Sequence record: MW349129.1
Direction: 5' to 3' (one strand)
Length of the DNA: 64,000 bases
Shown here: positions 1 to 64,000 of the stretch, piece after piece
Numbering within the stretch: position 1 is the stretch's first letter
How the letters are laid out: every line of letters starts with the position of its first letter
The notes under the pieces: generated by a model
Database searches by the model: none
The model's input: the letters and a program-made list of their open reading frames with translations, nothing else
Told to the model about the DNA's origin: nothing
Position numbers and translations under genes: made by a program

Positions 1-81
1 GTTGTAAAAAAATAATTTTTTGCAATAACTTAAATTTTTATATGGTTTTGAATTTTTAATTATAAGGAGAGTCAGATATCG

Positions 82-1704
82 TTGGGTAATTATTTAAGAA
101 AAATTACGAAGAATATACAAGATGAGGTCAGTACGAAAGAGTCATTCAATGAGGATGTAATATACTTTAGGGAGAATGAAAACCTAGAAGATATTATATC
201 TGATATTTACAAATCGGTAGAATTTATTAAGGGCGTAAAATTTATTGATTGTAAGGTTGTTCCTCCAAATGAAGTATATGAGTACAATCAAATGACAGAC
301 AAACAATTTAAAGCAAGAGATTTTAGAAAAATCAACGTAGAAGAATCAAAACTATTAGAAGTTCAAATTACTGTAGAATTTGAATCAGCTGAAGGGGAAA
401 AAGAAATATATACGCATAAATTAGATTTCCCTGAGCTTATAGAAGGTCAATACTATTATATTAATGATAATAAGTTCTTCCCTATATTACAATTAGCCGA
501 TACTGAATTCTATAAGCCTAAAGCAAGTACAGTAGTAATGAAAAACTTATTACAACCATTATCAGTAAACGGTTCTAAAAAAGATGAACTTATTGATGAT
601 GATAAGAAAATGCCTAAGAAGTTAAGAGGTAGAACATTATATTTAGAAGTGTTTAATAAAAATAAACCTGTTCCAGCATTCTTATTCTTTATTGCTAAAA
701 TGGGTCTAGATGAAACATTTGAATTCTTAGAAATTAAAAAATATTGTGAATTAGTAGATACCAACGATGAAAAAGATGATAAACACTACTATTTTAGAAT
801 CAATAATAAAATAACCATTCAAGTTGATAAAGAATGGTTAGATCAAGACGATAGATATAGAACTTCTATGGTTTTATGTATTAAAGATTTATTTAAAGGT
901 ATGAGAGCAGGATTAGATAAAATATATGACAAAGAATTCTGGCTTAAGAATTTAGGATCTGTATTTAGTGGGTCTACTAATGTTGATACTAAAATTGAAA
1001 AAGCTAATTCTATGATCTTATCATTTGATCGTATATTAGATAATCGTACTAAAAATATTTCTAGATTAGAACCAGAAGATAAAGAATCAACTTATCATGT
1101 AGTTAAATACATGTTTAAAAACTTTGATAATCTTAATTTATTAGATAATACAGATTTAGCTAATAAACGTTTAAGAGTATTAGAATACTTAACTTATCCA
1201 CTGAATAGAAAGAACTCTGACACATCTTATCGTATGATTAATTTCACAGATAAGAAACGTACAATTAAAAATCTTAAAGGATTATTCTCAGGTGTACCTC
1301 GTGATTTCTTATTAAAAACTATAGGAACATCTGAAGGAATTAGATATTCCAATGCAGTTAATACAATTGACTTATTTACTAGAATTCTTAAAATGACTAA
1401 AGCAGGTCCACAAACTGCTGTTGATACTAGTAAACCATCTATTAGAACTATTAATATCAATAATACTTATTTCGGTAGAATTGATTTAATAGCAACATCT
1501 TCAAACAATCCAGGTATTACACGTACATTAACACCATTCTGTGAGGTTAAAGATCCTGGTGAGAATGGTTCATTCTATTTTGAAAATAAACCTAACATCA
1601 GAGAAAATATTGATACAGATAATTTAGATAAACTAGAAAAAGAATCTGAAGATAATGAAGTAATTTTAGATATTAAAGAAATTGTAGAAGAGGATGATGA
1701 ATAA
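82..1704 (+). CDS. Phage multisubunit RNA polymerase beta subunit, N-terminal half (probably non-virion RNAP)
   Basis: 540 aa, TTG start after AGGAG. Beta-like motifs FPILQLAD, RLRVLEYL, LKMTKAGP, YFGRIDLIATSSNNPGITRTLTPF. Overlaps the start of the beta' gene. Confidence 0.8.
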   Translation: MGNYLRKITKNIQDEVSTKESFNEDVIYFRENENLEDIISDIYKSVEFIKGVKFIDCKVVPPNEVYEYNQMTDKQFKARDFRKINVEESKLLEVQITVEFESAEGEKEIYTHKLDFPELIEGQYYYINDNKFFPILQLADTEFYKPKASTVVMKNLLQPLSVNGSKKDELIDDDKKMPKKLRGRTLYLEVFNKNKPVPAFLFFIAKMGLDETFEFLEIKKYCELVDTNDEKDDKHYYFRINNKITIQVDKEWLDQDDRYRTSMVLCIKDLFKGMRAGLDKIYDKEFWLKNLGSVFSGSTNVDTKIEKANSMILSFDRILDNRTKNISRLEPEDKESTYHVVKYMFKNFDNLNLLDNTDLANKRLRVLEYLTYPLNRKNSDTSYRMINFTDKKRTIKNLKGLFSGVPRDFLLKTIGTSEGIRYSNAVNTIDLFTRILKMTKAGPQTAVDTSKPSIRTININNTYFGRIDLIATSSNNPGITRTLTPFCEVKDPGENGSFYFENKPNIRENIDTDNLDKLEKESEDNEVILDIKEIVEEDDE

Positions 1705-3014
1705 TGGCTAGATTTTTACTTAAGAATAAAGACTTATCAAAATTACCAGTAGTAACTAATCATGAATCAATTGATAAGAAAGGTGATTTCACTGAAGACG
1801 GTATCTTCAGTGAGAAAATCTTTGGACCTGATTCAGATGTAGATAATATTACAAATGAAGCTATAGTTTATTTAGGCAATAACTATATTATTACACCTTT
1901 AGGATATGACAGAATTAAAAAATTAATAGGTAGAAAAAGATTTGCTGAGATTATTAGTTCTGAAAAACCTATTGATGAAAACGGTAATGTAATTGAACCA
2001 GAAGATGACCATAATTCATATATTGGATTAGTTGAATTTAAAAAGAACTTCTTAAAAATTCTTAAAGAAGAAGTTAAACGTGAGAAACGTAAAACTAAAG
2101 ATTACAATAGAGTTGTTCAATGGTATTTAAATGGAACATTATTCCAAAATTATGTAACTGTATTTAGTCCTAAATTGAGACCAGCTACAGTTAATAAAGC
2201 TACTAAGACATTTAGACATTCAGAGATTAATAAAGAATTTAACTTGTTAATTGCTCATAGTAATAGTCTTAAAGAATTAGATGAACACTATACAGATGAT
2301 TCAGTTGAATTGCAGAAATTAAATTTACTTAATAAAATTCAAGATGATAATATGAATATCTATGATCGTATTATTAATGAAAATATTAAAGGTAAAATGG
2401 GTACTATTCGTAAATTGATTATGGGTAGTCGTGTAGGATATTCAGCTCGTTCAGTAATTGTTCCAGCACCTGACTTAAAATTAAATGAAATTAGAATGAA
2501 TTATACAATCTTCTTAGAAATATACAAACCACTATTAGCTAATTTAATGTATGTAACGGAAAATATTCCATTACCTAAAGCAGAAGAAATATTAGGTAAA
2601 GCTTTAGATAACTTTAATCCTAAAGTATATAAATACATGAAAGAATTAGTTAACAAAACTGAAGGTGGTATGAGAGTAATTCTGAACAGGAATCCAAGTA
2701 TCTCAGAGTCATCAGTTCAAATATTAAAAATTAAAGATATTATTAGTGATATTGATTCAGCTGTAGTAGGTATTAGTAATAATATACTTGCAGGAATGGG
2801 AGCAGACTATGATGGCGACACATTGAATATTATAGCTCTCTTCTCAGAAGAGCAATATGATATGTTAAAAGTACAAGATCCAGTCAATCAATTAATATCA
2901 TATAATGATGGTTTATTTAATAGAACTTATTCACTTAATAAAGACTCACAGATTGCAGTTTATTTATTAAATAATCCTAAATCAAAAGATGTAAGTATAA
3001 AAGCTAGTAAATAG
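1704..3014 (+). CDS. Phage multisubunit RNA polymerase beta' subunit, N-terminal part containing the catalytic motif
   Basis: EDGIFSEKIFGP (beta' region A-like), GSRVGYSARSVIVP, NRNPSI, and GADYDGD (variant of NADFDGD). Confidence 0.9.
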   Translation: MARFLLKNKDLSKLPVVTNHESIDKKGDFTEDGIFSEKIFGPDSDVDNITNEAIVYLGNNYIITPLGYDRIKKLIGRKRFAEIISSEKPIDENGNVIEPEDDHNSYIGLVEFKKNFLKILKEEVKREKRKTKDYNRVVQWYLNGTLFQNYVTVFSPKLRPATVNKATKTFRHSEINKEFNLLIAHSNSLKELDEHYTDDSVELQKLNLLNKIQDDNMNIYDRIINENIKGKMGTIRKLIMGSRVGYSARSVIVPAPDLKLNEIRMNYTIFLEIYKPLLANLMYVTENIPLPKAEEILGKALDNFNPKVYKYMKELVNKTEGGMRVILNRNPSISESSVQILKIKDIISDIDSAVVGISNNILAGMGADYDGDTLNIIALFSEEQYDMLKVQDPVNQLISYNDGLFNRTYSLNKDSQIAVYLLNNPKSKDVSIKASK

Positions 3015-3022
3015 ATTTTTTA

Positions 3023-3055
3023 GAATAACGGTCTTATTAGATCGTTATTCTTATT
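3023..3055 (+). terminator. Stem-loop after the RNAP genes
   Basis: GAATAACGGTC / GATCGTTATTC inverted repeat followed by TTATT. Confidence 0.6.
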
Positions 3056-3067
3056 ATATAAATATGA

Positions 3068-3721
3068 TTGGAGACATTGACCATGAATAAAAGACAAGAA
3101 AAGAAATTAGAGAAGAAAAAATTAGAAGAACAAAGTAACGAAGAAATTATAGTTTTACCAAAATTAAAAGAAGAAAAGGATGAAGTTAAAATGAATAAAG
3201 AAGTCAAAGTTAAAAGAGAAGGGTCTTACAAGAAATTAACTAAGGAACAAGTACATTACATTGCAGAATTAATTGATAAAGGACACGGAAATAATTATAT
3301 TTTAAAAGAACTTAAATCTAAGTTTGGTATTGATCGTAAATCACATTCAATTACACATATCAGACGTGGTGAACATCCTACATTTAAAGCACTTACAGAT
3401 GATAATTATTACTTTGCTGAAGTAGGATATCCTACATTTAATGAATACAAAAAGATTTTACGTGGAGAAGTTAAACCTAAAAGTAAAACACGTGTAAAAG
3501 CTGAAGAAACGGTTAATAAAGTAAAAGAGTCACCAGTGGCAGAAAAAGTATCTAGTGTTACAGAAGAGAAAGTAGAACAAGTAAAAGAAAGAATGAGTAA
3601 TATTCAAAAAGATAAAGAAACTGGTAAAGAATATCGTGATGCAGATAGTATTCACAAAGCTGGTAAAACTCAAGAAACTATTTTTGATAAGATTTTCAAA
3701 CGTATTTTAAATATTTTATAA
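3068..3721 (+). CDS. Hypothetical protein, possible HTH DNA-binding segment
   Basis: 217 aa ORF. LTKEQVHYIAELI...SITHIRRG resembles a helix-turn-helix. Confidence 0.5.
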   Translation: METLTMNKRQEKKLEKKKLEEQSNEEIIVLPKLKEEKDEVKMNKEVKVKREGSYKKLTKEQVHYIAELIDKGHGNNYILKELKSKFGIDRKSHSITHIRRGEHPTFKALTDDNYYFAEVGYPTFNEYKKILRGEVKPKSKTRVKAEETVNKVKESPVAEKVSSVTEEKVEQVKERMSNIQKDKETGKEYRDADSIHKAGKTQETIFDKIFKRILNIL

Positions 3722-3739
3722 TAGAAAAGATGATAAGAA

Positions 3740-4792
3740 ATGTCCAAATACGATTTAACTTTATATCATCATTTAAAACAAGAAGTAAAACCATGTAGAT
3801 TAACAACTTCACAGGATGAGACAATGATACGTTGTCCTTTCTGTGGAGATTCTAAAAAGTCTAAAAGTTCAACACATTTATATATACAAAATAGAACTCC
3901 ATTTAAATATTTCTGCCAAAGATGTAATGCTTCTGGAGTTATGAGTAATAAAGTTTTAGCTATGTTAAATAGTGGTAATGTAGAAATAAATAGTTATATT
4001 AACAATCAATATAATGAATATATTTCTAATATGAATAAAAAATATGGTAAATCTTTTATCAATAGAAATACAAAAGAATTAAAATACTACCCAAATAAAT
4101 ATACTGATTTAGAAATAAGCAAGATTAATTATATTAATGAAAGATTGGGTATTAACATAGATGAGAAGGATATTGAATTATATAAGATTATTTTGAATAT
4201 AGAAGACTTTTATAAGAATAATGAATTTGATATAGATAATCAATATCAAATAAATAATCTTAATAATAATTATTTTAGTTATATGTTGAATGATAAGAAC
4301 ACTATTAACTGTAGGTTAATGAATAGCGATACATTTGGGACTAATGGGAAGAAACACTTTAAACAAAAAATATTTAAGAATTTAGCTGATGAAAGTACTA
4401 GATTTTATTCAATTAAAAATGAATTAAGATTGGATAGAAGAGTGTATAACATTCATATAGCTGAAGGATTCTTTGATATATTGGGGATATTTAATCATGT
4501 GTATAATAAAGAAATAAATGACAATGATATATTTATAGCTAATAACGGAAAAGGTTATAAATTTGTATTAAATTATCTAAACAGTTTAGGTATACTTAAT
4601 ATGAATATAAATATTTATTCTGATAGAGATGTTAAAATTACTGATTATCGCAGTAAGAGAATGCTCGGTAATTCGCTACCAGTAATTTTAAATGATGCTA
4701 ATATATATTATAATGAATTTGAAAATGAAAAAGATTTTGGAGTAACAAAAGATAAAATAAAATTATCAGAACCAATTAAGTTTAATCAATAA
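3740..4792 (+). CDS. DNA primase (zinc finger plus TOPRIM)
   Basis: CPFCGDS...CQRC zinc-binding domain; IAEGFFD and DRD TOPRIM acidic motifs. Confidence 0.85.
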   Translation: MSKYDLTLYHHLKQEVKPCRLTTSQDETMIRCPFCGDSKKSKSSTHLYIQNRTPFKYFCQRCNASGVMSNKVLAMLNSGNVEINSYINNQYNEYISNMNKKYGKSFINRNTKELKYYPNKYTDLEISKINYINERLGINIDEKDIELYKIILNIEDFYKNNEFDIDNQYQINNLNNNYFSYMLNDKNTINCRLMNSDTFGTNGKKHFKQKIFKNLADESTRFYSIKNELRLDRRVYNIHIAEGFFDILGIFNHVYNKEINDNDIFIANNGKGYKFVLNYLNSLGILNMNINIYSDRDVKITDYRSKRMLGNSLPVILNDANIYYNEFENEKDFGVTKDKIKLSEPIKFNQ

Positions 4793-4869
4793 ATAAATTT
4801 ATATTATAAAAGTGAGGTAATGGATATTATATTCATTACCTCTAATATTATTTACACTAGGAGAGTGAA

Positions 4870-5376
4870 TTGGATATGACAAAAGAAATTTTTAGCTTAG
4901 AAGATATTTTTAAAGATTTAACAGATTTTCACACGGAAAGTAGATTAGAGGAATTTAGTCACAAGAATATTTTAACATCTTTATTGGAAAACGCAGATAG
5001 TAAAAATAATTTAGAAAAAATATTAATGCTGTTATCTATAAATATTAATTCATCTTTAAGAAATTTAAAATCTATTGAAGATGAAATGATAGATGCTTTT
5101 AGCAAAAATGTAGATATTAAGAAAGATAAAGATAATATTGATTATCTATTAAAAAATCTTAAAGATGTTAAAGATAATTCAACTATGGAAGATTTTAAAG
5201 AATCTTTAATTTTAGAAATATCTTTAGATCAAATTATTGATCAAATTAATGAAGATGATTTTTATAATGAAGAAGTGAAAGATTTATATCTTAAATTCTA
5301 TAATAATCTTTCTATTTTAATTATATCTTTCAAACTATTAAAATTCTATAACGGATTTAATAATGTAGTATCTTAA
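4870..5376 (+). CDS. Hypothetical protein
   Basis: 168 aa ORF with GGAG RBS. Confidence 0.6.
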   Translation: MDMTKEIFSLEDIFKDLTDFHTESRLEEFSHKNILTSLLENADSKNNLEKILMLLSININSSLRNLKSIEDEMIDAFSKNVDIKKDKDNIDYLLKNLKDVKDNSTMEDFKESLILEISLDQIIDQINEDDFYNEEVKDLYLKFYNNLSILIISFKLLKFYNGFNNVVS

Positions 5377-5397
5377 TTAAATTTAATAATAAGGAGA

Positions 5398-6027
5398 ATG
5401 ATTAGAATGAGAGATAAATTTTTATTATTTGAAAATGATGATAATAGCATATATATGCTATTATCAAATTTTAAATTCAATAAAGAAATTAAAATAGATT
5501 ATACACATGATATAAAGAATATCGATGATGTTCCTAAGTATTTTAATAAAGGAGTAAAGAGATTTAAAATGAGATATGACTTCCACTCAGGTCATATTAT
5601 TAGACAAGATGAATTTTACAACTATATGGATAATTTAGATTCTGATTTTAAAAATTCAAATGCCAAAGCTTTAGAGAAAATAACTTTCTCTAATCTTATT
5701 AGTGATGATAAAATCAATATAATATATACAGGTAAAAAAGACGATAATAATAAAATTGTAAAAACTAATATTTACTTTATTGTCCCTGTTAGTATTGTTT
5801 CTGAGAAGTTAAATTCAAATCTAATATCTTTAGATATTACAGCTATGAATAAAAGATTAAATGATGTTTATAAATCTGAAACAACTAATCAGAAATTATT
5901 AGGAATAAAACCTAGTGTTACAAATATCAATATTATTGATAGACAAAATAAAATTATTAATGAATACTTCAGAGATATAGGAGTAGATTATAACTTTATT
6001 AATGATTTTAGTAAATCAGAAGAATAA
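5398..6027 (+). CDS. Hypothetical protein
   Basis: 209 aa ORF with AAGGAG nearby. Confidence 0.6.
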   Translation: MIRMRDKFLLFENDDNSIYMLLSNFKFNKEIKIDYTHDIKNIDDVPKYFNKGVKRFKMRYDFHSGHIIRQDEFYNYMDNLDSDFKNSNAKALEKITFSNLISDDKINIIYTGKKDDNNKIVKTNIYFIVPVSIVSEKLNSNLISLDITAMNKRLNDVYKSETTNQKLLGIKPSVTNINIIDRQNKIINEYFRDIGVDYNFINDFSKSEE

Positions 6028-6041
6028 AGGAGACTATATTT

Positions 6042-6773
6042 ATGATTGAAGAAGCTTTTAAATTAAATTTCATAAGTCTAATATTAAATATACCTTACTT
6101 TTTAATATCAGTCTACTTATTTTATTATTTTTATACTTATAAGAAAATTAAAAATAATAAAGAGGATATATACGATGTAGCACCAATAGCTTTTACAAGT
6201 TATTTGAGTATAATAATTATAATTATACTCAAATTATCTACTAATAGTTTATCTGAGTATGGTAATTTGATATACCATCCTTTTAAAATATTCACTCTAG
6301 TTATAGTAGGTTTAATAATGTATGTTGTACTAGATGCTTCATTATTTATATTTGATAAGATGAAAAGCTCATTAAAGATATTCATTGTATTGAATATATT
6401 CTTAATTGCATTATTAATATCTGATTCATTATTATTTAATATGATTATTATGATAGTCATATCAATTCTATTAATATTAACTTCATTATTCTTCACAGTT
6501 GATAATTTAGATAGTAAAGATAAATATGTAAAAATAACCTTTTCAACATTCTTTACTTTATTCCCTCTATTTTTATCACTGTTAATTATAAATATGGATG
6601 TAATCAAATTTAACTTAATAGATGTTAGTACTAATAATAAAATTGATAATATGCATTTAATTATAATTGTACAAATAATTTTACTAGTATGGAATTTAGT
6701 AGTAATGATATTCAAAATATTTAATATCAACATATACACTGTTATATCAGAAATATTTAAAAGAAATAAATGA
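6042..6773 (+). CDS. Polytopic membrane protein
   Basis: 243 aa with about 7 hydrophobic segments; AGGAG RBS. Confidence 0.65.
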   Translation: MIEEAFKLNFISLILNIPYFLISVYLFYYFYTYKKIKNNKEDIYDVAPIAFTSYLSIIIIIILKLSTNSLSEYGNLIYHPFKIFTLVIVGLIMYVVLDASLFIFDKMKSSLKIFIVLNIFLIALLISDSLLFNMIIMIVISILLILTSLFFTVDNLDSKDKYVKITFSTFFTLFPLFLSLLIINMDVIKFNLIDVSTNNKIDNMHLIIIVQIILLVWNLVVMIFKIFNINIYTVISEIFKRNK

Positions 6774-6828
6774 ATATTAGGATAATGATCAAATTAATGG
6801 TCATTATCCTAATATCATCTTCTTTTTT

Positions 6829-6861
6829 TTGTAACTACTATTATTTTAGATATATATTATA
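6829..6861 (+). promoter_or_regulatory. Early-type promoter (GTAAC-N15-TATATATTATA)
   Basis: TTGTAAC at 6829 and TATATATTATA at 6851; same spacing as the copies at 7135, 8168 and 9517. Confidence 0.6.
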
Positions 6862-6884
6862 ATTATGAAGGGAGGAATATAGTA

Positions 6885-7130
6885 ATGGTATTTAATATTT
6901 TAATAGCATTAGCATATGAGGCACTTATTTCTTTAGGATTAGGAGTTTCAGCTTTTTATATATCTTTATTTTTATTAAGATATGTAAAAAATAATATTAT
7001 CAAGAAAGAAATTAAGAATGAAAATAGGAAGTTATTGTATCTTTCATTATTAATAGTTATAATATTTATGTCAATAAAATCATACGTTGATATAAAATTA
7101 AGTATTATAGAACAAATATTAAAAATGTAG
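6885..7130 (+). CDS. Small membrane protein
   Basis: 81 aa, two hydrophobic helices, GGAGG RBS. Confidence 0.65.
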   Translation: MVFNILIALAYEALISLGLGVSAFYISLFLLRYVKNNIIKKEIKNENRKLLYLSLLIVIIFMSIKSYVDIKLSIIEQILKM

Positions 7131-7134
7131 AAAA

Positions 7135-7167
7135 GCGTAACATAAGACATTTTTAATATATATTATA
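7135..7167 (+). promoter_or_regulatory. Early-type promoter GCGTAAC-N15-TATATATTATA
   Basis: Exact bipartite motif, followed by ATGAAG and a hairpin. Confidence 0.7.
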
Positions 7168-7224
7168 ATAATGAAGATATAATAATATCAATTATATCTT
7201 TAATAAAATAAAGGAGAAATTAAA

Positions 7225-7503
7225 ATGACTGAATTTGAAAATGAAACTAAAGTATCAAAAGAGGAGAAGAAGATTAAAAGATTTATTGATCAAGGTATTG
7301 ATAATTTGTCTGATACCGTAGGAGAAAGTATTGAAGGTATTCCGTTATCTTTAACTGATTATTTTCCTAAAATAAAGAAATTAATTATTAAATTAATTGA
7401 TCGAGAAGAAAGTGATGAAATTAAAATGACAAACGAATCAGGTGAAATATTTAAATTTAATAGAACTTCACATGATATTTATTTAACAGCAATTAAATTT
7501 TAA
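7225..7503 (+). CDS. Hypothetical early protein
   Basis: 92 aa with AAGGAG RBS. Confidence 0.65.
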   Translation: MTEFENETKVSKEEKKIKRFIDQGIDNLSDTVGESIEGIPLSLTDYFPKIKKLIIKLIDREESDEIKMTNESGEIFKFNRTSHDIYLTAIKF

Positions 7504-7540
7504 TGAAAATTTTCTATGAACCAACAATAAAATTAAAGGT

Positions 7541-8173
7541 GTGGTATGTATGATTAAAGTCAATGAACTATTAACACAAATTAAAGAAATAAAAACGAAT
7601 GACAGTTATACGAAATTAATAAACGAGTACAAAGATATGGTTAATAATGGTAGTATATCTTATAAACCATTAAAAGATTATTATAATTTCATTATATATT
7701 ATTTAGAAAAATCCAGATATCAAGCATTGAAATCTAACAACTTTAATGAATCTAATTTAAATATCAAATTATTGATAGAAGATCTAATGACTTTAAACAA
7801 TATTGTTAAATCTGATATTTTTGATACTAAAGAAGTAATCAGATCTACTGGTTTTAAATTAACAAATGGAAGTACATTTGATAGAGTTATCAAATACATT
7901 AAAGATAAACTGGATGAATTAATTATAGAGTTACATTCAGATAATTATAAATATCAAAATATCTATTTTTATCTACCTGAACTAAATAATCTATTGCATA
8001 ATACAATTCATATAGAACGTGTTTTAGATAAAAATAAGGATAATGTAGATATTATTAATATAAATAAATATAATTTATTTGAAATGATGCCTTGTAATAA
8101 CATTATAGATAAAGATGAATTTTATATTATGGTTAATCATTTATATGATTTAGGATCTTTAGAAAAAGCGTAA
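7541..8173 (+). CDS. Hypothetical protein
   Basis: 210 aa ORF. Confidence 0.6.
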   Translation: MVCMIKVNELLTQIKEIKTNDSYTKLINEYKDMVNNGSISYKPLKDYYNFIIYYLEKSRYQALKSNNFNESNLNIKLLIEDLMTLNNIVKSDIFDTKEVIRSTGFKLTNGSTFDRVIKYIKDKLDELIIELHSDNYKYQNIYFYLPELNNLLHNTIHIERVLDKNKDNVDIININKYNLFEMMPCNNIIDKDEFYIMVNHLYDLGSLEKA

Positions 8174-8200
8174 CGTGTAATAAAATAAGTATATATTATA
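8168..8200 (+). promoter_or_regulatory. Early-type promoter GCGTAAC-N15-TATATATTATA
   Basis: Exact bipartite motif. Confidence 0.7.
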
Positions 8201-8259
8201 ATAATGAAGATAGATAGAATATTATCTATCTTTAATAAAAATCAAATGGAGGAATTGAA

Positions 8260-8430
8260 ATGAAAAAGAATTTATTATTGAAAAGTGTAGTAGGATTTGG
8301 ATTAGGTATTGTGTTAGGAGTTGTAAGTAACAAGATTGACGACATGATTATGCAAAAGGAAATGGAAAGACAAATTTTTAAAAAAGCTTCAGAAATGACT
8401 TTTGAACATCCGTTCGCTAACTTAAAGTAA
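8260..8430 (+). CDS. Small membrane protein (56 aa), paralog of 9611-9778
   Basis: Hand-translated MKKNLLLKSVVGFGLGIVLGVVSNKIDD...HPFANLK; GGAGG RBS; missing from the ORF track. Confidence 0.8.
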   Translation: MKKNLLLKSVVGFGLGIVLGVVSNKIDDMIMQKEMERQIFKKASEMTFEHPFANLK

Positions 8431-8457
8431 AGGAGGAAAGAGGATAATTGTTTTAAA

Positions 8458-8510
8458 AGACCTAATGAATATAGATCAATTTCATTAGGTCTATAATTTT
8501 CTATGATCCA
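8458..8510 (+). ncRNA. Repeated structured element (putative H-type pseudoknot), copy 1
   Basis: Stem AGACCTAATGAA/TTCATTAGGTCT; loop TAGATCA can pair with downstream TGATCCA (one mismatch). Confidence 0.55.
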
Positions 8511-8533
8511 ACAATAAAAAGGAGCTAAAATCA

Positions 8534-8845
8534 ATGAATAACAAAACTAAATTAGCAGAATTAAGAAAAGAATTAAGAATCGTATATTCTGATATACGAT
8601 TAAGTAAAACAAGTACTATAGTGGAAAGACTCCACAAGAAAAAAGAAAGACTAATTAAAGAAATTAATGAACTAGTAGAAAAAGATCAAAATGTTTTTGA
8701 TAGAGAAAAACATATAGCAAAAGTCAAAGATCAGAATAATGATAATATTCACAAAGGATCAGATGAATTTTCTAAGGCAGGCAGACTTCATAGAAAATAT
8801 CAAAAACATGATAAACACAGAATATTTAATAATTTAACACAATAA
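8534..8845 (+). CDS. Basic coiled-coil protein, paralog of 10828-11148
   Basis: Shares KGS(D/N)xxxKAGRLH motif with the paralog. Confidence 0.7.
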   Translation: MNNKTKLAELRKELRIVYSDIRLSKTSTIVERLHKKKERLIKEINELVEKDQNVFDREKHIAKVKDQNNDNIHKGSDEFSKAGRLHRKYQKHDKHRIFNNLTQ

Positions 8846-8860
8846 TAAAGGAGAATCATT

Positions 8861-9529
8861 ATGCTAAAAGTAAATAAAAATAATCTGAAGGAATCAAAAT
8901 TAGATTTTACAGGAATTAAAGACTCTTATCAAAAAGGAATTGATTATATTGATTTTGTATATGTAGGAGAACAGAAGCACATCATTAAGGGTAATGAATT
9001 TGTTAAAATATTTATGAACTCAGAAAGAGAAAAAGCCACTGAAAAGTATAATGGTAAATTAAGCAGATTGGATATTATTTCGGTTAATAACTCTTTAAAA
9101 TTCTTAATGAAAATTATGGAAAGTGAAATACTTAATCCTAGGAATATTGTAGAAGAGAATACTATTTCATTACTAAATAAAGAAGAATGGAAATTAACTT
9201 ATAAACACATTATAAGATTATGTAATGATATTATTCAACTTAATATTGAAGATCCAGATCAACAAAATAGCTTGTATTATTTTTCTATGATCCGAGAAAA
9301 ATTAAAGAACAGATATGATAAAACAGAGAAAATCAATAATATTAAGGATCTCAGAGAATTGATTGTCGAGTTATTTTATATGGATATTGATATTGAATAT
9401 TTTGAAGATAAAAATTATGTAACATGGGATAACTCATTAATAGAAGAATATTTTGGAAAAGATATCGACATTATTGTAGACCAATTGATTGTTAGTAAAT
9501 CAGTTGAATTTGAAAAGCGTAACGTATAG
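8861..9529 (+). CDS. Hypothetical protein
   Basis: 222 aa with AAGGAG RBS. Confidence 0.65.
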   Translation: MLKVNKNNLKESKLDFTGIKDSYQKGIDYIDFVYVGEQKHIIKGNEFVKIFMNSEREKATEKYNGKLSRLDIISVNNSLKFLMKIMESEILNPRNIVEENTISLLNKEEWKLTYKHIIRLCNDIIQLNIEDPDQQNSLYYFSMIREKLKNRYDKTEKINNIKDLRELIVELFYMDIDIEYFEDKNYVTWDNSLIEEYFGKDIDIIVDQLIVSKSVEFEKRNV

Positions 9530-9549
9530 TAAAATAAGTATATATTATA
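9517..9549 (+). promoter_or_regulatory. Early-type promoter GCGTAAC-N15-TATATATTATA
   Basis: Exact bipartite motif. Confidence 0.7.
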
Positions 9550-9610
9550 ATTATGAAGAAAGAGATTATCATTAACTCTTTCTAATAAAAATCATAGAGG
9601 AGAAATTAAA

Positions 9611-9778
9611 ATGAAAAAATTATTATTAAAAAGTGCAGTAGGATTTGGATTCGGAATTGTGTTAGGCGTAGTAAGTAATAAGATTGATGACTTAATCATG
9701 GAGAAAGAAATGGAAAGACAAATCTTCAAAAGAGCTTCAGAAATAACTATTCAACATCCATTTAGTAATTTAAAATAA
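9611..9778 (+). CDS. Small membrane protein (55 aa), paralog of 8260-8430
   Basis: Hand-translated MKKLLLKSAVGFGFGIVLGVVSNKIDD...HPFSNLK; GAGGAG RBS. Confidence 0.8.
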   Translation: MKKLLLKSAVGFGFGIVLGVVSNKIDDLIMEKEMERQIFKRASEITIQHPFSNLK

Positions 9779-9804
9779 AGGAGGAAAGAGGATAATCGAT
9801 TTAA

Positions 9805-9860
9805 AGACTTAATGAATATAATGGATCAAGTTCATTAAGTCTATAATTTTCTATGATCCA
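9805..9860 (+). ncRNA. Repeated structured element (putative H-type pseudoknot), copy 2
   Basis: S1 AGACTTAATGAA/TTCATTAAGTCT; S2 TGGATCA/TGATCCA (7 bp). Confidence 0.6.
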
Positions 9861-9896
9861 AACTAAAAAAAAACAAAAAGAAAAGGATGATTTATT

Positions 9897-10406
9897 ATGA
9901 TGAAAAAATTTAACCAAGAAATGATCAACAAAATTCAAGAGGCTATGTTACCTTTATTAAAAGAAGAATTAGGAAATGAAATTGAAACAGTAGAATTTAA
10001 AGTAGAAGATAGATTAGCAATTAATTCACTTTTCGTAACAGCACAACAAGAAATGGCAGCGAAATTAACTAAAGGTGGATTTAACTTAGATAAGACAGTA
10101 TTCATCTTCTCGGACAAAGCTCCAGAATACAAACCTGTAGTTTCTATATACCAATCAATAAATAAAGTAACTTCTTTAGGATCAAAAAGAAGATTTGTTA
10201 AAAGTATTTTAGAAACAATCGCACATGAATATCGTCATGCATACCAATTCATCAATGGACAAATTGATGTTGAGAAATTCATCAGAGGAGAATATAGCTA
10301 CCAAAGTGCTTCTCAATATAAAGCTCTTGAGACTGAGAAAGATGCATTTGCATTCCAAGCAGAATTCTCTAAGAAGTATTTCAAGCAAGTTTTAAAAGCA
10401 TTATAA
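9897..10406 (+). CDS. Zincin-like metallopeptidase
   Basis: HEYRHAYQ (HExxH) with a downstream ExDA motif (ETEKDAFAF). Confidence 0.7.
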   Translation: MMKKFNQEMINKIQEAMLPLLKEELGNEIETVEFKVEDRLAINSLFVTAQQEMAAKLTKGGFNLDKTVFIFSDKAPEYKPVVSIYQSINKVTSLGSKRRFVKSILETIAHEYRHAYQFINGQIDVEKFIRGEYSYQSASQYKALETEKDAFAFQAEFSKKYFKQVLKAL

Positions 10407-10443
10407 TATTTATAACAAATAAAATTTAAATGGAGGGAATATT

Positions 10444-10539
10444 ATGAAAATCACTATCATTAAAGAAAATAAAAAAACTTCTTATAGAATTAGTCTTAAA
10501 ACTATTCTATTTGAAAGAAAATTAATTAAAAAATTATAA
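10444..10539 (+). CDS. Small basic peptide (31 aa)
   Basis: Hand-translated MKITIIKENKKTSYRISLKTILFERKLIKKL; GGAGG RBS. Confidence 0.5.
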   Translation: MKITIIKENKKTSYRISLKTILFERKLIKKL

Positions 10540-10566
10540 GGAGATGAAAAGGATACTGTTTTAAAG

Positions 10567-10619
10567 AGACTTAATGGACATGGATCAAGTTCATTAAGTC
10601 TATAATTTTCTATGATCCA
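10567..10619 (+). ncRNA. Repeated structured element (putative H-type pseudoknot), copy 3
   Basis: S1 AGACTTAATGGA/TTCATTAAGTCT with one G-U pair; S2 TGGATCA/TGATCCA. Confidence 0.6.
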
Positions 10620-10657
10620 AACAAAAAATAAAATTGAAATTAAAAGGAGAAATTAAA

Positions 10658-10840
10658 ATGTTAGAATTATTAAATGGAATTGAATTTGTAAACGAAAAGG
10701 AAATTAACGAAGAGAAAGAATTATTAATCAATTATTCAGATGAAGCAAGATATCCATCTGAGCAGACTTACAGAGAAATAGATTCAATTATCGAAAGTTT
10801 CGACAATACAGCTTTCGGATTAAGAAAATGGGGAGTGTAA
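10658..10840 (+). CDS. Small acidic hypothetical protein
   Basis: ATG at 10658 follows AAGGAG; 60 aa. Confidence 0.65.
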   Translation: MLELLNGIEFVNEKEINEEKELLINYSDEARYPSEQTYREIDSIIESFDNTAFGLRKWGV

Positions 10841-11148
10841 TTAAAATGGTCAGAGAAGAAAAAATTAAACAATTAAAAAAAGAGTTACAAGTAATATTAG
10901 ATAAAGAAATTAGATCTAGAAATAAATCAATTTCAAATAGAGATTTTGAAAAGAAATTAGATTTAATGAAACAGATAGACAAGTTAAAATTTGACATTAG
11001 ATCTGAAAGATATTTAAGAAATGTCAAAAAGAATAAAATTAAGGAATATAAAGGCAGTAATGATTATGCAAAAGCTGGAAGATTACATCAATCTTTCCAA
11101 AGTAAAGAAGAACACAAAATATGGAAAGAAGAATTAGTAATTCAATAA
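10828..11148 (+). CDS. Basic coiled-coil protein, paralog of 8534-8845
   Basis: KGSNDYAKAGRLHQSFQ motif. Confidence 0.7.
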   Translation: MGSVIKMVREEKIKQLKKELQVILDKEIRSRNKSISNRDFEKKLDLMKQIDKLKFDIRSERYLRNVKKNKIKEYKGSNDYAKAGRLHQSFQSKEEHKIWKEELVIQ

Positions 11149-11153
11149 TATAA

Positions 11154-11405
11154 ATGGAGGAATTTATTATGAAAATATTAAGATTAAAAACAGAATGGGC
11201 ATTAATATTAGGTATGATATTAGGAACAGTTGCTGGGATTGCTTCACAAGATTTCTTTGTGGGAGCATCTCTTACATCTCTAATAACATTAATAACAGTA
11301 GCTATTAATTATTCAATTGGAGATAAGAGAAAAAGTGATATTCAAAAATCTAATAAATCATATTACGTTAGAGTGAATAGTGAGTCAGGAGATGTTTTCA
11401 AATAA
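11154..11405 (+). CDS. Small two-TM membrane protein
   Basis: Hydrophobic; INYSIGDKRK resembles INYMIGEIRR in the next gene. Confidence 0.7.
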   Translation: MEEFIMKILRLKTEWALILGMILGTVAGIASQDFFVGASLTSLITLITVAINYSIGDKRKSDIQKSNKSYYVRVNSESGDVFK

Positions 11406-11605
11406 TGGAAAAAGAAAAGAAATTATTAAAAATAAAACCTTGGATATTGTTTTGGTTTACATTTATATTAGGTTTTATTATAGGTGAATTATTTGGTTAT
11501 GTGGAAGGAAAATCAATATTTGTAGGTGTAATTTTATCTGGAACATGTTTATCCATTAACTACATGATTGGTGAAATTAGAAGAAATGGATTAAAAAGTG
11601 ATTAG
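11405..11605 (+). CDS. Small two-TM membrane protein, paralog of the preceding gene
   Basis: Hydrophobic; INYMIGEIRR. Confidence 0.7.
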   Translation: MEKEKKLLKIKPWILFWFTFILGFIIGELFGYVEGKSIFVGVILSGTCLSINYMIGEIRRNGLKSD

Positions 11606-11650
11606 AATTAAATTTAGATTATTAATTAAATAATAAGGAGGTGCTTGGAT

Positions 11651-11758
11651 ATGTTATTAGAAAACTTCATTACAATTATCGTGTTACTTGGTTTAATGAA
11701 ATTTACAGGTTGTTTCAAATTTATGAAAGAAATCTGGTCTAACAAAGGTAACAAATAA
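11651..11758 (+). CDS. Small membrane peptide (35 aa)
   Basis: Hand-translated MLLENFITIIVLLGLMKFTGCFKFMKEIWSNKGNK; AAGGAGGT RBS. Confidence 0.6.
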   Translation: MLLENFITIIVLLGLMKFTGCFKFMKEIWSNKGNK

Positions 11759-11765
11759 CAATAAA

Positions 11766-11794
11766 AGAGTGGATTATTTTCTATGATCCACTCT
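11766..11794 (+). ncRNA. Truncated copy of the repeated element (S2 hairpin with TTTTCTA loop)
   Basis: AGAGTGGATTA-TTTTCTA-TGATCCACTCT. Confidence 0.55.
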
Positions 11795-11834
11795 ACATAT
11801 TTAAATTAAAAAAAAACGAAAAGAGGAAATTAAA

Positions 11835-12377
11835 ATGAAAAAATTATTAATGGTATTAGCATCAATCGCTTTAATCGCAGTTATCGGAGCAGCAGGAATA
11901 TTTGGTTATAGTAGTTTTAAAAGCTTAACAGTCAATAAAGAAGATAGTAAGACTGAAGAAGTATCTAAAAAGAAAGAAGACAAAAAAGAAAAGAAAGAAC
12001 AAGAAGAATCAGATAATGTAGAAGTAAATCAACAACAAGATCAAACTCAAGAAGTAAATAATAATGAACAACAAAATCAAACTCAAGAAGTAAATAATAA
12101 TGAACAACAAAATCAAACTACAGAAGATAGTAATACAAATGTACAACAAAATCAACAACAAGAACCAGTAGTTGAAGAGAAAACTCAAGTAACAGATAAT
12201 GAAGGTAATAATATAGATGATATGGATTCAGAAGAATTTATTTCTAAATATACAGAAGGAATGGATGAAGAAGAAGCTCAAACAGTAAAAGACATGGCTG
12301 AAGAAGATTCAGGATATGAAGATTTCTTACGTGGACAAGTAGAAGATAGACAAAACGGACAAGGCGGAAATTACTAA
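11835..12377 (+). CDS. N-terminally anchored Q/N/E-rich surface protein, paralog 1
   Basis: Signal anchor MKKLL...IGAAGIFGYSSFK followed by low-complexity sequence. Confidence 0.75.
   Translation: MKKLLMVLASIALIAVIGAAGIFGYSSFKSLTVNKEDSKTEEVSKKKEDKKEKKEQEESDNVEVNQQQDQTQEVNNNEQQNQTQEVNNNEQQNQTTEDSNTNVQQNQQQEPVVEEKTQVTDNEGNNIDDMDSEEFISKYTEGMDEEEAQTVKDMAEEDSGYEDFLRGQVEDRQNGQGGNY
12042..12119 (+). repeat. 36-bp in-frame tandem repeat (QTQEVNNNEQQN), two full copies plus a partial
   Basis: CAAACTCAAGAAGTAAATAATAATGAACAACAAAAT repeated exactly. Confidence 0.9.
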
Positions 12378-12400
12378 TAAGAAGAAAAGAGTGAAATGAA

Positions 12401-12868
12401 ATGAAAAAAATCTTAAGTATTTTAACAGCGATAGCTTTAATCACAGTTATCGGAGCAGCAGGAGTATTCGGCTATAGTAGTTTTAAAGAATTAAATAATA
12501 GTAAAGATAGTCATAAAGTTGAAACAAGTAAAAAACAAAAAGAATCAGATGATAAAAATAACACTCAACAACAAGAACAAAATACATCAAAAGAAAACAA
12601 CAATATCCAACAACAATCAAATGAAGATAGCCTAACAGAAAATATGGATGAAGAATATAAAAAACAACAGGAAATGTATGAAAGGCAATCAAAAGGTGAA
12701 GCTCCAGAACCGGGTTCTATAATTGACAACCCACCAAAAAATTATGAAACTCCAGAAAAAGATAAAATAACTATAAGTGAGTTAAGAGAAGTTTTAGGCG
12801 ATGATATTGATGAAAGTAAAATTGATGAAGCAAAAGCGTCTGGCGAATATATTAATGATGAAGAATAA
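12401..12868 (+). CDS. N-terminally anchored Q/N/E-rich surface protein, paralog 2
   Basis: IGAAGVFGYSSFK anchor, similar at DNA level to paralog 1. Confidence 0.75.
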   Translation: MKKILSILTAIALITVIGAAGVFGYSSFKELNNSKDSHKVETSKKQKESDDKNNTQQQEQNTSKENNNIQQQSNEDSLTENMDEEYKKQQEMYERQSKGEAPEPGSIIDNPPKNYETPEKDKITISELREVLGDDIDESKIDEAKASGEYINDEE

Positions 12869-12899
12869 AAAATAAATAAAAAGAATAGAGGAAAATAAA

Positions 12900-13376
12900 A
12901 TGAAAAAATTATTAGTAGCATTATCAATCTTAGCAGTAATTGTAGTATTAGCAGCGGCAGGTGTTTTTGGATATTCAAAATATAAAGAAGCAGAAATGAA
13001 ACAACATAATTTAGAAACACAATTAGAAGAAAAAAATTCCAATGAGCAAACTAATGAAAACGATCAACAACAAGAACAAGCAAATACAAATGAATCTCAA
13101 AATCAAGAAAATAGTTCAACAAAAAACAATAACGACAATAAACAAAAAGTATCTAGAGACAATGTATTTGACTATGCTTTAGCTGCAGTAAATGAAGTAG
13201 GTGACGCTGATTTAATGAAATTCCAAGAACCTTCTTACAGTGATGGTGTATGGACAATTGACGCTAATAATAAATCTGGTTCAGGATCTAATACTATAAA
13301 AGTATACGATGATGGCTGGGTACAGATATATGATGGATCTGGTGAAATAGCTCATGAAACAAAAATAGAACTATAA
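12900..13376 (+). CDS. N-terminally anchored surface protein, paralog 3, with a small C-terminal globular domain
   Basis: LAAAGVFGYSKYK anchor; C-terminal WTIDA...IKVYDDG beta-rich domain. Confidence 0.75.
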   Translation: MKKLLVALSILAVIVVLAAAGVFGYSKYKEAEMKQHNLETQLEEKNSNEQTNENDQQQEQANTNESQNQENSSTKNNNDNKQKVSRDNVFDYALAAVNEVGDADLMKFQEPSYSDGVWTIDANNKSGSGSNTIKVYDDGWVQIYDGSGEIAHETKIEL

Positions 13377-13396
13377 TTATTAAGGAGTGTTGATGA

Positions 13397-13642
13397 ATGA
13401 TTAAAACAGAAACAAAAAATGAACATTTATTTTTCAAATTTATTTCAGAATTAGGACTAACTAACGTGTATGATAACTTTATTGTAAGTGTTCCTTCAGG
13501 TCCTAAATTCATTAGATTAAATGAATTTGATGAAATAGAAGTATATGAAAAATGTAATGAAAATTTACTGAAAGTAGTCAATATAGATCCTAAATTTGAT
13601 GACGTACTTTCATTATTTTTCAAAATAACGAAAGGAATTTAA
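13397..13642 (+). CDS. Hypothetical protein
   Basis: 81 aa with AAGGAG RBS. Confidence 0.6.
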   Translation: MIKTETKNEHLFFKFISELGLTNVYDNFIVSVPSGPKFIRLNEFDEIEVYEKCNENLLKVVNIDPKFDDVLSLFFKITKGI

Positions 13643-13648
13643 AATATT

Positions 13649-13684
13649 ATAGTCATGAATCTATTTATGTAGATTCATGACTAT
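13649..13684 (+). terminator. Intrinsic terminator hairpin
   Basis: ATAGTCATGAATCTA / TAGATTCATGACTAT, 15-bp stem. Confidence 0.75.
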
Positions 13685-13720
13685 TAATTATATATTTTTT
13701 TATAAATATAAGAAAGAGAG

Positions 13721-14422
13721 ATGATATTAATTGTGTATGAAATTTCAATAGCTCTAATGTTTTTAATTGTAATATATTTTTTATTCAATACAATATATAA
13801 AACATTAGTAAGTGCGTATAATGAAAAATTAAAAGGAAAGTTCTTTTCCACATCGTTTTTTACATTTAGTTTATTATTTCCAATAATGATTATTGTATTT
13901 TATGATATAGATGGAATAAATATTAAAATAGAGTATGTTTTATTTTATTTTATACTATTAATAATCAACTTTGTATTAAATAAATTTCTTAAAGTTCATG
14001 ATATTATAGTATATACATCATTATTCTATTCTTTATTTATAATGAATTACCATTATGAAATAGCTAATGATTTATACTTTGCTATATTTATTGTAATAAT
14101 TAATTCAATAATTCCATTAGTTAAAATTGAATTACAATTAGCAGAAATAATAATTCAAACTGGTGGAGAATATAAAGACATAGATGTGAAGAAGGATATA
14201 GTAAGACAGAATTTAAAAATAGTTAATTTAAATGATAATGATACACAATTTTCATTAGATAATTTTCTTGAAAGTAAATTTAATAATAATGAAGAATCAA
14301 TAAATACTTTCTTAGATGAAATGATTGAAAGAATATATTCTGAAAGAATAAATATAAAATTGTATTGTTATCATATATTAATGGGATTATTAACTATATA
14401 CTTTTTATTATCTCAAATTTAA
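13721..14422 (+). CDS. Polytopic membrane protein
   Basis: 233 aa with several hydrophobic helices. Confidence 0.6.
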   Translation: MILIVYEISIALMFLIVIYFLFNTIYKTLVSAYNEKLKGKFFSTSFFTFSLLFPIMIIVFYDIDGINIKIEYVLFYFILLIINFVLNKFLKVHDIIVYTSLFYSLFIMNYHYEIANDLYFAIFIVIINSIIPLVKIELQLAEIIIQTGGEYKDIDVKKDIVRQNLKIVNLNDNDTQFSLDNFLESKFNNNEESINTFLDEMIERIYSERINIKLYCYHILMGLLTIYFLLSQI

Positions 14423-14423
14423 A

Positions 14424-14434
14424 TATATATTATA
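14424..14434 (+). promoter_or_regulatory. Early-type promoter core TATATATTATA
   Basis: Motif followed by a hairpin, upstream of 14491. Confidence 0.5.
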
Positions 14435-14490
14435 AATTTGAGATTAATGATTTATTATTAATCTTTAGACTTAAAAAATAAAAATTAAAG

Positions 14491-15021
14491 GTGGAAATTA
14501 TCATGACACAAGAATTTTATGCAATCGTACAGTTTCAAAGTAATAGACAGTTTCAAGGAAAAGAATATATTTATAAAGTACCTAAGAGACTTATTAAAAA
14601 TGAAGATGATTTAGTACTAGAAAAATTTGCAATTGTATCTAATTTCAATCATAAAGATAGTAATTCCGTTCTAAGTCTTTCAGAAGATATTGCTAACGCT
14701 ATTAGACCAGTAAAAATTAATAAAATCATGGATGAAGACGAATTTATTGAATCAGATTATGTTGAAGATGCAGATGATTTAAATTATAGAAAAATTAATC
14801 AAGATGAAAGAATCGAGTATAAATACTTATTATCTTTTATCGAAGATGAAATTCATGATTATATTGAAGATATTGAGAAAGAAAAAGAAAAAGAAAAAAT
14901 TGAAAAACTGATGAGACTAAGATTACAGAAGTTAGAAAAGAAAAAATCATTTGATAATATTGTCAAAAGTTATGATGATGAAGAATTAAATGAATTATTT
15001 AATCGATTTAAAGAGCTTTAA
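14491..15021 (+). CDS. Hypothetical protein
   Basis: 176 aa ORF. Confidence 0.65.
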   Translation: MEIIMTQEFYAIVQFQSNRQFQGKEYIYKVPKRLIKNEDDLVLEKFAIVSNFNHKDSNSVLSLSEDIANAIRPVKINKIMDEDEFIESDYVEDADDLNYRKINQDERIEYKYLLSFIEDEIHDYIEDIEKEKEKEKIEKLMRLRLQKLEKKKSFDNIVKSYDDEELNELFNRFKEL

Positions 15022-15028
15022 GAAAAAT

Positions 15029-15060
15029 ATCCCAATGAGATGTATTATTCTCATTGGGAT
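15029..15060 (+). terminator. Intrinsic terminator hairpin
   Basis: ATCCCAATGAGA / TCTCATTGGGAT followed by TATTT. Confidence 0.75.
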
Positions 15061-15093
15061 TATTTAATTACTTAATCAGGAGATGAAAAGGAT

Positions 15094-15921
15094 ATGTATA
15101 ACAATAAAAATTTTAAGTCAAGTTTAAATTTAAATAAAACAAAATTGAGTGAATTTATAGATAAAGAAGATATAAATTCTGATGTGTCTAAGAAAGTGTA
15201 TTATGAAAAAGTTATTGATTTGTATATGGATCAAATATTTAATGTAGATAATGAATTCTTAAAAAGTTTAATTGACTTTGATGATTTAAAATATACTAAA
15301 GATGAATTAGATTATATAATATATGAAGAAATGGGAGTAAATAGAAATAATAAAAAAGATATATCTTTAATCATTAATAGAGTATATAAATCTTATAAAG
15401 AATCTAAATCAGATAAAGATAATTTAATGAAATATTTATTACCTTTTACGCTATATAATGATGGAATTTTTAATAGTAATTTTTATTTACATTTTAGTTC
15501 TAGTAAATTTATTAAAAATGATTTTATAGATGCACTTACTGATACTTTTATATATATTAGAAATAATAATATAGAATGTGAAGTTATAGAATTATTATTT
15601 AACGAAATATGTACTAAATTATATATACACAGTAATGAAGTAGTATCTAGAATTTTAGTTAGAATAGCTAAAAAGGATTCTAGTTTATTATTTACCGATG
15701 ATACTATATTTAATATACTATATTCTTTATATTCACATCAAACTATTAAGAAAATAAAAAGAAATATAAGTATAGAAAGTATTGAAAAAATTATAAAAAT
15801 GAATAGATATACTTATATTGAAAGAATTGAAAAAGCTATAGGAAAACAATTATCTTTTTATGATAATCCAAACGGTAAAGAAATAAAGAATATGATAAAA
15901 GAATTTAAAAATAATAAATAG
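15094..15921 (+). CDS. Hypothetical protein
   Basis: 275 aa ORF. Confidence 0.6.
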   Translation: MYNNKNFKSSLNLNKTKLSEFIDKEDINSDVSKKVYYEKVIDLYMDQIFNVDNEFLKSLIDFDDLKYTKDELDYIIYEEMGVNRNNKKDISLIINRVYKSYKESKSDKDNLMKYLLPFTLYNDGIFNSNFYLHFSSSKFIKNDFIDALTDTFIYIRNNNIECEVIELLFNEICTKLYIHSNEVVSRILVRIAKKDSSLLFTDDTIFNILYSLYSHQTIKKIKRNISIESIEKIIKMNRYTYIERIEKAIGKQLSFYDNPNGKEIKNMIKEFKNNK

Positions 15922-15936
15922 GGAGTTGAAACGGAT

Positions 15937-16437
15937 ATGTTAAAAAATAAAAATATTGAAATTAACCAAGATATTATTGATCAAGAATTAATGAAAACAA
16001 AATATATGGAAGAGGCGATGTTAAAAGTGTTAAATCAAGATTTAGTAATCAATTTAAGATTTTTAAAAGATAATCTACTATCTGACTGGGAGTTTGAAAA
16101 TAATACAGCTGAATTTAAAGAAATAGAAAAATTCTATGATCCGTCATTAAAAATAAGATTAATTTTTAAAGTTAATAATGAAAAAGAAATCAAGTATACA
16201 CTTAATGAAGACGTTCAAGATATGTTAGAGAATTTCATGATTAAGAAAGCTGACGATGAAAGAGCTTGTCAAATTATTAAATCTGTTATTGAGTATGAAT
16301 TCTTTAAGAAAGAAAATAAAAAGGGTCATGATCTTGATATGGATACAATAGATTTACTAATGGGTAAAGTTAACGAATTAAAAATTAAATACAATATCAG
16401 TAATAAACAAGCTAAGAAATTATATATAGCATTTTAA
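15937..16437 (+). CDS. Hypothetical protein
   Basis: 166 aa ORF. Confidence 0.6.
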   Translation: MLKNKNIEINQDIIDQELMKTKYMEEAMLKVLNQDLVINLRFLKDNLLSDWEFENNTAEFKEIEKFYDPSLKIRLIFKVNNEKEIKYTLNEDVQDMLENFMIKKADDERACQIIKSVIEYEFFKKENKKGHDLDMDTIDLLMGKVNELKIKYNISNKQAKKLYIAF

Positions 16438-16470
16438 AATATAATATAAACACTTAAGGAGGATTATATA

Positions 16471-17100
16471 ATGAAAAATAAAATAAATCTATTTGATTGG
16501 TATATCTATAAAAATGGAATGTCAACAATACTTCCTCTTTTATTTAATGTAATTTTATCTTCAACACTGGTAACATTATTTATTCTTATATTGTCAATTA
16601 ATACTAAATTAGCATTATTATCTTTATTAATATTTATACCAATGATAATTACCTCTATATTTATAAATATAATATTCTTTAATAATAATATTATGACAGA
16701 ATATGGATTAATAAATAACTCATTTAAAGTAAAAGATAAATATTATTCATTTTGGCATATTGAATTAAATGAAGATGACGAGGTTTTTAAAGAAGCTTTT
16801 AACAATTTTAAAGATAGACATGAATGGATTATAGAAGAGAAAAATGTGAAAAATCTATCAGAAATATTGTTAAGAGGATCTTTTATAAGAGATACTAAAA
16901 TATTGGAACCTGTAATGAGAGAAAATAATAGAAAACATTGGAAGAACAATATTGACACAAATAGACTGTTAACTTATAGAGAGTTTCTTAAATATAAAAA
17001 GAATAAAAAGAAATTTGAAGAGTCTAAGAAGTTAGAAAAGGAAATAAAAGAGTTTCAAGATTACTATAATTTAAACACAAAAGGAGAAATTAAAAAATGA
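16471..17100 (+). CDS. Membrane protein with two N-terminal TM helices
   Basis: 209 aa; AAGGAGG RBS. Confidence 0.65.
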   Translation: MKNKINLFDWYIYKNGMSTILPLLFNVILSSTLVTLFILILSINTKLALLSLLIFIPMIITSIFINIIFFNNNIMTEYGLINNSFKVKDKYYSFWHIELNEDDEVFKEAFNNFKDRHEWIIEEKNVKNLSEILLRGSFIRDTKILEPVMRENNRKHWKNNIDTNRLLTYREFLKYKKNKKKFEESKKLEKEIKEFQDYYNLNTKGEIKK

Positions 17101-17561
17101 ATACTAAAATAATCGCTGCATTTCCAGGTACAGGTAAATCTTATATTAAAAATAATGTCACATTCTTAAAAACATCAGATTCGGATTCAACTAGCTTCTC
17201 ATGGTTAATTAAAAATGGAGAAAAAGTTAGAGATCCTAGATTTCCAAAGAATTATATTCGTTATATTAAGGATCTATATTATAAAAATGTAATGGACTAT
17301 ATCTTTGTATCAACTCATAAAGAAGTTATTCAAGAGTTGATTGATAATAATTTAGAATTTGTAGTAGCTTATCCTAAACGTTCAGATAAAGAACTATATT
17401 TAAAAAGATATAAAGAAAGAGGTTCAGATAGTAAATTTATTGAACTTCTTGATAATATGTTTGATAGCTTCATAGATGACATAGAAGATAAAGTTCCTGA
17501 AGAAAACAGAATTGAACTTAATCATAATGAATATCTATCTAATGTATTAGAAAAAATTTAA
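17097..17561 (+). CDS. P-loop NTPase / nucleotide kinase-like protein
   Basis: N-terminal Walker A IIAAFPGTGKSY. Confidence 0.7.
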   Translation: MNTKIIAAFPGTGKSYIKNNVTFLKTSDSDSTSFSWLIKNGEKVRDPRFPKNYIRYIKDLYYKNVMDYIFVSTHKEVIQELIDNNLEFVVAYPKRSDKELYLKRYKERGSDSKFIELLDNMFDSFIDDIEDKVPEENRIELNHNEYLSNVLEKI

Positions 17562-17578
17562 ATAAGGAGAAATTAAAA

Positions 17579-18037
17579 ATGAGATACTTTAAAGGTGTAG
17601 TGGCAGGGAAAGACTTTTTCTTAAAAGCAAATAATGAAGAAAACGCAATTAAGGAATTAGCATTAAAAGAAATTGAGTCTATAGGATCTTTTACAATGTT
17701 AAGTAATGAAAAACAGAAATATCTAATGATTTTCTTTAATGAAGATGAAGATAAATTTGTTATTGGAAATGGATTAGAATCATATATATCATTAGACAGT
17801 CTTAAATCTGAATTAGAATCTAAAGAGTTAGAATGTTATTATTTAGAATTAGGTAATACAGATAATATTGAGATAGATGGTATTATAAAAAATGAAGAAT
17901 ACACATTAACAGAAATAATAATGGAAAGCGTCAAATCAACTATGAATGATTTTTATGAGCAAGTTATAAATTCTGTATTAACTGAGCTGACTGAAAAAGA
18001 ATATAAAAATTCAATAGTTGTTAATAATTTTAAATAA
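17579..18037 (+). CDS. Hypothetical protein with the shared C-terminal tag
   Basis: Ends LTELTEKEYKNSIVVNNFK. Confidence 0.65.
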   Translation: MRYFKGVVAGKDFFLKANNEENAIKELALKEIESIGSFTMLSNEKQKYLMIFFNEDEDKFVIGNGLESYISLDSLKSELESKELECYYLELGNTDNIEIDGIIKNEEYTLTEIIMESVKSTMNDFYEQVINSVLTELTEKEYKNSIVVNNFK

Positions 18038-18056
18038 CTAGGAAGGAATAGAAATA

Positions 18057-18527
18057 ATGAGAAATAAAAAAAGAAGTATAGATAGTTTGATAAATAATAA
18101 TCTAGAATTACCAATTGAGGTTACTGAAAATTATATAAATAATTTTATATATAAGTCATTAACTACTATAAATGAGAAAAAAGAAATAAAACCAAATCAC
18201 ACTTATATAATTAATCATGAAAATGAATTATTTAATAAAGCAGATAATTTCATAAATTGTATTTTAGAATTATTAAAAGGTGATGTAGGTACTTTAATAG
18301 ATAAAAAAGATTTAAAGTTAAAAAGAAATATAAAGAAAGATAATATAAATAATTGTCTTACAATATATACTATTGTAGAAACTTTAACTTACAATAATTC
18401 TATAACAATGATGATGGTAAAAAATGTAAATAATATTAATAAAGAAGTAACTGGTGAACTAATATTTGATATTAACATAAGTGACAAACTAGGTAAAGAT
18501 AATTATAATGAAAATATTTATATTTAA
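18057..18527 (+). CDS. Hypothetical protein
   Basis: 156 aa ORF. Confidence 0.6.
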   Translation: MRNKKRSIDSLINNNLELPIEVTENYINNFIYKSLTTINEKKEIKPNHTYIINHENELFNKADNFINCILELLKGDVGTLIDKKDLKLKRNIKKDNINNCLTIYTIVETLTYNNSITMMMVKNVNNINKEVTGELIFDINISDKLGKDNYNENIYI

Positions 18528-18539
18528 TTACTATTTAAA

Positions 18540-18550
18540 TATATATTATA
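18540..18550 (+). promoter_or_regulatory. Early-type promoter core TATATATTATA
   Basis: Motif followed by GATGAAG. Confidence 0.55.
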
Positions 18551-18582
18551 TAGATGAAGTTAATTAAAATACAGGAGATGAA

Positions 18583-18930
18583 TTGGATATGTTAAACGAT
18601 ACTAAAAAAGTTTTAGATAGAATTTATGACAAAATAAATGGTGATTTAATTGTTATTTCAGAGTGTATAGATTTATTTGATAAGGAATTAAATTACACTG
18701 TAACTGAAGGTAATGAGAGAACATCAAATCTTGATTATTTGGCAGATTCTTTAATTGTAGTTGCTTCAGATATATTTACATTAAATGAAGTACTTAATAT
18801 TGACGAAGAAACTATTAATAATGAATTATTATCAGAATTTAAATTAAGTTATAGAATGATACAGAATTTTCATATGAAATTGGAATTAAATAGCTATCAA
18901 TTAAAAGAGATTAAAACCTCGATTGAATAA
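18583..18930 (+). CDS. Acidic hypothetical early protein
   Basis: 115 aa with AGGAG RBS. Confidence 0.6.
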   Translation: MDMLNDTKKVLDRIYDKINGDLIVISECIDLFDKELNYTVTEGNERTSNLDYLADSLIVVASDIFTLNEVLNIDEETINNELLSEFKLSYRMIQNFHMKLELNSYQLKEIKTSIE

Positions 18931-18949
18931 ATACAGGAGATGATTAGGA

Positions 18950-19435
18950 ATGAATTATTTAAAGAATGGAAAAGAGGAGGTCTTTCCAGTCAATGAAGAA
19001 GGAATGGAAAATATCATATTCTTTCTTCTAGACTACTCACAGAAAAATGATTATAATACAATGAACATAATTAAGGAAATAAATGATCACGTGATGAAAG
19101 GCGAAAATATAAGTAATGAATTTATTAATGAAAAGACAAAAGAAACGATATTAACACTAGGTAAAGTAAAAGGCAATTTAACTAATGAATTAGCTAGAAG
19201 CGGATATATAGTTAATTTCTCTAGAAATAAAATATCATTGTCAATATACGTAAAAAATAACAGTTTCAAATTAGTAAGAATATCAGATCATAATATCAAT
19301 AAGAAAGTAAATAAAAAAGGAGTAATAAGTAATAGGTTTGACTATCAAATTAAAGCTGACAGTAAATTGGTAAGTAATAAATCCTTAAAGAAATACGGTA
19401 TTGATGTATCGGAAGGAATTTATTATTTAGATTAA
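18950..19435 (+). CDS. Hypothetical protein with an RISDH motif (possible nuclease-like domain)
   Basis: KLVRISDHN motif. Confidence 0.45.
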   Translation: MNYLKNGKEEVFPVNEEGMENIIFFLLDYSQKNDYNTMNIIKEINDHVMKGENISNEFINEKTKETILTLGKVKGNLTNELARSGYIVNFSRNKISLSIYVKNNSFKLVRISDHNINKKVNKKGVISNRFDYQIKADSKLVSNKSLKKYGIDVSEGIYYLD

Positions 19436-19460
19436 TAAATGTATTGAATTAAAAATCAAT

Positions 19461-19471
19461 TATATATTATA
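19461..19471 (+). promoter_or_regulatory. Early-type promoter core TATATATTATA
   Basis: Followed by ATAATGAAG and hairpin GAAGATAAAT...ATTATCTTC. Confidence 0.65.
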
Positions 19472-19530
19472 ATAATGAAGATAAATATTATTAATATTAT
19501 CTTCAATAAAAAAAAAGGGAGTTTTATATT

Positions 19531-19824
19531 ATGGCAAAATTAAATGAAGAAATATTAAGAGATTTTCAAGTAAGAACTGAGATTGATGGAGAATTTGAAG
19601 TAATGGAATCTGATGAGCTCGGTGTTGATGAAGCTTATGAGAATGAATTAATTAAAGAGTTGGGGGTAGATGTAGATTCAAGCGTATTTTCTTATGCAAT
19701 AGCAGAAGTAAATGATGAAGAAAATATGTATACCTTAGAGTATAGTCATGAAGGTGTTCTACTAACTATTCATGATTATGATGAAGATTATGTACCACAA
19801 ACTATTTATAAAAACATAATCTAA
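19531..19824 (+). CDS. Acidic DNA-mimic protein, candidate uracil-DNA glycosylase inhibitor (Ugi/SAUGI-like)
   Basis: 97 aa, 27 D/E versus 5 K/R; ES(D)E motif; NMY..LLTIHDYDED segment aligns by eye to SAUGI as recalled; monocistronic. Confidence 0.55.
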   Translation: MAKLNEEILRDFQVRTEIDGEFEVMESDELGVDEAYENELIKELGVDVDSSVFSYAIAEVNDEENMYTLEYSHEGVLLTIHDYDEDYVPQTIYKNII

Positions 19825-19835
19825 TAATTTAAATT

Positions 19836-19866
19836 ATAGCTGATATCTTTAATGGATATCAGCTAT
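19836..19866 (+). terminator. Intrinsic terminator hairpin
   Basis: ATAGCTGATATC / GATATCAGCTAT followed by a T-rich tract. Confidence 0.8.
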
Positions 19867-19908
19867 ATTATTTTAATTTTTTTACTTAAAGGAGATGAAA
19901 GGGATAAT

Positions 19909-20520
19909 ATGAATTATTTTGAATTGGAATATACAGGTTTAATTGATAATAATGAATTAGATAATGCAGTTTTACACAAACAAGAAAATGAAGAAATTGA
20001 ATCGGGTCTTTTAAATATGATTTTATTTAAATTGTTTCTAAAAGAATTTTATAATGTCAATATGGATGATAATGATTTATGTAAAAAACTAAAAATAGAA
20101 ATAAGAAGTATTCATAGTTATAATAATTCAGAAATTTATATTAATGAAGACTTTGCTGAAATATATAATGGTATTAATCCGAATAATAATATTAAATCAG
20201 GAAAAATAAATAAAGATTATGAATATTTATTTAAATTTATTAAAGATAATATAAATGAAAAAGATTTAAATAATATACATGTGATTAAATTTACAACATT
20301 TGAAATAGAGAAATATAAACCTGTTGTGATTTTTATAAACTCAGATAAACTTAGAATTAAGACCAATAAATCAATTAGTAGATATACATCAGCAAATGAA
20401 TTTGTATTCTATAATATTTCAAGCGAAAGTTTATATAGATTAATGAAAAATACAAATAGAATAAGTAATATAATGGAAAAAGAATATAAAAATAAATTAG
20501 TTAAAAGGAGTTTCTTATAA
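19909..20520 (+). CDS. Hypothetical protein with the shared C-terminal tag
   Basis: Start moved to ATG 19909 (after AAGGAG); ends ISNIMEKEYKNKLVKRSFL. Confidence 0.65.
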   Translation: MNYFELEYTGLIDNNELDNAVLHKQENEEIESGLLNMILFKLFLKEFYNVNMDDNDLCKKLKIEIRSIHSYNNSEIYINEDFAEIYNGINPNNNIKSGKINKDYEYLFKFIKDNINEKDLNNIHVIKFTTFEIEKYKPVVIFINSDKLRIKTNKSISRYTSANEFVFYNISSESLYRLMKNTNRISNIMEKEYKNKLVKRSFL

Positions 20521-21059
20521 TGTATGAAGTTAGTAAAAAATTTAAATATGATAAAAGAGATAAAGAATTCACATTATTCCACCATAAATCAAAAGAAGAA
20601 ATAACTGACTCATTTATAATTAATAATTATATTTCATATGTAATATATCAATGCTATGAGAGAACACCAGGAAATGCAGAAGTATGGATAGAAATTATTG
20701 ATATAAAACGTAATTTATTATCTAAATTTATATTTGATAACAGACCATCTTTCGGGTCTAATTATTTTCCTAAGTGTAATGTAGGTATACAAGATAATAG
20801 CGATAATAATATTGTAACTATTGAATTTAGTGATAAATATAAAAGACATAATTTCATTTTAGAGAAAATATCTAAATTTAATAATGTACTTATTAATTTT
20901 TATAAAGAAGAATTATTTCCTTATGAAGATAAAGAACTTACTTTATTAAAAACTGTATTTAAAACTAATGACATTAAATTTTATCAAGATAAAGGTTTAA
21001 TTAGTTATATTTCAGATAAAGAAGCTAGAAAAATTTTAGTAAAAGAAAACTTTAAATAG
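20520..21059 (+). CDS. Hypothetical protein with the shared C-terminal tag
   Basis: Ends ISYISDKEARKILVKENFK. Confidence 0.65.
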   Translation: MYEVSKKFKYDKRDKEFTLFHHKSKEEITDSFIINNYISYVIYQCYERTPGNAEVWIEIIDIKRNLLSKFIFDNRPSFGSNYFPKCNVGIQDNSDNNIVTIEFSDKYKRHNFILEKISKFNNVLINFYKEELFPYEDKELTLLKTVFKTNDIKFYQDKGLISYISDKEARKILVKENFK

Positions 21060-21075
21060 AATAGGGGTAAACAGA

Positions 21076-21615
21076 TTGAATAGATACTTTAAATTTAAAT
21101 TAAATAATAAAAGTGATTACGATGTATTTAAATTTTCAGGAAATGAGGAAGAAATAAGTGATTCTAAAATTATAGAATCTTATTTTGCTTATATGTTTAA
21201 TTATTATATAAATGAAGCAATACCTGACTCTAGTATGATTAATATTGCTGTATTTACTAGAGGTGAAGGAAAGAGATTATTGAGATTTTCTATAGATAAA
21301 CCACCAATTTATATAAAAGAGCCAGTTAGTAGTTTATTATTTATGAATGAAAATGATGAAGAAAAACAAATTGATTTTAAAGAATTTGATGAAATTAAAA
21401 AGTTTATACATGAAAAGATTATGGAATTGAATAAAGATGAATTTTGTATTTACATTGATTATAATTTTGATTTTTCTTATAATATAGTTTATGATAAAGT
21501 ATTTGATGGGGTATTATTTGTTAGAGACAATCTAAATTTTTATATTCAGTCTCATATTAAAGAAACAGGTGAAAATGAATATAAAAATTATCTAGTGAGG
21601 GAGAATTTTAAATAA
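21076..21615 (+). CDS. Hypothetical protein with the shared C-terminal tag
   Basis: Ends IKETGENEYKNYLVRENFK. Confidence 0.65.
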   Translation: MNRYFKFKLNNKSDYDVFKFSGNEEEISDSKIIESYFAYMFNYYINEAIPDSSMINIAVFTRGEGKRLLRFSIDKPPIYIKEPVSSLLFMNENDEEKQIDFKEFDEIKKFIHEKIMELNKDEFCIYIDYNFDFSYNIVYDKVFDGVLFVRDNLNFYIQSHIKETGENEYKNYLVRENFK

Positions 21616-21636
21616 AAGAGAAAGTGAGATAAATAA

Positions 21637-22413
21637 ATGGAATACGTTATGATAAATAAATTACTAACAAAAAATGATTCATCTGAATTAAAACTAAATA
21701 TGGTCAAACCGTATAAAAAGGAAGAAGACTTTTTCAATTTCTTTTTAAACTTTATTATAGAATATAATTCATATCATATAGGAAATTATAAATACTTTTA
21801 TAGTATAAACTCATTATCAGATTATAATTCAGATTATCAAATAAATGGAAATCCTTATGTACCATTTGAGGAAGGAATAAAGGTAAATGAAGTTATTCAT
21901 ATTTATAAAAATAAATTATTTAGAAATATAAGTAAAGACATTGAAAATAGAATAATTGTACTTTATGTAGAAGATAAAGAAGATGATATTTCCTTTTATA
22001 TATTAACATCTAATTACTTTAATAGAAAATTTAAAAAAGAATATAAAGAAGAACTTTTCGATAAAGAAGAAATATTATCTAGACTTATAGTAAAATCTTT
22101 TCTAAATGAAAAGATTTTATTAGATTCACATTCAGAATTTTTAGTTATTAAAGATAAAGAAAAATTAAGCAATTTAATTACTAATTTAATGAAAAATCAA
22201 AAATACAAAATTTTAAACTTTGATTTCTTAAGTAATAGTGAATTAAAATATAGTAGAATACTATTTAATAAAAATGTATATGATAATAAATTAGTCCTAA
22301 AACATTTAAAAGGAATAAGTTACAAAGATATTATTGATAAAGATAAAGAGAAAATTACATTTATAGATAAAGAAGATTACAAACATTTAGTAATTAAGGA
22401 ATCATTTAAATAA
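21637..22413 (+). CDS. Hypothetical protein with the shared C-terminal tag
   Basis: Ends ITFIDKEDYKHLVIKESFK. Confidence 0.65.
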   Translation: MEYVMINKLLTKNDSSELKLNMVKPYKKEEDFFNFFLNFIIEYNSYHIGNYKYFYSINSLSDYNSDYQINGNPYVPFEEGIKVNEVIHIYKNKLFRNISKDIENRIIVLYVEDKEDDISFYILTSNYFNRKFKKEYKEELFDKEEILSRLIVKSFLNEKILLDSHSEFLVIKDKEKLSNLITNLMKNQKYKILNFDFLSNSELKYSRILFNKNVYDNKLVLKHLKGISYKDIIDKDKEKITFIDKEDYKHLVIKESFK

Positions 22414-22491
22414 ATAATAAATATTCTCATCCATTCACTATGTAATAACTTTTAATTATATAATAATTTTTAGAATGGATGAGATGCTTTT

Positions 22492-23151
22492 ATGAGTAAT
22501 TATTTATATCGTTTTAACAAAAAGAATGTAAATATCTTCTATCATAAAAGGACTAATAATGGTCATAAAATGTTATTTAATAATAGCAATGATAAAGATA
22601 GATCTATATATTTAATAAATACTGATGAAGAAATCAATAATATGGAACTAGTATCTAAATATATTGCTGGAAAAGTATTTGAAACACTAAACCAAGAAAA
22701 TATGAAAATAGTGCATATGGATTTCTTTAATAGTAAATTAGAATTCTTTATAAGTAGATCATCCAAGAATAAATATATAATGAATATGTATTTTAGTTTA
22801 AAAAGTTATAATGATTTAATAGAAAATGAAAAAGAATTTATAGATAGTGTTAATGAACTTAATTTAGACTTTTTAAAATCAGTTTCTTTAGATCAAGACA
22901 ATAATCATATATTGGATATGACATTAATATTTTTAATAGATAAAAATAAAATAGATGAATTTATTAAAAATCTATTTTATATTAATTATATAAAGATAAT
23001 AGAATTTATAATAGATAATATATCTGTATATGCAGATGATTATAAGAAATTTAATGAAGAAATAAATATTCTTTTGGATCATAGAAATTTTATAGAAGAA
23101 ATAACATATAAAGAATATAAAAAGATAATGACGAAAGAGATGTTTATTTAA
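22492..23151 (+). CDS. Hypothetical protein with the shared C-terminal tag
   Basis: Ends IEEITYKEYKKIMTKEMFI. Confidence 0.65.
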   Translation: MSNYLYRFNKKNVNIFYHKRTNNGHKMLFNNSNDKDRSIYLINTDEEINNMELVSKYIAGKVFETLNQENMKIVHMDFFNSKLEFFISRSSKNKYIMNMYFSLKSYNDLIENEKEFIDSVNELNLDFLKSVSLDQDNNHILDMTLIFLIDKNKIDEFIKNLFYINYIKIIEFIIDNISVYADDYKKFNEEINILLDHRNFIEEITYKEYKKIMTKEMFI

Positions 23152-23164
23152 GGAGTAATTAATT

Positions 23165-23875
23165 ATGAAGATTTCAGCCAATAAAGAATTATTAGGAAAG
23201 AAAGTTATACCTTTAGGTTTTAAACAACTTAATAACTTATATAGAGATCATGATTATGTATATTTAAGAATTCCTGAAATATTTAATGTATTTGATAAGT
23301 ATCAATTTAAGGATAATAAATTTGTATATCTTAAAACAGAAATAAAACCCAGTACTATTGTAGATTTAATAGATTCTTTATCAGGTGGATACAATGGTTT
23401 ATTGAATAAATATATTTCTAATGATATACTAAATATACATTATACAAAGAAAAATTTATTAGATATTTCTAATAGTGAATATAAAACTCTAGAAGAAACA
23501 AGGCTTCAGCTAGATTTAGAATTAGAATTCATAAGTAGTAATGAAAAACAAAGAAAGCAATCTAATATTTTAATAAAGGATATTCATAAAGAAATAAATT
23601 ATATAAGGAACGAATATACAAAAGTATTCACTCTTAAGAAAAGTAAAACTAGAAATAATAAACCAATAAAAATAAAAATTAGAAATTTATATGATGAAGA
23701 TCCAATATCTATATTAAAAATAATATTGGACTTGGGAGAAGATTATTGTATAAATAGTACTATATTTAACGCATTTACTTATTCATTAATGTTAACAAAT
23801 AATTTAGATTTCATAGATGAAAAAGAATTTCAGGATATAGTTAAGAAAGAGAAAGTGAAAAATACTTTCATTTAA
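23165..23875 (+). CDS. Hypothetical protein with a variant of the C-terminal tag
   Basis: Ends LDFIDEKEFQDIVKKEKVKNTFI. Confidence 0.6.
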   Translation: MKISANKELLGKKVIPLGFKQLNNLYRDHDYVYLRIPEIFNVFDKYQFKDNKFVYLKTEIKPSTIVDLIDSLSGGYNGLLNKYISNDILNIHYTKKNLLDISNSEYKTLEETRLQLDLELEFISSNEKQRKQSNILIKDIHKEINYIRNEYTKVFTLKKSKTRNNKPIKIKIRNLYDEDPISILKIILDLGEDYCINSTIFNAFTYSLMLTNNLDFIDEKEFQDIVKKEKVKNTFI

Positions 23876-23881
23876 AACATT

Positions 23882-23922
23882 ATTCATATAGTTTGAGGAA
23901 ATTTTCCTTAAGCTATATGAAT
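23882..23922 (+). terminator. Terminator ending the early region
   Basis: ATTCATATAG...CTATATGAAT stem followed by a long T tract. Confidence 0.75.
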
Positions 23923-24072
23923 TATTTTATTTTTTTTTCTAAAAATATAAACTAATTTATATTAATAATTTTTACAATGTATCATGCACTTAGTCGCAAA
24001 TATTTATTTATTTTAAGAACATAAATTTTATATCAAATAATATAGAATTTTTAAAAAGGAGAATTTAATTTT

Positions 24073-24591
24073 ATGGAAAAACATGATAAATTAACTGAAG
24101 AGTTAGAAGCTTTATACGAACAATCTCAAGAAGAATCTTTAGAAGAGCAATTCGAAAGCATTATTGAATCTGCTGATGAAGAAGAAACTGAAGATAAAGA
24201 TTCTAAAGAAGATTCAGAAGAAGAAGAAGAAACATCTGTTGAAGAACAATTTAACAGTATCTTAGAATCAGAAGATGAAGAATCTGACGAAGATGAGGAA
24301 GAAGATTCAGATGAAGACTCAGTTGAAGAATCTGATGATGAAGATGATGAAGAAGATGACGAAGATTCTTTAGAAGAAGAATTAAATCGTTTATTTGAAG
24401 AAAATGAAGATCCAGAAATGGATGTTGAAAAGCAAACTACAAAAGCTAACAACATGAACTCAAAAAAATCATCTGATTCTACTGAACATCCTGAAGAAGA
24501 TGTAAGTAAAATCACTTCAGAAGATGAAGACGAAGACGAAGATGACGAAGATGAATCATTAGAAGAATCATTAGATCGTATCTTTGGTTAA
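24073..24591 (+). CDS. Highly acidic protein, probable prohead core/scaffold
   Basis: Repeated SLEEQFxSILES-like units containing (I/L)xE sites typical of T4-type prohead protease substrates. Confidence 0.55.
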   Translation: MEKHDKLTEELEALYEQSQEESLEEQFESIIESADEEETEDKDSKEDSEEEEETSVEEQFNSILESEDEESDEDEEEDSDEDSVEESDDEDDEEDDEDSLEEELNRLFEENEDPEMDVEKQTTKANNMNSKKSSDSTEHPEEDVSKITSEDEDEDEDDEDESLEESLDRIFG

Positions 24592-24612
24592 TTATTAATT
24601 AATCTTTAAAAT

Positions 24613-24646
24613 ATCCCCTAACCTTAAATTAATAAGGTTAGGGGAT
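24613..24646. terminator. Bidirectional terminator between convergent genes
   Basis: ATCCCCTAACCTT / AAGGTTAGGGGAT. Confidence 0.75.
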
Positions 24647-24683
24647 TAATATTGCATTTTTTTATCTGGAATAGTTTGTATTA

Positions 24684-25133
24684 TCAGTTATTTTGTCTTC
24701 TACCAAAAGCATCGAGACCATCTAATGGATTTGTCTTATCTCCAGTAGATTTAAAATCATCTGCACCGTAAGTTCCACTAAAATTAGTGTCCACACCTTT
24801 AGATAATTCTTTACTCATCATATTCATATTCTTTACTCGTTCTTTTTTCCTTTGTAAGTAAGATTCTGCATCCTCTTGAGACATTAATCTATTCTCGTCA
24901 ATAGTTTCATTTTCTTTTAATTTAACTACTGGCTTGAAACCTTCCATATATACATAAAATTTATCAATCTGATCTTGATATTTAAAAGGAATTTTAGTTT
25001 TTAAATGTAATGTAGTAGGTTCATCTTCATATTGTAGAGTTTCATAATCAAGAATATTGCCTTCTTCATCTACTGTTACTGCTAAATCCATCATAATTTC
25101 TTCTTTATTTTTTTCTTCTGACAAAATATTCAA
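24684..25133 (-). CDS. Hypothetical protein
   Basis: 149 aa ORF in the tail-gene block. Confidence 0.6.
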   Translation of the reverse strand: MNILSEEKNKEEIMMDLAVTVDEEGNILDYETLQYEDEPTTLHLKTKIPFKYQDQIDKFYVYMEGFKPVVKLKENETIDENRLMSQEDAESYLQRKKERVKNMNMMSKELSKGVDTNFSGTYGADDFKSTGDKTNPLDGLDAFGRRQNN

Positions 25134-25151
25134 ATCCTTTCTAATTAAATA

Positions 25152-28148
25152 TTAGTTTCTACCATAAATATAAGAGTTGAGTATCCAAGCATTACCTTTT
25201 TGACCTGGTTTAACTCTTGCACGAATTGCTATAGAAGCTATAGATTGTGCCGGAACACCCATATCTACAATAATTTCTTTATGTTTTGTCTTAGTTACAC
25301 TAGTTGATGTATCTTTAGGTATAGATATAGTTTTATCAAAGAATACTCCATTTTGATCATTAAAAGAGTCCACTTTAATATCAATACCACATTGAGGTGT
25401 AGCATACCAAATACCTATATGCAACCATCTAGTTTCATGTTGACCGTAAAGAGTCATAGCACGTCTAAAATAGCTACCTGTAGTTTTATCACTAAACATA
25501 AATGCGTTACCAACGTTTTTAAATCTAGGAGTACCATTAGACATAAGATCTTGCACACCTGGTTCTGAACGTACATACGCTGTAGTAAATCGAGGCATAC
25601 CGTTATAAACTAGATATCCACCATCTGGACGTTTAATTGTAATTCCACCCTTAACTTCTCCCATAGCATCTAACATTGTTTGAACAACAATATTTTTAGA
25701 CATTAAATTAGTAATAGCGGCTTCTTTAATAGTAGCTCTGCCATTAGAAATTACTACATCACCATCATTAATATCTACCATTTTAGATTTTAATTTAATA
25801 CTATTAGGATCAATATCAAAAGAAGATAATTTGTCATTAGATGAAGATGACATAGTTATACCATCTGCTAAGATAGATAAAGCAGAACCCATTTTTTCCA
25901 TTCTAGTTTTATCAGCATTGTAAGTTTCTTTAGTAACGCTTAAAGCGATATTATTTTCTGTTTGACTAATTCTACTTTCCATATTAGTAATTCTAGCATT
26001 ACTGTCTTTAATAGACGGTTGCCAAGCAGTAGATTTATTACCTTCTTCAACTTTTAATCCTTCAATATCAACAGACATTGGGAAAGTTCCATTTTTATTA
26101 ATAATCATATTAATTAATATATCAACTGTAAATGAATCATTAGGAATAAATACTACTTCTATTAATGTTAAAGCTGAAGTATCATCAAACGTAATATTAC
26201 GTGAATCTTGACCTTTAGCAACACCGTTAACAAAAGTATTAGTTATAGTTGAATTAGGTATACTAACATCAACGTTAGTTAATGTACCAGTTTTCTTTTC
26301 TAAGTTAAAACTTAATATGTGTTCACGTCTACTTCTAACTTTATCTAATTTAAATTTAATACCTTGACTGTTAGCAGTTAAAGCTGCATTAAGTTCTCCA
26401 TATTCTAAATAATTAGTTTTAGTTAAAGTTGCAGAACCAATTGGTGTAATATTAGCGATACTAATTAAGTTCATACCACCAACTGTAATTTTACCAGCTT
26501 CTGTAACCGCATAACCGTTAGAAATACTGTCAATAGCTTTTTGAATAGCATCTTTAATATTTGATTGAGCTTCATTATATCTCAAGTAGTTAGTATTAAA
26601 TTGAGCTATTTCTTCTTGAGTAGCTACACCATCGCTAATTGTATTAGTTATATCTTGTATCAATATATTATATTTTTCATTAAATAAATCATATTTATTT
26701 TTTAAATCTGTTTTTACTGAATTAGCCATCATTTTATTAGGATAAAGTGTATTAAAGATTTTATCTATCTCAGCTTTATCCTTATCAATAACATTTTTTT
26801 GTTTATCAATAGCAATTCTTTCAGCATTAGAGATAATACCATCTTTAAAAGCTTCAGTAACTGTATCACCTAAACCTACAGCATTCTTTTCGATATTAGT
26901 TATTTTACCATTAATAGTTTTATTATAGTTTTCTAACATATTGTCATAATCTTCAGGAGCTGCTGTCCAGTCAGAAGATACATTACCTCTTTCAACTTTA
27001 ACCCTAGCGATATCAAATGTACCACTTAAACCATTAAGATCAGTATCTACGCCAAGAAGTAATTTAGTATTATTTCTTCCAGTAAGTGTTTGTTCGTATA
27101 CAAATGAATATCTATGCCATTCTTCATCAATATCTAAATACTTTTCAGCAATTGGTGTAGAATAATTACCAGAAGGATCAATGAAGTAACAATAATCAAG
27201 TCTATTAAATGTATCTGATCTAAAATCAAATGAAATAGTATAAGTCTCATTGTATTCTAGTTTAAATCCATTATAACTTTGAGCTCCTACTTGTCCTTCA
27301 ATACCTTCAGTATTAATTGTAAAATAACTTTTACCGTTACTGTCTTGTCCAAAAGTTAAAGCATTTGGGTTTGATGAATTTAAAGCATCCGGTTTTAACA
27401 ACCAATTACCTGAAACTGCTAAAGAATTTTCTAATAAGTTTTTACCACCAATAACAATACCGTCAATTTCAGATTTAGAAACTGTTTGTTCTATTAAGTC
27501 TGCAAATTGAGATATCTGACTTTCAAATTCAGTTACTTTATTATTAACTGTATCTATATCAGCTCTAGTAACTGTATCTTGTAAAACTCTAGCTGTTTGT
27601 TCTCTAAATGACTCTAATTTAGTAATACTATCATTAATTTCATTAAGAGTATAATCAGTAGCTATACTCTTAATTGATTCTGCAGTTTGTTCTACTTTAG
27701 TACTTAAATATTGTATAGATGATTCATACTTATTAACTTTAGACATTGTTACTGATAGAGATTCCTCATTAGATGAAACTCTTCCGTTTAAAGAATCTAG
27801 ATTACCTTTAATATCAGAATCCCATCCACCTTCAACAACGCTATCAATATAGTCGATACTTAGTTTTTGGTATTTTCTTAATTCAGTTTTTAATGTATCA
27901 AGTGTAGCATAGTTAGATAAATCTAAATCAATATCGTGACTACCATCTAAATTTCTTAATTTTTCTACTAAATTATCATTTTCTTTATCTAAAGAATCAA
28001 TATTTGTATTTAATACATTAATTCTATTTTTATTATCTTCTGATAGATTTTTAATGCTATCTTGTTCTTGTAATAAAGAATTGAATTTCGATTTAATAGA
28101 ATTTATTTCTTCATTTATTTGAAGAAGATTCTTTTCTTTATCTTCCAT
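25152..28148 (-). CDS. Tail fibre / receptor-binding protein with coiled coils and carbohydrate-binding-like modules
   Basis: 998 aa; two GGxNLL...(E/K)xGNxxxxW modules; C-terminal region similar to that of 32127-40247. Confidence 0.7.
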   Translation of the reverse strand: MEDKEKNLLQINEEINSIKSKFNSLLQEQDSIKNLSEDNKNRINVLNTNIDSLDKENDNLVEKLRNLDGSHDIDLDLSNYATLDTLKTELRKYQKLSIDYIDSVVEGGWDSDIKGNLDSLNGRVSSNEESLSVTMSKVNKYESSIQYLSTKVEQTAESIKSIATDYTLNEINDSITKLESFREQTARVLQDTVTRADIDTVNNKVTEFESQISQFADLIEQTVSKSEIDGIVIGGKNLLENSLAVSGNWLLKPDALNSSNPNALTFGQDSNGKSYFTINTEGIEGQVGAQSYNGFKLEYNETYTISFDFRSDTFNRLDYCYFIDPSGNYSTPIAEKYLDIDEEWHRYSFVYEQTLTGRNNTKLLLGVDTDLNGLSGTFDIARVKVERGNVSSDWTAAPEDYDNMLENYNKTINGKITNIEKNAVGLGDTVTEAFKDGIISNAERIAIDKQKNVIDKDKAEIDKIFNTLYPNKMMANSVKTDLKNKYDLFNEKYNILIQDITNTISDGVATQEEIAQFNTNYLRYNEAQSNIKDAIQKAIDSISNGYAVTEAGKITVGGMNLISIANITPIGSATLTKTNYLEYGELNAALTANSQGIKFKLDKVRSRREHILSFNLEKKTGTLTNVDVSIPNSTITNTFVNGVAKGQDSRNITFDDTSALTLIEVVFIPNDSFTVDILINMIINKNGTFPMSVDIEGLKVEEGNKSTAWQPSIKDSNARITNMESRISQTENNIALSVTKETYNADKTRMEKMGSALSILADGITMSSSSNDKLSSFDIDPNSIKLKSKMVDINDGDVVISNGRATIKEAAITNLMSKNIVVQTMLDAMGEVKGGITIKRPDGGYLVYNGMPRFTTAYVRSEPGVQDLMSNGTPRFKNVGNAFMFSDKTTGSYFRRAMTLYGQHETRWLHIGIWYATPQCGIDIKVDSFNDQNGVFFDKTISIPKDTSTSVTKTKHKEIIVDMGVPAQSIASIAIRARVKPGQKGNAWILNSYIYGRN

Positions 28149-28186
28149 TATTAAATTTCACCAAACTTTCATTTTTATTTAAATAA

Positions 28187-28198
28187 TAAGTTGATGTT
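28187..28198 (-). promoter_or_regulatory. Late-type promoter AACA-N6-TA
   Basis: Minus strand AACATCAACTTA, 39 nt upstream of the tail fibre gene. Confidence 0.5.
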
Positions 28199-28210
28199 TT
28201 ATGATTTTAA

Positions 28211-28717
28211 TTAAACGAATAATGAAAGATTGATTGCATTTGTATACGGATCCGATAATTTATATACATAAATATTAGTAATCATTAAGTCTTTCATCTC
28301 AATTTTATTATTTTTCATTAATTCATCTAACTCTGTATCTTCTTTAATAGAATCAAAAATAGCTGGACCAATATATTTTAATACTTCTTTGTCTAACTTA
28401 TCAGCCACATCTTCTTCATATTCTCTTAAATAGATTTCATAATCATCATTACTTCCCTGAAAACTTTGTTTATTTTTAGCATGCAAATCTTTATCATCTA
28501 ATTTAATAACGAATGTCGGTTTTTTAACATCAATATGTTTTTCTGCTGCTTCAGATCTAAATTTAAAGTTTTCTGATTTATTAATAGTATCACGAATAAT
28601 ATCAACTGTATTCTCTAAATCAATATAGTTCATAATATTATTTCTAATTCTCATTATTAACTGCAAATCTCTAATATCTTTTTCTTCATTAACTAATACA
28701 TCTTTATTATTTCTCAT
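28211..28717 (-). CDS. Hypothetical protein
   Basis: 168 aa ORF. Confidence 0.6.
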   Translation of the reverse strand: MRNNKDVLVNEEKDIRDLQLIMRIRNNIMNYIDLENTVDIIRDTINKSENFKFRSEAAEKHIDVKKPTFVIKLDDKDLHAKNKQSFQGSNDDYEIYLREYEEDVADKLDKEVLKYIGPAIFDSIKEDTELDELMKNNKIEMKDLMITNIYVYKLSDPYTNAINLSLFV

Positions 28718-28719
28718 TG

Positions 28720-29367
28720 TTATCTATTCCCCATTCTTTTCTCTTTTATTTTTTCTATTAATATTTTATATTTATCTAATAATACTTTATCCATTCTACC
28801 TTTAGATTCTTCTAGATCATCTTTTACATATTTAATATGTATGAATGTTTTATCTTTAAAATCACTAGAATACTTCTTAAGAGAAGTTACTTTAAATATC
28901 TGAGCGTCATCTTTCCAAAACATTTCATTCATAACATCAAATGTAGTTTTTTGGAAATTATCAACATCAGGAGTATTTATTCTCTTAATTAAACCTAAAA
29001 GTTTAAATAGTATAAGCTTTATAGAATCAGTATTATTACAAGGATTTCTTTCTGTAATTAATTCAAATTCAATAGGACTTTCAAAATTATTTTTGATAAT
29101 ATCCTTTATATAATTATCTTTTAATTCTTCTTCCATTCTTTTCTTTAGTTCTTTTTTATATGTGTGTAAAGGATCATAAGTTCTCATTCCACTTTTTCTA
29201 TGTCTAAGATATTGATAAACTTCATGATCTTCTATAGAAATAATAATTTCATTATCATTTACACTTTTATATTCAATATTACAATTTCTAACTTCTTCAA
29301 TTTTATCTAATATCTTTTTAGGTACTTCTTTTTTCTTTTTAGGCATTTTATTCAATTCCTTTAGCAA
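28720..29367 (-). CDS. rusA: RusA-family Holliday junction resolvase
   Basis: PDVDNFQK...D...WKDDAQI signature. Confidence 0.8.
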   Translation of the reverse strand: MLKELNKMPKKKKEVPKKILDKIEEVRNCNIEYKSVNDNEIIISIEDHEVYQYLRHRKSGMRTYDPLHTYKKELKKRMEEELKDNYIKDIIKNNFESPIEFELITERNPCNNTDSIKLILFKLLGLIKRINTPDVDNFQKTTFDVMNEMFWKDDAQIFKVTSLKKYSSDFKDKTFIHIKYVKDDLEESKGRMDKVLLDKYKILIEKIKEKRMGNR

Positions 29368-29462
29368 AGTGTATATTTATAATAATAACGTTATATGTAT
29401 ATTAAAATTTTTTATAAAATAAACGGTAACATTCAATTTAATGAATGTTACCGTAAAGTATA

Positions 29463-30002
29463 TTAATTTGATTGATCTTCAGCAGATCCTCCACCTAAGA
29501 TTTCAGGATTATAATTAGCATCAGCTCTAACATCTGATTCTATTAATTCTTCATCATCCTCAAAAGAAACTTGTTGTTCTAAATCTTCATCTTCAAATAT
29601 TTCTGGATCCTTTGACAAGTTTGTAGTTTCTTGGTTGCTCTCTTGCTCCAAAAAAGGCTTCACTGGAGGAAGTACCGTCCCATCATAATCTACTGCTTGA
29701 AGAGATTTTTCATTATTTGCAGTAGGTCTACTTTTAACTAAGTTACGTTCAGAGTCAGCTATTCCTTCAGTAGTACTATCTATAAAACGACCAACTAAAC
29801 TAGATATAACACCTGCAACAACTTGAACAATACTTAAAACATTAGTTTCAGTATCACCAGAAACTTCTCCACCGAAAGCACGAATTAAGAAAATAACTAC
29901 GTTGACTAATTGAATTAATAAAGCCGCTGTCCATGCTTTATTTTTAAATCTAACTAATACATTAATGTATTTGTCTGTACCAATTTTTAAATTTTTTTCC
30001 AA
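29463..30002 (-). CDS. Holin (phi LC3-like) with an acidic C-terminal extension
   Basis: INVLVRFKNK...IDSTTEGIADSE resembles the LC3 family INWKVRFKNK...DPTTxGxSDS; two TM helices. Confidence 0.75.
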   Translation of the reverse strand: MEKNLKIGTDKYINVLVRFKNKAWTAALLIQLVNVVIFLIRAFGGEVSGDTETNVLSIVQVVAGVISSLVGRFIDSTTEGIADSERNLVKSRPTANNEKSLQAVDYDGTVLPPVKPFLEQESNQETTNLSKDPEIFEDEDLEQQVSFEDDEELIESDVRADANYNPEILGGGSAEDQSN

Positions 30003-30041
30003 TTTAATATTTCTCCTTTTTATTAAAATAAATATTTAAAA

Positions 30042-30602
30042 CTATCCTCCAAATATTCTTCTAAGTATATCTAAGATTACTGAAGGAGCTAATATCAAAG
30101 ACACTATATTGATAAATAAATTTCTTTTAAAAGTTTTATTTTCCTTTTCATCACTATTAGAACCGTCTTCAATCTTCTTAAACTCAATTTCAAAGTCTTC
30201 TATATTAAGTTTACTATCTAAACCCAATCTTAAATCTTGTATATCACTAGTTATTTTTCTTTCAACTTGTTCAACATTTTGATTTAATTCTTGTTTAACA
30301 GATTGTATTTGTGATTCTAATTCATAATGTCTTCTTTTTCTTTCTTCTTCTTCAATTTTTCTATTTTCTCTATCTTCTTTCATTTCTTTTCTGATTTCTT
30401 CAGTATTTTTACCCATGTTTTCAAGTAATACTTCTACACGTACTAAGGTGTTACTTGTTTTTTGACTCTCAGATTTAACTTCGTCTATTTTCTTATCAAA
30501 CTTCTCTTCAATTTCTTCTTTAAGTGAATTATTTGACTTTAGTAATTCTAATTCAGTTATAGATTTACTATTTTCATACAATCTTCTTTTATCTTCTTCC
30601 AT
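30042..30602 (-). CDS. Coiled-coil protein with a C-terminal membrane anchor (lysis-module type)
   Basis: Heptad-rich with a C-terminal hydrophobic helix; lies next to the holin. Confidence 0.55.
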   Translation of the reverse strand: MEEDKRRLYENSKSITELELLKSNNSLKEEIEEKFDKKIDEVKSESQKTSNTLVRVEVLLENMGKNTEEIRKEMKEDRENRKIEEEERKRRHYELESQIQSVKQELNQNVEQVERKITSDIQDLRLGLDSKLNIEDFEIEFKKIEDGSNSDEKENKTFKRNLFINIVSLILAPSVILDILRRIFGG

Positions 30603-31083
30603 TTATAATAGATTCCATTCTCATTTCAAGAATTGTAAATACCGCAAAGAAGAGATTTAGGAAAGAGATGAAAATTTTTAATATTATGGTAGATTGCATA
30701 CCGGCACTATCTAAAGATAAAATAGCGTATATTAAAAATAGAGCGAAGTTAATAAATGCACCTATAGTCATTAAAGGTTTCGTCATGAAATTATCTAAGA
30801 ATAGGGAAGCAGCTAAAGCCAATCCTCCAATAATTAAAAATACACCATATGTTTTTAAATCCATAAAATTAGAAATAGCCACATAAATATCTGATGTTCT
30901 ATAAGCTTCTCTTGTTCGAAAAACAAATTGAAAGCCGTAAACTAAAGAATAAACAGATAAGAAAATAGGAGTTATATAATATTTAAATTGCTTAAGAAAA
31001 TAATATAATTTGATGACTAAACTATTTGCTTCTTCAACACTTAGATTATCTTCTCTATCATTATTTTTATTATCGCCTGTCAT
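30589..31083 (-). CDS. Four-TM membrane protein
   Basis: 164 aa, hydrophobic. Confidence 0.65.
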   Translation of the reverse strand: MTGDNKNNDREDNLSVEEANSLVIKLYYFLKQFKYYITPIFLSVYSLVYGFQFVFRTREAYRTSDIYVAISNFMDLKTYGVFLIIGGLALAASLFLDNFMTKPLMTIGAFINFALFLIYAILSLDSAGMQSTIILKIFISFLNLFFAVFTILEMRMESIINGRR

Positions 31084-31125
31084 AGTTATTTTTCACATCC
31101 TATTTTTTATTATAAATCTTTATTA

Positions 31126-31137
31126 TAAATCTTTGTT
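31126..31137 (-). promoter_or_regulatory. Late-type promoter AACA-N6-TA for the lysis block
   Basis: Minus strand AACAAAGATTTA. Confidence 0.5.
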
Positions 31138-31174
31138 CCTTTAATAGACTTGATGTGTTCTATAAACTTTGAAG

Positions 31175-31310
31175 CAAAATAAAGTCCCTAACACTCAATT
31201 AAGAATGTTAGGGACTGTTTGAAGACTTTGCCAAAATTAAAAGAAAAAAGAATAAAGATAGACAAGAACAAAGAAATTGTATGAAAGATATTTATGTAAA
31301 TAACTTTCAT
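31175..31310 (-). ncRNA. Candidate small RNA (or leaderless 40-aa peptide gene, 31188-31310)
   Basis: AACA-N6-TA promoter at 31310-31321, 5' hairpin, U-rich middle, terminator hairpin at 31183-31216. Confidence 0.4.
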
Positions 31311-31354
31311 ATAAATATGTTCTATTTTCTTTATTCAATTGATGTTGATAAGAA

Positions 31355-31693
31355 TTACTGATTAGGTAAAGTTCCGCCTTGAGCTGTTGAAGGATTTTCA
31401 GGATCTTCTTCTTGAGGTTCTACTTCTGTAGCTCGACCAATACCTTGAACTTCAGAATCTTCTACTGAATCATCAACAATATGTTCTTCATCAATAGGAT
31501 CTATTTCTTCAACTAATTCTTCGTCTTCAACATCATCACTAGATAATGTTTCTACATCATTTAATTCATTCAAAACTTCTCCAACAAATAATCTCAAATT
31601 ATTACCTTCAGAGACTTCATTTAATTCTAAAACACCTTTAGCTACTAATGTAGCATGAAAAGTTACGATAAAAGATTTTTTATTTAAACTCAT
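31355..31693 (-). CDS. Hypothetical protein with an acidic tail
   Basis: 112 aa; GGAG RBS. Confidence 0.6.
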   Translation of the reverse strand: MSLNKKSFIVTFHATLVAKGVLELNEVSEGNNLRLFVGEVLNELNDVETLSSDDVEDEELVEEIDPIDEEHIVDDSVEDSEVQGIGRATEVEPQEEDPENPSTAQGGTLPNQ

Positions 31694-31707
31694 AGTTTAA
31701 TTTCCTC

Positions 31708-32070
31708 CTATTTTCTTCCAGCCAATAAAGCAGCTAATTTCTCTTGAAGTTCACGAATTTCTTTTTCTTCAGGAGTTTCTTCTGGTTCTTCTTTCTTATT
31801 AAAAGTTTGACCTGGTTTTTCAACCAATCTAGGTTTTGAATCGATTGTTTCAACTTTTAATTTTTCCATTTGTTCACGAATATTATGATCTACAATAAAA
31901 ATTATAGTTTCTTGAGTAGAGTCATTCATATTATTTATCGAATAACCTGAAAAATAACCTTCTTCATCAATATCTTGCATATTAATAATGAGCCAGAATA
32001 AATTCTCAATTCTTCTACCTTTTTCATCATACATACTTTCATAAGTTTCAACAATTGCCAAAATAAACAC
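31708..32070 (-). CDS. Small tail-associated protein (possible fibre chaperone)
   Basis: 120 aa immediately downstream of the large tail protein; C-terminal coiled coil. Confidence 0.45.
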   Translation of the reverse strand: MFILAIVETYESMYDEKGRRIENLFWLIINMQDIDEEGYFSGYSINNMNDSTQETIIFIVDHNIREQMEKLKVETIDSKPRLVEKPGQTFNKKEEPEETPEEKEIRELQEKLAALLAGRK

Positions 32071-32126
32071 TTCCTTTTATAATAAATATTTATAAATATA
32101 AGTTTATAAATATTATAAATAACTGA

Positions 32127-35100
32127 TTACGTTATCATCTTAATAGCTCTACCTTCATCTGCAAAGTCACTTAATGACATACGAACTATAGAGATTTGAG
32201 CCATTTGTGAAGCACCTGTTGATCCAGTTATAGATAATTGTATTAGTAATGTTTTATTATAATTGTCTGGAGGACCTAAATCAATTGTCGCAACTTTTAT
32301 ACTTGTATCCGGTTTAGATGAACCGGATATTCCTATTTCTCTATGCATTTTTATGTTACTATTAGTTTTCCATCCTAAACCGTCACTGAATGTAACGTAA
32401 AGGTTATTTCCTTCTTTTGAAACTGCTTTATAAACAAATTTCAGATATCTTCTATTATGATGATAACTAAAAACATTCAATGTTGCTTTGTCTTTTCCAG
32501 AAGCTTCATCTAATTGTGCATTATCATAACCATATTTATAGACATCTCTAAAAATATTATATGTTCCAGCTCTAGTATCTTCTAAAATTATCGGCCTAAA
32601 GTTTCTTTCATCATTAGCATGAGCAGATCCGCTAACCCAGTTCCAAGTTTTAACTCCAGGCATAGTTGCAACAAAGTTGGTTTCAGATAAGAATAATCCA
32701 TCTACCATCTGGTCAACACCATCTTTTCTAATGGTTAGTCCAGATGAATTTATCTCAACATAATTATCTGTATCCATTGCTGTTTTTGAGATTTTTAATT
32801 TGTCACCAGAAAATACTACATTCCCTTTGCTATTATATATAGTCATTCTATCAGTGTTGAAATCTATATTATTAGATATCATTTTTATAGATTCTGGGTT
32901 CATTGAAATTTTACTAGACATGGCACCAGTACTGTATTTATCTAAAGATGAAGGTGTCCATGTTTTTAATGTATTTCCCTTTTCTAATTTAGGTAAACCA
33001 TAGTAGAATCTAGTTTCATCAAAGAAGGTTTTATTATGATCATAATTATTATATCTTAATAGAAATCTTACATAGTTAGTTTCTCCGTTATCAGTTGTTC
33101 TTGGTATTTTTGTAGTAAAACTATATCTCTTCCATGTATCAAATACAAATTCACTAGCTGGAATTTCAACTCTACTAATACTAGCATTTGTACTCTGACT
33201 TGTATTTTCATAACCCGCCATCTCAAAATATATTTTATAAGATAAATATTTTTTTGCAGATGATGGTATATAAATATATACAGATCCTGTAATATAGTCT
33301 CCAATTTCAAAGTTTCCTTCCCTGCCTACAGGTAGATATCCTGATAGAATTGAAGGCCACGTAGAACCAAAATCATTTTGAGTATATTTAAAAACAGACT
33401 TAACGGAACTATCATCAAATTCCATATCTTCATTTCCATCTACATATTCAACCAATTTAATATTTTCAAATGAAGCATCTATACTTGAATTTTCATCAGT
33501 ACCTGATCTAGTTGCATATAATAATAACTGATTAACACCTTCTTCATTTGGCGAAGTGAATTCAATATAATTTCTTTCTCCATCAGTTACTGGAAACTCT
33601 TGTGTGTGTGTTGAAGGCATAACAGGTAAGAATGATCCATCATCAAAAGATGAACCTGTATATGGATATCTATATGGAAATAACGTAACTACTTTTAGTG
33701 TATTTTGTCCTGATAATATATTATAGTCAAATGCTAATTTATATTTTGTATTTTTCTTTAATGGTGAGGACAGACTTATTGTCATTCTTCTGTAATTTCC
33801 ACTTGTAGATATATTATTCTTTCTATATCTAGGAGCTAAAGCAATATTATCATCTGTACTTATTGTCATATCACTTTCGTCAGCTATAGAAAATCTAGGG
33901 TATAAAGGTCTATCCGATTTATCTAGACGAATATTTTTGAAAGAAAATTCACCATTTGAGTAGGGTGACACAGATGCTATAATGAGTCTCAATCTATCCA
34001 TTTTAGAAAGATCTGCACTTGTTACTGTGAATGTCGTTTTAAAGAAATTCCATTCTTCAGTTAGATCGCTATCTGCACTGAGATTATAACTTAATGGATT
34101 AAGTGTTTCACCTGGTTTGTTTACTCTTAAACTTACAGTTATTGATCCAGTTGGTGTAGTTCTGGATTTTCTGGCTTGGAAACTGAAAGTGTAAGTTCCT
34201 GGATTAATCTTTGAAAGTTTAGGACTTCCTGCTCCATCAGAATAATCTTTGCTAGATGTTTGCCATTGTTTCCATCCTTCATTCGCATTTGATCTTATTG
34301 TCAAATAATCTTTATTTGCGGTAGTTGTATCCGTAGGATATTCTTCACTTGATCCACTAAATGTATATATCCAGTACGGTGAGTCAATTTTTTCTGCATA
34401 ATTTATTTTTAATGATTCATTGTCATCAGCATTGACCCATCCTTCCCATCCATTACGAAGATCAGTATTTATTAATGAATTATCTGCGTTTAAATAAGTA
34501 CTTATTTTATTAACAGATAATTCAATAGAATCTGCTTTTTGATCTATTTTAGAAGAGACAGTAGATATTGAAGTCTCAATATCTTCGGGAGCTGGAGACC
34601 AATCAGTTGCTTTATTACCTTTTTCTATTTTAATATTAGAAATATAAATATTTGCTTTTGAAGTGGATTCTCTAGTAATATAAAATCTCATATAATTACT
34701 TTCTTGAGATTTGAATGGAACGCTATATCTAACAATATTATTGGTTAAACTTTTATTAAATTCATTATACCCAAAAATGGATACAAATGGATCAAAATCA
34801 GTAGCATCATCCTTAAGCTTTCTTATTTGTGGATAAATATCTCCTTTTTCACTACCATCTTTATATGCATCAAATGATATAATATAATCCGTATAAGGAT
34901 CAGTTTTAAAAGTTTGAGTCAACCAGTTTTGATTTCCACTATTTTGAAGTGGTGCAAAAGTTCTCCCATCTTTATTAAATTTATCTGTAAAATTACCAAT
35001 CCAGAAAGATTTATCAAAATCTTTAGTACCTCTTAGTATATTTTTTCCACCGACTTGAATATTGTTAATTTGAGAATTAACATCTTCAGGAGCAGGTGTC

Positions 35101-38100
35101 CAATCAGTAGATTTATTACCTTTTTCAATTTTAATATTTTTAATAGAGAATTTATCTCCATTATTATTGTTATATGCGTATATAGCCCATCTAGAGTTAG
35201 TTCCAGAAGTCTTAGTTATTTTAGAAGTGTATTTATATCTGAATTCTTTATTACCAATATTAGTTATTGTATCACTACCAATAGACATTCCTGGATCTAC
35301 TACACTATCATATATTCTAAATACATCCCCACGTTCCATTTGTAAATCAAATGATATAGATATTTCATCTCCAACTTCTACTTTGTTTAATAATTCATCA
35401 ATATAAATTCTCCATAAATATTGATAACTACCATTTGAATTATCTTCAAAACCTTTATTCCAAGATAAACTGTTTTCTAATAAGTTTCTAGCACCAATTT
35501 GAATATTATTAATATTTTCATTAACTCTATTTTCAACAGCAGAAACTTGACTAGTAATTTGATTTGGTAATTGTTCGATACTTGAAGTATTTGCTGATAT
35601 TTTACCATCTAGTATTTTTTGTTCACTTACAATACCACTAATTTTATCTGTTTCAACTTTAAGTTCAGAATAATTATTTTCAATTAATTTACCAGTTTCA
35701 GTTAATTTAGTAGCATTAAGAGTAATATCTTTTTCAGTCTGAGTTATTCTAGTTTCAGCTTTAGAAAATCTATCTTCAAGATCCCCTTTAGATAATCCCC
35801 AATCTGTATCAATATTACCTAATTCTAGTTGAGGCTTAGAAATATAAGCTAAACTATTTACATCTTTAGCTGTAAAGTAAATTCTTATCTTTTTACTTTT
35901 ACCAGTATTAAATCTAACATTGTAACGTTTATCTTCTTCTGTAGTTTCTCGATAAGTACCACTAGTTATAATATAATCTAAGGGATCGAAAATTTTACCA
36001 TCATCAGTTAATCTCATAATAGGTGTATATGCAATTCCTTGAGTAATTCCTTCTTTATTATGTGCATTATAGCTTAATACATAATCAGTATTAGGTATTA
36101 CATCTACTTCTTGGAATATACTCCATGCTAATCTGTTAGATTCAGAAATATAATCTAGTGAGTAACCAATACCATCTTTAATTATCCCACCATATTTACT
36201 GAAGTTTGTCTTATTAAATGGTAAATCAAATTTCTCAGTACCCACTAATAAGTTATTTCCACCTATTTTAATTTTATCAGAAAGAGCTTCTACACTAGTT
36301 TCAGAAGTAACTCTTTGATCAATTCTACCAATTTCAGCAGTAATACTAGTCTCTAAATTAGATACAGTGTCATCCGTAGCTTCTTGTTTAGATACTAAAT
36401 TAGTAATTCTATCAGCTTCGACTTTAACTAAAGCTTTAGAAGATTCCATAACGTCATTAACTGCAGACTGTCTATCTGTAACTTCTTGAGTTATAGCATC
36501 ATTAGCAACTGTTAATTTACCTGAAAGATCTGTAATATCAGTACCTTGTTTTTCAACTTTTTCGGCAGTGATTGTATAGCTACTATCAAGTTGTTCCACT
36601 TTAGTAGATAAATCACTATAATTATCTTCAGTTGCTGTTATTCTTTGTACCAACGATGTAATTTTATCAGTTTCAATCTTTATTTGACCAATTTGACTTT
36701 CTAATTCTTCTCTATCTGTTTTCTGTGACTGAGAAACTAGATCAATCTGTCCTGCGATAGTTTCTATTCTAGAAGTAATGTCTGTCATTACTTTATCATC
36801 TAAATCAGTTATCTTCTTAGAAACTTCTTGACGGATCATATCGACAGTCTGACTTACTTCGGAGAAACCTTCAGTGACTTGTTTTCTATAGTCATCCATC
36901 TCTTTTTTAGTCATCATAGTAGCAACTAATTCATTAGTATCTATAACTGTCTTTTTAACTGATTCAAGACCAGTAACATCATACATCTCTAAATTAGTAA
37001 CCCAGAATTTAGGTTCATCAGATCCATCTTCAAATTCAATAACATCTGAATCTTCAGATTGGTTTACTTTAAAGTATAATGTCATATAGAAAGCACCGTA
37101 TAGGAAACCATTAGTACCTCTAACATTTTCTTTAGTAATTAAACATTGACGATGATACCAACCATTAAATTCTTCTGGATCGTCATCTTCTTCTGTATTA
37201 GGAATATCCTCATCTTTAATTAAAGACCATTCTACATTACTATCAGTAAATGTTCCTGAGACTTTAGTTCCGGCAGGGAAACCACCATCTTCTGAATCAT
37301 AGTTAATTAAATCAAAAGGTCTATTTAAATAGATACAATTATTTTCTCTATCAATAGCTCCAAAATCCCAACCGTTCATGAATACATTTCTAGAGTATGC
37401 TGATTCTCCATAATTATAACCATCATTACTCTTGAAATTCCAAATAACTAATGAATGATTGTCATTATAATCTGTTAAATTAGGATTAATATTTCTATTA
37501 ACAATTCCAGCATTAGACACATTATAATTATTAGTCATAGTTTTAATAGCTTCTTCTTCATCTACTGGAGTTGAATTAGTATCAACAGCAACATCTGAAT
37601 CCGGCATAGGAACATCAATTTCATCTGATGTTGTTGCATCTTCTTCAGGAGTATCATCTGCATAGATTACAGTATCTTCTTCTTCATCAGGCAATGCATT
37701 AGGATCATCTATAGAAAGAATATCATCTGCATCATTAGGTAATATAATTGATCCGTCTCTATCGTAATCATAAACAGGAGTGTCATCTCCTTCATCTAAT
37801 GGAGCAGATTGGAATCTATAAGTATCATCAAGACCATCAAGACTATTGAAATAAATAACTTTATCTCCTTGTCTTAATTCTTGAGCTAATTCAATTACAG
37901 GTTTTTCACTACCCATTACATGTTGAGATTCTATTAATTGTCCATCTTTATCATAACTTAAATGTCCTATAGAAGAAGGAAGCGAATTATTATTTTTCAT
38001 AAACATAGAAAGTTTGTATGTTTTCTCTGGATTAATCGGTATTAATCTTTCAGAAGAAACAGTAGAGTTAAATCCGTCCATTCTAAATGAAGCTGCCGAC

Positions 38101-40247
38101 TGAAACGCATCTGAATTATCGTAATACATTCCAGAGAAGTTTGATTCATCTCCTTGATCTGCATTACCGTTAAAAATTAAATTATCTCCACGAGAATCCA
38201 TATAGTAATTAAATTCTTGTTGAGATACTTCTAATTCTTGACCTAAATCTTCTCTAACGTTATTAGCTTCAGCCATAGCTTTATCTATATCTTTAGATTT
38301 CTGATCTAGCTCTTCTTGTTGTTTTTCTAGTTCTTTTTTAGTTAAAGCTAGATTTTCTTTAGATTTAGAGATTTCTTGTTTTGTATCTTCGATTTGTTTT
38401 TTAATTTGTTCTATTACATCTTCGTTACTTATATTACCATCTATGTAACCGTCAGGGTTAATAGGTAATCCAAGAACATTAGATAAATTTTCTACAAGAT
38501 CATGCAGTTGACCTTTTAGATTCATACTTGATTCTGTATTATTAGATTCAATTCTTTCAACCTTATTTTTCATTAAATCTAATGAAGATTTAAGGTTATT
38601 TATATCTGACATAACATTTATGTCACCTTTTAATATTTGAGAATCGCTATCGTAAGTTAAACCTAATATTCTAGCAATTTCTTTAAATACAGTATCTTTA
38701 ATACCGTGAGAATATTCATTTTGAAGTTTATTCATTTCTAAGTTAATAGCTTCATTAGATAATTCAATAATACTTTTAGTGCTATTAATTACAGAATAGA
38801 AACCTACAAACGATTTATTAATATCTTTCATTAATGATTCATTCTGATCAGCTCTATTAAGCTTATTAACTTCAGATTTTATTTTATCAAAGTCATTATT
38901 AATTTCTTTAATTTTATCTCTAACCTGAATTTTAATTGCATCTTCTTTAAGATAAGCTGAATCAAATATAGATTTTAATTGGTTAACAACTTGATCTTTT
39001 TGAGATTTAATCAAATTAAAATCAGAAATAATGGCATCAAAATTAAGTTCTTTATTTGATTGTAATACACTTGATCCATCTGTACTACTATTGTTACTAT
39101 TACTAATATCATTAATATAATTTTTAAATGATTCTAATTGTTTATTAACTAGAGATTCAACTAATTTAACATCATTACTTTTAGAAGCTGTATTATCTTT
39201 AATAAAGATGTTATCATTAGCATATTTAGTATAATTATCTAACATTTCAGGTTTATAAAGTTCATTAGAATCTTTATGCTTAGCAAAGAAGTTAAATTTC
39301 TCTATATTATAATCGAATAAACTTCTCTCTAATTTATATATTTGAAAACCTGCTGTTAACTCAGGTTTAATATTTTTATAATTGATGAATATTTGACTTG
39401 ATATAAATTTATTATAATGACAGTTAGTCCAATTTCTTAATACTAAACCAGTCATTTTTAAATCTATAGCATTCAAAGAACTGTCATTAAGGTATTTAGA
39501 AGCGATTTCTTCCATTTCATCTCTAGTTTTTCCTTTAACTTCCATAGTGTCAAATATATAATTTTCATCTTTAATAAATCTAGCTTGATTTAATGAATCT
39601 TTAACAGTAATAGATTCATTATTATCATTATACATGATTAAGCCAGTTTTAATATTTGATTTATCTACATTAAATTCAAAACCAGGAATTCTACCAGAAA
39701 CTTCTTTAGGATTAGATTTTCTTAAATCTTTACCTTTATTAATTATTAAAGTTCTTTCATTTGTATTAATATCATACTTATGTCTAATAGATAAATCTTT
39801 TTCAAATAAAATATCCAATAATTTTTCAAATACAGATTTATTATTTTTAGATAAAGTTATTTCTTCATCAACAACTAAATCATTATACTCAATATTATAT
39901 CCTGTATTCAATAATAAAGTACTTAATATTGATTTTAATTGTCCTTTTAATTCTTCATTAGAATTCATAAAAACATTATTTAAATCTTTTACATAAGCAG
40001 GAATCAATGAAGATTTTAAACCATCTTCTTCAATACAAACAAATTCAGAATCATTCTTACTTTCATCTTTAATAATTATATGTGTATTTTCTGAAATGTA
40101 GTTTTTACTTTTGAATTCAATATTAATGATTTCAGTTTTCTTACTAAAATCATATACTAATTTCTCACCAGAGATTACATTTTCAAAAGTTTCTGCAACT
40201 AATTTACCTTCAATTCTTTTACGTTCTTTATCTAGAATACTAATCAA
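32127..40247 (-). CDS. Giant tail protein: N-terminal siphovirus Tal/endopeptidase-tail-like domain, coiled coils, multiple carbohydrate-binding-like modules
   Basis: 2706 aa; repeated IxIGGxNLL...K(I/L)EKGNKxTDWxPAPED modules. Confidence 0.7.
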   Translation of the reverse strand: MISILDKERKRIEGKLVAETFENVISGEKLVYDFSKKTEIINIEFKSKNYISENTHIIIKDESKNDSEFVCIEEDGLKSSLIPAYVKDLNNVFMNSNEELKGQLKSILSTLLLNTGYNIEYNDLVVDEEITLSKNNKSVFEKLLDILFEKDLSIRHKYDINTNERTLIINKGKDLRKSNPKEVSGRIPGFEFNVDKSNIKTGLIMYNDNNESITVKDSLNQARFIKDENYIFDTMEVKGKTRDEMEEIASKYLNDSSLNAIDLKMTGLVLRNWTNCHYNKFISSQIFINYKNIKPELTAGFQIYKLERSLFDYNIEKFNFFAKHKDSNELYKPEMLDNYTKYANDNIFIKDNTASKSNDVKLVESLVNKQLESFKNYINDISNSNNSSTDGSSVLQSNKELNFDAIISDFNLIKSQKDQVVNQLKSIFDSAYLKEDAIKIQVRDKIKEINNDFDKIKSEVNKLNRADQNESLMKDINKSFVGFYSVINSTKSIIELSNEAINLEMNKLQNEYSHGIKDTVFKEIARILGLTYDSDSQILKGDINVMSDINNLKSSLDLMKNKVERIESNNTESSMNLKGQLHDLVENLSNVLGLPINPDGYIDGNISNEDVIEQIKKQIEDTKQEISKSKENLALTKKELEKQQEELDQKSKDIDKAMAEANNVREDLGQELEVSQQEFNYYMDSRGDNLIFNGNADQGDESNFSGMYYDNSDAFQSAASFRMDGFNSTVSSERLIPINPEKTYKLSMFMKNNNSLPSSIGHLSYDKDGQLIESQHVMGSEKPVIELAQELRQGDKVIYFNSLDGLDDTYRFQSAPLDEGDDTPVYDYDRDGSIILPNDADDILSIDDPNALPDEEEDTVIYADDTPEEDATTSDEIDVPMPDSDVAVDTNSTPVDEEEAIKTMTNNYNVSNAGIVNRNINPNLTDYNDNHSLVIWNFKSNDGYNYGESAYSRNVFMNGWDFGAIDRENNCIYLNRPFDLINYDSEDGGFPAGTKVSGTFTDSNVEWSLIKDEDIPNTEEDDDPEEFNGWYHRQCLITKENVRGTNGFLYGAFYMTLYFKVNQSEDSDVIEFEDGSDEPKFWVTNLEMYDVTGLESVKKTVIDTNELVATMMTKKEMDDYRKQVTEGFSEVSQTVDMIRQEVSKKITDLDDKVMTDITSRIETIAGQIDLVSQSQKTDREELESQIGQIKIETDKITSLVQRITATEDNYSDLSTKVEQLDSSYTITAEKVEKQGTDITDLSGKLTVANDAITQEVTDRQSAVNDVMESSKALVKVEADRITNLVSKQEATDDTVSNLETSITAEIGRIDQRVTSETSVEALSDKIKIGGNNLLVGTEKFDLPFNKTNFSKYGGIIKDGIGYSLDYISESNRLAWSIFQEVDVIPNTDYVLSYNAHNKEGITQGIAYTPIMRLTDDGKIFDPLDYIITSGTYRETTEEDKRYNVRFNTGKSKKIRIYFTAKDVNSLAYISKPQLELGNIDTDWGLSKGDLEDRFSKAETRITQTEKDITLNATKLTETGKLIENNYSELKVETDKISGIVSEQKILDGKISANTSSIEQLPNQITSQVSAVENRVNENINNIQIGARNLLENSLSWNKGFEDNSNGSYQYLWRIYIDELLNKVEVGDEISISFDLQMERGDVFRIYDSVVDPGMSIGSDTITNIGNKEFRYKYTSKITKTSGTNSRWAIYAYNNNNGDKFSIKNIKIEKGNKSTDWTPAPEDVNSQINNIQVGGKNILRGTKDFDKSFWIGNFTDKFNKDGRTFAPLQNSGNQNWLTQTFKTDPYTDYIISFDAYKDGSEKGDIYPQIRKLKDDATDFDPFVSIFGYNEFNKSLTNNIVRYSVPFKSQESNYMRFYITRESTSKANIYISNIKIEKGNKATDWSPAPEDIETSISTVSSKIDQKADSIELSVNKISTYLNADNSLINTDLRNGWEGWVNADDNESLKINYAEKIDSPYWIYTFSGSSEEYPTDTTTANKDYLTIRSNANEGWKQWQTSSKDYSDGAGSPKLSKINPGTYTFSFQARKSRTTPTGSITVSLRVNKPGETLNPLSYNLSADSDLTEEWNFFKTTFTVTSADLSKMDRLRLIIASVSPYSNGEFSFKNIRLDKSDRPLYPRFSIADESDMTISTDDNIALAPRYRKNNISTSGNYRRMTISLSSPLKKNTKYKLAFDYNILSGQNTLKVVTLFPYRYPYTGSSFDDGSFLPVMPSTHTQEFPVTDGERNYIEFTSPNEEGVNQLLLYATRSGTDENSSIDASFENIKLVEYVDGNEDMEFDDSSVKSVFKYTQNDFGSTWPSILSGYLPVGREGNFEIGDYITGSVYIYIPSSAKKYLSYKIYFEMAGYENTSQSTNASISRVEIPASEFVFDTWKRYSFTTKIPRTTDNGETNYVRFLLRYNNYDHNKTFFDETRFYYGLPKLEKGNTLKTWTPSSLDKYSTGAMSSKISMNPESIKMISNNIDFNTDRMTIYNSKGNVVFSGDKLKISKTAMDTDNYVEINSSGLTIRKDGVDQMVDGLFLSETNFVATMPGVKTWNWVSGSAHANDERNFRPIILEDTRAGTYNIFRDVYKYGYDNAQLDEASGKDKATLNVFSYHHNRRYLKFVYKAVSKEGNNLYVTFSDGLGWKTNSNIKMHREIGISGSSKPDTSIKVATIDLGPPDNYNKTLLIQLSITGSTGASQMAQISIVRMSLSDFADEGRAIKMIT

Positions 40248-40277
40248 ATTTAATTCACCATCCTTTCATTTAATTGA

Positions 40278-40289
40278 TATTAATGTGTT
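40278..40289 (-). promoter_or_regulatory. Late-type promoter AACA-N6-TA
   Basis: Minus strand AACACATTAATA upstream of 40247. Confidence 0.5.
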
Positions 40290-40301
40290 CCATGTCAATA
40301 A

Positions 40302-40724
40302 TTAATAGTCTTCCAATTGTTCAGCTAGCGTATCGATAATAGTAGCTTTTTTTCCTGATAGTTGAGTTTCCATATTATCAATAATGTTTAATAAAATAGA
40401 TTTATCTCTAACAGTAATAACCGCTTTTTCTTCATCAATAGCTAATATATCTTCTTTAGCATTTGGAAATTCACTTACATTAAGAACAATACTTTCTGGA
40501 TCTTTAGGATCTTTAACAATATTGCCATTTTCATCTTTTTTAGAAAATTCGTTAATCATATCTTGTCTATCTTTAGCATATTCTTCATAAAATTCTTTAA
40601 GTTGATTAATGAATTTAGTTCTATGTCTGGATTTATTACCATTTAAAGGAATGTTATATAATACATCATATACAGTTTGTAAATCCTCATTTTTAATTGT
40701 AACTTGTTCAATTGTTTCTACCAT
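40302..40724 (-). CDS. DUF1617-like tail-region protein
   Basis: L.NIPL.G.KSRHRTKFI.....E..K...KDENG pattern, recalled from Firmicutes siphovirus proteins. Confidence 0.5.
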   Translation of the reverse strand: MVETIEQVTIKNEDLQTVYDVLYNIPLNGNKSRHRTKFINQLKEFYEEYAKDRQDMINEFSKKDENGNIVKDPKDPESIVLNVSEFPNAKEDILAIDEEKAVITVRDKSILLNIIDNMETQLSGKKATIIDTLAEQLEDY

Positions 40725-40841
40725 TTTAGAAAAACTCCTTTTAAATTAATATTTATAATATAAATTAAGTTATTATGGCATTTTAAAAAATTACTCAACA
40801 TTTTATTTATTATGAAACTAATAGAAAGTGGGTAGAAATAT

Positions 40842-42104
40842 ATGCCTCATTTAGGAAAAGAAAATGGTTATTCCATGTGTACTGCATCGCCTTCATTATC
40901 CAGTGTTATATCAGGAGTACAATCATTCATGTGGAACTATTTTAAATCAATGTTCCCTAGTAATTTTTTTGCTTCAACTTATGTAAATACTTCTCTTAAT
41001 TCAAATTCATTAAAAGATATGAAGGAACGTAAAAAAGGATTTCCTCATTTATCAATGAATACGCAATTTGAATTGGGTGATGGTTTTATGTCAGGTTTAC
41101 CTATGTGGCATAAGACTGATAGATTTGTAATGAAAAATCTTAAAAGGAATTATAGATTAATATTTGAAGATGATACAAGAGGAATTAGAATATATACAGT
41201 TCCTCAACGATATAAGGTAGTATTTAATTACGGTATATTATTGCAAACAGAAATGAGTGCTTGGAACGTTCTTAATCACATTAATCAAACATTTGAAAAT
41301 GGTGGTTATAATTATGCTAATGAAATAAGAATACCAACAAAATTACCAGAAATATTTATTGTTAATATATGTAGAAAACTAGGTTTAGATATTAATAACA
41401 ATAAAGATAGAATGCAATTAAATGATTATATGATGACAAATGGTTTAGGTCCAATTACTAATAAAAAAGATTTGTCTACTGGTAAAGAAAAGTATACTTA
41501 TGATTATACTACTAATATATTATTAAATTATCCTGATTTAACTAATTACGAAAAAGAAGTAACTAATTTAATAAATAAATCAGCTTCAGTTAGATATGCA
41601 ATATCTGCCGAATTATGGGTACCTGGTAGTTATATATTAGAAATCGAAGACGACTTTAATATTCAAAGAGAAATTGATTCACTTTCAGATGATGTTTTAC
41701 AATTCGATATTGCTATTTTACAAGATATGATTCCTAAAGAAAATGATAGAGGAATGAAATTATTATTAGAAAGAAACTTTAATACTGAAATGAATGTTAA
41801 ATTTGATTCAACTCAGATTGAAGACATATTAGATAAAGATGTTATAAACTCAATCAAAGAACTTAATAAGATTAATGGAGATATTCAAAAAATCGTAGAA
41901 TTCAAATTATTTAAAAATAATAGACCTATGAGTAAAGATGAATATTTCATTGATTATGATAATTTTGAATTAATTGTAAAAGAACCTGAAGATAATAAAG
42001 TTCACACACTTGTAATGTATGCCGATACACGTAAAATTAATATGATAAATGAATTAATAAATCAAGGAAGAAAAAAAGATTTATACAAAATGGACATATT
42101 TTAG
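40842..42104 (+). CDS. Virion structural protein, possibly tail terminator / sheath stabiliser-like
   Basis: 420 aa; VPQRYKVVFNYGILL...NVLNHI weakly resembles the T4 gp15 pattern. Confidence 0.35.
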   Translation: MPHLGKENGYSMCTASPSLSSVISGVQSFMWNYFKSMFPSNFFASTYVNTSLNSNSLKDMKERKKGFPHLSMNTQFELGDGFMSGLPMWHKTDRFVMKNLKRNYRLIFEDDTRGIRIYTVPQRYKVVFNYGILLQTEMSAWNVLNHINQTFENGGYNYANEIRIPTKLPEIFIVNICRKLGLDINNNKDRMQLNDYMMTNGLGPITNKKDLSTGKEKYTYDYTTNILLNYPDLTNYEKEVTNLINKSASVRYAISAELWVPGSYILEIEDDFNIQREIDSLSDDVLQFDIAILQDMIPKENDRGMKLLLERNFNTEMNVKFDSTQIEDILDKDVINSIKELNKINGDIQKIVEFKLFKNNRPMSKDEYFIDYDNFELIVKEPEDNKVHTLVMYADTRKINMINELINQGRKKDLYKMDIF

Positions 42105-42123
42105 AAAAAAAATCAAAATATTA

Positions 42124-42155
42124 GAGGTAACTATCAAATTAATGATAGTTACCTC
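42124..42155. terminator. Bidirectional terminator
   Basis: GAGGTAACTATCA / TGATAGTTACCTC. Confidence 0.75.
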
Positions 42156-42162
42156 AATTTTA

Positions 42163-42969
42163 TTATTTTACATTAGTTCTGTATTCAAGAATAGTTTTTA
42201 CTAAAAGCATATTAGCATTTAATTCTTTAGAAGTTCCTTCAGCTTCTTCAGCTTTAAGTTTACCCACTTGTTCTAAAGACATCATTTCCATTGGATTAAT
42301 ATTCTTAGGAATTTTACCTGAATTAAGTTTAATAGCTTCACTAGCTTGCATAGCTTTAATAGATTCATTTAAAAATTCATTAATGATTGAATCTGAAAAA
42401 CTTTTAATAATTTTATTATCTTCTTTTTTAGTGATATCATTACCTTTAATTAAATCTGCTCTATTATAATATACGAATAAATCAATATAAGTTACTAAGA
42501 TTATATTATATATTTCTTGGAAGTTTAAATTAGTACCCATATTTTCATCAGTGTAATTTAACATTAATGCAAATACTCTCTCACTAATATTACTTTGTCC
42601 TTCGGGAAGAAATTCATCAAAGCCTACACTTCTAGACATTGATAAGAAGTCCATAATATTTCTTGCAAAGTTTTCTTCACTGTTTAATTCATTTTCATCA
42701 GTAAAGAATTTAACAAAATCAGAATATGATAAACCAGTAATATCATCTGATTTTCTTCTAATCATTTTCATACTATAAAAATCTCTAAATGTTTTACTAT
42801 CTCCAGTTGAACCTAATTTATCTTCTAAGATTTCTAATTCTTTTCTGTTGGATTCTTCTTTCATTTCTTTCATTAATACATTTGAAACATCCTCGTTAAT
42901 TCTTTCTAAATCATTGTTAAATAATTCAATTGCTTGGTTTAATTCTTCCATTATCCATTTCATCTCCAT
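42163..42969 (-). CDS. Hypothetical protein
   Basis: 268 aa; preceded by a minus-strand early-type motif. Confidence 0.6.
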   Translation of the reverse strand: MEMKWIMEELNQAIELFNNDLERINEDVSNVLMKEMKEESNRKELEILEDKLGSTGDSKTFRDFYSMKMIRRKSDDITGLSYSDFVKFFTDENELNSEENFARNIMDFLSMSRSVGFDEFLPEGQSNISERVFALMLNYTDENMGTNLNFQEIYNIILVTYIDLFVYYNRADLIKGNDITKKEDNKIIKSFSDSIINEFLNESIKAMQASEAIKLNSGKIPKNINPMEMMSLEQVGKLKAEEAEGTSKELNANMLLVKTILEYRTNVK

Positions 42970-43015
42970 TTATAAAAATTATTTAAGATTATTTAATTAT
43001 AACTAATCTCACTTA

Positions 43016-43026
43016 TATAATATATA
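43016..43026 (-). promoter_or_regulatory. Early-type promoter core TATATATTATA (minus strand)
   Basis: Reverse complement of the motif, upstream of 42969. Confidence 0.5.
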
Positions 43027-43050
43027 TTTAAATAATGTTTATAATTTTAT

Positions 43051-43695
43051 TTATATATCTGAAGCTTCTAATAATTCATTATACTGTTCTATTTGATGGT
43101 CTAACATATAATCTTTATAATACGAAACAAATTCATTTACTTTACCAAATATTGAAGATAGTGGAATGATAATTTTACCTGCATGAGCTAATTGATGATT
43201 TGTTTTGGATAGTAATACTAAACCTACTTTATTATCAAAATGTAATTTCATAACTCTTTCTGCTATATCTATTGATGTAAATTGTTCATCTTCCATTATA
43301 GCTCTATTAACTACTATTTCTACAATTTCATATAATGTAAAAGGAAAGTGATGATATTCCATTGTAACCATATCTTCTGTTAAATTTGACATTGTTATAT
43401 CATTTTTTAAATTGTATTCTTCTTTTAATATTGATAAATATTTTTTATATTCATTTGATCTTCTTACTAATCCTTCTACATTCTTAATAAATTTCTTTAA
43501 ACTATTTTCTGATTCTATTTCAAAATATAAACTTGATATTTGAAATTTACTACTTTTATTTACTAATGTTGTATTATTATTTGAATCTTTCTTGATTAGT
43601 ATATTATTAATCTTATTATTTTTATTTAATTTAACTTTATTACTTGAAAATTTCTTATTATTAAATTTTATATCTACATTTTTATTACTACTCAT
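43051..43695 (-). CDS. HNH-like protein
   Basis: MEYHH...VGLVLLSKTNHQLAH resembles an HNH motif. Confidence 0.45.
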   Translation of the reverse strand: MSSNKNVDIKFNNKKFSSNKVKLNKNNKINNILIKKDSNNNTTLVNKSSKFQISSLYFEIESENSLKKFIKNVEGLVRRSNEYKKYLSILKEEYNLKNDITMSNLTEDMVTMEYHHFPFTLYEIVEIVVNRAIMEDEQFTSIDIAERVMKLHFDNKVGLVLLSKTNHQLAHAGKIIIPLSSIFGKVNEFVSYYKDYMLDHQIEQYNELLEASDI

Positions 43696-44175
43696 TTTTA
43701 TTCAATTCCTTTTTATTAATTAAAAATTAATTAATTTATTATATTTATATTCTTTATTTATTAAAAATTCTTTAATTAAAAATATATTTATTAAAAATTT
43801 ATTAATAATATTTATATTAATTAAAATTTAATAATTAAAAATAAATAAACTACCCCCTAATCCCCCTTCTTGTAAAACAAATTCCAAAATATATATTAAA
43901 TTATTAACTCAGAAAATTAAAAAATTTTACTAAATAATATATCTGTTACAAAATGTATTAATCTAATATAGATATATTAATTCAAATTTTTAGTTTTTTA
44001 ATATTAATATATTTATATAATTATTTCAATCATTGGTATACTTATTTTTAATTAAATAAAAATCTATATTGAGTTGATACAAATTATTAAATTAAAAATA
44101 TTATAGAAAATATATAGAGTTATATAACAACCTTTTATTAAATATACAAAGAGAGCGAGGATTAAATGAGATATA
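43696..44175. other. 480-bp extremely AT-rich non-coding region, candidate replication origin
   Basis: No ORF; repeated ATTAAAAAT; isolated C-rich CCCCCTAATCCCCC; sits at a divergent strand switch. Confidence 0.35.
44126..44137 (+). promoter_or_regulatory. Late-type promoter AACA-N6-TA
   Basis: AACAACCTTTTA upstream of the baseplate gene. Confidence 0.5.
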
Positions 44176-46719
44176 ATGGCTATAGAATTTAATGATTTTA
44201 ATAGATTCAGTAAAGATGATTTAAGAAAATACAATCCTCTCTATTTTTATAAAGCATTTACTGAAGAAGATATAGAAAATTTAGATGATGTTATTAAATA
44301 TTGTCAGGGTCTAATTATTAAAGATCAATCAATGGCAGATAAATTAGAATCAAATGATTCAATGATGGAGTCTGATTTATATATAAGAGCTAAGGATGAT
44401 ACGCTTGATGATTACTATTCAGTTTTCGATAGAGATAGTATATTAAGAACTTATAAAGAAAAAAATCCTTATTATGGTAAATTAAGAAATTTATATGATA
44501 TTGATCCATACGATTCAAGAACAACTAGTGATTTTCAAATAATAAAGGCACTTAATAAAACTCTAGATAGTAAAGAAGAATCTTTATTATTGGAAAGTTA
44601 TACAGAATCAGTTGAATATTTTAAAAAAGTAACTCATACTAGAGCGTTTAATAATCAAATATATTACAGAGAAATGTTTTATATGTATCTAATTAATGCT
44701 ACTCTACATAGATATATTAATAAAACTATGTATAGAATATTTGATGTTGATAGATATACAAGGAGAGATCTTAAAAATGCATTTATATCTAATGGTTTGG
44801 ATTACTTTGATGAGTTTCCACTTGAGTACCAAAGAAGAACTTACAAAAGATTAAATGATTTAATTAGAAATAAAGGTACTAATGAAATATTTCCTATAAT
44901 TGAAGAAATATTTTCTATTAATTCTATTGATATTAATAAATATTATCTAGCTAAGCATCCGAATGATTTGAAATTTTATAAAACTAATGTAAATGATAAT
45001 TTCAATCCTTATAAAGATAATCAATATAGTTACAATGAGATTGTTGATCTTGATCCATACTGGAGAAATACTAAAGAAGAAGTTATGGATAAAGCATTTA
45101 ATGTGATACAAACTAAATATTTGTCTACAGATGCTGTTATAGATATAATTAATAATAGTAAATCTTTATCATTCTTATACAGTTTAATCAACTTAATGAA
45201 AGAAGATAAAAATATTATTGAAGATGATAGCTTTAATATGACTAATACGAGAATTAGTTCTAGAAAGTTTAATGTTTTTGATGGAATTGTTACACTTAAT
45301 ACACTTGTTATAAATTATATTAAATGGAATGATAGAATTAAAAATGATAAAAATATGAATATATATGCGTATAATTTTAATTCAGATATAAAAGATACTG
45401 TAGATGATATTCGTAGCTATATCTATTCCAGACAATTTGATAAATCAGATTATACTGATTTTGCTAAGGAACTAAATTTCCTTAATATTAAGAAATTTAA
45501 AAATAGAAATACATTAAGCTATGAAGACATTATAGATGAATATGAATCATCTGATTTAGCACAACGACAATTTAAATTCATTTCTGAAATGTTAACTGGT
45601 GAGAATGGATCAACACAATTAGAATATTATATTGAAAATGATTTAATTATTGATGGTATGCGTTATTTATGGACTCAAATATCAAACCCAGAAAGAAACT
45701 TCTTATTCAAAAATATTTCTTATTATGAAAACTTTATGAAGATATATAAGAAATTCTTAAATATAATGGTAAGAGATGGAAGAATTGATAGAGAAGATGT
45801 ATATAAAATAATGATTGAAGATGATTCAATTGATAAAGAATTAAAAGATTTTGTTAAAGTTATGAATGTTAGATTCTTAAATGAATCATATGATAGATAT
45901 AAAAATAATAAGAATGCTGAAAATATTGAAAATATAGTTACTGCAGTAAGAAAATCTATAGACTATTCAATTAAGAATAATCAATATACTTCTAAAAAAC
46001 AAATATCTAGATATCCTGCATTAAAATCATATATTTCAGATATATTAGTTTATGATGATTCTGATAAAGATTTAATAAATATTTATGACATTATTAATAT
46101 GTATAGACATAATGAGAAATTCCGTAAAGAACTAGAAGAATTAATATATAATGCGAATGATCCTCATTTAAGAGAAAAATTTATTACATTGCATAAACAA
46201 CTATTTATCAATAATTCTAGTAATGATGTATTTGATGGGTTTAAGACTTATTCAGATTATCTTAAATTTAAAGAACCTGATTTGTATTATTATACTATTG
46301 TGGAATCAGAAATATATGATGAAGATACATTTGATAGAGAAACTATCTTTAGAGAACGAATTTTTGAATTAGTTAGTAGTATTGATAATCATTTAAATTT
46401 AAAAGAACAGTATTTTACTAATAGTAATTTTGTAGGTATAGTTAATTTTATCAGAGATTATATTACCATTTTAATTACATTATTTAAATCTTATTCAACT
46501 GATTTAATTTATACTAGTCTATTATTTAAATTAGATGATAAATTTGAAAATAGTATACATTTAATAGATGAAGCTAATATTAAGTATAGTGGAACTTCTA
46601 AAAAAGTAGATAAAATCAATACGCTTGATAATAAAAATATCATTGATAAAATTAATAGAAAAGAAAATATTGAGACTAAAGACGATTTAAAAATCTCAAT
46701 AATTAAGAAGGGAGATTAA
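44176..46719 (+). CDS. Baseplate wedge-like protein
   Basis: 847 aa; LIRNKGTNEIF...IEEIF matches the KGT motif of T4 gp7 / P2 gpI-like wedge proteins. Confidence 0.55.
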   Translation: MAIEFNDFNRFSKDDLRKYNPLYFYKAFTEEDIENLDDVIKYCQGLIIKDQSMADKLESNDSMMESDLYIRAKDDTLDDYYSVFDRDSILRTYKEKNPYYGKLRNLYDIDPYDSRTTSDFQIIKALNKTLDSKEESLLLESYTESVEYFKKVTHTRAFNNQIYYREMFYMYLINATLHRYINKTMYRIFDVDRYTRRDLKNAFISNGLDYFDEFPLEYQRRTYKRLNDLIRNKGTNEIFPIIEEIFSINSIDINKYYLAKHPNDLKFYKTNVNDNFNPYKDNQYSYNEIVDLDPYWRNTKEEVMDKAFNVIQTKYLSTDAVIDIINNSKSLSFLYSLINLMKEDKNIIEDDSFNMTNTRISSRKFNVFDGIVTLNTLVINYIKWNDRIKNDKNMNIYAYNFNSDIKDTVDDIRSYIYSRQFDKSDYTDFAKELNFLNIKKFKNRNTLSYEDIIDEYESSDLAQRQFKFISEMLTGENGSTQLEYYIENDLIIDGMRYLWTQISNPERNFLFKNISYYENFMKIYKKFLNIMVRDGRIDREDVYKIMIEDDSIDKELKDFVKVMNVRFLNESYDRYKNNKNAENIENIVTAVRKSIDYSIKNNQYTSKKQISRYPALKSYISDILVYDDSDKDLINIYDIINMYRHNEKFRKELEELIYNANDPHLREKFITLHKQLFINNSSNDVFDGFKTYSDYLKFKEPDLYYYTIVESEIYDEDTFDRETIFRERIFELVSSIDNHLNLKEQYFTNSNFVGIVNFIRDYITILITLFKSYSTDLIYTSLLFKLDDKFENSIHLIDEANIKYSGTSKKVDKINTLDNKNIIDKINRKENIETKDDLKISIIKKGD

Positions 46720-46724
46720 AAAGC

Positions 46725-47561
46725 TTGTTTAATTTTGATAGATTTTCAAGAAGACTCGTTGAGAGTGAAGCTATGGAACAAGAAAAAATAGATGAGATAA
46801 GCTCAAGAGTGGAAACAAGAGACTCTAATGCTATTAACATCCAATCAGACTTTAAAGAAGATATAGGAAATTACATTAAAGGTATTGTTAAATTTTCTAA
46901 TCCTAGAACAGGTGAATTAATACATCAAGAAGAAAATTTAGTTTTAATGAGAACTCGTGTTTGGTTATTAGAAAAATTATTTGGTAAAGGTATACCTTCA
47001 AACTATAATGCAGATAGTACCCCTGATCGTACAATTTGTTTATTCTCAATTGGATCGGGTGGAGCAGATGTTAACAATGCAGCTTTTTCTCCTTATACAG
47101 TTAAGTATTCGGATCAAAAATTAAATAGACCAATTCCGTTTGTAGTAGAAAATCCAGATAAAGAAAATTCTGATTTAACTGCAAATAATCCTAGTATGAT
47201 TGAAGAATTATCTGATGAACAGAGAAGAAAATATTATCTTCCTGAAGATAAACAAGATGGAACTACTAGTTTCTATGGTAAACGTTTTACTAATGCAACT
47301 AAAGAAAATCCTCTTGGAGATTCAAAAGGATGGATTATTGATAATGAAGATGGATCAGTAGCGTTTTCATTAAAAATGTCAGTAGAACCAGATGAAGCTA
47401 GAGGTTCTATTGTTAATGAATTAGGTTTATGGTTAGCCAAATATAATGAAACTGAAAATAAATTTGATGGTACTGAATTAGCTACAAGACTTACATTTGA
47501 TAGTCGTTCTTTAAAGAACTTATCAGATGGATTAGATATAGAATATATCATTTATATTTAA
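46725..47561 (+). CDS. Baseplate / tail-associated structural protein
   Basis: 278 aa; ICLFSIGSGG and VNELGLW pattern; adjacent to the wedge gene. Confidence 0.45.
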   Translation: MFNFDRFSRRLVESEAMEQEKIDEISSRVETRDSNAINIQSDFKEDIGNYIKGIVKFSNPRTGELIHQEENLVLMRTRVWLLEKLFGKGIPSNYNADSTPDRTICLFSIGSGGADVNNAAFSPYTVKYSDQKLNRPIPFVVENPDKENSDLTANNPSMIEELSDEQRRKYYLPEDKQDGTTSFYGKRFTNATKENPLGDSKGWIIDNEDGSVAFSLKMSVEPDEARGSIVNELGLWLAKYNETENKFDGTELATRLTFDSRSLKNLSDGLDIEYIIYI

Positions 47562-47568
47562 TAAAATA

Positions 47569-47598
47569 ACCACAACGATAAATTAATATCGTTGTGGT
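47569..47598. terminator. Bidirectional terminator
   Basis: ACCACAACGATA / TATCGTTGTGGT. Confidence 0.75.
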
Positions 47599-47602
47599 AT
47601 AT

Positions 47603-47821
47603 TTATTTTTTATCTTGTTCTTTTATCTCTTCTAATAGGATTTCATTAAAAGTAGATAACTTATCTATTACTTTTCTTTGATTTCTATTTTCTTTTTCTA
47701 TCATATTGATTCTTATAGATATTTCTTCCAAATTCTTAAGAATTAATTTAGTTCTTACAATTAATGGTAGACCTATCAATAAGAAATATATTAAGAGGCA
47801 AAGGATAACAATCTGTATCAC
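47603..47821 (-). CDS. Small membrane-anchored coiled-coil protein
   Basis: 72 aa with an N-terminal TM helix. Confidence 0.55.
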   Translation of the reverse strand: MIQIVILCLLIYFLLIGLPLIVRTKLILKNLEEISIRINMIEKENRNQRKVIDKLSTFNEILLEEIKEQDKK

Positions 47822-47891
47822 TATTGGTTTCCTCCAGTACTTACATTATAGAAAAAATTTTTATAGAAAAGGGAGCGTTGATGAAAATACT

Positions 47892-48560
47892 ATGAATTAT
47901 AAAGAATCGTTTAAAGAATTCGACTTCGGAAGAGACTTTGAAGCTGTGGTTATAGATAACTCAGATTTTGATACAAAATATGAAGTTAAACTATTTGTGT
48001 TTGAACTAATAATGACCACCTTGCAAGATTCCCCAAGAAATATCAAAAGAAACCTATACGCATCAAATATTATTAATATAGAGGATTTAGATATATCTGA
48101 AAATATTGATATTGGAAATTATTTAGTCTGTCAACCGTTGATGAATAATGATCTTGATAAACCTTTAAGAAAACCTGAGTTATATGACAGAGTTTTACTT
48201 AAATTCCATAATGCAAATCCTAAATTTCCATATTATTACGATATGCATCTTCCAAGAAAATATAAACCTGAAGAACCTCATATTCCTAATAGAAGACAAA
48301 TTAAAGGGAATTATTATAGATTGCTTATGTATAGAGAAGAAAATATGACAGGAAATGACGTTAATGTAGTAGGAATAACATTGTATGGTCTTGGATATTC
48401 TGTCAATAAATATGATAGTAAAAACTATATATTCGATAGAACTATGTTAGAATCATTGTTGCAATTCCAAAAAGATAATAACCTTAAACAAGATGGAGAC
48501 GTTGGACCAATTACATTTAACAAATTAATAGAAAAATACAATGCAATTAGTTATTGTTAG
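47892..48560 (+). CDS. Baseplate hub/spike-like protein with a C-terminal peptidoglycan-binding domain
   Basis: N-terminal FEAVVIDN..D...EVKL (gp5 OB-fold-like); C-terminal QFQKDNNLKQDGDVGPITF (PG_binding_1). Start placed at the ATG clear of the overlapping gene; uncertain. Confidence 0.6.
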   Translation: MNYKESFKEFDFGRDFEAVVIDNSDFDTKYEVKLFVFELIMTTLQDSPRNIKRNLYASNIINIEDLDISENIDIGNYLVCQPLMNNDLDKPLRKPELYDRVLLKFHNANPKFPYYYDMHLPRKYKPEEPHIPNRRQIKGNYYRLLMYREENMTGNDVNVVGITLYGLGYSVNKYDSKNYIFDRTMLESLLQFQKDNNLKQDGDVGPITFNKLIEKYNAISYC

Positions 48561-48578
48561 AAATGAGGAATTAAAAAA

Positions 48579-49163
48579 ATGTATTATGAAATTAAACAAG
48601 ATAGACGAAGAAGAAGTAATACTTTTCAAACACATGTAATAATTACTCATATGAATAATTTAATACTTAAAGAGAATAAATTTAGTGATAGAAATTTACT
48701 TAAAGGATCTTATAAATATTCTTGGGGTAAAGTTCAGAATTATCTAATTAGACATGCTAATATTAGAGCTTTACCTATGCATTATTATGTAGAATTGATA
48801 GATAAAGATTACGCTGTTATGGAAGGATTATCTGATTATAAACCTAGTTATTACCTTCAAGAATTAGCAGATAAAGGAATTATACCTCAGAAATATAAAA
48901 ATAGTATTTTAATAGCTGTGGCTGATGATTTTAATTTATATAATCCTGATGTACGTATGTTTAAACATTTAGCAGATAAATTATTAGTACCTTTATGTAA
49001 AAGACACCGATTAAGTTTTCATGAAATAAAATTATTAGACGAAATTTATAGAGATGATTATCTTGATCACCTTGATGAAAATCGTTTTGAAACTAAGTCT
49101 ATGAATAGATTTGATAAACAAAGATTAAAAAATCAATTTAATATTTACAATGTAATGAAATAA
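48579..49163 (+). CDS. Amidase_2/PGRP-fold-like protein, probably catalytically degenerate
   Basis: HVIITH, MHYYV, SILIAV..DF...P pattern; the final Zn-ligand His is absent (IKLLDE). Confidence 0.4.
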   Translation: MYYEIKQDRRRRSNTFQTHVIITHMNNLILKENKFSDRNLLKGSYKYSWGKVQNYLIRHANIRALPMHYYVELIDKDYAVMEGLSDYKPSYYLQELADKGIIPQKYKNSILIAVADDFNLYNPDVRMFKHLADKLLVPLCKRHRLSFHEIKLLDEIYRDDYLDHLDENRFETKSMNRFDKQRLKNQFNIYNVMK

Positions 49164-49496
49164 AATTTATTTATATTTTGTTACTAACAATATAAATATA
49201 GAAATCTAAATTTCTATATTGTTTTACCTTTTGTTTTGTCTTATGTTTGTGCTCTGATTTCAAAGTCATTTTGCTCTTAACTTCGTATAGTATAAAACTT
49301 TGCTATTTATAATTTTTTTAGCTAAGATGATAAAGCTTATAAGCTTTATTGGACAAACTGCCATGTCAAATTTATAAATAACTTACAATATATTAGCGTA
49401 TTAAGTTTTTATAATAAAAAAATTGCTCGCTTAATGATTAAATTTCTATTTTAATCTTTATTTATGATTTACTCCTTATATAAATAAAAAATAAAT

Positions 49497-49526
49497 CCCC
49501 AATACCATAGAAAAATGGTATTGGGG
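49497..49526. terminator. Terminator hairpin
   Basis: CCCCAATACCAT / ATGGTATTGGGG. Confidence 0.8.
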
Positions 49527-49533
49527 TATTTTA

Positions 49534-50247
49534 TTAACCGAAATATAATTTCTTTCTGTTACTATTAAATATAGAATAATTTTCCATCTTTTCTACTAAT
49601 TCTTTACGTTTATCTCTTGCTTCACGTAAATCATCCATATTAAGATTTAATTCTCCAAAAGTAGTTTGTAAGTTCTGAAATCTACTTCTCATAGCATATA
49701 ATGATATTTGAACATCATAAGAAGCTAATTCTAAGAAATAGTCATGCATATTATTTGGTACAGAACCGAAATGTTTATCATGATAAGTATTTAGAACGAC
49801 TAGTAAATTAACTGTTCCAATTACAGCAGAACTTAATATTTCTATTTTATTAGGATGATGATATCTGAAAGTAGATGGTGATAAATTAATTGCCATTAAA
49901 TCAGACATCATTTGACTATCTATAGGATTTCCCATAGCAAATCCTGCATAAGGACTCATATTACCTGCATATCCTGTTAAATTAGTAATAGGATTATTAG
50001 CTCCAATTACTCTATTAATATTAACTATAGGATTCTCAGAATCAATATAGAACATATTAGTTGTACCTTCTACTTTATCTTCCGGTTTTATAATTACTCT
50101 TTCTTGTTTAGGATGAAATTTACTAAATGTAGGAATAGTGAATCTTTCTACTGTTTTAATAATTTCATCAGGTTTTAATTCTAGATCAGTGAACATGAAA
50201 CCTACATCACGTTCAATATAGTTAAGTATTTCTGTATTGGTTAACAT
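49534..50247 (-). CDS. Neck / head-completion protein (T4 gp13-like)
   Basis: N-terminal ILNYIERDVG...LELKPDEII...F resembles the gp13 pattern; downstream of the prohead protease. Confidence 0.5.
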   Translation of the reverse strand: MLTNTEILNYIERDVGFMFTDLELKPDEIIKTVERFTIPTFSKFHPKQERVIIKPEDKVEGTTNMFYIDSENPIVNINRVIGANNPITNLTGYAGNMSPYAGFAMGNPIDSQMMSDLMAINLSPSTFRYHHPNKIEILSSAVIGTVNLLVVLNTYHDKHFGSVPNNMHDYFLELASYDVQISLYAMRSRFQNLQTTFGELNLNMDDLREARDKRKELVEKMENYSIFNSNRKKLYFG

Positions 50248-50271
50248 AACCTTTAATCACATCCATACATA

Positions 50272-51453
50272 TTATTTAAAGTTTCTATAGAAATCATCAA
50301 GTCCATTAAGAACAGATTCTTCTAAGAAAACTTTAATAGTTTTATTACTTTCTTTAATTGAAGCTAATTGAGATCCTTTATCATAACTGATATTAGATTC
50401 ATCAACTCCAGCAAATCCCATATCTTCTGCAATGTATTTTACATTATCTGAATTTTCTTTAATATAAGTTAAAACTTCTCTAGGTGAAAATTCAGTAATT
50501 TTACCATTAGCAAACATATCAATTGATTCATTTACCATTTGTAAATCATTAGGATTATAGTTATTATGTCCTTCTGAAATAATATTTTGAATATAAGAAT
50601 CTTGATGAGATGGAATTACTACCCACATTAATGTTATCTGTATTAATGTAATACAGATCAGACTATGTCATTATCCTATATAAGGATAAACTATATTTAG
50701 TCGTTGAACAACTTGTATTAAGTTGATGCTAATTACTTTAATAAAAGATTTTAGCAATTAATAGTTTTATCATTCTTAAATTACTTTAAGAAGCGACAAG
50801 GTTTATTTTATCGTAACAAATTAATCTTAAAGGTTTAGTAACTTCAACTTCACCAGAAGGTGTTCTATTAATTTTACTGAAACCACGCATTGAGAAAGAT
50901 ACATCAGACTTTTGTCCAATTAATCCTTTCATATCTTTACCAGCTGATGTTTGAGCTGTTTCTACTTCTCCCATTAATTTATTACCATTCCACCAAGTTC
51001 TAGTAACAATATGAGAAATATTACGTTGATCAATATACATTTGACGTTTAGGTTCATCACTTAAAGGATGACCTGCAAATTATTATTCTTCATTACTTTA
51101 ATAAAGATTAGACTATATCATCTAGGTTATATATTTAGTCGTTGAACAACTTGTATTAAGTTGATGCTGATTGAGATAATAATCTTTCCCAGCAATTAAT
51201 ATAATTTAACGTGAGCCATTTTAACCTAAAACTCACCATAAAAAGTTCTTCTTGCTAATTTTTCTTGTATTACTGGACTATCTAAACCACTTTGAATAAC
51301 ATCTTTACGATAAACACGACCATTACGGTTTTGTCTATCCGCTTCTTGTAACTCAGCAATGAATCTAACTGATTTATTATTATCTTGAACTACTTCTGGT
51401 TGAGAAGTTGTGTTAGATTCATTAATAAGATAAGCTTTTATATCTTTAGACAT
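50272..51453 (-). CDS. Prohead core protease (T4 gp21-like), three exons: 51453-51231, 51075-50810, 50625-50272; spliced 280 aa
   Basis: N.NGRVY motif. Splicing restores FYGE-SGHP and ICYD-WVVIPSH. Exon sum is 843 nt, in frame. Confidence 0.9.
50626..50809 (-). mobile_element. ORF-less group I intron, 184 nt
   Basis: P1 CGAU|AA with UUGUCG (U-G pair); P2 with GUAA loop; P4 UGCUAA/UUAGCA; R GUUCAACGACUA; S UGACAUAGUC; terminal G. Confidence 0.9.
51076..51230 (-). mobile_element. ORF-less group I intron, 155 nt
   Basis: P1 GUGAGU/GCUCAC (U-G pair); P AAUUGCUGGGAAA; Q AAUCAGCA; R GUUCAACGACUA; S UGAUAUAGUC; terminal G. Confidence 0.9.
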
Positions 51454-51487
51454 TTATTTAACTTCCTTTCACATATTAAATTTAGAA

Positions 51488-51525
51488 TATTTAAATGTTT
51501 GATAAGCAATTTTAACAATAGAATA
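51488..51525. promoter_or_regulatory. Divergent pair of late-type AACA-N6-TA promoters
   Basis: Minus AACATTTAAATA (51499-51488) toward the protease; plus AACAATAGAATA (51514-51525) toward 51554. Confidence 0.6.
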
Positions 51526-51553
51526 TTAACCTTAATGAAAATATGAATAGGAT

Positions 51554-52573
51554 GTGAAATACTTGAAGAATTTCAATGAAGTAGAAAGTGATTTAAAATA
51601 TTTCATAGAACAAACAGATAATGATTCTTTTCCCGTTGATTTATATGATAAATTAATTGATATTGAAAAGTATGCAGATGTAGATTCTTTTACAAGTGAT
51701 CAAGTTAGAAAATCGGTTAAATATCTTGTTGCTTTAAAAGATTCATTAGAAAGATTTGAAATTGAAAATGAACAGTCTGAAATGGCAGTCAATATGGTTC
51801 TTCATAAAATAGAATTCTTAAAGGATAAGTATAATACTCTTTATATTAATAAACGTGTTCCAAATAATGGTTACATAGATAACTTATATAAAGAAGATTT
51901 TAGTTCTAATATTAATACAGAATTTAATTTTAAACAATTAACTGTAGCATTGGCTGAAAGCCCTGCTGATTCTAAATTAGAAAGAAAAGCTGTTATTAAT
52001 TTCTTAATGGAAGGTACTATGAATTATCTTAATGAAGCTTATGACGATGAAGATGATGAAGATTATCTTGATGGTATTGATAGTAGTTTTGAAACTTCTA
52101 AAGAACCTAAAGTTGCTGAAAAGAATTTAAATAGATTGATTGGTTCTGTTAAGAAAGCAACCGCATCTTCTAAGAATATGGATGATAAGCAATTAGCTAA
52201 AGCTAATCGTATTAGATTTGTAAGAGCTTTATTAACTGCGATTTTATTCTGTATTGGATTGAAAATTAGTTCATCGGCTATAGGTAAAGCTAAAACAGCT
52301 TTAATAGGTTTATTGACTGTAATTGTCTATAATGCAACTAAAGGTAATGAACTTAATAGACTTATCATTGTATTAGAAGAAAGAATTCAATCTTTAGAAA
52401 ATAGAATTGATTCAACTGATGATGAAGGAAAAAGAAAAGAATTAAGAATATTAAAATCAGACTTAGAAGGTCAACTTAAGAAAGCTAATTTCCAAAAGAA
52501 ATCTATTGAAAAAACTAAGAATGCGATTTCTCGTGGAGATGTAAACGATAGTGGGTCATCATATGACTATTAA
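51554..52573 (+). CDS. Probable inner-head / core protein
   Basis: 339 aa; YLNE|AY-type cleavage motif followed by an acidic tract; hydrophobic helices and a coiled coil; in the head cluster. Confidence 0.5.
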   Translation: MKYLKNFNEVESDLKYFIEQTDNDSFPVDLYDKLIDIEKYADVDSFTSDQVRKSVKYLVALKDSLERFEIENEQSEMAVNMVLHKIEFLKDKYNTLYINKRVPNNGYIDNLYKEDFSSNINTEFNFKQLTVALAESPADSKLERKAVINFLMEGTMNYLNEAYDDEDDEDYLDGIDSSFETSKEPKVAEKNLNRLIGSVKKATASSKNMDDKQLAKANRIRFVRALLTAILFCIGLKISSSAIGKAKTALIGLLTVIVYNATKGNELNRLIIVLEERIQSLENRIDSTDDEGKRKELRILKSDLEGQLKKANFQKKSIEKTKNAISRGDVNDSGSSYDY

Positions 52574-53237
52574 TAATAGAGATCTTTTATCTGAATCAAT
52601 TAAAAAATTATTAAATGGTAATAATATTCTTAATGAAGCTGAAGATGATGAAACTAATAATGATTCTTCAGATACTAATACAGATGATACAAGTTCTGAA
52701 GATACTAATAGTGATAATGAAGAATCTTCAGAAGAAAATACAGAAACAGAAGAAGAAAATCAAGATGATAGTAATGAAGATGATTCTATTACAGATGATT
52801 CTGAAAGTGATTCAGAATTAGATGATGGTTCAGAAGAAAATTCAGATGAAGATAATCCTTTAGATGATCAACCTGAAGAAGAAAATAATGAAACTAAAGA
52901 AACTAATTCTGATAAATATCTAAAATTACAAATATTTAATAAATTAAACGATTTAATAGATGTGTCATTAAAATTTAAAGATATTGTAAATGAAAAGAAT
53001 ATGGAATCATTTGATAAAAATGAAAAAGAAAAAATGAGTGAAGTTACAGTACAAACTTCAAATAATATAGACAGTTTAATTGATAGTATTAATTTATTTA
53101 ACAATAAATTTATAAATAATATTGATGCTGATAAATGTGAGAAACTTTATAAGAAGTTTGAAAATACTTATAACGAAATCTTCAATATTTATTTAAAAGA
53201 ATACAATAAATTGAATAAAGACAAAAAAAGCAAATAG
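52551..53237 (+). CDS. Acidic prohead core/scaffold-like protein
   Basis: LLSES and ILNEAE sites with a long D/E/S tract; directly upstream of the capsid gene. Confidence 0.55.
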   Translation: MGHHMTINNRDLLSESIKKLLNGNNILNEAEDDETNNDSSDTNTDDTSSEDTNSDNEESSEENTETEEENQDDSNEDDSITDDSESDSELDDGSEENSDEDNPLDDQPEEENNETKETNSDKYLKLQIFNKLNDLIDVSLKFKDIVNEKNMESFDKNEKEKMSEVTVQTSNNIDSLIDSINLFNNKFINNIDADKCEKLYKKFENTYNEIFNIYLKEYNKLNKDKKSK

Positions 53238-53340
53238 TTTTATATTTCAAATTTTATTCCGTTTTATTAATATTTATAAAATTAATAACATTAACATATG
53301 AAAAGAAATATTTCATTACAAATAATGATTATTTTTTATA

Positions 53341-53352
53341 AACAAATTTATA
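53341..53352 (+). promoter_or_regulatory. Late-type promoter AACA-N6-TA for the major capsid gene
   Basis: AACAAATTTATA; a second match lies at 53287-53298. Confidence 0.6.
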
Positions 53353-53415
53353 TAATAAAATTAATAAATATAAACTACACGCTAATATATTTAAGAAAAG
53401 GAGCAGAAAAAATTT

Positions 53416-55020
53416 ATGTTAAACCCAAACAGAATTAAAGATGAATTTTCGGTTCGTTTAGAAGATATCGAAAACTCTATTAATGAATCATATAATCTTA
53501 GTACTATCGGTGGAGATTTCGCTGCTATTGCTACTGATGATGCAGTATTTGAAAGCTATAAAGATCAATTATTAGAAGGTTTTGACGCTGCTGAAGGAGA
53601 AGCTTTAGCTGGAATGTTAGATAATACTCGTGAAGAAATCTTAATGGAATCTTCAATGGGACCTATCCAACCTTACGCTTCACTTTCTATGCCTATTTTA
53701 GTTAAACTTTGGGCTCGTTTAGCTTTAACTGAAGCTTTACCAACTCAAGTTGCTAACAAACCAAACTTTACAGTTCCAATCTTAACTCCATATGTTGTGG
53801 ATGCAGATGGTAACAAACATGCTTTACCAGAATCAATCAATAACACTCCTGAAACTTTAGTTGGATTAGTTCAAATTAAAGAAGATATCCCAGTTGAAGG
53901 TGGAAAAATTACTGATTACGATTTATTTACTGGATTAAAAGAAGGTAAAGAAGTTCGTAAAGGTATTGACCGTTTAGATCGTAAATTCAAAATCGTTGAA
54001 GCTAAATGGAGTGATTCATTCGATGAACGTACTTCAGCTGCAGGATTCGTTGAATTAGGTTCTAACGTAGTTAAATTACAAGACAATGATACATTAGTAG
54101 GTCAAATTAAATACCCTACAAATGGCGATGGTGAAGTTGAAACTGATACTGTCTTAGGTAAAGTAGATGTTTCTTCAGGTGAAATTACTTTGACTTCTGC
54201 TTCAGGTAAATTAACTGATGTTAAAGTTAAAGGTTATGTAGCTTCTGAACAACATACTTCAGCTACAAACGTTGAACTTGGTTTAACTCGTAAAGATGTT
54301 GTTATCGATACAGCTCAACACATCGAAGCTACAGTACCTCTTGAAGTAATTCAAGATATGAAAGCTACTTATGATATCGATGGAGTTGCTCGTTTATCAG
54401 AAACTATGTCTCAATTATCTAGTCAAAAAGTTGACTTAGACATTATTGAATTCTTAGATCACGAATATAAAGAAACTGATGCTAAATATCACTTCAGCTT
54501 CGATGTATTCCCACATAGTGATTACAGTGCTCACCCTAAAGATTGGTTAGAAGGTCTACGTGAAGTAATTGACCATACTACTCAATCAATGAAAAACGAT
54601 TACAAACTATATGACGTTCAATTCGTTATCGTTGGTAACCCATTAGATGTTCGTTTAATCCCTAACGTTTCTTGGACTTTCAATGGTGGAGACCGTAACG
54701 CTGATGCTTATTCTAACGGAATCAAAATTAACTATTCATTAGGTGCTGCTTCAGGTACTGCTAACTACCGTATTATCGGTTCTGACTTAGTTCGTCAAGG
54801 TGAATTGACTATTATTGCAATTCCTCAACAAGACAACTATAAAACATTCATGTTCTACCCTTACACGTTCAACGTTGTAAATGGTGGAGGTTACCTAAAT
54901 ACTCGTAACCCTAATGTTCCTAACATGATGATGACTCGTAGATATACAGTTGAATCATTCGTTCCGATCATTGGACGCATTACAATCAAAAACAACAACG
55001 GTTCAGTATACGCTCGTTAA
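53416..55020 (+). CDS. Major capsid protein
   Basis: 534 aa; strong high-expression codon bias; acidic propeptide with ILME|S; position between core proteins and terminase; strong terminator. Confidence 0.8.
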   Translation: MLNPNRIKDEFSVRLEDIENSINESYNLSTIGGDFAAIATDDAVFESYKDQLLEGFDAAEGEALAGMLDNTREEILMESSMGPIQPYASLSMPILVKLWARLALTEALPTQVANKPNFTVPILTPYVVDADGNKHALPESINNTPETLVGLVQIKEDIPVEGGKITDYDLFTGLKEGKEVRKGIDRLDRKFKIVEAKWSDSFDERTSAAGFVELGSNVVKLQDNDTLVGQIKYPTNGDGEVETDTVLGKVDVSSGEITLTSASGKLTDVKVKGYVASEQHTSATNVELGLTRKDVVIDTAQHIEATVPLEVIQDMKATYDIDGVARLSETMSQLSSQKVDLDIIEFLDHEYKETDAKYHFSFDVFPHSDYSAHPKDWLEGLREVIDHTTQSMKNDYKLYDVQFVIVGNPLDVRLIPNVSWTFNGGDRNADAYSNGIKINYSLGAASGTANYRIIGSDLVRQGELTIIAIPQQDNYKTFMFYPYTFNVVNGGGYLNTRNPNVPNMMMTRRYTVESFVPIIGRITIKNNNGSVYAR

Positions 55021-55050
55021 GAGTAGTACTTTATTCTTGTTATTTATATT

Positions 55051-55079
55051 ACCCATACATCTCTCTGAGGTGTATGGGT
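55051..55079 (+). terminator. Terminator after the capsid gene
   Basis: ACCCATACA...TGTATGGGT followed by TTATTTT. Confidence 0.8.
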
Positions 55080-55116
55080 TTATTTTATATCAGAAAAGGA
55101 GAATAAATATTTCATT

Positions 55117-56271
55117 ATGAATTTACAAGAAGAACAGCAATTAAATAAAATTAATAAAATAATGAATATCAATGAAGATGCTTTTAATTTTAGTAAAAAT
55201 ACTTCATTATTAAGAGAAATAGATGAAGAATTTAAAACTTTATTAGATAGTTATAATTACGATAAATCTGATTTTGATTTAATTGATAAATCTGAAATAA
55301 ATAAAATAGCTACTAATATTTCTAAAATCACTAAAAAGCTATTTAATACTAATATGAAATTAAAATTCATTGAAGCCGATCCTAAAGGAAAAGATAAATT
55401 TAGAGTAGACTCAGTTGCTTCTACAATGATATATCCAGAACAAATTAGGAATACAGTAGATGGAATTTCTAAGATAGTTATAGAGGAAAAGAATGGTATA
55501 TATTATTCTAAACCTAGAGAAATTGAAGTATTTATGGAGTTATCATCTATCAGATACTTTTTAGAAATGAAAAAGAATTCTAAGAAAGTAGCTTTTTCTA
55601 ATTTTAATGAAAGAGTTTGTACTTCAGTACTACTACATGAAATAGGTCATAATCTATTTTTACCTATTGAAATTAAAGTAATAACTCAAGGTAAAGAACC
55701 TGCTTTTGAGCTTAAGTATAAAGACAATAAACCGGTACAATTTCAATACACTAAGGATATAGAAGCAGACACTGATAGAAATTTAAAATTAGCTGGACCT
55801 ATGATAATTTCTATGACAATAATGGTTGCTATTTTAACTTCATTAACAGGTGTAGCCTCTATAACTGGAATTACTTCTATCTTTTCTTTCTTTAAATTAG
55901 GATCAATGGATAATAAAAGAGTAAAAAAAATGAATTATAATTTATCTGAAAGATCTGCCAATCAATTACCTGCATTATATGGATATGCAAAAGAGAATAT
56001 AGTGCTTTATGATATAGTTTATGCCGCAACTAATAGTAAAATGGAAAAAACTAAAAATAATATTTTCAGTAAAATATTTAGAGGATTAATGTATCCTGGT
56101 AGATTATTTATTAGAAATTATAAAGACTATACAGCGGATTCTATTGACAGTACTATTAAGACTCTTAAATTTGAAATAAATAATCCTAATAATAGTAAAG
56201 AAGTTAAAGAAGGTTTAAAACAACAACTTTCTGATATTCAAACTTTGATGAAGAAATCAGATAATATGTAG
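55117..56271 (+). CDS. Zincin-like (HExxH) protein with a hydrophobic segment, probably virion-associated
   Basis: VLLHEIGHNLF and a downstream ERSAN...LYGY. Confidence 0.55.
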   Translation: MNLQEEQQLNKINKIMNINEDAFNFSKNTSLLREIDEEFKTLLDSYNYDKSDFDLIDKSEINKIATNISKITKKLFNTNMKLKFIEADPKGKDKFRVDSVASTMIYPEQIRNTVDGISKIVIEEKNGIYYSKPREIEVFMELSSIRYFLEMKKNSKKVAFSNFNERVCTSVLLHEIGHNLFLPIEIKVITQGKEPAFELKYKDNKPVQFQYTKDIEADTDRNLKLAGPMIISMTIMVAILTSLTGVASITGITSIFSFFKLGSMDNKRVKKMNYNLSERSANQLPALYGYAKENIVLYDIVYAATNSKMEKTKNNIFSKIFRGLMYPGRLFIRNYKDYTADSIDSTIKTLKFEINNPNNSKEVKEGLKQQLSDIQTLMKKSDNM

Positions 56272-56295
56272 ATAAGAAAAGTGAGTTGAATAAAT

Positions 56296-59200
56296 ATGAT
56301 TACTAAACCAAAGTTAAAGAAAAAAGTGTATTACGATTATAAAACTAATAATATTAGTTTTTTAAGAGTAGCTAGAGACCTTAAAAAGAACAACGTTAGA
56401 AATTATGGGATTCCATTAACTCTATACGATAAAAATCTTATAGGTGTGGATCCTTGGGATCCTGAAATTTCTGATGAAATGAAAACTCGTGTATTAAGAG
56501 AAGCTAAAATTAATATATGGTTTTATCTAAGGGAAGTTATAAGAGTTCCAGTTCCTGGTGGTAAAGTTATGTATGAACTTCATAGAGGTAATATGGCTAT
56601 GACGTTTTGTATGTTACACAATTTAGATACAGCGATAATGCTTCCACGTCAGCACTATAAAACATATTCAGCTGTATGTTATTATTCATGGATAATGTTA
56701 TTAGTAGGTAGTAACTATACAATGTTATTTACTCATAAATCTTATTCAGATACAACAGAAAACTTAAAACGTCTTAAAAACTTATTTAAAGAGAAATGTT
56801 TACCTGAATATGTATTAGCTAATTTTGGAGATAAAAATGATAGAGATAAGATTAATGAATTTCAATTAGCTAGTAATAACAATACTATTAAAACAGTTTC
56901 ACCTCCGACTAACAGTGAGAGTGCGAACAAAGCCGGTAATAAAATAAAAATTCGCAAATAACTGTTTCTAACATTTATTTATAAATACTGAAATGGATGT
57001 GGAGAAATGGCTGATAACAGTTTTGCGACATTAGAAAATAGAAAAAATATATTCCTGAAGAAATTAGAAGAAATAAATGGAGAAGTATTTGAAATGGTTG
57101 GAGAATTTAAAAATACAAATGAAGAAACACTTTTTAAATGTAAGAAATGTGATAATTTGTTTCTCTCTAGCCCGTATAATATAGTAAGAAGAAAAAGAAA
57201 TGGTTGTAATATTTGTTTAAAAAAGAAAAAGAAATCTAAAACAAAACCTGAGCTAACTATTAAAAATATTAAACTAAGAAAAGAAAAATTTATTGAAAAA
57301 CTAAATGCAAAGTATAAAAATAAAGAGTTTGAATATTTAAGTGGATTTATTGATTTAAAGACACAATGTAAATTCAAATGTAATAATTGTGGTAATTCAA
57401 ATTATTGGATAACTCCTGATTATATAATTAAAAAAAGTAATATAAATTGTAATAAGTGTTCTTCACCTCATAACAAACAAGACTTAAATAGTTATATTGA
57501 GGATATTAAATCTAAATATGGTGAAAGATTTAATATTGAAATAGATAAGAATAAAAACTTTGAAAACTCTAAATCTAAAGTCCACATAAATTGTAATAAT
57601 TGTGATCATGATTTTAAAGCAACTGCAGATAGATTTAAATTAGGTGGAATTTGTCCTTATTGTAATATGACTACTTTGGAAAAAGAAGCTTATGAAATTT
57701 TATTAAAATACTTTAGCAAAGAAGAAATAGAGATTCAAAAAGGGTTTGACAATTTAGTTTTCAAAAATGCTCAAAAGTTTGATTTTTATATTGAAAAGGA
57801 AAATTTATTAATAGAAGTTGATGGTAAACAGCATATTAATGATAAATCTTTCGGTGATGAAAAAGAATCTGAAATTTCCTTTCTTAGAGATCAAAATAAA
57901 AATAAATTTGTTTTAGACAATAATTTAAAATTAATAAGAATATTATACAACCAAGGAATAGAAACTGTCTTAATGTGCTATTTTGATCACGGAATTTTGA
58001 CAAGAAATATTTTTTCTATAAATATATAAAATGCCTTTGCCGGCTATAAAATTTATTTAATTGCTGGAAATACTTTATCAAGTTAATCAGCATCACTAAT
58101 TATAGTGTTCAACGACTAAATAATAAATAGTATTATAAAATACTAAGATATAGTCTCATCTTTATAATTTTTATAAAGTTAAGATAATTGAGAGGTAGTA
58201 CTGTAAATAGTTGCAGTAGTAAAAGAATATTAATTGCTGGAAAAGATTATTATCTCAATCAGCATCAACTTAATACAAGTTGTTCAACGACTAAATATAT
58301 TCGCTTATTTATATGAGTATGATATAGTCTGATCTATATTTAATAAATATAGTTAACTTAATGACCTATGGTTTGGTTAGATGAGTGGGCTTTCATTCCA
58401 CATAATCAAACAATGTTTGAAGCAATGAGACCAGCAGTCTCTACAGCATCTGCAATAGCTAAAAAGAATGGTACACCTTACGGACTTCTAATTACAACAA
58501 CACCGAGTACCTTAGATGTTCCTCAAGGACAATACTTCTTTGAACAAATGAACGATGCAGCTCAATGGACAGAAAAAATATATGATTATTATATTAATTC
58601 TGAAGAAGAAGGTAATGAAAAATTAGAAGAATATATGGAAAGTAATTCAGGTAATTCATTCATCTATATAGAATATTCATATAAAGAATTAGGTAAAGAT
58701 GACACTTGGTTAGAAAAGCAAAAACGTCAAATTGGTTCTTTAGAAGCAGTTAAACGTGAAATTCTTCTTGAATGGGCATTTAGTAATGATGATTCATTAT
58801 TTGATGAAGAACAAATGACGGAGTTATCATTATATGCAAATAAAGAGATATATAATACTATTGATTTTAAAATAAACAACAAAACGTATTACGTGCATAT
58901 GGTTAAAAAGATGGATAATATGCATGAAAAAAATTGGTTAGTTGGTATTGATATATCTGGTGGTCTTGGTCGAGATAATACTGCATTTACTGTAGTTGAT
59001 CCGGGTACATTAGAACCAGTAATGGTTTTCCAAAATAATATAATTAACGGACCTACTTTTAGAAAATTAATTAAAGAGCTTATTACACTTTATATACCTA
59101 ACGCAGTATTAATACCTGAACGTAACTATGCTGGTACAGTGATGATAGAAGATATGATTCAAACTGATGGTATTGGAGATAATATTTTTTATTCATTAAA

Positions 59201-59741
59201 GAATAGAACAGCAGAAAAACAAGTTGAAGTGAATAAGCAAGTATTTAATGAAATTCCTAGACATAGTACTAATAAAGTTACTAAACAAGTAAGAAGATAT
59301 GGCATTGATACAACTAAAAAATCTCGTGATCTAATGCTTAATGAAATTTTATCAATGATCGTTGAAGAAAAGCCTTATCTAGTTAATAATAAACTATTAT
59401 TCCAACAAATAAAATCTCTTCAAATGAAAAAAGGTAGAATTGATCACCCTGATGGAGGACATGATGACTTACTCATGAGTTATTTATTCTGTTTATATGC
59501 ATACTATTACGAAAAAGATATTAAAAAATTTGTTAAAGTTAAATACGGTTCAATGGTATCTCCAACTGGAGAAAATGCGGAAGAAATTGAAAAAGAAAGA
59601 CAAGCTAGAAGTAAAGATATTGCATCTATAAAACGTATTGGAGGAATTATTGATGGTAATTCACCTACCAATCCTCTGTTACAGAATAATAATTCATCCC
59701 CAGATCAAAAATCAAAAAGAATAATGAACTTATTAGATTGA
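56296..59741 (+). CDS. terL: Terminase large subunit, three exons: 56296-56937, 58191-58204, 58364-59741; spliced 677 aa
   Basis: Walker A-like LPRQHYKT; splicing gives NKAG-RGSTV-PMVWLDE (Walker B); nuclease GIDISGGLGRD and HDDLLMS. Exon sum is 2034 nt, in frame. Confidence 0.92.
56970..56981 (+). promoter_or_regulatory. Late-type promoter inside the intron, driving the endonuclease
   Basis: AACATTTATTTA, 26 nt upstream of the ATG, with a GGAG RBS. Confidence 0.5.
57007..58029 (+). CDS. Intron-encoded homing endonuclease: repeated CxxC zinc ribbons plus a PD-(D/E)XK/Vsr-like nuclease domain
   Basis: Six CxxC pairs in three repeats; FDFYI...LIEVDGKQH. Confidence 0.8.
   Translation: MADNSFATLENRKNIFLKKLEEINGEVFEMVGEFKNTNEETLFKCKKCDNLFLSSPYNIVRRKRNGCNICLKKKKKSKTKPELTIKNIKLRKEKFIEKLNAKYKNKEFEYLSGFIDLKTQCKFKCNNCGNSNYWITPDYIIKKSNINCNKCSSPHNKQDLNSYIEDIKSKYGERFNIEIDKNKNFENSKSKVHINCNNCDHDFKATADRFKLGGICPYCNMTTLEKEAYEILLKYFSKEEIEIQKGFDNLVFKNAQKFDFYIEKENLLIEVDGKQHINDKSFGDEKESEISFLRDQNKNKFVLDNNLKLIRILYNQGIETVLMCYFDHGILTRNIFSINI
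58191..58204 (+). other. 14-nt micro-exon of terminase (AGAGGTAGTACTGT)
   Basis: Bounded by a terminal G and by a P1 U-G pair (UACUGU|AA with UUGCAGUA); restores the frame. Confidence 0.85.
58205..58363 (+). mobile_element. ORF-less group I intron, 159 nt
   Basis: P AAUUGCUGGAAA; Q AAUCAGCA; R GUUCAACGACUA; S UGAUAUAGUC; P3 GAAUAU/AUAUUC; terminal G at 58363. Confidence 0.9.
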
Positions 59742-59748
59742 TTGTACT

Positions 59749-59782
59749 AAAGGTAATGACATAATAATTTGTCATTACCTTT
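59749..59782 (+). terminator. Terminator after terminase
   Basis: AAAGGTAATGACA / TGTCATTACCTTT followed by TT. Confidence 0.8.
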
Positions 59783-59919
59783 TTATTATCACAAATTTTT
59801 ATTATTCCATCTTAACTAATTTGTATAATAGAATTTCAATAATAATTTTAAATTAGAATTTTTTCTAAATTTAATAGAATAATATAATATATAATAATAA
59901 AACGGATGGTGAAAATAAA

Positions 59920-60711
59920 TTGGCAAAAACATATTTAATTGACGATAAAGATGATTTAGAAATGGTAAAAGAAGAATATGATGAAGTAATTATGAATATA
60001 TCTGAAGATATTATGATTGATAATATTAAAGAACAAATTGAAGAATCAAATAGCAGACAGTTTTATATTAATCAATATCATAAAGATTTCTTTGAATATT
60101 TTGAAATTAGATTTAAATTTATTTTAGAAAGATATAAAGAAGATAATGATATTTTAATTAAAACTAAACAAGTTTATCACGATATTCTTAATGAAATTCA
60201 AGAATCTATTGAAACTACGTATCAGTTTTCTTTAGAATTCCCAGAAGATATTTTAATTGAAGATAAAGCTCAATACATTAAATCTTTGTATAATTTCTTC
60301 GTATTAAATAAAAAAGAAACTTTAAATAATTTATTTATTAACTATATTGAAAAGAATATAATGCAGTTAGCTAAAACTTATAAAGATAGTATGGATGATG
60401 ATGTTATTAATTCTCTTTCATATAATAACTTAAAGAAAACTATTGATAACGATTATACACCTTTAGTGTATTCTATTCCTGAAATTATTGATAGTATTCA
60501 TATTTCTGATAATGAAGATGTGATAGAGACTATTATTTATGATGAAGAATCTGAATTAAATAACTATCAAATTGATAAAATGTTAGTAGAGCAATCTATA
60601 ACGGATGTTAGATTTGATAATCATTTAATTAATGTATTTAGAGATTCTTTTGTAGAAAATAATGTACTACACCGAGAAGTTCAATACTATTTTATAGATA
60701 AGTATAAATAA
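59920..60711 (+). CDS. Hypothetical protein
   Basis: 263 aa ORF. Confidence 0.65.
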   Translation: MAKTYLIDDKDDLEMVKEEYDEVIMNISEDIMIDNIKEQIEESNSRQFYINQYHKDFFEYFEIRFKFILERYKEDNDILIKTKQVYHDILNEIQESIETTYQFSLEFPEDILIEDKAQYIKSLYNFFVLNKKETLNNLFINYIEKNIMQLAKTYKDSMDDDVINSLSYNNLKKTIDNDYTPLVYSIPEIIDSIHISDNEDVIETIIYDEESELNNYQIDKMLVEQSITDVRFDNHLINVFRDSFVENNVLHREVQYYFIDKYK

Positions 60712-60735
60712 TAACATATAAGGAGAAAAGCTAAA

Positions 60736-61482
60736 ATGACTGAAGATAAGAGCAAAGAATTAGATTTAGAAAAATTAGAACAAGATATAGAACAAGCTAA
60801 TGATGAATTCAAAAAAGAAAATGAAAAGATCGAGAAAGAATTAGAAGAAACTAGAGAAGGAATTAATAAAGAAATAGCTTCTTATTACGGTAAAGATAGT
60901 ATTAATCTTAATAACACTATTTCAGTGGATGCTAAGGTCGATAGATATCAAGAAAAATTAGACTTTATTAATGGAGATTTAAGTTTTGATAATGAAGATG
61001 ATATTCCTGAGAGACTTAGACCTCTTAAAAATATGGAAATAAAAGATACTAAACAGATCGAAAATATTATTCAACAAATTAAAGACAGTAAAGAAGCTAA
61101 ACATCTTGTAGAAAATATTACTATTAGTAAATTACCTGTTAATGAAAATAAACTTAAAAAAGTAAATGAAAAATTAAATATGAAAATTTATAGATACAAT
61201 AAATTACGTGGTAATGAAAATAATGAATATAACTACATTGATCTAGAGGAAATTTATTATAATTTAAAAAATGCATTAGATAACGATAGTTTTAAAGAAT
61301 CAAATATATTATACAAATTTATGTGTTCATTAGGTTCATACATGTCGCAAAATTATGAAAAATATCCTTACTATATAAAATCTCTTTCTGAAAATGTTGA
61401 CTACATTGGAAAATTCGGTAATAAACTAGATCAGAACGAAGACTTTATCAAAGTAATAAATAGTATTCTTAAGAAATACTAA
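60736..61482 (+). CDS. Hypothetical protein with an N-terminal coiled coil
   Basis: 248 aa; AAGGAG RBS. Confidence 0.65.
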   Translation: MTEDKSKELDLEKLEQDIEQANDEFKKENEKIEKELEETREGINKEIASYYGKDSINLNNTISVDAKVDRYQEKLDFINGDLSFDNEDDIPERLRPLKNMEIKDTKQIENIIQQIKDSKEAKHLVENITISKLPVNENKLKKVNEKLNMKIYRYNKLRGNENNEYNYIDLEEIYYNLKNALDNDSFKESNILYKFMCSLGSYMSQNYEKYPYYIKSLSENVDYIGKFGNKLDQNEDFIKVINSILKKY

Positions 61483-61523
61483 AATATATTATTAAAAATT
61501 ATAAGAAAGAGGTTTGATTAAAG

Positions 61524-61763
61524 ATGGAACAAATTAAATTTTATACTAAGAATAACTGTGCTAAATGTGGTTTCAGTAAAATGTTTTTAAATAATAAAGG
61601 TGTTGCTTACACTGAAATTAATATTGATGAAGATGAAAGTGCTAAAGAAGAACTTTTATCTAAAGGATACCAATCATTACCTGTAATTGATTTTGGAACA
61701 GATGTAATTGTTGGTAATGATCCTGCTAAATTAACTCAAATTTTATCTACAGTTACTGCTTAA
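61524..61763 (+). CDS. nrdH: NrdH-like glutaredoxin
   Basis: CAKC redox motif and YQSLPVI; next to nrdI/nrdE. Confidence 0.9.
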   Translation: MEQIKFYTKNNCAKCGFSKMFLNNKGVAYTEINIDEDESAKEELLSKGYQSLPVIDFGTDVIVGNDPAKLTQILSTVTA

Positions 61764-61788
61764 TTAAATAATAAAGGAGATTATAATT

Positions 61789-61989
61789 ATGCAAACTATT
61801 TTTAATAGTCCTGAAGAAGTAGATTTTAAAAAATTAGCTGAGATGGCTAGAAACAATGATAATGTATTAAATACAAAAGCTGTTCATGAAGGAGAATACA
61901 ATTACAATTTCAGTATTGAAGGTTGGAATTACTCATTCAGTTCAGATGGAACTTATTGGAAATGGAATTATCAACAAGTTAATCAATAA
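61789..61989 (+). CDS. Hypothetical protein
   Basis: 66 aa; AAGGAG RBS. Confidence 0.6.
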   Translation: MQTIFNSPEEVDFKKLAEMARNNDNVLNTKAVHEGEYNYNFSIEGWNYSFSSDGTYWKWNYQQVNQ

Positions 61990-62076
61990 TAATGATTAAT
62001 AAAAAACGATCTATCACAGAGATAATCTGTGATGGATCTATTTTTAACGAAAAATTTTATATTTGGAGAGATTTAA

Positions 62077-62481
62077 ATGAAATTACTTTATTTCTCATTA
62101 ACAGGAAATAGTAAAAAATTTGCTGAGAAATTAGATAGCTCTATAGTAGGAGAACCTATTGAACTTAATAGAGATAATTGCGATGATATTAAAATGAATG
62201 AAGAGTATGTATTAGTATGTGGTTCTTACAATACTCCTCACGCTATTTACAATCATGTAGAAAAATTTTTTAATAATGGTAATAATTTAGAATTATGTAA
62301 AGGTATAATTGGCTCAGGAAATAGAAACCTAAATTATCAATTCTTAACTACACCTAAAAGATTATGTAGTGATTTTAATTTAGAATTGATTGCAGGAGTA
62401 GAGTTGTTTGGAATTAAAGATGAACATTTAGAAGTGAATAAAAAATTAAAAGAGTTATCTAACTCTAGTATTATAAATTAA
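62077..62481 (+). CDS. nrdI: NrdI flavodoxin
   Basis: YFSLTGNSKKFA and GIIGSGNRN motifs. Confidence 0.92.
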   Translation: MKLLYFSLTGNSKKFAEKLDSSIVGEPIELNRDNCDDIKMNEEYVLVCGSYNTPHAIYNHVEKFFNNGNNLELCKGIIGSGNRNLNYQFLTTPKRLCSDFNLELIAGVELFGIKDEHLEVNKKLKELSNSSIIN

Positions 62482-62507
62482 TATATCATAAGGAGACTTT
62501 TAATAAA

Positions 62508-64000
62508 ATGCCAAAAGAAATAGACTTAAATTCAGAAAAATTTAAAGATTATTCATATAATGAATTAAACTCAAGAGGTTCACAATTAAAAGATGGTAAT
62601 TTAGATTTAGAATTTGAATTAGCTTCAACTAACAAATACTTTTTAGATAAGGTAAACAAAAATGTAAGATACTTCAAAACATATAAAGAAAAAATTAATT
62701 ATTTAGTTGATAATGATTATATTGATGGAGATATGATCAATAATTATGATTTTGAATTTATTAAAGGATTAATGAAAGAATTGATGGCTTATAAACATAG
62801 ATTTACTCGTTTATTAGGAGCTAAAAAATTCTATGAACAGTATGCAATGAAAGACGATGCAGGAGAAATCTTATTAGAACTATATGAAGATAGAATTTTA
62901 TTTGTAGCTTTATATTTAGCCGATGGTGATGAAGAATTAGCTAGAAATATTGCTAATGAAATTATTACAGGTACTTTCCAACCTGCTACACCAACATTCC
63001 TTAATGCAGGTAGAGTACGTTCTGGAGAATTAGTAAGTTGTTTCTTATTAACTATGGAAGATTCTTTATCATCTATTTATAGAAATATTTCTAATGTAGC
63101 TCAATTGAGTAAACGTGGTGGAGGAATTGGAGTATCTTTAAGTAATTTACGTGCTGATAATGATCCAATTAAAGGTGTTGAAGGTGCAGCTTCAGGAGTA
63201 GTTCCAGTTATGAAAGTATTTGAAGACACTTTATCATATGTAAATCAATTGGGTCAACGTAATGGTGCAGGTGCACTTTACTTAAACATCTTCCATAAAG
63301 ATGTAGTGAAATTCTTAGATACTAAGAAAGAAAATGCTGATGAAAAAGTAAGATTAAAAACTATTTCATTAGGTTTAACAGTTCCAGATAAATATTATCA
63401 ATTAGTTAAAGAAAATAAATCATTATATACATTTAGTCCATATGATATTAAAAAATATTATGATTTAGATTTCGATAGTATTGACTTTAATACTTACTAT
63501 GATATCTTTGTAGATGATAAACGTATTGGTAAAGAAAAAATGTATGCTCGTGATTTAGAAACTACTATTAGTAAATTACAACAAGAATCTGGTTATCCTT
63601 ATATCATTAATATTGATACTGCTAATAGAGCTAATCCAATTAGTCACGGTAAGATTAAAATGAGTAACTTATGTTCAGAAATTTTACAAGTACAATATCC
63701 TTCATTAGTTGACGATAATCAACAATATGTTAAAACAGGAACAGATGTTTCATGTAACTTAGCTTCAACTATCGTACCTGGTTTAATGAAATCAGAAGAC
63801 TTTGGTAAATCAGTTGGAACTATGTTAAGAAGTTTAAATTCAGTAGCAGAAAAATCTAATATTGAAGCTGTACCTACAGTTAAGAAAGCTAATGATCTAT
63901 TCCATACAGTTGGATTAGGTGCAATGGGATTACACACTTTCTTAGCTGAAAATCATATTCAATATGGATCAGAAGAATCTAAAGATTTCACTAATATTTA
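62508..64000 (+). CDS. nrdE: Class Ib ribonucleotide reductase alpha subunit (runs off the window end)
   Basis: Hand-translated and uninterrupted: QPATPTFLNAGR, VSCFLL, KRGGGIG, NQLGQRNGAG, SNLCSEI, SCNLAS. Confidence 0.95.
   Translation, partial: MPKEIDLNSEKFKDYSYNELNSRGSQLKDGNLDLEFELASTNKYFLDKVNKNVRYFKTYKEKINYLVDNDYIDGDMINNYDFEFIKGLMKELMAYKHRFTRLLGAKKFYEQYAMKDDAGEILLELYEDRILFVALYLADGDEELARNIANEIITGTFQPATPTFLNAGRVRSGELVSCFLLTMEDSLSSIYRNISNVAQLSKRGGGIGVSLSNLRADNDPIKGVEGAASGVVPVMKVFEDTLSYVNQLGQRNGAGALYLNIFHKDVVKFLDTKKENADEKVRLKTISLGLTVPDKYYQLVKENKSLYTFSPYDIKKYYDLDFDSIDFNTYYDIFVDDKRIGKEKMYARDLETTISKLQQESGYPYIINIDTANRANPISHGKIKMSNLCSEILQVQYPSLVDDNQQYVKTGTDVSCNLASTIVPGLMKSEDFGKSVGTMLRSLNSVAEKSNIEAVPTVKKANDLFHTVGLGAMGLHTFLAENHIQYGSEESKDFTNI

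Follow-up and report, generated by a model that had tools for sequence, protein, structure and literature searches.

What does a short element that recurs upstream of small genes in a jumbo phage do, and which part of it is under conservation? The window analysed here is the stretch of bases 1-64000 (64,000 nt) of the Staphylococcus jumbo phage Madawaska, an AR9/PBS1-like giant phage with two phage RNA polymerases, for which both virion and non-virion polymerase subunits are encoded in its genome. An original prediction had described the element as a repeated, covarying pseudoknot in which the loop of a first stem (S1) pairs with a downstream motif to form a second stem (S2). Comparison of related genomes upheld the repeated element with its covarying S1 stem but gave no support to the pseudoknot, as S2 displayed no covariation among 13 distinct S1-type sequences. 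The best reading is that of a composite punctuation cassette made of two separable modules, a hairpin and a 13-base box.

Copies of the element and conservation of the box

All copies originally claimed were found, with the start of the degenerate copy corrected from 7511 to 7510, together with one box in a coding sequence that had been missed. The copies and the nearby early promoters are as follows.

7157..7173, + strand: AR9-type early (virion polymerase) promoter, TATATATTAT-N6-G, preceding gene 009; context, outside the element
7510..7523, + strand: copy c0, box alone with one mismatch in Madawaska (TGAACC), without hairpin or pairing partner
8190..8206, + strand: AR9-type early promoter preceding small gene 011; repeat family D6
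8458..8510, + strand: copy c1, S1 at 8458-8492 (12 bp, 11-nt loop), linker ATAA, box at 8497-8509
9281..9293, + strand: exact box in the coding sequence of gene 013 (ORF 8861-9529), the one missed earlier
9539..9555, + strand: AR9-type early promoter preceding small gene 014; repeat family D6
9805..9860, + strand: copy c2, S1 at 9805-9842 (13 bp, 12-nt loop with UGGAUCA), linker ATAA, box at 9847-9859
10567..10619, + strand: copy c3, S1 at 10567-10601 (13 bp, 9-nt loop AUGGAUCAA), linker ATAA, box at 10606-10618
11766..11794, + strand: copy c4, 11-bp hairpin with loop TTTTCTA, 3' arm formed by box TGATCC plus ACTCT
23076..23088, - strand: box variant ATTTCTATGATCC (first base changed, one mismatch), antisense within gene 039
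89024, 161247(-), 178518(-) and 212284: exact boxes beyond the window in the same genome

The D6 repeats at 7157, 8190 and 9539 fit the early-promoter consensus AAATATATATTAT-N6-G (PMC5312081). A 5'-terminal hairpin follows the predicted +1 of the 7157 promoter. The 8190 promoter and c1 would bracket a mini-transcript of ~290 nt, and the 9539 promoter and c2 a second. The copies are spaced 759-1350 nt apart and are not in tandem. Away from the box, the Madawaska genome contains signals of both the early (TATATATTAT-N6-G) and the late (AACA-N6-TA) class, the latter ahead of many structural genes.

The box, TTTTCTATGATCC, is identical at all 13 bases in 19/19 S1-type copies and is unchanged in nearly all other copies across 10 genomes, the exceptions being position 1 in four copies and the single change in Madawaska c0. 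The whole Madawaska genome contains nine exact 13-mers compared to ~0.02 expected by chance, seven of which are intergenic, and the window contains eight matches at ≤2 mismatches compared to 2.5 expected (0/100 shuffles reached eight). Every intergenic copy is directly followed by a purine. The box within gene 013 is shared by Madawaska and MarsHill only, as the corresponding genes of Machias, PB50 and LY01 contained no match at ≤2 mismatches, and it is probably non-functional. As originally proposed, the conserved 3' motif precedes ribosome-binding sites, at a distance of 10-33 nt. The distance from the end of the box to the start codon is 24, 27, 37, 39 or 45 nt in the cluster (36 nt in Bacillus phage Internexus): c0 lies 7 nt past the stop codon of gene 009 with the start of gene 010 a further 27 nt on, and c1, c2, c3 and c4 lie upstream of the starts of gene 012 (8534), gene 015 (9897), gene 016 (10658) and gene 020 (11835), respectively.

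The conserved unit is the linear 13-mer, independent of S2. At c0, a search for an upstream complement found none; this box is exact in MarsHill, LY01 and PALS_2, and in Machias, PB50 and AH12 a different, small hairpin precedes it. At 89024, the box lies between divergently oriented genes and has no hairpin, no pairing partner and no conserved same-strand promoter upstream; it is kept exact in SA1 and Machias despite flanks that are only 72-80% identical. Listeria phage LPJP1 has an exact box that is flanked by two divergent early promoters and is therefore probably in untranscribed DNA. The Internexus box likewise has no partner, and the 89024 site keeps its partnerless box in three lineages. 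In all, the box is conserved without a partner in at least five contexts, and the proposal that S2 plus UUUUCUA is the functional core fails. Its settings include a 5' leader (SA1 4299), intercistronic gaps (c0-c4 and Internexus/AR9 GroEL) and a 3' untranslated region (178518). Its proposed tie to early genes was also lost, as the box of the Bacillus phages sits within a late operon.

The S1 and c4 hairpins

S1 was compared using the 13 distinct sequences that represent 19 S1-type copies from 10 genomes. Across its 13 pairs, 98.8% of alignment cells are paired and three pairs are changed on both sides; the originally noted compensatory C-G/U-A change and G-U substitution are real and hold across these genomes. 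The same alignment contains 15 G-U cells and zero A-C cells, and S1 is therefore a sense-strand RNA hairpin. Fold energies of S1 range from -14 to -16 kcal/mol (z -2.6 to -4.1), and the c4 hairpin reaches -16.8 kcal/mol (z -5.6). The c4 hairpin does carry UUUUCUA as its loop, in agreement with the original description; in the c4-type hairpin both partners have changed at three pairs, and pairing survives A>G and U>C changes confined to one side. The compensatory changes in S1 and c4 show selection on structure. A covariance-model search, a check proposed with the original prediction, recovered full S1-type cassettes in this region only.

S1 is non-canonical as an intrinsic terminator. The class is defined by a G+C-rich stem, a loop of 3-8 nt and a U run directly after the stem; S1 has a loop of 9-12 nt, 3-4 G-C pairs and a UUUU that starts 5 nt past the stem. 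A terminator scan made no call at S1, although the terminator rules of phage polymerases may differ.

Competing readings of the cassette

We tentatively favour, at somewhat less than even odds, a cassette resembling the promoter-early stem-loop (PeSL) units of T4-type phages, in which the hairpin ends or stabilises an upstream early mini-transcript and the box acts as a start signal of a minor class; both roles are ones that we infer. The first module, the sense-strand RNA hairpin (S1 in c1-c3, the c4 hairpin in c4), would end, attenuate or 3'-protect the transcript from the upstream AR9-type early promoter, such that genes 011 and 014 would each be expressed from a mini-mRNA of ~290 nt with a hairpin at either end. 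The second module, an autonomous and strand-specific 13-nt box plus purine, would be recognised by sequence and not via a pseudoknot. It would serve as a DNA-level start signal, a third and minor promoter class for a phage polymerase or a factor-modified form of it, which would place genes 010, 012, 015, 016 and 020 behind leaders of 24-45 nt. Being repeated, the unit also acts as a junction at which related phages trade gene modules, as the PeSL units do in T4-type phages. The leaders of AR9 late transcripts are mostly 20-40 nt, similar to the box-to-start distances (PMC5312081). The leading, though tentative, explanation is the one named at the outset as a refutation of the pseudoknot, that the conserved 3' motif is a DNA promoter.

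Several observations count against the cassette. One is the non-canonical form of S1. The complementarity of S1 loop and box is also left unaccounted for by this reading and may be a relic: removal of the S1 3' arm and linker from c2 and c3 leaves a c4-type hairpin. The box at 178518(-) has a stop codon on one side and a canonical bidirectional terminator on the other, and no gene follows, so that a promoter there would yield a short RNA only; at SA1 4299 an early promoter ~30 nt upstream of the box would make a second promoter redundant. The AR9 genome lacks an exact box and contains only a copy with one mismatch, upstream of GroEL; no start site maps to this near-copy and its gene lies within a late operon, which counts only weakly against a promoter because AR9 has no exact copy. 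To our knowledge, no polymerase or factor is known for a third promoter class.

The main rival, which we consider rather unlikely, places the box at the RNA level, where a phage or host protein with sequence specificity would bind or cleave UUUUCUAUGAUCC in the transcript. The box would then be a translational operator, a processing site or a stability determinant, and the hairpins would modulate access to it or protect new ends, as at T7 RNase III sites. The co-orientation of 8/9 exact boxes with local genes, the presence of the box in a 5' leader, between cistrons and in a 3' untranslated region, and the sense-strand RNA nature of the hairpins are all consistent with this rival, as is the fall in AR9 expression across the near-copy from g229 to g228 (153 to 42 and 1157 to 621). 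Counted by independent loci, however, the orientation is only about 3-4 co-oriented versus 2 anti-oriented, and the 89024 and LPJP1 copies are flanked by divergent promoters and lack a conserved promoter upstream on their own strand. Because half of the box is locked in the 11-bp stem of c4 and is single-stranded in other copies, no common RNA shape is shared. An adjoining RNA-binding protein or nuclease was not found.

Control of elongation is improbable. A transcribing phage polymerase would read the box in the non-template strand or nascent RNA, in the mode of ops/RfaH or nut/boxA, with a pause or factor loading that alters read-through of downstream hairpins or terminators. The box is suitably short, invariant, strand-specific and present in few copies per genome, placed in the leaders of long operons or between their cistrons; one copy is immediately upstream of a terminator and three fall in the 4.9 kb that separate the early promoters at 9539 and 14424. 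Against this, a NusG- or RfaH-like factor was not identified, an elongating polymerase would have difficulty in reaching the divergent-spacer sites (89024 and LPJP1), and the proposal is drawn from analogy alone.

That the element is a recombination scar or mobile repeat of no regulatory role, in which box and hairpin merely supply homology for cassette duplication and swapping, appears a little less probable still. The region does contain tandem paralogous modules (010/013, 011/014 and 012/017), and the sequences upstream and downstream of the element recombine among relatives, with flanks chimeric at the element in LY01, S6, DC4, PALS_2 and SA1. An invariant 13-mer is unnecessary for homology-driven exchange, however, and the box is kept at single-copy sites with diverged flanks and in other phage genera, while the compensatory changes in S1 and the c4 hairpin show selection on structure.

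The H-type pseudoknot itself, in which S1 and S2 (S1 loop with box) would function together, perhaps as an operator bound by protein or as a decoy for type III toxin-antitoxin toxins, is very improbable. In c2, c3 and their orthologues, the loop is complementary to the box over 7 nt, the loop lengths read by eye (1, 1 and 11 nt) are sterically plausible, and c4 and 161247 each independently pair an upstream GGAUYA with UGAUCC. Yet in S2 four pairs are invariant and the two variable columns change only to non-pairs, as in c1 of Madawaska and MarsHill and in c1 of Machias, PB50 and AH12. The c1 loop of Madawaska, originally given as UGGAUCA, is UAGAUCA and leaves one S2 mismatch. The GGAUCA of the S1 loop is about as variable as the stem (2/6 versus 5/13 columns, counted by hand in the S1 alignment), and the isolated S2 duplex amounts to -8.3, -4.4 (c1) or -1.4 kcal/mol depending on the copy, before any pseudoknot penalty. 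The partnerless boxes described above also argue against S2. The Rfam search proposed originally returned no family match to the element: the whole window gave nothing at or above the gathering threshold, and positions 7000-12500 at E up to 1 gave one chance-level snoRNA match away from it. Type III antitoxins are recognised by a tandem array of about 36-nt repeats beside an endoribonuclease toxin gene; here no tandem array is present and 0/10 neighbouring proteins had toxin-like Pfam or PHROG matches, leaving no evidence for the decoy.

Least probable of all is ribosome docking, in which the box UGAUCC would pair with GGAUCA of 16S rRNA just 5' of the anti-Shine-Dalgarno, gated by upstream GGAUCA arms (S1 loop and c4 5' arm) that mimic the rRNA: S. 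aureus 16S rRNA does have the segment GGAUCACCUCCUUU, in which the bases preceding CCUCC are reported to be available for longer pairing (PMC13009471), the duplex (-6.7 kcal/mol) approaches that of CCUCC/GGAGG (-7.0) and true ribosome-binding sites follow 10-33 nt downstream, but the invariant UUUUCUA half is unaccounted for, the box lies upstream of the Shine-Dalgarno and not between it and the start codon, copies also occur in a 3' untranslated region and untranscribed spacers, and a six-base complementarity is easily found post hoc.

Returning to the box as a signal, it looks like an undescribed one of transcription type. It is conceivable, if doubtful, that the AR9-like jumbo phages of Bacillales use it as a third class of transcription signal, one not seen before, or, more exotically, as a 16S-docking RNA box. 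In the former case, either of the two multisubunit polymerases of the phage would read it with the help of a putative specificity factor; in the latter, the UGAUCC half would dock the 16S rRNA tail beside the anti-Shine-Dalgarno under the control of the rRNA-mimicking arms.

Comparison with known systems

The likeness to ToxI-type antitoxin RNAs is that of a small structured RNA of similar size and originated as an analogy in the original prediction; the Madawaska element differs in having no tandem repeat array, adjacent toxin gene or supported pseudoknot. The nut (boxA/boxB) and ops sites are linear, invariant boxes of ~12 nt, some with an adjacent hairpin, that act in cis in the leaders of long operons and occur in few copies per genome. 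The Madawaska box differs from them in its sequence, in having no known factor and in its varying order and contexts. Conserved intercistronic hairpins also punctuate polycistronic early RNA and protect RNA ends at the RNase III sites of the T7 early region and at the processing site of SP82, which has a 5' stabiliser. Madawaska likewise has conserved hairpins between early-operon cistrons, although for an RNase III site its S1 stem is short, at 12-13 bp, and the invariant linear box has no counterpart.

The early and late promoters of AR9 (Lavysh 2017, PMC5312081) belong to the same phage family and are also short, highly conserved, strand-specific and located 20-45 nt before genes, and a terminator-then-promoter arrangement is common in AR9. 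The box differs in sequence from AAATATATATTAT-N6-G and AACA-N6-TA/G, and AR9 has neither an exact box nor a start at the near-copy. In Madawaska, the box did not match the early consensus or the late signal (about 20-40 nt before the gene), and the late signal was not consistently found at or after the box.

The favoured reading takes as its model the PeSL cassettes that T4-type phages carry (Arbiol 2010, PMC2839356; Comeau 2014, PMC4122927). The PeSL promoter is of the sigma-70 type (-35/-10), whereas the Madawaska box has no -35 or extended -10 and fits no known promoter class. A scan for TTGACA-N17-TATAAT called no site at the element; manual inspection found no -35 at a distance of 16-18 nt from the TATAAT of c1-c3, and TATAAT is missing from c0, c4 and 89024. 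The host polymerase is probably unused by Madawaska's phage family. Both are short composite units with a stem-loop followed by a conserved signal, the box being a putative promoter here. In both systems the unit recurs among small ORFan genes of a plastic early region, the neighbours of the element in Madawaska having no family matches, and it is at the unit that close relatives carry different gene modules.

The repeated cassette and its hairpins

The window is identical (100%) to bases 1-64000 of the 265-kb genome of Madawaska (MW349129), a Staphylococcus jumbo phage. Madawaska belongs to the S6/PALS_2/Machias group, is kin to Bacillus phages AR9 and PBS1 and has genes for split subunits of two multisubunit RNA polymerases, one virion and one non-virion (see also preprint 10.1101/2020.12.14.422802). 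All copies of the early-region element in the original prediction were found, and the region is common to nine relatives. The copies are as follows:

7510: c0, box alone, one mismatch
8458 (S1 start): c1, 12-13-bp hairpin S1, linker ATAA and box TTTTCTATGATCC
9805 (S1 start): c2, same layout
10567 (S1 start): c3, same layout
11766-11794: c4, 11-bp hairpin in which box TTTTCTA is the loop and box TGATCC the 3' arm

The hairpins have folding energies of -14 to -16.8 kcal/mol (z -2.6 to -5.6). The loop heptamer UGGAUCA attributed to all three full copies holds for c2 and c3 and is corrected to UAGAUCA in c1.

To assess S1, all 19 S1-type copies from 10 genomes (13 distinct sequences) were aligned and their pairs counted. 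Among the 13 pairs, 98.8% of alignment cells are paired and three pairs changed on both sides (C-G/U-A twice and A-U/U-A once), a count that neither shuffles nor slid registers came near. With three compensatory pairs in 13 distinct sequences, the covarying S1 stem is real, and because G-U occupies 15 cells of the alignment and A-C none, the helix is one of sense-strand RNA. A covariance model built from S1 and the box scored its 19 training copies at 85-96 bits and found no further copy, with 36 bits for the best of the remaining matches. The c4-type hairpin has both-side changes in three outer pairs, and its 5' arm in SA1 carries A to G and U to C facing the invariant box with pairing kept; the alignment thus supports it as a conserved structure.

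A piecewise scan of the entire Madawaska genome located exact 13-mers at 8497, 9281, 9847, 10606, 11777, 89024, 161247(-), 178518(-) and 212284, with about 0.02 expected. The box at 9281, new relative to the original prediction, lies within gene 013 and is absent in orthologues of that gene, and an antisense copy with one mismatch was found at 23088. Matches in coding sequence are mostly coincidence: the peptide FYDP is encoded in frame at 212284 (endolysin), at a two-mismatch match at window position 16130, at PALS_2 9866 and in a Bacillus BpSp amidase copy.

Promoters and leaders around the cassette

The order of elements is early promoter, 5'-terminal hairpin, small gene (011 or 014), S1, box and next genes. 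The AR9 early consensus is AAATATATATTAT-N6-G (PMC5312081), and AR9-type early promoters are carried by D6 repeats at 7157, 8190 and 9539 and occur at 31 exact sites genome-wide. From the end of the box to the start codon the distance is 24-45 nt, inside the usual AR9 leader range. Proteins neighbouring the cassette gave no informative family matches.

Early transcripts in the window, with further ones genome-wide, are predicted to start at:

7173, 8206, 9555, 14440 and 19477
43010(-)

Counting from the +1 G of TATATATTAT-N6-G, 25 of the 31 predicted early transcripts open with a stem-loop that starts in the first 5 nt (median z -4.5 versus shuffles), which looks like a hairpin protecting the 5' end; the AR9 transcription paper does not use the word 'hairpin' in its main text. 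The D6 module recurs at Madawaska 238371-238810 with AAAGCGTAAC, an early promoter and a 5' hairpin, and the 3' arm of the terminator annotated behind its gene overlaps the box-like ATATCTATGATCC, with a T run next.

The late consensus AACA-N6-TA stands 35-45 nt before many structural genes; between 67 kb and 204 kb it precedes genes 082, 087, 099, 153, 158, 186, 190, 197, 198 and 199 at this distance. MEME was reported in the genome paper to have been unable to find a late signal.

The box as a linear signal and its possible roles

Several boxes stand apart from S1. The one at 89024 occupies the spacer of divergent genes 089 and 090 (RecD-like helicase) and is kept exactly in SA1 and Machias, where the flanks are just 72-80% identical and the spacing differs. 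In the same region, AACC-N6-TA, a late promoter with one base changed, is conserved in Madawaska (~89190-89215), SA1 and Machias, ~60-70 nt before the helicase gene. In Listeria phage LPJP1 an exact box is flanked by two divergent early promoters, and in Bacillus phage Internexus one lies 36 nt before GroEL, a position held in AR9 by a one-mismatch copy. No complement of UGAUCC was found within 60 nt upstream at 89024, at the LPJP1 site or at the Internexus and AR9 GroEL sites; therefore, the feature common to the copies is the linear sequence and not a fold.

From the fit of each reading to these contexts, we tentatively rank first a cassette like the promoter-early stem-loop (PeSL) cassettes of T4-type phages, with a promoter-type box. 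The position of the box in divergent spacers, its spacing to genes, the purine that follows it and its indifference to RNA context all fit a DNA-level start signal. Two sites speak against this: the box at 178518(-), which has a stop codon on one side and a strong bidirectional terminator on the other, is a poor fit, and at SA1 4299 a start signal would be redundant with the early promoter 30 nt upstream. In the stretch 178430-178520 the canonical terminator lies where gene 180, for the specificity subunit of the non-virion polymerase, and gene 181 converge, with the box between it and the gene 181 stop; SA1 conserves this layout and Machias lacks the box.

Leader, intercistronic and 3' UTR positions would suit a box acting at the RNA level, whereas the spacer sites do not, and we place this reading second, as a rather less probable one. 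UGAUCC is the exact complement of GGAUCA adjoining the anti-Shine-Dalgarno sequence in 16S rRNA (16S letters from PMC13009471), a match in sequence that we treat as a lead and not a finding.

An S1-S2 pseudoknot is improbable as the functional unit. S2, the pairing of the S1 loop with the box, is unsupported by the S1 alignment: four of its pairs are invariant, and in the two variable ones every change breaks the pair (G to A in c1 of Madawaska and MarsHill; G to U in c1 of Machias, PB50 and AH12), with no compensatory change. The loop segment is about as variable as the S1 stem. As an isolated duplex, before any pseudoknot penalty, S2 is worth -8.3 kcal/mol in c2 and c3, -4.4 in c1 and -1.4 in Machias c1. 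The proposal that S2 plus UUUUCUA forms the functional core fails on the intergenic boxes at 89024, LPJP1 and Internexus, which have no UGAUCC complement within 60 nt upstream.

An inverted box at 161235-161247 folds into a hairpin ~20 nt ahead of the tRNA-Asn gene, and a G+C-rich, possibly structured stretch adjoins it. The S6 variant reads as G-U in the plus-strand sense and as C-A in the minus-strand sense, so the RNA of the plus strand probably bears the box complement, and its loop, UAGAAAA, would be complementary to the c4 loop. A trans-acting antisense RNA from this copy is unlikely, as the copy is absent in SA1 and gave no BLAST recovery in the Machias group, and both keep the box.

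Assignments to known signals were rejected: the box fits neither the AR9 early nor the late consensus; as a sigma-70 promoter it lacks both a -35 and a TGn, and not all copies share TATAAT; and a mini-ORF from the AUG within the box ends adjoining the next start codon in c2, c3 and Internexus and not in the other copies or S6. Rfam gave nothing relevant in a gathering-threshold scan of the window or an E-value scan of 7000-12500. Exact-pattern scans of IMG/VR and metagenomes returned chance matches and no new S1-type copy, and a literature search with the letters of the box found no relevant paper. The AR9 start-site tables list no start at the one-mismatch near-copy, which says little on promoter function because AR9 lacks an exact box. 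The text of the SA1 RNA-seq paper (PMC9414953) does not give per-gene classes for ORF82-94; boxes of SA1 stand at about 72936, 73690, 75647, 153474 and 235598 in its record MW218148.

Module exchange and comparison with known systems

Paralogous pairs 010/013 (7550-8173 and 8861-9529), 011/014 (8260-8430 and 9611-9778) and 012/017 (8534-8845 and 10846-11148) show that tandem duplication of modules enlarged the region. The products of genes 011 and 014 are membrane-like (55-56 aa). Gene 015 (9897-10406), with a weak DUF3920 match and an HExxH-like motif (HEYRH), may encode a small metallopeptidase-like protein, and gene 020, secreted or lipoprotein-like, contains imperfect 30-36-nt direct repeats (12020-12115) encoding a Q/N/E-rich repeat.

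AR9/PBS1/S6-type phages have uracil-containing DNA transcribed by two unusual multisubunit polymerases, with just two known classes of promoter. The box, which is linked to a covarying hairpin and occurs in members infecting Staphylococcus, Listeria and Bacillus, would, if truly a third strictly conserved signal, point to an undescribed specificity factor or RNA-handling protein, and would aid in delimiting the delayed-early genes in the staphylococcal jumbo phages considered for therapy. The repeated cassette also accounts for gene gain and loss in an ORFan-rich early region. The modules flanking it are reshuffled among relatives: S6, DC4 and PALS_2 have the downstream flank of c3 behind an upstream flank of c1/c2 type, in LY01 a c1-like downstream flank follows the upstream flank of c0, and in SA1 the gene 015 module comes after an early promoter and box. 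Module reshuffling at the element has been described for the PeSL cassettes of T4-type phages (PMC4122927), and the Madawaska cassette behaves in the same way.

Follow-up and report, generated by a model that had tools for sequence, protein, structure and literature searches.

A shared C-terminal tail marks a probable family of fast-evolving proteins in the Staphylococcus jumbo phage Madawaska

The ClpX-binding tail of SspB and the acidic tip of SSB are peptides attached through flexible linkers and lack order when isolated. The poxvirus ankyrin/PRANC proteins form large paralog families whose C-terminal F-box-like motif connects them to one host machine, while the capsid targeting sequence of T4 and the signals of phiKZ inner-body proteins are N-terminal or protease-processed and are borne by late-expressed proteins. 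The closest described gene expansion is that of a zinc ribbon in Bacillus phage G, with about 35 copies (Iyer et al. 2021, PMC7824862).

In phage Madawaska, the sequence-only reading had quoted similar C-termini for seven ORFs, gp30 and gp35-gp40, all of which are annotated as "hypothetical protein", and we confirmed these termini in the ORFs (Table 1; positions refer to the window, i.e. the whole stretch of 64,000 nt that was analysed). All seven indeed carry the tail, but the set is larger, comprising about 31 Madawaska proteins encoded in five gene blocks, all on the + strand, or about 12% of the genes. We assign a probability of roughly 0.55 to the explanation that the tailed proteins constitute one family, specific to Staphylococcus jumbo phages, tandemly duplicated, fast-evolving and probably early-expressed, in which the two termini form a constrained scaffold.

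Table 1. Features of the Madawaska window discussed in the text
Feature	Position	Strand	Remarks
Madawaska, MW349129.1 (window)	1-64000		Staphylococcus jumbo phage; uracil-DNA, AR9-like
Early-promoter-like site (TATATTAT core)	14426..14433	+	Heads the gp25-gp31 block containing gp30; putative function
gp30	17579..18037	+	152 aa, tagged; tail 17975-18034
Early-promoter-like site	19463..19470	+	Before gp34; last such site upstream of the gp35-gp40 array
Terminator-like hairpin	19835..19867	+	Separates gp34 from gp35
gp35	19909..20520	+	203 aa from annotated start; tail 20458-20517
gp36	20520..21059	+	179 aa, tagged; gp37 paralog over full length
gp37	21076..21615	+	179 aa, tagged; modelled; tail strand 161-164, helix 166-177
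gp38	21637..22413	+	258 aa, tagged
gp39	22492..23151	+	219 aa, tagged
gp40	23165..23875	+	236 aa, tagged; modelled; tail 23801-23872, strand 215-217, helix 219-234
Terminator-like hairpin	23882..23922	+	Ends the gp35-gp40 array

The tail at the extreme C-terminus

An HMM trained on only the seven tails matched 19 ORFs of the Madawaska proteome at a cut-off of at least 8 bits, and in 18 of these the match lay precisely at the C-terminus. The gp30 terminus scores 27-38 bits with the tail HMM. At the same cut-off, four related genomes yielded 77 C-terminal and no internal matches, and 20 residue-shuffled proteomes gave a mean of 0.3 matches, none of them C-terminal, which places the motif far above chance. 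The tail is 17-20 residues long, and 99 of 101 members have it at a constant distance from the stop codon; Phe is found at position -2 in 94 of the 101, and Lys is usual at position -1. The gp40 tail is interrupted by a 4-residue insertion.

Within tails, the information per codon position is 0.82 bits at position 1, 0.69 at position 2 and 0.46 at position 3, substitutions are conservative in the protein, and no conservation was found in the sequence 3′ of the stop codons. As synonymous codons are free to vary, the third position is the least informative and nothing is conserved past the stop, selection on the tail acts at the protein level. In divergent pairs the tail is the most conserved element, with 55% identity versus 33% for the body, and the gp30 orthologs from LY01, Machias and AH12 have kept it at body identities down to 27-29%. 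The view of the tail as a shared, strictly C-terminal element selected at the protein level was thus borne out.

In a genome of about 25% G+C, with its abundant Lys, Asn, Tyr, Phe and Ile codons, such a motif might reflect a DNA or RNA element, such as a promoter, an RBS context or a recombination site, or to arise as an artefact of AT-rich composition. We give such explanations next to no credence. The greater variability of third codon positions and the unconserved sequence after the stop refute a DNA-level element, and chance is refuted by the shuffled proteomes, with their lack of C-terminal matches, and by the equally AT-rich genomes of Bacillus phage AR9, Listeria phage LPJP1 and Yersinia phage phiR1-37, none of which yielded a tail match.

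Family members, gene order and timing

Five related Staphylococcus jumbo phages contain 15-25 tail matches each, and Bacillus phage BpSp gave two weak matches (E 0.007 and 0.12), of which the stronger falls in an open frame of 35 aa. When the gp36/gp37 alignment was used in a HMMER profile search of 1.8 billion representative proteins, only five matches were obtained: four proteins of 177-179 aa, one of which, P0005, is a gp37 ortholog by word search, and an odd protein of 546 aa containing six short stretches. With gp37, gp39 and gp40 as queries, word-index searches of proteins returned close orthologs only, and an IMG/VR scan with gp39 returned no match. Having found no published description of the tailed family, we regard the set as undescribed in the literature searched. 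It accounts for roughly a ninth of the genes of the only S. aureus jumbo phages known. These phages are transducing, have a broad host range and are candidates for therapy.

Genes in the array are tightly packed, with stop and start codons overlapping or adjacent, as in gp35 and gp36, where the stop of the former overlaps the start of the latter by one base. The longest ORF of gp35 opens at 19852; its true start is probably at 19909 instead, because its orthologs begin with MNYFELEY. At the gp36/gp37 locus, Machias, AH12 and SA1 have a single gene, which is matched by both Madawaska proteins. These two are the sole clear pair of full-length paralogs among the seven, and the initial impression that the bodies share no clear similarity therefore holds for most members, which are unlinkable by profile comparison, but not for this pair.

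Profile-profile comparison of bodies could link 2 of 253 pairs, leaving 251 without signal, and iterated searches did not join the clusters of tailed proteins. The detectable links are restricted to neighbours, namely gp36/37, gp130/132/133 (HHalign probability of 80% for gp130 with gp132/133), gp123/125 (72%), gp117/119 and gp265/269, and tail identity is slightly higher within arrays than between them (47% vs 40%, p=0.005). In these links, tandem duplication is visible as the process by which members arise. When Madawaska is compared with Machias or SA1, body identity is 27-37%, as against 84-92% for the nvRNAP beta subunit. The best-conserved member is gp39 (74-97% identity to its orthologs), and gp38 is fast-evolving (30-48%), being absent altogether from one metagenomic relative.

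The bodies were also expected to be variable cargo domains, such as anti-defence effectors, an expectation that found no support, as scans of 27 tagged proteins revealed no recognisable domain in any of them. The seven proteins gave no Pfam match at gathering score and nothing significant in PHROGs, NCBIfam or PADLOC, 20 further members gave no Pfam match at E<=0.01, and a Pfam scan of 10 neighbour genes gave nothing above threshold. ESM Atlas scores of 0.76-0.82 lay inside the noise range; the YbjN/CesT-like ESM Atlas clusters seen with gp39 represent an unconfirmed lead.

For early genes of AR9-like phages, which have virion-RNAP promoters, an AT-rich consensus with a TATATTAT core has been described (Korn et al., bioRxiv 10.1101/2020.12.14.422802). 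In Madawaska, 19 copies of the extended motif lie on the + strand and one on the - strand, where 0.15 would be expected, and the motif is located 83-100 nt upstream of gp117, gp122, gp130 and gp269. For gp35-gp40, the nearest such site precedes gp34, with a terminator-like hairpin intervening. Judged only by these promoter-like sites, the tailed genes are probably expressed early. The idea that the tail loads proteins into the virion was not upheld by the virion LC-MS of the related phage DC4, a shallow proteome of 15 proteins and 26 peptides, in which none of the 15 is orthologous to a tagged protein, as judged by size and locus numbering.

Structure models and possible roles of the tail

AlphaFold models of two tagged proteins, gp37 and gp40, were assessed through DSSP and pLDDT block values. 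In both, the tail is predicted to form a strand followed by a helix, with block pLDDT of 92 and 84 in gp37, the former being its top block, and of 85 and 86 in gp40, where the final six residues drop to 60. Each core opens with an N-terminal aromatic hairpin, and the order of elements is broadly co-linear (hairpin, helix, strands, helix, strands, strand-helix). The two models mismatch nonetheless, Foldseek comparison of the gp40 model with gp36/37-type BFVD models giving a TM of about 0.2. The gp37 model has weak BFVD matches (E 1e-4 to 1e-2, TM 0.30-0.45) to entries which, by their size and accession series, are probably other tagged paralogs. At the sequence level, an N-terminal [YF][YF][KREL] motif is present in 14 of 26 tagged proteins versus 8 of 90 other proteins of matching size (p=3e-6), and the small members gp94 and gp97 (75-92 aa) lack the hairpin motif.

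The sequence-only reading had proposed a docking or sorting peptide. Applied to the whole set, this would be a portable handle by which some 30 early proteins, unrelated in other respects, are tethered to one hub. As the hub one might expect a Staphylococcus protein or one specific to the phage clade, e.g. a protease, a chaperone or machinery of replication or transcription, and the bodies would be variable adaptors or effectors. We consider this unlikely. That the motif is tied strictly to the C-terminus, with Phe at -2 and as a rule Lys at -1, does speak for a handle, as do the slower evolution of the tail relative to the body, the lack of sequence links between bodies, the dissimilarity of the gp37 and gp40 models and the presence of the tail on very small proteins without the hairpin; its restriction to Staphylococcus phages would fit a host-specific partner. 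A linear peptide on a flexible linker is, however, disfavoured by the ordered strand and capped helix predicted in both models, no scanned member has a recognisable cargo domain, no hub candidate was found, and the co-occurrence of the N-terminal motif together with tandem paralogy indicates descent and not repeated acquisition of a tag. The proposal is supported in so far as the element has a fixed terminal position and is conserved independently of the body. We hold it to be less likely still that the tail serves to couple some 30 variable early proteins to one machine of Staphylococcus or of the phage. Such an adaptor repertoire would follow a logic like that of SspB-type protease adaptors or poxvirus F-box-like families, each body delivering a different host target, such as a defence protein or uracil-DNA glycosylase, to the same fate. 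We also think a membrane-targeting amphipathic helix unlikely, since our helical-wheel reading of the consensus gives two hydrophobic faces and a net charge near zero.

The fixed distance to the stop codon, the tail length and the close packing of the genes would also be compatible with a common regulatory signal acting before or after folding, which we judge improbable. It could be a C-terminal degron through which a protease would remove the early proteins jointly, or a nascent-peptide element of about exit-tunnel length, modulating termination or re-initiation in packed polycistronic arrays. Helix capping and packing explain the conserved residues at least as well, and gp40, the last gene of its array, keeps the tail even though a terminator follows and there is no downstream gene to couple.

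Under the preferred single-family explanation, the family would have grown by tandem duplication within blocks of probably early-expressed genes, with very fast divergence held between two constant ends. One, retained in about half of the members, would be the N-terminal aromatic beta-hairpin (YYK...G..F..), and the other the last 17-20 residues, a short beta-strand and then an alpha-helix with an N-cap box (T/S-D/E-E), an E-to-K i/i+4 pair and a C-cap (N/G), ending in an invariant Phe one residue short of the free C-terminus. We infer that the conserved ends are a structural scaffold closing the fold, in which the tail may pack against the N-terminal hairpin, and that the variable middle would carry the specificity of each member, most plausibly for host targets or defences during takeover. 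Staphylococcus jumbo phages have uracil-DNA and no known glycosylase inhibitor (PMC10303552), and takeover or counter-defence functions are therefore likely among their fast-evolving early proteins.

Common descent of all members is suggested by the size of the set, its clade restriction, local paralogy, the co-occurring N-terminal motif and the ordered tail. We count against it the silence of nearly all body profile pairs, the clusters left unmerged by iteration, the low TM of the gp40 model, and the two small members without the hairpin motif. In addition, the tail is the most conserved element and its stop distance is all but constant, which exceeds the obvious need of a structural helix and hints at an added common function. 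Should the family prove to be one scaffold carrying hypervariable inserts, it would provide a natural case of extreme divergence on fixed termini. Being searchable, synthesisable and deletable, the tail makes the family easy to study.

Comparison with known systems

The tailed proteins resemble SspB and SSB in that a short conserved sequence, with a hydrophobic residue critical at its end, occupies the extreme C-terminus and could serve a common partner, and differ from them in that the Madawaska tail is predicted to be an ordered strand and capped helix. As in poxvirus ankyrin/PRANC proteins, a viral multigene family combines variable bodies with a constant C-terminal element; the two are nevertheless unrelated in sequence or fold, the Madawaska bodies are non-repeat, and a host machine as their binding partner is hypothetical. 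The T4 and phiKZ signals are likewise short common peptides on several unrelated proteins, which there share one destination, whereas the tailed genes lie in early-type blocks and their orthologs are absent from the 15 virion proteins detected in DC4.

The expansion in phage G offers the closest parallel, as it too consists of dozens of small, fast-diverging, unannotated proteins encoded in tandem arrays among non-structural genes, is confined to one phage clade and is recognisable solely through one short conserved element. The Madawaska motif is unrelated in sequence and has no nameable shared domain such as the zinc ribbon, and the Madawaska set is set apart from known jumbo-phage expansions by its Gram-positive hosts and by the pairing of an extreme-C-terminal element with an N-terminal hairpin motif.

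The shared C-terminal tail and its extent

The DNA analysed matches the first 64,000 nt (1-64000) of the genome of Staphylococcus phage Madawaska (MW349129.1; 265,446 bp in full) at 100% identity and with equal numbering. This jumbo myovirus has virion and non-virion RNA polymerases, both split; it is akin to MarsHill, PALS_2, S6, DC4, LY01, Machias, AH12, PB50 and SA1, while Bacillus AR9/PBS1 is a more distant relative. For Madawaska, uracil-DNA is presumed in the published description (bioRxiv 10.1101/2020.12.14.422802). The sequence-only reading had singled out seven proteins, gp30 and the six-gene array gp35-gp40, all annotated as hypothetical, as sharing a C-terminal tail, and the termini that it quoted match the ORFs exactly. 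A profile built from these seven tails alone retrieved 19 Madawaska ORFs at ≥8 bits, and in 18 the match lies at the very C-terminus, while 20 shuffled proteomes averaged 0.3 such matches, with none at the C-terminus. Upon iteration over the complete genome, reassembled from the public record, the motif proved to be more widespread than first counted: about 31 proteins, or roughly 12% of genes, carry it, some in weakened form, all on the plus strand within five non-structural gene blocks (see table). This count leaves out gp260 and gp266, in which the tails are decayed.

Over four genomes, matches of ≥8 bits were C-terminal in 77 cases and internal in none, and of 101 members, 94 have Phe at -2, 67 have Lys at -1 and 86 have N, G, S or T at -3. 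Synonymous variants are used freely in the tail (Leu TTA/CTA/TTG, Val GTT/GTA/GTG/GTC, Lys AAA/AAG and others), the third codon position has the lowest information content of the three, and no conserved sequence was found 3′ of the stop codons, indicating that selection acts on the peptide. The free synonymous codons and unconserved post-stop sequence also rule out a DNA or RNA signal as the source of the similarity.

A six-frame search yielded 15-25 tail matches per genome in Madawaska, Machias, SA1, AH12 and LY01. Listeria LPJP1, Bacillus AR9 and Yersinia phiR1-37 yielded no match and BpSp two weak ones (E 0.007 and 0.12, the better in a 35-aa open frame); these last four phages double as AT-rich negative controls. 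We found this tail family described neither in publications on the phages concerned nor in a survey of jumbo phages. The ends of gp26 and gp27 look like decayed or shortened tails under the profile threshold. The product of gp265, whose body is clearly homologous to that of tagged gp269, has a decayed tail two residues longer (..CEVLYFKRS), as does its SA1 ortholog; this natural tail-lost variant offers a possible comparison.

Tagged members (iterated tail profile) and other features; window positions unless stated
Feature	Position	Strand	Remark
gp30, gp35-40		+	tagged
gp94, gp97		+	tagged
gp105, gp106, gp110		+	tagged
gp117-119, gp121-126, gp130-133		+	tagged
gp257, gp259, gp265, gp267-269		+	tagged
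gp26	15094-15921	+	ends ..KEIKNMIKEFKNNK
gp27	15937-16437	+	ends ..ISNKQAKKLYIAF
gp29	17097-17561	+	adjoins gp30 upstream
gp36/gp37 locus	20520-21615	+	two copies
gp41	24073-24591	+	directly 3′ of array terminator
gp265	Madawaska 260606-261034 (L006, a further Madawaska section: 1606-2034)	+	decayed tail
Promoter-like site with leader repeat	19463-19505		GAAGATAAATATT/AATATTATCTTC
Other promoter-repeat places	8192, 9541, 18542, others		

Divergent bodies and shared terminal motifs

With the last 22 residues stripped, single-sequence searches linked only gp36-gp37 (weakly), gp132-gp133 and gp269-gp265. The bodies, initially described as dissimilar, are so for the most part, except that gp36 and gp37 are paralogs: ortholog comparison shows that both descend from one gene, still single at that locus in Machias, AH12, SA1 and LY01 (L007-L010). 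No link emerged from hhalign of ortholog-group profiles for six window groups (probability below 1%), and across 23 groups only two of 253 pairs connected, gp130 with gp132/133 (80%) and gp123 with gp125 (72%). Iterated body profiles gained only missing orthologs, family-library scans of 27 tagged members gave no match above threshold, and a search of 1.8 billion representative proteins gave the gp36/37 subfamily five relatives only. One of these five is a 546-aa library protein, P0022, matched by the subfamily profile in six short stretches (E 3e-8), which is possibly repetitive or of low complexity.

When Madawaska is set against Machias or SA1, the bodies of gp30 and gp35-38 share 27-37% identity, compared with 84-92% for the non-virion RNA polymerase beta subunit, gp39 being an exception to this fast divergence (~75%). 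In divergent pairs, identity is 55% in the tail, 33% in the middle and 37% at the N-terminus. Array content differs among relatives, in the gp36/gp37 copy number and in that the gp38 ortholog is missing from a metagenomic relative (L017).

Many members also open with an aromatic strand and turn (MRYFKG.., MNRYFKFKL.., MKYYRLT.EG.., KKYFLCK..DEL.EV): 14 of 26 tagged proteins have [YF][YF][KREL] among their first 30 residues, versus 8 of 90 size-matched others (p=3e-6), one of the eight being gp117, itself a weak-tail member.

Predicted structures and the probable nature of the family

The gp37 model (12 sequences down to 24% identity; pLDDT 83.7, pTM 0.79) runs from an N-terminal hairpin (2-8, 15-21) through a helix, four strands, a helix, two strands and a short helix to the tail, predicted as a strand (161-164) and a helix (166-177) with block pLDDT of 92, the highest in the protein, and 84. 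The gp40 model (6 sequences; pLDDT 78.3, pTM 0.82) has a hairpin (32-37, 53-58), alpha/beta elements in similar order, additional helices and a strand-helix tail (215-217, 219-234). Against BFVD, a library of predicted viral protein structures, gp40 recovered only its own ortholog, while gp37 recovered its orthologs and, more weakly (E 1e-4 to 1e-2, TM 0.30-0.45), putative tagged paralogs, judged by size and accession series; gp36/37-type models align with that of gp40 at TM ~0.2. Helix-capping rules applied to alignment and model suggest that the conserved T/S-D/E-E-x-E is an N-cap box, that E(i)-K(i+4) would form a stabilising pair, that N/G before the invariant Phe may be a C-cap with Phe folding back, and that aromatic and aliphatic positions probably form two faces. 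Since most conserved polar residues can be explained by a rigid packed helix, a structural element fits the tail better than a linear motif, although such a helix might double as a recognition surface.

The tail was originally interpreted as a peptide that docks variable cargo onto a hub or sorts it. This interpretation gains partial support, as the tail is real, terminal and more tightly constrained than the bodies, but the tail is modelled as an ordered strand-helix, co-occurs with the N-terminal motif, and is attached to no recognisable cargo domain in any of the 27 members scanned, while tandem paralogy is visible. We therefore rank docking second, as an unlikely explanation, and prefer a single hyper-divergent family with conserved termini, to which we assign a probability of about 0.55.

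Neighbouring genes and expression

Among the 15 proteins (26 peptides) detected in a shallow DC4 virion proteome, no tagged-protein counterparts were present, as judged by size and locus numbering. The 172-aa gp41 consists mostly of Asp, Glu and Ser and could be a DNA-mimic type protein; no uracil-DNA glycosylase inhibitor is known in these uracil-DNA phages (PMC10303552). The product of gp29 has a P-loop-like GTGKS near its start (AAFPGTGKSY), with no Pfam match at E≤0.01.

The extended early-promoter-like motif occurs genome-wide 19 times on the plus and once on the minus strand (0.15 expected), and precedes gp117, gp122, gp130 and gp269 by 83-100 nt. Such sites (..TAAATATATATTATAAwwwTGAr) often have an inverted repeat directly after them in the 5′ leader. 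One heads the gp25-31 block, which includes gp30. The gp35-40 array has terminator-like hairpins at both ends and its closest site lies before gp34, so that its expression may depend on read-through or on a promoter that escaped recognition. Early expression of the tagged genes is plausible from these sequence features, and early promoters of the AR9 type, with TATATTAT as their core, have been predicted in Madawaska (bioRxiv 10.1101/2020.12.14.422802).

Follow-up and report, generated by a model that had tools for sequence, protein, structure and literature searches.

Gene 034 of the Staphylococcus phage Madawaska (CPT_Madawaska_034; QQO92691.1; positions 19531-19824, plus strand), which is annotated as “hypothetical protein” in GenBank, encodes a protein of 97 aa (gp034) with a predicted Ugi/SAUGI fold that is probably the Ugi-type inhibitor of uracil-DNA glycosylase (Ung) of these phages, made immediately after injection and blocking the Ung of S. 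aureus via b1 and a2. The predicted structure, the register of the functional motif, the genomic logic and the architecture of the expression unit support this assignment; what we infer is that expression is early, that Ung is targeted and how the protein docks. gp034 represents a new sequence family and is a probable Ung inhibitor. The DNA analysed here, referred to as the window, comprises 64,000 nucleotides identical to bases 1-64000 of the Madawaska genome (MW349129.1), which has a size of 265 kb and a GC content of 25% and belongs to one of the MarsHill-like S. aureus jumbo phages.

Phages with uracil-containing DNA must neutralise the Ung of their host. Phage S6, which carries an orthologue of gene 034, was directly shown to contain uracil DNA, and DNA from the MarsHill-like phages behaves as thymine-to-uracil substituted (Korn et al.). 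The uracil-DNA phages that infect hosts other than Bacillus (among them MarsHill, Madawaska, Machias and S6) are reported to be without a recognisable Ung inhibitor, which has been termed a paradox, and every inhibitor candidate tested from such phages was negative (Muselmani et al. 2023). Since all the candidates tested in these phages were negative, an inhibitor-free strategy is conceivable, and alternative protection strategies were considered possible by the same authors (Muselmani et al. 2023).

The failed candidate of MarsHill (QQM14549.1) is not gp034 but the orthologue of the open reading frame at 9897-10406 of the window (plus strand). The latter encodes 169 aa and corresponds to the “Ugi-like” candidate that had been retrieved by PHI-BLAST and was negative for Ung inhibition (Muselmani et al. 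2023); its HEYRH motif, which is HExxH-like, hints at a metallopeptidase-type protein. The candidate of phage S6 is given in a figure image only (Muselmani et al. 2023). The stop-to-stop frame of the S6 orthologue of gp034 fails two of the published filters, namely acidity (26.1% vs 12-24%) and the acid-free-stretch filter, and should therefore not come out of the pipeline of 2023, so that it was probably not the protein tested there. A literature search that covered few of the subscription journals retrieved no paper which assigns gene 034, and no virion-proteome evidence for gp034 was found in the paper on phage DC4.

gp034 contains ten aspartate and 17 glutamate residues, thus 27 acidic residues (28%), together with three lysine and two arginine residues, and has a pI of 4.05. 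The count on the annotated CDS agrees with the first-pass annotation, which had reported 97 aa with 27 acidic and five basic residues. No other small open reading frame of the window is as acidic. The second in this respect (31355-31693, minus strand; 112 aa with 30 acidic and five basic residues) has a long tail rich in D, E and P, lies amid structural (tail fibre) genes and is probably unrelated to gp034. The ribosome binding site of gene 034 reads GGGAG in the sequence (19517-19521, plus strand), and the one annotated in GenBank spans 19518-19521.

Orthologues of gene 034 with 53-100% identity were detected by tblastn in all ten Staphylococcus jumbo phages of our collection (Madawaska, MarsHill, PALS_2, LY01, DC4, S6, AH12, Machias, PB50 and SA1) and in no other member of the collection. 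A profile search against 1.8 billion representative proteins added three metagenomic relatives with 29-36% identity and one PepSY-repeat protein. Neither search returned a homologue from Listeria phage LPJP1 or Yersinia phage phiR1-37. One of the metagenomic relatives is encoded on a 14-kb contig that is colinear with positions 12.4-23.9 kb of the window. According to dN/dS ratios of 0.11-0.26 against close orthologues gene 034 is under purifying selection.

The surroundings of the gene differ between the phages. In S6/DC4 and in Machias an extra gene of 93-101 aa is inserted between the orthologues of genes 033 and 034 (1142-1423 of the S6 locus L005; 815-1120 of the Machias locus L013), which is absent from Madawaska, MarsHill, PALS_2 and LY01; its Machias copy carries an annotated HHpred match to 5CYB_A. 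On the contig of a metagenomic relative (L003, 2944-9088) at least five tandem paralogues of a membrane-protein-like gene were found, of which Madawaska has one (16471-17100); this family is locally expanding in the early region. Furthermore, just downstream of the terminator of gene 034 four consecutive genes on the plus strand (20520-21059, 21076-21615, 21637-22413 and 22492-23151) end in a common C-terminal motif (...LV[KR]ENFK, ...IKESFK, ...TKEMFI). They resemble a family of tandem paralogues and have no extended early-promoter motif upstream.

Gene 034 itself is preceded by a putative early promoter of the type recognised by the virion RNA polymerase of AR9 (TATATATTATAATAATGA; 19461-19478, plus strand), which was assigned by enrichment of an extended motif and has its core in common with the promoter of the AR9 Ugi gene. 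The early promoter consensus described for MarsHill is TATATTAT (Korn et al.). This 8-mer is barely enriched in the window, with 53 copies found vs 38.8 expected. The longer motif TATATATTATAWNWNTGA, derived by aligning the intergenic copies of the 8-mer, occurs nine times vs 0.73 expected (12-fold enrichment), a number that was reached in none of 100 shuffles.

A 5' stem-loop (19476-19505, plus strand; -8.2 kcal/mol, z -3.5) starts at the sequence GAAG, which coincides with or adjoins the presumed start of the transcript. Behind the gene follows an intrinsic terminator annotated in GenBank (19835-19880, plus strand) with a 14-bp stem, a 5-nt loop and a T-rich tail, the RNA fold of 19835-19867 plus the T-tail reaching -19.3 kcal/mol (z -6.7). 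Motif enrichment and the folding z-scores thus bear out the promoter, the 5' hairpin and the terminator of its own that had been ascribed to the gene from its sequence. The description as monocistronic holds as far as its own promoter and terminator are concerned, but no terminator lies between gene 033 and the promoter of gene 034, so that read-through from the promoter at 18540 is possible.

The same architecture recurs in the homologous loci. In all nine loci read the promoter TATATATTATA...TGAAG stands upstream of the gene, and a 5' hairpin of the form GAAG...CTTC, differing in sequence, is present in eight of them. The terminator stems differ in sequence yet pair in nine of nine loci, and the T-rich tail TTATTTTAATTTTTTTA (19868-19885 in the window) is nearly identical across them despite the differing stems; the phage RNA polymerase may use it as a specific signal for termination. 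As at gene 034, a stem-loop that starts at the GAAG/GAGA of the presumed transcript start directly follows most copies of the extended promoter in the window (7157-7200, 8190-8235, 9539-9580 and 14424-14470 on the plus strand; 43026-42985 on the minus strand). The early promoter of the AR9 Ugi gene is without a 5' hairpin, and the promoter-adjacent hairpin, possibly a peculiarity of the Staphylococcus jumbo phages, may stabilise the 5' end of the mRNA or be related to the polymerase.

In DNA with 25% GC, AT-rich motifs and short open reading frames arise easily, and taking into account that TATATTAT is hardly enriched one could suppose that the frame is not a functional gene or that its flanking signals are chance features. 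This seems extremely unlikely in view of the low dN/dS ratios, the conservation down to 29-36% identity in syntenic context, the 12-fold enrichment of the extended promoter, the pairing of the terminator stems in each of the nine loci and the confidence of the structure models described below.

The AF2 model of gp034, based on an 8-sequence alignment, reached a pLDDT of 91.9 and a pTM of 0.84, and a second AF2 model, that of the most distant homologue (P0012; about 36% identity), a pLDDT of 91.6, both models resting on one shared, shallow alignment of 8-11 sequences. In the gp034 model the elements follow each other as a1 (residues 2-16), b1 (22-31), a2 (32-44), b2 (51-59), b3 (62-72), b4 (77-83) and b5 (89-94), and both predicted models present the two-helix, five-stranded antiparallel order a1-b1-a2-b2-b3-b4-b5 of Ugi.

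A Foldseek search of the gp034 model against the PDB placed SAUGI or Ugi-2 chains on ranks 1-6 and Ugi chains on ranks 10, 11 and 13. With VIA-align the Z-scores amounted to 9.9 for Ugi-2 (83/86 residues), 9.7 for Ugi (80/83 residues, rmsd 2.4 A) and 9.3 for SAUGI. The best of the unrelated folds reached 5.4; the aligner's own notes state that models without a true match commonly have a best Z of 7-8. A scan of 48,161 PDB representatives, which was independent of Foldseek, was led by Ugi-2 (9.6), SAUGI (8.3), MCUGI (7.3) and Ugi (7.2), with cystatins and LolA at no more than 6.3. The P0012 model returned the identical four inhibitors in the top four, and over both models the inhibitor matches ranged from Z 7.1 to 9.9. 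Among the viral models of the BFVD the best matches from outside the family were a 121-aa protein and then the Ugi of PBS2, and among the structures of the ESM Atlas the first row was a SAUGI cluster (PF06106). The AFDB contained no match above TM 0.5 among 2.3 million cellular fold clusters. The first-pass annotation had named a fold unrelated to Ugi/SAUGI as the outcome that would speak against an inhibitor; the best PDB matches proved to be Ugi, Ugi-2, SAUGI and MCUGI, and gp034 is confidently predicted to fold like the Ugi/SAUGI inhibitors.

The second row of the ESM Atlas search consisted of 64 unannotated 96-aa proteins of Bacillota that matched with TM 0.62/0.63 over 85 residues, equal to SAUGI. 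This cluster may represent a further Ugi-fold family that has gone unrecognised, or copies of the gp034 family from prophages or metagenomes.

The fold as such is a common a+b arrangement, since cystatin, PepSY and LolA domains reach Z 5-6, and gp034 could accordingly be regarded as a generic helix plus meander sheet of the cystatin/PepSY type, that is, as a small, acidic and unrelated early protein that might resemble protease inhibitors or serve in host takeover. Like gp034, the PepSY and cystatin domains consist of a helix followed by an antiparallel meander sheet. Their matches together with those of LolA (Z 4.7-6.3), the frequency of best Z values of 7-8 without a true match and the precedent of p56-fold homologues, which lack inhibitor activity in spite of confident AF2 models (Muselmani et al. 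2023), are in line with such a protein, as is a weak profile match: residues 12-75 of the gp034 profile match a metagenomic protein of 508 aa (P0011; library search E 9e-6; by hhalign E 0.015 with a probability of 3%). P0011 is a secreted protein of six PepSY repeats, on which the Pfam PepSY domain was confirmed, and the gp034 profile gives no sequence signal of this strength to either Ugi or SAUGI. However, the Pfam PepSY model (PF03413) does not match gp034 even at E 10, and the match to P0011 may be due to chance or to a very remote relation of the a2-b2-b3-b4 part to PepSY domains. The PepSY and cystatin domains furthermore differ from gp034 in their lower Z-scores (4.7-6.3) and in being without the N-terminal a1-b1 unit, whereas the Ung inhibitors score 9.6-9.9 and are matched along almost the entire chain, a1 and b1 included, and four separate inhibitor clusters stand at the top of 48,161 chains for two models. 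Due to these structural scores the PepSY lead was set aside, and a generic fold of this kind is considered quite unlikely.

At the sequence level the relation of gp034 to the known inhibitors is not visible. The protein had no relevant match in Pfam, in PHROGs or in a phmmer search of the PDB, and a PDB profile search with the family alignment gave the same result. Pfam UDI (PF18880) and SAUGI (PF06106) matched neither gp034 at E values up to 10 nor its relatives; in the positive controls PF18880 scored the AR9 Ugi with 1e-46 and PF06106 scored SAUGI with 3e-63. Comparing the gp034 family with a Ugi alignment by hhalign yielded a probability of 0.07%, and the comparison with SAUGI was not significant for a single sequence and gave E 0.25 for an alignment of 15 sequences that had been gathered with a degenerate DNA pattern. 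The profile comparison which the first-pass annotation had proposed as a check thus detected, with hhalign and Pfam, neither Ugi nor SAUGI. Plasmids yielded no SAUGI match by tblastn, and the ESM Atlas feature search with gp034 produced chance-level matches only. Pairwise Smith-Waterman scores of gp034 vs Ugi were also at chance (z -0.7 to 0). The missing sequence signal carries little weight, since a comparison of Ugi with SAUGI, whose structural relationship is accepted, likewise ends at chance level (z -0.4).

The SAUGI segment quoted in the first-pass annotation is letter-perfect and corresponds to SAUGI residues 65-86, as checked against the PDB. Its proposed ungapped pairing with gp034 residues 65-86 is the top BLASTP alignment (6/22 identities; E 0.98) and agrees with the structural register, but with a BLOSUM62 score of 23 and a shuffle p of about 0.02 it is weakly above chance, and the sequence similarity is not significant.

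The register between gp034 and the inhibitors was read from alignment ranges, not from a residue-by-residue printout. Truncated Ugi chains align such that model residue 21 corresponds to Ugi 15 and model residue 19 to Ugi 13, and because of this offset of 6 the pair E26-S27 of gp034 falls on E20-S21 of Ugi; the P0012 model gives the equivalent offset. Relative to SAUGI, of which residues 19-44 and 65-86 were checked against the PDB, the offset is 0: E26-S27-D28 and D33-E34 of gp034 share their residue numbers with E26-S27-I28 and D33-D34 of SAUGI, and the best hhalign path, which is not significant, runs from 26-84 to 26-84. The parallel between the ES of the segment VMESDEL and the ES motif of Ugi/SAUGI, which had been drawn by eye, is thereby sustained, as the structural register sets E26-S27 on the ES of ESI.

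An invariant Glu on b1, an acidic motif E-x6-[ED][ED] and a hydrophobic pocket have been described as common to all Ugi/SAUGI variants (Muselmani et al. 2023). The predicted Ung-docking region of gp034, that is strand b1 and the start of a2, comprises residues 22-34 (FEVMESDELGVDE; codons 19594-19632, plus strand) and includes the invariant E26 and S27 as well as the acidic motif E26-x6-D33-E34. By the inferred register E26 takes the place of the b1 Glu (Ugi E20, SAUGI E26), and it is invariant in all 11 family members, which are eight sequences from Staphylococcus phages and three metagenomic ones. A motif scan found E-x6-[ED][ED] in register (E26...D33-E34) in eight of eight Staphylococcus-phage members and absent or shifted in the three metagenomic relatives, in one of which Ser27 is replaced by Val. 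In the alignment conserved hydrophobic residues occupy plausible positions of a pocket (L30, I41, L44, Y55, Y67, L78 and I80). Position three of the ESI motif deviates from the pattern E-[ASVFHTNI]-[LVIFMTPWC] with its hydrophobic third residue, gp034 reading E26-S27-D28, the Machias-type members ESN and the distant relatives ESV or EVA. According to Ugi mutagenesis the set tolerated at this position is [LVIFMTPWC], without any charged residue; Asp and Asn are both outside it.

The deviation at D28, which puts Asp in the place of the hydrophobic third residue, the four acidic residues on b1 and an acidity exceeding that of Ugi and SAUGI (28%) would also suit a DNA mimic of the same fold that is directed against another DNA-binding protein of the host, for instance a nuclease involved in restriction or defence, a nucleoid protein or a different repair enzyme, the uracil DNA being protected otherwise. 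The failure of several predicted candidates from these phages in the assay points in the same direction. However, every solved protein that matches this fold at Z >7 is an Ung inhibitor, the b1 Glu, the only residue that all of them conserve, is invariant and in register in the gp034 family, and a phage with uracil DNA obviously needs Ung inhibition. Taken together, another target seems unlikely, and Ung is regarded as the probable target of gp034.

As an Ung inhibitor gp034 presumably acts as follows. Once the uracil genome enters the cell, gene 034 would be transcribed from its own early promoter by the phage RNA polymerase carried in the virion, giving a short transcript bounded by the 5' hairpin and the strong terminator. 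The edge strand b1 (residues 22-31), which carries E26 and S27, would insert into the DNA-binding cleft of Ung together with the acidic residues D33 and E34 at the beginning of a2, and the leucine by which Ung intercalates into the minor groove would be trapped in a hydrophobic pocket that a2 forms with the sheet, in the manner of Ugi and SAUGI. gp034 would thus be a stoichiometric inhibitor of the family-1 Ung of the host that blocks the excision of uracil from the phage DNA.

Due to its confidently predicted Ugi/SAUGI fold gp034 is a single testable candidate for the missing inhibitor. Being concrete and cheaply testable, it turns a published open question into an experiment on one protein. 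If the assignment is true, gp034 would explain the protection of the genome in these transducing S. aureus phages and would extend the Ugi/SAUGI fold by a third branch that is unrelated in sequence, widening its tolerated sequence space to Asp at the third position of ESI. It would further imply that such inhibitors are found by fold-based searches rather than by heuristic sequence searches, and gp034 might become a new reagent for blocking Ung, like those employed in base editors.

gp034 also bears on the origin of SAUGI in SCCmec. A link between Ugi and SAUGI via gp034 is attractive, as gp034 stems from Staphylococcus phages, is colinear with SAUGI and has an intermediate length. Pairwise and profile comparisons provided no statistically significant sequence support for a link between Ugi, gp034 and SAUGI, and it appears rather doubtful that the gp034 family is both the Ung inhibitor of the non-Bacillus uracil-DNA jumbo phages and a phage-borne intermediate between the two families. 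Were gp034 such an intermediate, staphylococcal mobile elements would have acquired SAUGI from a gene of the gp034 lineage in jumbo phages, and Ugi, gp034 and SAUGI would form one ancient, fast-evolving phage family instead of convergent look-alikes.

Among the known systems p56 of the phi29-like phages and Vpr of HIV share with gp034 the proposed function, the block of family-1 Ung by a DNA mimic, but their folds are unrelated to the predicted fold of gp034, and neither is among the structural matches. Ugi of PBS1, PBS2 and AR9 and Ugi-2 of vB_BpuM-BpSp (Pfam UDI, PF18880; PDB 1UDI, 1UGH, 1LQM, 8AIM) resemble gp034 in being small acidic proteins of AR9-like uracil-DNA jumbo phages and in having the topology predicted for gp034 (Z 9.7-9.9 over 80-83 aligned residues), with the b1 Glu-Ser and the acidic pair that opens a2 in register. 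The Ugi gene of AR9 (g104) likewise stands behind an early promoter of its own, which is annotated and shares the TATATATTAT core, and its 15-bp terminator stem directly after the stop codon corresponds to the layout of gene 034. The position of gene 034 is not syntenic with g104. gp034 differs from Ugi in its length (97 aa vs 84-89 aa) with a longer a2 region, in reading ESD instead of ESI, in its higher acidity (28%) and in having no counterpart to the second acidic pair in the Ugi pattern E-x6-[ED][ED]-x-[ED][ED].

The SAUGI family encoded in SCCmec, which includes MCUGI1 and SeUGI (PF06106; PDB 3WDG, 5AYR, 6LYV, 8AIN, 9IRO), is associated with Staphylococcaceae like gp034. Unlike gp034, SAUGI is chromosomal on a mobile element and not phage-borne, and comprises 112 aa with a C-terminal extension. 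The predicted fold of gp034 matches SAUGI with Z 8.3-9.3 over 87-88 aligned residues, and in the colinear numbering of both proteins E26, S27, E29 and D33 are identical and D34 of SAUGI aligns with E34 of gp034, while strand b1 of MCUGI1 has E26, L30 and G31 in common with that of gp034.

Follow-up and report, generated by a model that had tools for sequence, protein, structure and literature searches.

The stretch of DNA considered here (the window) comprises bases 1-64000 of Staphylococcus phage Madawaska (MW349129.1), a Staphylococcus jumbo phage, and includes two interrupted essential head genes, those of the prohead protease and of the large terminase (TerL). The protease gene lies on the minus strand and runs from exon 1 (51231..51453) through a 155-nt intron (protI1, 51076..51230), a 266-nt exon 2 (50810..51075) and a 184-nt intron (protI2, 50626..50809) to exon 3 of the prohead scaffold/protease (50272..50625). 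The GenBank annotation already joins the three exons. TerL, on the plus strand, begins with a 642-nt exon 1 of 214 codons that ends in ...AAA GCC GGT (56296..56937), followed by a 1253-nt intron (terI1, 56938..58190), a 14-nt micro-exon, AGAGGTAGTACTGT, that encodes R-G-S-T-(V) (58191..58204), a 159-nt intron (terI2, 58205..58363) and exon 3 (58364..59741). In GenBank TerL appears as two separate CDSs, the second starting at an internal ATG (58368), and both introns fall between them. With R1, the covariance model of the intron family described below, the scores are 131.6 bits for protI1, 147.8 bits for protI2, 123.1 bits for terI1 and 146.8 bits for terI2.

The lengths and boundaries proposed for the 155-, 184- and 159-nt introns in an initial annotation, made by inspection of the sequence, could be reproduced exactly, and its description of the elements as lacking an ORF is right for these three. 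The fourth, terI1, carries in the loop of P1 (L1) a gene of 340 aa (57007..58029) that is labeled 'homing endonuclease' in GenBank and matches PHROG 559 ('HNH endonuclease', E 1e-43) and the treble-clef zinc finger Pfam DUF4379; its ribozyme core, extending from ∼58041 to 58190, is the 3' part of the intron. A 38-nt block, AGCATCAACTTAATACAAGTTGTTCAACGACTAAATAT, said to be common to the three ORF-less introns, occurs exactly three times, at 50693-50730(-) in protI2, 51131-51168(-) in protI1 and 58261-58298(+) in terI2, and 0 of 100 shuffles produced a match. ProtI1 and terI2 have an exact block of 59 nt in common, 5' of which lie one mismatch and 14 further identities, so that the reported agreement at 73 of 74 positions is recovered. 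The G+C content is low, 23-25% for the four introns and 19-24% for the modeled cores.

Removal of the introns in silico at the junctions that had been predicted (GAGT|CAGGT, CGAT|TGGGT, GGT|AGAGGT and CTGT|ACCT) confirmed all four, yielding intact ORFs of 843 nt (280 aa) for the protease and 2034 nt (677 aa) for TerL. At the protein level the joined protease is collinear with the intact protease of phage SA1, and its junctions, ..YGE S|GHP.. for protI1 and ..CYD|WVV.. for protI2, agree with that homologue (predicted junction peptides ..FYGESGHPL.. and ..ICYDWVVIP..). The joined TerL, ..ANKAG|RGSTV|PMVWLDEW.., has the same layout as the intact S6 and SA1 proteins, with which it is collinear (predicted junction peptide ..ANKAGRGSTVPMVWLDEW..). 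Alignment of the joined flanks with the intron-less alleles of SA1 and S6 is gap-free at the DNA level. The host genes are in this way restored precisely in silico.

Group I Structure and Covariation

In each of the four introns the 5' exon ends in a U that forms a U·G wobble with an internal guide (P1), and each guide is the intron's own, as had been noted: GUGAGU/GCUCAC in protI1, CGAU/GUCG in protI2, GCCGGU/GCCGGC in terI1 (exon end 56932-56937, guide 58041-58046) and UACUGU/GCAGUA in terI2. Exon and guide covary between phages, with GCAGGU/GCUUGC in MarsHill as against GCCGGU/GCCGGC in Madawaska, and at the terI2 site Madawaska has U-A as the -6 pair where Machias has C-G. All four introns terminate in G (...TTTG|CAGG, ...AATG|TGGG, ...ATTG|AGAG and ...AATG|ACCT), and the core elements AAUUGCUGGAAA, AAUCAGCA, GUUCAACGACUAAA and AUGAUAUAGUCU fit the classical P/Q/R/S consensus.

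In terI2, which lacks P2, the helices P1 (58199-58204/58213-58218), P3 (58225-30/58297-302), P4 (58235-39/58260-64), P5 (58244-47/58252-55), P6 (58266-71/58277-82), P7 (58289-93/58325-29), P8 (58304-08/58313-17) and P9 (58334-41/58345-52) precede the terminal G at 58363. ProtI2 contains P3-P9 as well as a P2 hairpin with a GUAA loop. In protI1 both P2 and the P8 hairpin are missing, just CCUAG remaining between P3' and J8/7, and an in-frame TAG directly follows the splice site; this P8-less form also occurs in LY01 and Machias, while the PB50 orthologue retains P8.

In an alignment of 29 copies from five phages (Madawaska, MarsHill, Machias, LY01 and PB50) that had been fitted to the model's own structure, 94.4% of the cells are paired as compared with 28-45% when the partners are slid, 27 of 40 pairs show two-sided changes, and the covariation score is 0.444 versus at most 0.072 for slid partners, a value reached by 0 of 500 shuffles. 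Compensatory changes had been pointed out in P3 and P4; they are present there and also in P5, P6, P8 and P9, while P4 and P7 are near-invariant among the copies. Covariation thus backs the conserved core (P3-P9, the P3/P7 pseudoknot, the P4-P6 domain and J8/7), the exceptions being P8, missing from protI1 and three other Madawaska copies, and P9, missing from the 127-nt terI1 of MarsHill and LY01.

A Dispersed Family of Small Introns

Madawaska contains 12 copies of this family, all within genes; for 10 of them the surrounding CDS is joined in GenBank, and the other two are the TerL copies. Scripted or visual inspection gave a guide pairing of 4-9 bp for seven of the eight copies beyond the four described above, that of the DNA polymerase catalytic-subunit copy being ambiguous. 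BLAST gave 132 places in six related phages, and with terI2 as query it returned the jumbo-phage clade only. Whole Staphylococcus introns are 127-184 nt long with a G+C content of about 19-29%, and P2, P8 or P9 is missing in some of them, the stems lost differing from copy to copy. The shortest copy found is the 127-nt terI1 of MarsHill and LY01, without P2 and P9, and two copies of ∼146 nt, which interrupt the viral RNA polymerase beta subunit gene in its N-terminal part, are without P2 and P8. All of these reduced copies (127-159 nt) interrupt essential genes, and the phages that carry them are viable.

The proposal of a stripped-down group I core is well founded, as can be seen from a comparison of these lengths with the model-matched regions of the TerL introns in Bacillus jumbo phage AR9 (231-285 nt). 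The further statement that the core lacks its own endonuclease is correct for the 155-, 159- and 184-nt copies and fails for terI1 of Madawaska and for the terI2 site in Machias and PB50, where endonuclease genes are found; across sister phages the same sites hold both ORF-carrying and ORF-less forms.

Mechanism and the Question of a Helper

Very probably the four elements belong to a single phage-borne family of group I introns, the ORF-less ones being reduced relatives of AR9-type introns, and their core similarity has arisen by gene conversion. Their sequences, their structure with its covariation, the exact joining of exons in silico and the mosaic pattern of the cores are observed directly; judging from sequence, splicing would be expected to take place in Madawaska and may be autocatalytic. 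The protease and TerL pre-mRNAs would fold into a standard group I core made up of P1 (exon end and intron-specific guide), the P3/P7 pseudoknot and P4-P6, to which P8 and P9 are usually added. In the first step free guanosine would attack 3' of the U in the U·G pair; in the second the intron's terminal G would be used in joining the exons, which would restore the reading frames, including the 14-nt TerL micro-exon. The ORF-less copies would be reduced forms related to larger AR9-type introns, with different peripheral stems lost in different copies, and the same-site copies with and without a homing endonuclease gene fit the cycle, known from other work, in which endonucleases are gained and lost.

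It is possible, though less likely than not, that the mini-introns are too reduced to self-splice and, in line with the helper suggested in the initial annotation, depend for their removal on a protein of phage or host origin, such as a maturase-like endonuclease or RNA chaperone, on coupling to the ribosome or on low temperature. P8 normally belongs to the conserved P3-P8 domain, and the loss of P2, P8 or P9 together with tetraloop contacts points in this direction, as does the low predicted stability. The four introns have predicted folding energies of -26 to -43 kcal/mol with z-scores of -2 to -5, and minimum free energy folding alone recovered P1, P4 and P5 where modeled and P9 in all four, whereas P6, P7 and P8 appeared in some introns only and all three failed to form in protI1. 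Since P2 is mostly missing and most copies have 3-nt L9 loops, they are without the usual tetraloop-receptor braces. With the Rfam group I model RF00028 there was no match within the window at the gathering score, nor any at E<=10 when 13 kb were scanned; with a scan of 361 nt it was the top local match, with 32.1 bits for terI2 (E 1.3e-6) and 31.8 bits for terI1 versus a gathering threshold of 50, and its alignment gives the same helices as our hand-drawn terI2 structure. The sub-threshold Rfam score counts against the group I assignment and the agreement of the helices for it; the low G+C content and weak folding, the missing braces and the loss of P8 make unaided self-splicing uncertain. 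According to Korn et al. (bioRxiv 10.1101/2020.12.14.422802) the phages form plaques at 30 and not at 37 °C, which would agree with a need for low temperature, although a link to intron folding is speculation. None of the present results speaks against a requirement for a helper, which is compatible with our explanation because the chemistry would still be that of group I. Mini-ribozymes engineered from the T4 sunY intron, and a Tetrahymena derivative consisting of P3-P7 only, are reportedly active at high Mg2+.

Origin of the Shared Core

The near-identity of P4-P7 at unrelated sites would, in our explanation, derive from ectopic gene conversion among dispersed copies, not from recent new insertion. 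In its flanks Madawaska terI2 closely resembles its MarsHill and LY01 orthologues (P3 13/13, P8 27/28, P9 36-38 of 39-40), while in P4-P7 it matches them at merely 52-53 of 66 positions and the paralogous protease intron at 65 of 66. Orthologous flanks around a protease-type core indicate gene conversion over a tract of ∼45-75 nt between introns already in place. We infer the direction, from two orthologues only, and the mechanism. The core swapping suggested in the initial annotation is supported, in that the flank/core mosaic is that of core sequence moved between copies, and its suggestion that a core has been retargeted to a new site finds no support for the 73/74 pair.

Retargeting by transposition would have a minimal core recently copied to new gene sites, acquiring a new guide at each, for example by reverse splicing into RNA, reverse transcription and recombination. 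All copies do belong to one family with site-specific guides, Madawaska encodes a reverse transcriptase, and terI2, the intron in the DNA polymerase exonuclease-subunit gene and an extra protease intron of Machias and LY01 share P3/P8 types and core, matching at 11-12 of 13 and 21-23 of 28 positions; sharing of these types at different sites suggests an older spread between sites. However, terI2 must have been at its site already since its P3, P8 and P9 are orthologous in MarsHill and LY01, the core alone differing, and this discordance of flank and core speaks against transposition of a whole intron for the terI2/protI1 pair. Neither an intermediate nor a target-site signature was seen, and reverse splicing targets sites that match the guide, making a new one unnecessary. 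We consider recent transposition unlikely.

That the elements are no introns at all but a dispersed non-coding repeat between separately translated gene fragments, as the two TerL CDSs in GenBank might imply, is highly improbable, since a micro-exon of 14 nt could not be translated by itself, joining of the flanks gives an exact in-frame match to intact homologues, all group I hallmarks are present together with covariation, and there are in-frame stop codons inside the elements.

Relation to Known Introns

The usual 'minimal' natural group I ribozyme is the Azoarcus pre-tRNA-Ile intron of ∼205 nt, a compact core without large peripheral domains like those studied here, which is G+C-rich and has retained P2, P8 and P9 as well as tetraloop-receptor braces; the present copies are 20-40% shorter, A+T-rich and without such braces. 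Several ORF-less group I introns occur close together in the orf142 gene of Staphylococcus phage Twort, and IA2 introns (T4 td/nrdB/sunY, SPO1) are the typical phage group I introns, inserted at conserved catalytic motifs. Clustering of ORF-less introns in one Staphylococcus phage gene and insertion at conserved catalytic motifs are also seen here, while the Twort/IA2 ribozymes are at least ∼240 nt long and possess P2, P7.1/P7.2 and a complete P3-P8 domain. For such phage introns endonuclease gain and loss and 'collaborative homing' have been described (PMC3984707). The P7.1/P7.2 stems of subgroup IA2 are not found between P7 and P3' of the Staphylococcus copies, in all of which J7/3 is AAU.

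A close parallel is provided by AR9/PBS1, phages of the same clade with introns in the same host genes (TerL, protease, RNA polymerase and DNA polymerase subunits). The TerL of AR9 is annotated with five exons and holds four related, larger introns, likewise ORF-less and clustered, the first at the ..G|RG.. site of terI1, and the P, Q and S core motifs UUAACUGCUGG, AAUCAGCAUC and AAGAUAUAGUCU are common to both. In contrast to the Staphylococcus introns those of AR9 have a G+C content of 33-39% in the matched regions, a long P6 extension and a long insert between P7 and P3', and the terI2 site is empty in AR9. The AR9 introns were reportedly described by Lavysh et al. 2016 (as cited by Korn et al.). 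Korn et al. (bioRxiv 10.1101/2020.12.14.422802) predicted introns in the genes studied here and mention experimentally determined mature mRNAs in AR9. The phage DC4 is without this family, and its authors report that Rfam detected no introns in the genome. In the 'Jug' gut jumbo phages (PMC12880540) many small, mostly ORF-less group I introns, ∼206 nt on average, split terL, polymerase and other essential genes, and metatranscriptomes support splicing of 37 of 76. The hosts and clade differ from those of Madawaska and the introns are larger on average; gene conversion of a shared core, loss of P8 and a 14-nt micro-exon are not described there. The core pattern and the family model also match many 200-400 kb IMG/VR contigs. 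No paper was found that uses the term 'mini-intron' for the Staphylococcus phages.

Conclusions

That essential genes of jumbo phages harbor many small ORF-less group I introns was already known, and with introns published for these phages, for AR9 and for gut jumbo phages the novelty of the class is limited; what is new is the small size, the absence of stems and the transfer of core sequence from one copy to another. The TerL gene model, which the phage's describers could not reconstruct, is completed, with three exons of which the 14-nt micro-exon immediately precedes the Walker B motif, and the family covariance model finds introns where Rfam fails, which helps in annotating AR9-like and other jumbo phages. 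The discordance between flank and core is a clean case of concerted evolution of dispersed introns within one viral genome. If splicing is unaided the copies of 127-159 nt would be natural group I ribozymes of unusually small size, and their differing stem losses would be useful for work on minimal ribozymes and RNA folding. We put forward only tentatively that among natural group I ribozymes capable of self-splicing they may be the smallest, amounting to an in vivo deletion series in which P2, P8 or P9 would each be dispensable and the core would be kept uniform by gene conversion.

Introns of the protease and TerL genes

Madawaska is a 265-kb AR9-like Staphylococcus jumbo phage, and the window is 100% identical to its bases 1-64000, with unchanged coordinates. 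From the sequence we read two introns in its prohead protease gene, protI1 (51230..51076, minus strand, 155 nt) and protI2 (50809..50626, minus strand, 184 nt), and two in its TerL gene, terI1 (56938..58190, plus strand, 1253 nt, with an endonuclease ORF inside the P1 loop) and terI2 (58205..58363, plus strand, 159 nt), the latter pair separated by a micro-exon of 14 nt (58191..58204, plus strand). GenBank lists the prohead scaffold/protease CDS at 50272..51453, minus strand, as a 3-exon join 'predicted based on alignment', and splits TerL into two CDSs, 56296-56961 and 58368-59741, on either side of a 'homing endonuclease' CDS, 57007-58029 (MW349129.1). The first TerL CDS reads on past exon 1 for 24 nt and ends at an intronic stop, 56961, and the C-terminal one begins at an internal ATG, 58368, 4 nt inside exon 3. 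Introns were predicted by Korn et al. through protein alignment only, and TerL 'could not be confidently reconstructed' (bioRxiv 10.1101/2020.12.14.422802). Because splicing is unresolved in the GenBank annotation, the two annotated TerL products are artefacts.

Removal of the elements in silico leaves ORFs of 843 nt (280 aa) for the protease and 2034 nt (677 aa) for TerL, and the spliced proteins are collinear with intron-less homologues; the protease gene is uninterrupted in phage SA1 and the TerL gene in S6, DC4 and SA1. The junctions of the initial annotation hold at the DNA level as well, the joined flanks matching the intron-less alleles with 0 gaps. Spliced TerL reads ..ANKAG/RGSTV/PMVWLDEW.. 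(slashes mark junctions), the micro-exon coding for RGST(V), shortly before the Walker B-like WLDEW. A reading without introns, as split genes or a plain repeat, was rejected because of the micro-exon and the exact junctions, and read-through or an intein is excluded by in-frame stop codons inside the elements.

Exactly at the splice site, alleles with and without an intron differ. When window 56935-56937 and 51231-51233 are compared with loci L002 (from S6) and L004, the Madawaska GGT corresponds to GGA and its T/CA to the Ser codon AGT, so that no U is available at position -1 of the intron-less alleles for the U·G pair. Such a difference would fit co-conversion of the flanking exons, or immunity to invasion.

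Group I architecture

The elements had initially been read as group I introns, and this assignment is real and correct. In 4 of 4 window introns the 5' exon ends in U, which is U·G paired to an intron-specific guide (exon/guide pairs GUGAGU/GCUCAC, CGAU/GUCG, GCCGGU/GCCGGC and UACUGU/GCAGUA), and each intron has a terminal G. The core elements AAUUGCUGGAAA, AAUCAGCA, GUUCAACGACUAAA and AUGAUAUAGUCU are present and correspond to the classical elements P, Q, R and S.

No Rfam group I model matched at the gathering score over the whole window or at E<=10 in a 13-kb scan. A scan of 361 nt alone exposed a sub-threshold match, RF00028 being the top match for both TerL cores at 32.1 and 31.8 bits (E about 1e-6; below the gathering score of 50), and the helices of its alignment are those that we had drawn by hand. 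From the hand-drawn structure (P1, the P3/P7 pseudoknot, P4, P5, P6, P8 and P9) we built a covariance model, R1. Among 29 R1 matches in five Staphylococcus jumbo phages, standard pairs occupy 94.4% of cells as against 28-45% with slid partners, 27 of 40 pairs show both-sided changes and the covariation score is 0.444 versus at most 0.072 for slid controls; the alignment was fitted to R1, which favours the structure, yet the slid controls carry the same bias and score far lower. None of 500 shuffles reached the observed covariation values, and P4 and P7 are nearly invariant among the 29 matches.

Unconstrained MFE folding recovered P1, P9 and, where modelled, P4-P5 in 4/4 introns, as well as P2 in protI2; P6, P7 and P8 were recovered in some introns only and none of the three in protI1. 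Predicted energies for the four introns are only -26 to -43 kcal/mol, with z-scores of -2 to -5, and the G+C content of modelled cores throughout the family is 19-29%. Given the low G+C, the weak predicted stability and the missing braces, dependence on a helper is plausible, in which case the chemistry would still be that of group I.

Extent of the family

R1 identifies 12 Madawaska copies, in agreement with 12 places found by BLAST: two each in the genes for prohead protease, TerL, the N-terminal part of viral RNAP beta (with a 35-nt exon between) and the C-terminal part of non-viral RNAP beta, and one each in those for the DNA polymerase catalytic subunit, the DNA polymerase exonuclease subunit, the C-terminal part of viral RNAP beta and gyrase B. 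All except the TerL pair lie inside CDSs marked as joined by GenBank, and most of the copies possess a guide of their own that forms a U·G pair. ORF-less copies with placeable ends measure ~146-184 nt, the DNA polymerase catalytic-subunit copy being left out. In the viral RNAP beta N-terminal gene (24224-24538 of L046, which is Madawaska 213401-263400) two P8-less introns of ~146 nt flank the micro-exon ATTTACACGTCAAGAGATTACAACAATTATTGAGT. One further R1 match, 44317-44407 (E 0.036), falls within coding sequence, has no core motifs and is taken as chance.

BLAST located 132 places in six phages (Madawaska, MarsHill, LY01, Machias, AH12 and PB50) and none in S6, DC4, PALS_2 or SA1. The core pattern matches 35 IMG/VR loci, many from contigs of 200-400 kb, with 123 model matches; in a scan of bacterial and archaeal genomes it matched 8 times, always in unrelated microbial MAGs and never in Staphylococcus, and it therefore marks the group I core in general, not this family in particular. 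Some IMG/VR model matches, of 95-103 nt, had the look of still smaller introns and were rejected as such; the one example inspected (L017 ~4033-4132) has no P4-P5 and probably represents either an incomplete copy or just the 3' half of a larger intron.

Reduction of the core

The P2 hairpin is present in protI2, where it is capped by a GUAA loop, for which LY01 and PB50 have GCAA, and it is absent from protI1 and terI2. P8 is also absent from protI1, where CCUAG alone lies between P3' and J8/7, a form common to LY01 and Machias; the PB50 orthologue has a 6-bp P8. In three further Madawaska copies, the gyrB intron and the two in the viral RNAP beta N-terminal gene, CUAAG takes the place of P8. 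The first 9 nt of protI1, UUUAGGUUA (in L1; window 51222-51230, minus), are complementary to UAACCUAGA (51120-51128, minus) at the position of the missing P8, and LY01 retains the 9-bp pairing, with U·G instead of one U-A. As a substitute for P8 this pairing was rejected: 1.7% of L1 shuffles do as well, which puts it only marginally above chance, it also overlaps P3', nothing similar occurs in the three other P8-less copies (linker CUAAG), and it is probably incidental.

At the terI1 site MarsHill and LY01 have an intron of 127 nt (MarsHill locus L003 9268-9394) that comprises P3-P8 and is without P2, P9 and ORF, followed by the same micro-exon and then the terI2 orthologue. MarsHill (MW248466) TerL holds three ORF-less introns (127, ~157 and ~160 nt) within ~530 nt (L003 9268-9797), and LY01 the same three; the third sits after ..EAMRP, and Madawaska lacks it, its sequence running on without a break (window 58364-58430). 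Machias and PB50 have their first TerL intron after ..NAES, 15 nt upstream of where terI1 lies in Madawaska (Machias locus L042 7305-7655), and a 28-nt micro-exon precedes the terI2-site intron. With this upstream site there are therefore at least 4 distinct insertion sites within ~110 nt of TerL coding sequence.

TerL of the Bacillus phage AR9 is annotated as five exons. R1 detects four related introns in it; the regions matched by the model span 231-285 nt, P6 carries a long extension and further sequence is inserted after P7. The first of the four shares its ..G/RG.. site with terI1. On this comparison the Staphylococcus copies are reduced relatives of a known intron set.

Multiple ORF-less TerL introns are already annotated in AR9, introns in these Madawaska genes are already published (GenBank; bioRxiv 10.1101/2020.12.14.422802), and gut jumbo phages harbor thousands of small group I introns, averaging ~206 nt, with metatranscriptome support (PMC12880540). 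Within an incomplete coverage of the literature, nothing usable was found on mini-introns in Staphylococcus jumbo phages or on the smallest group I intron, and no earlier description of the full TerL model with its 14-nt micro-exon, of sizes of 127-159 nt, of natural P8-less and P9-less forms or of documented core conversion.

Endonucleases and exchange of cores

The Madawaska terI1 ORF is of the HNH family (PHROG 559, E 1e-43), and no ORF is found at that intron in MarsHill or LY01; at the terI2 site, Machias and PB50 have an ORF insertion at P8 and Madawaska has no ORF. This distribution fits the known cycle of endonuclease gain and loss, as well as the ideas of 'endonuclease invasion' and 'collaborative homing' (reviewed in PMC3984707). 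Where Madawaska has two protease mini-introns, S6 (L002 2400-3546) and MarsHill (L003 2555-3295) carry a different, LAGLIDADG-carrying insertion, probably of another intron lineage; R1 gives only a weak match beside that of S6 (2434-2513, E 0.043). Madawaska also has an RNA-directed DNA polymerase gene (L046 890-2395; 214290-215795), of unclear function according to Korn et al. (bioRxiv 10.1101/2020.12.14.422802), and a connection with the spread of introns would be purely speculative.

The 38-nt block reported initially occurs exactly three times, and in none of 100 shuffles, and an exact 59-nt block shared by protI1 and terI2 extends to the 73/74 match noted for that pair. Identities were compared over the 5' P3 segment, the P4-P7 core, P3'-P8-J8/7 and P7'-P9-tail, in that order. 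Madawaska terI2 matches its MarsHill and LY01 orthologues at 13/13, 52/66 and 53/66, 27/28, and 38/40 and 36/39 positions, and its paralogue protI1 at 9/13, 65/66, 10/29 and 26/40; MarsHill and LY01 terI2 agree at 13/13, 61/63, 28/28 and 35/40, and Madawaska and LY01 protI1 at 12/13, 64/66, 16/17 and 36/40. The simplest reading of these identities is ectopic gene conversion between two introns that already occupied their sites, in which a protI1-type core tract of ~45-75 nt would have replaced the terI2 core in the Madawaska lineage. The swapping of cores proposed in the initial annotation is thus borne out by the segment-wise identities, and its idea of a core copied and retargeted to a new site does not hold for the protI1/terI2 pair. 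P3 and P8 types that terI2 has in common with the polymerase-exonuclease intron, and with an extra protease intron found in Machias and LY01, suggest an older spread between sites.
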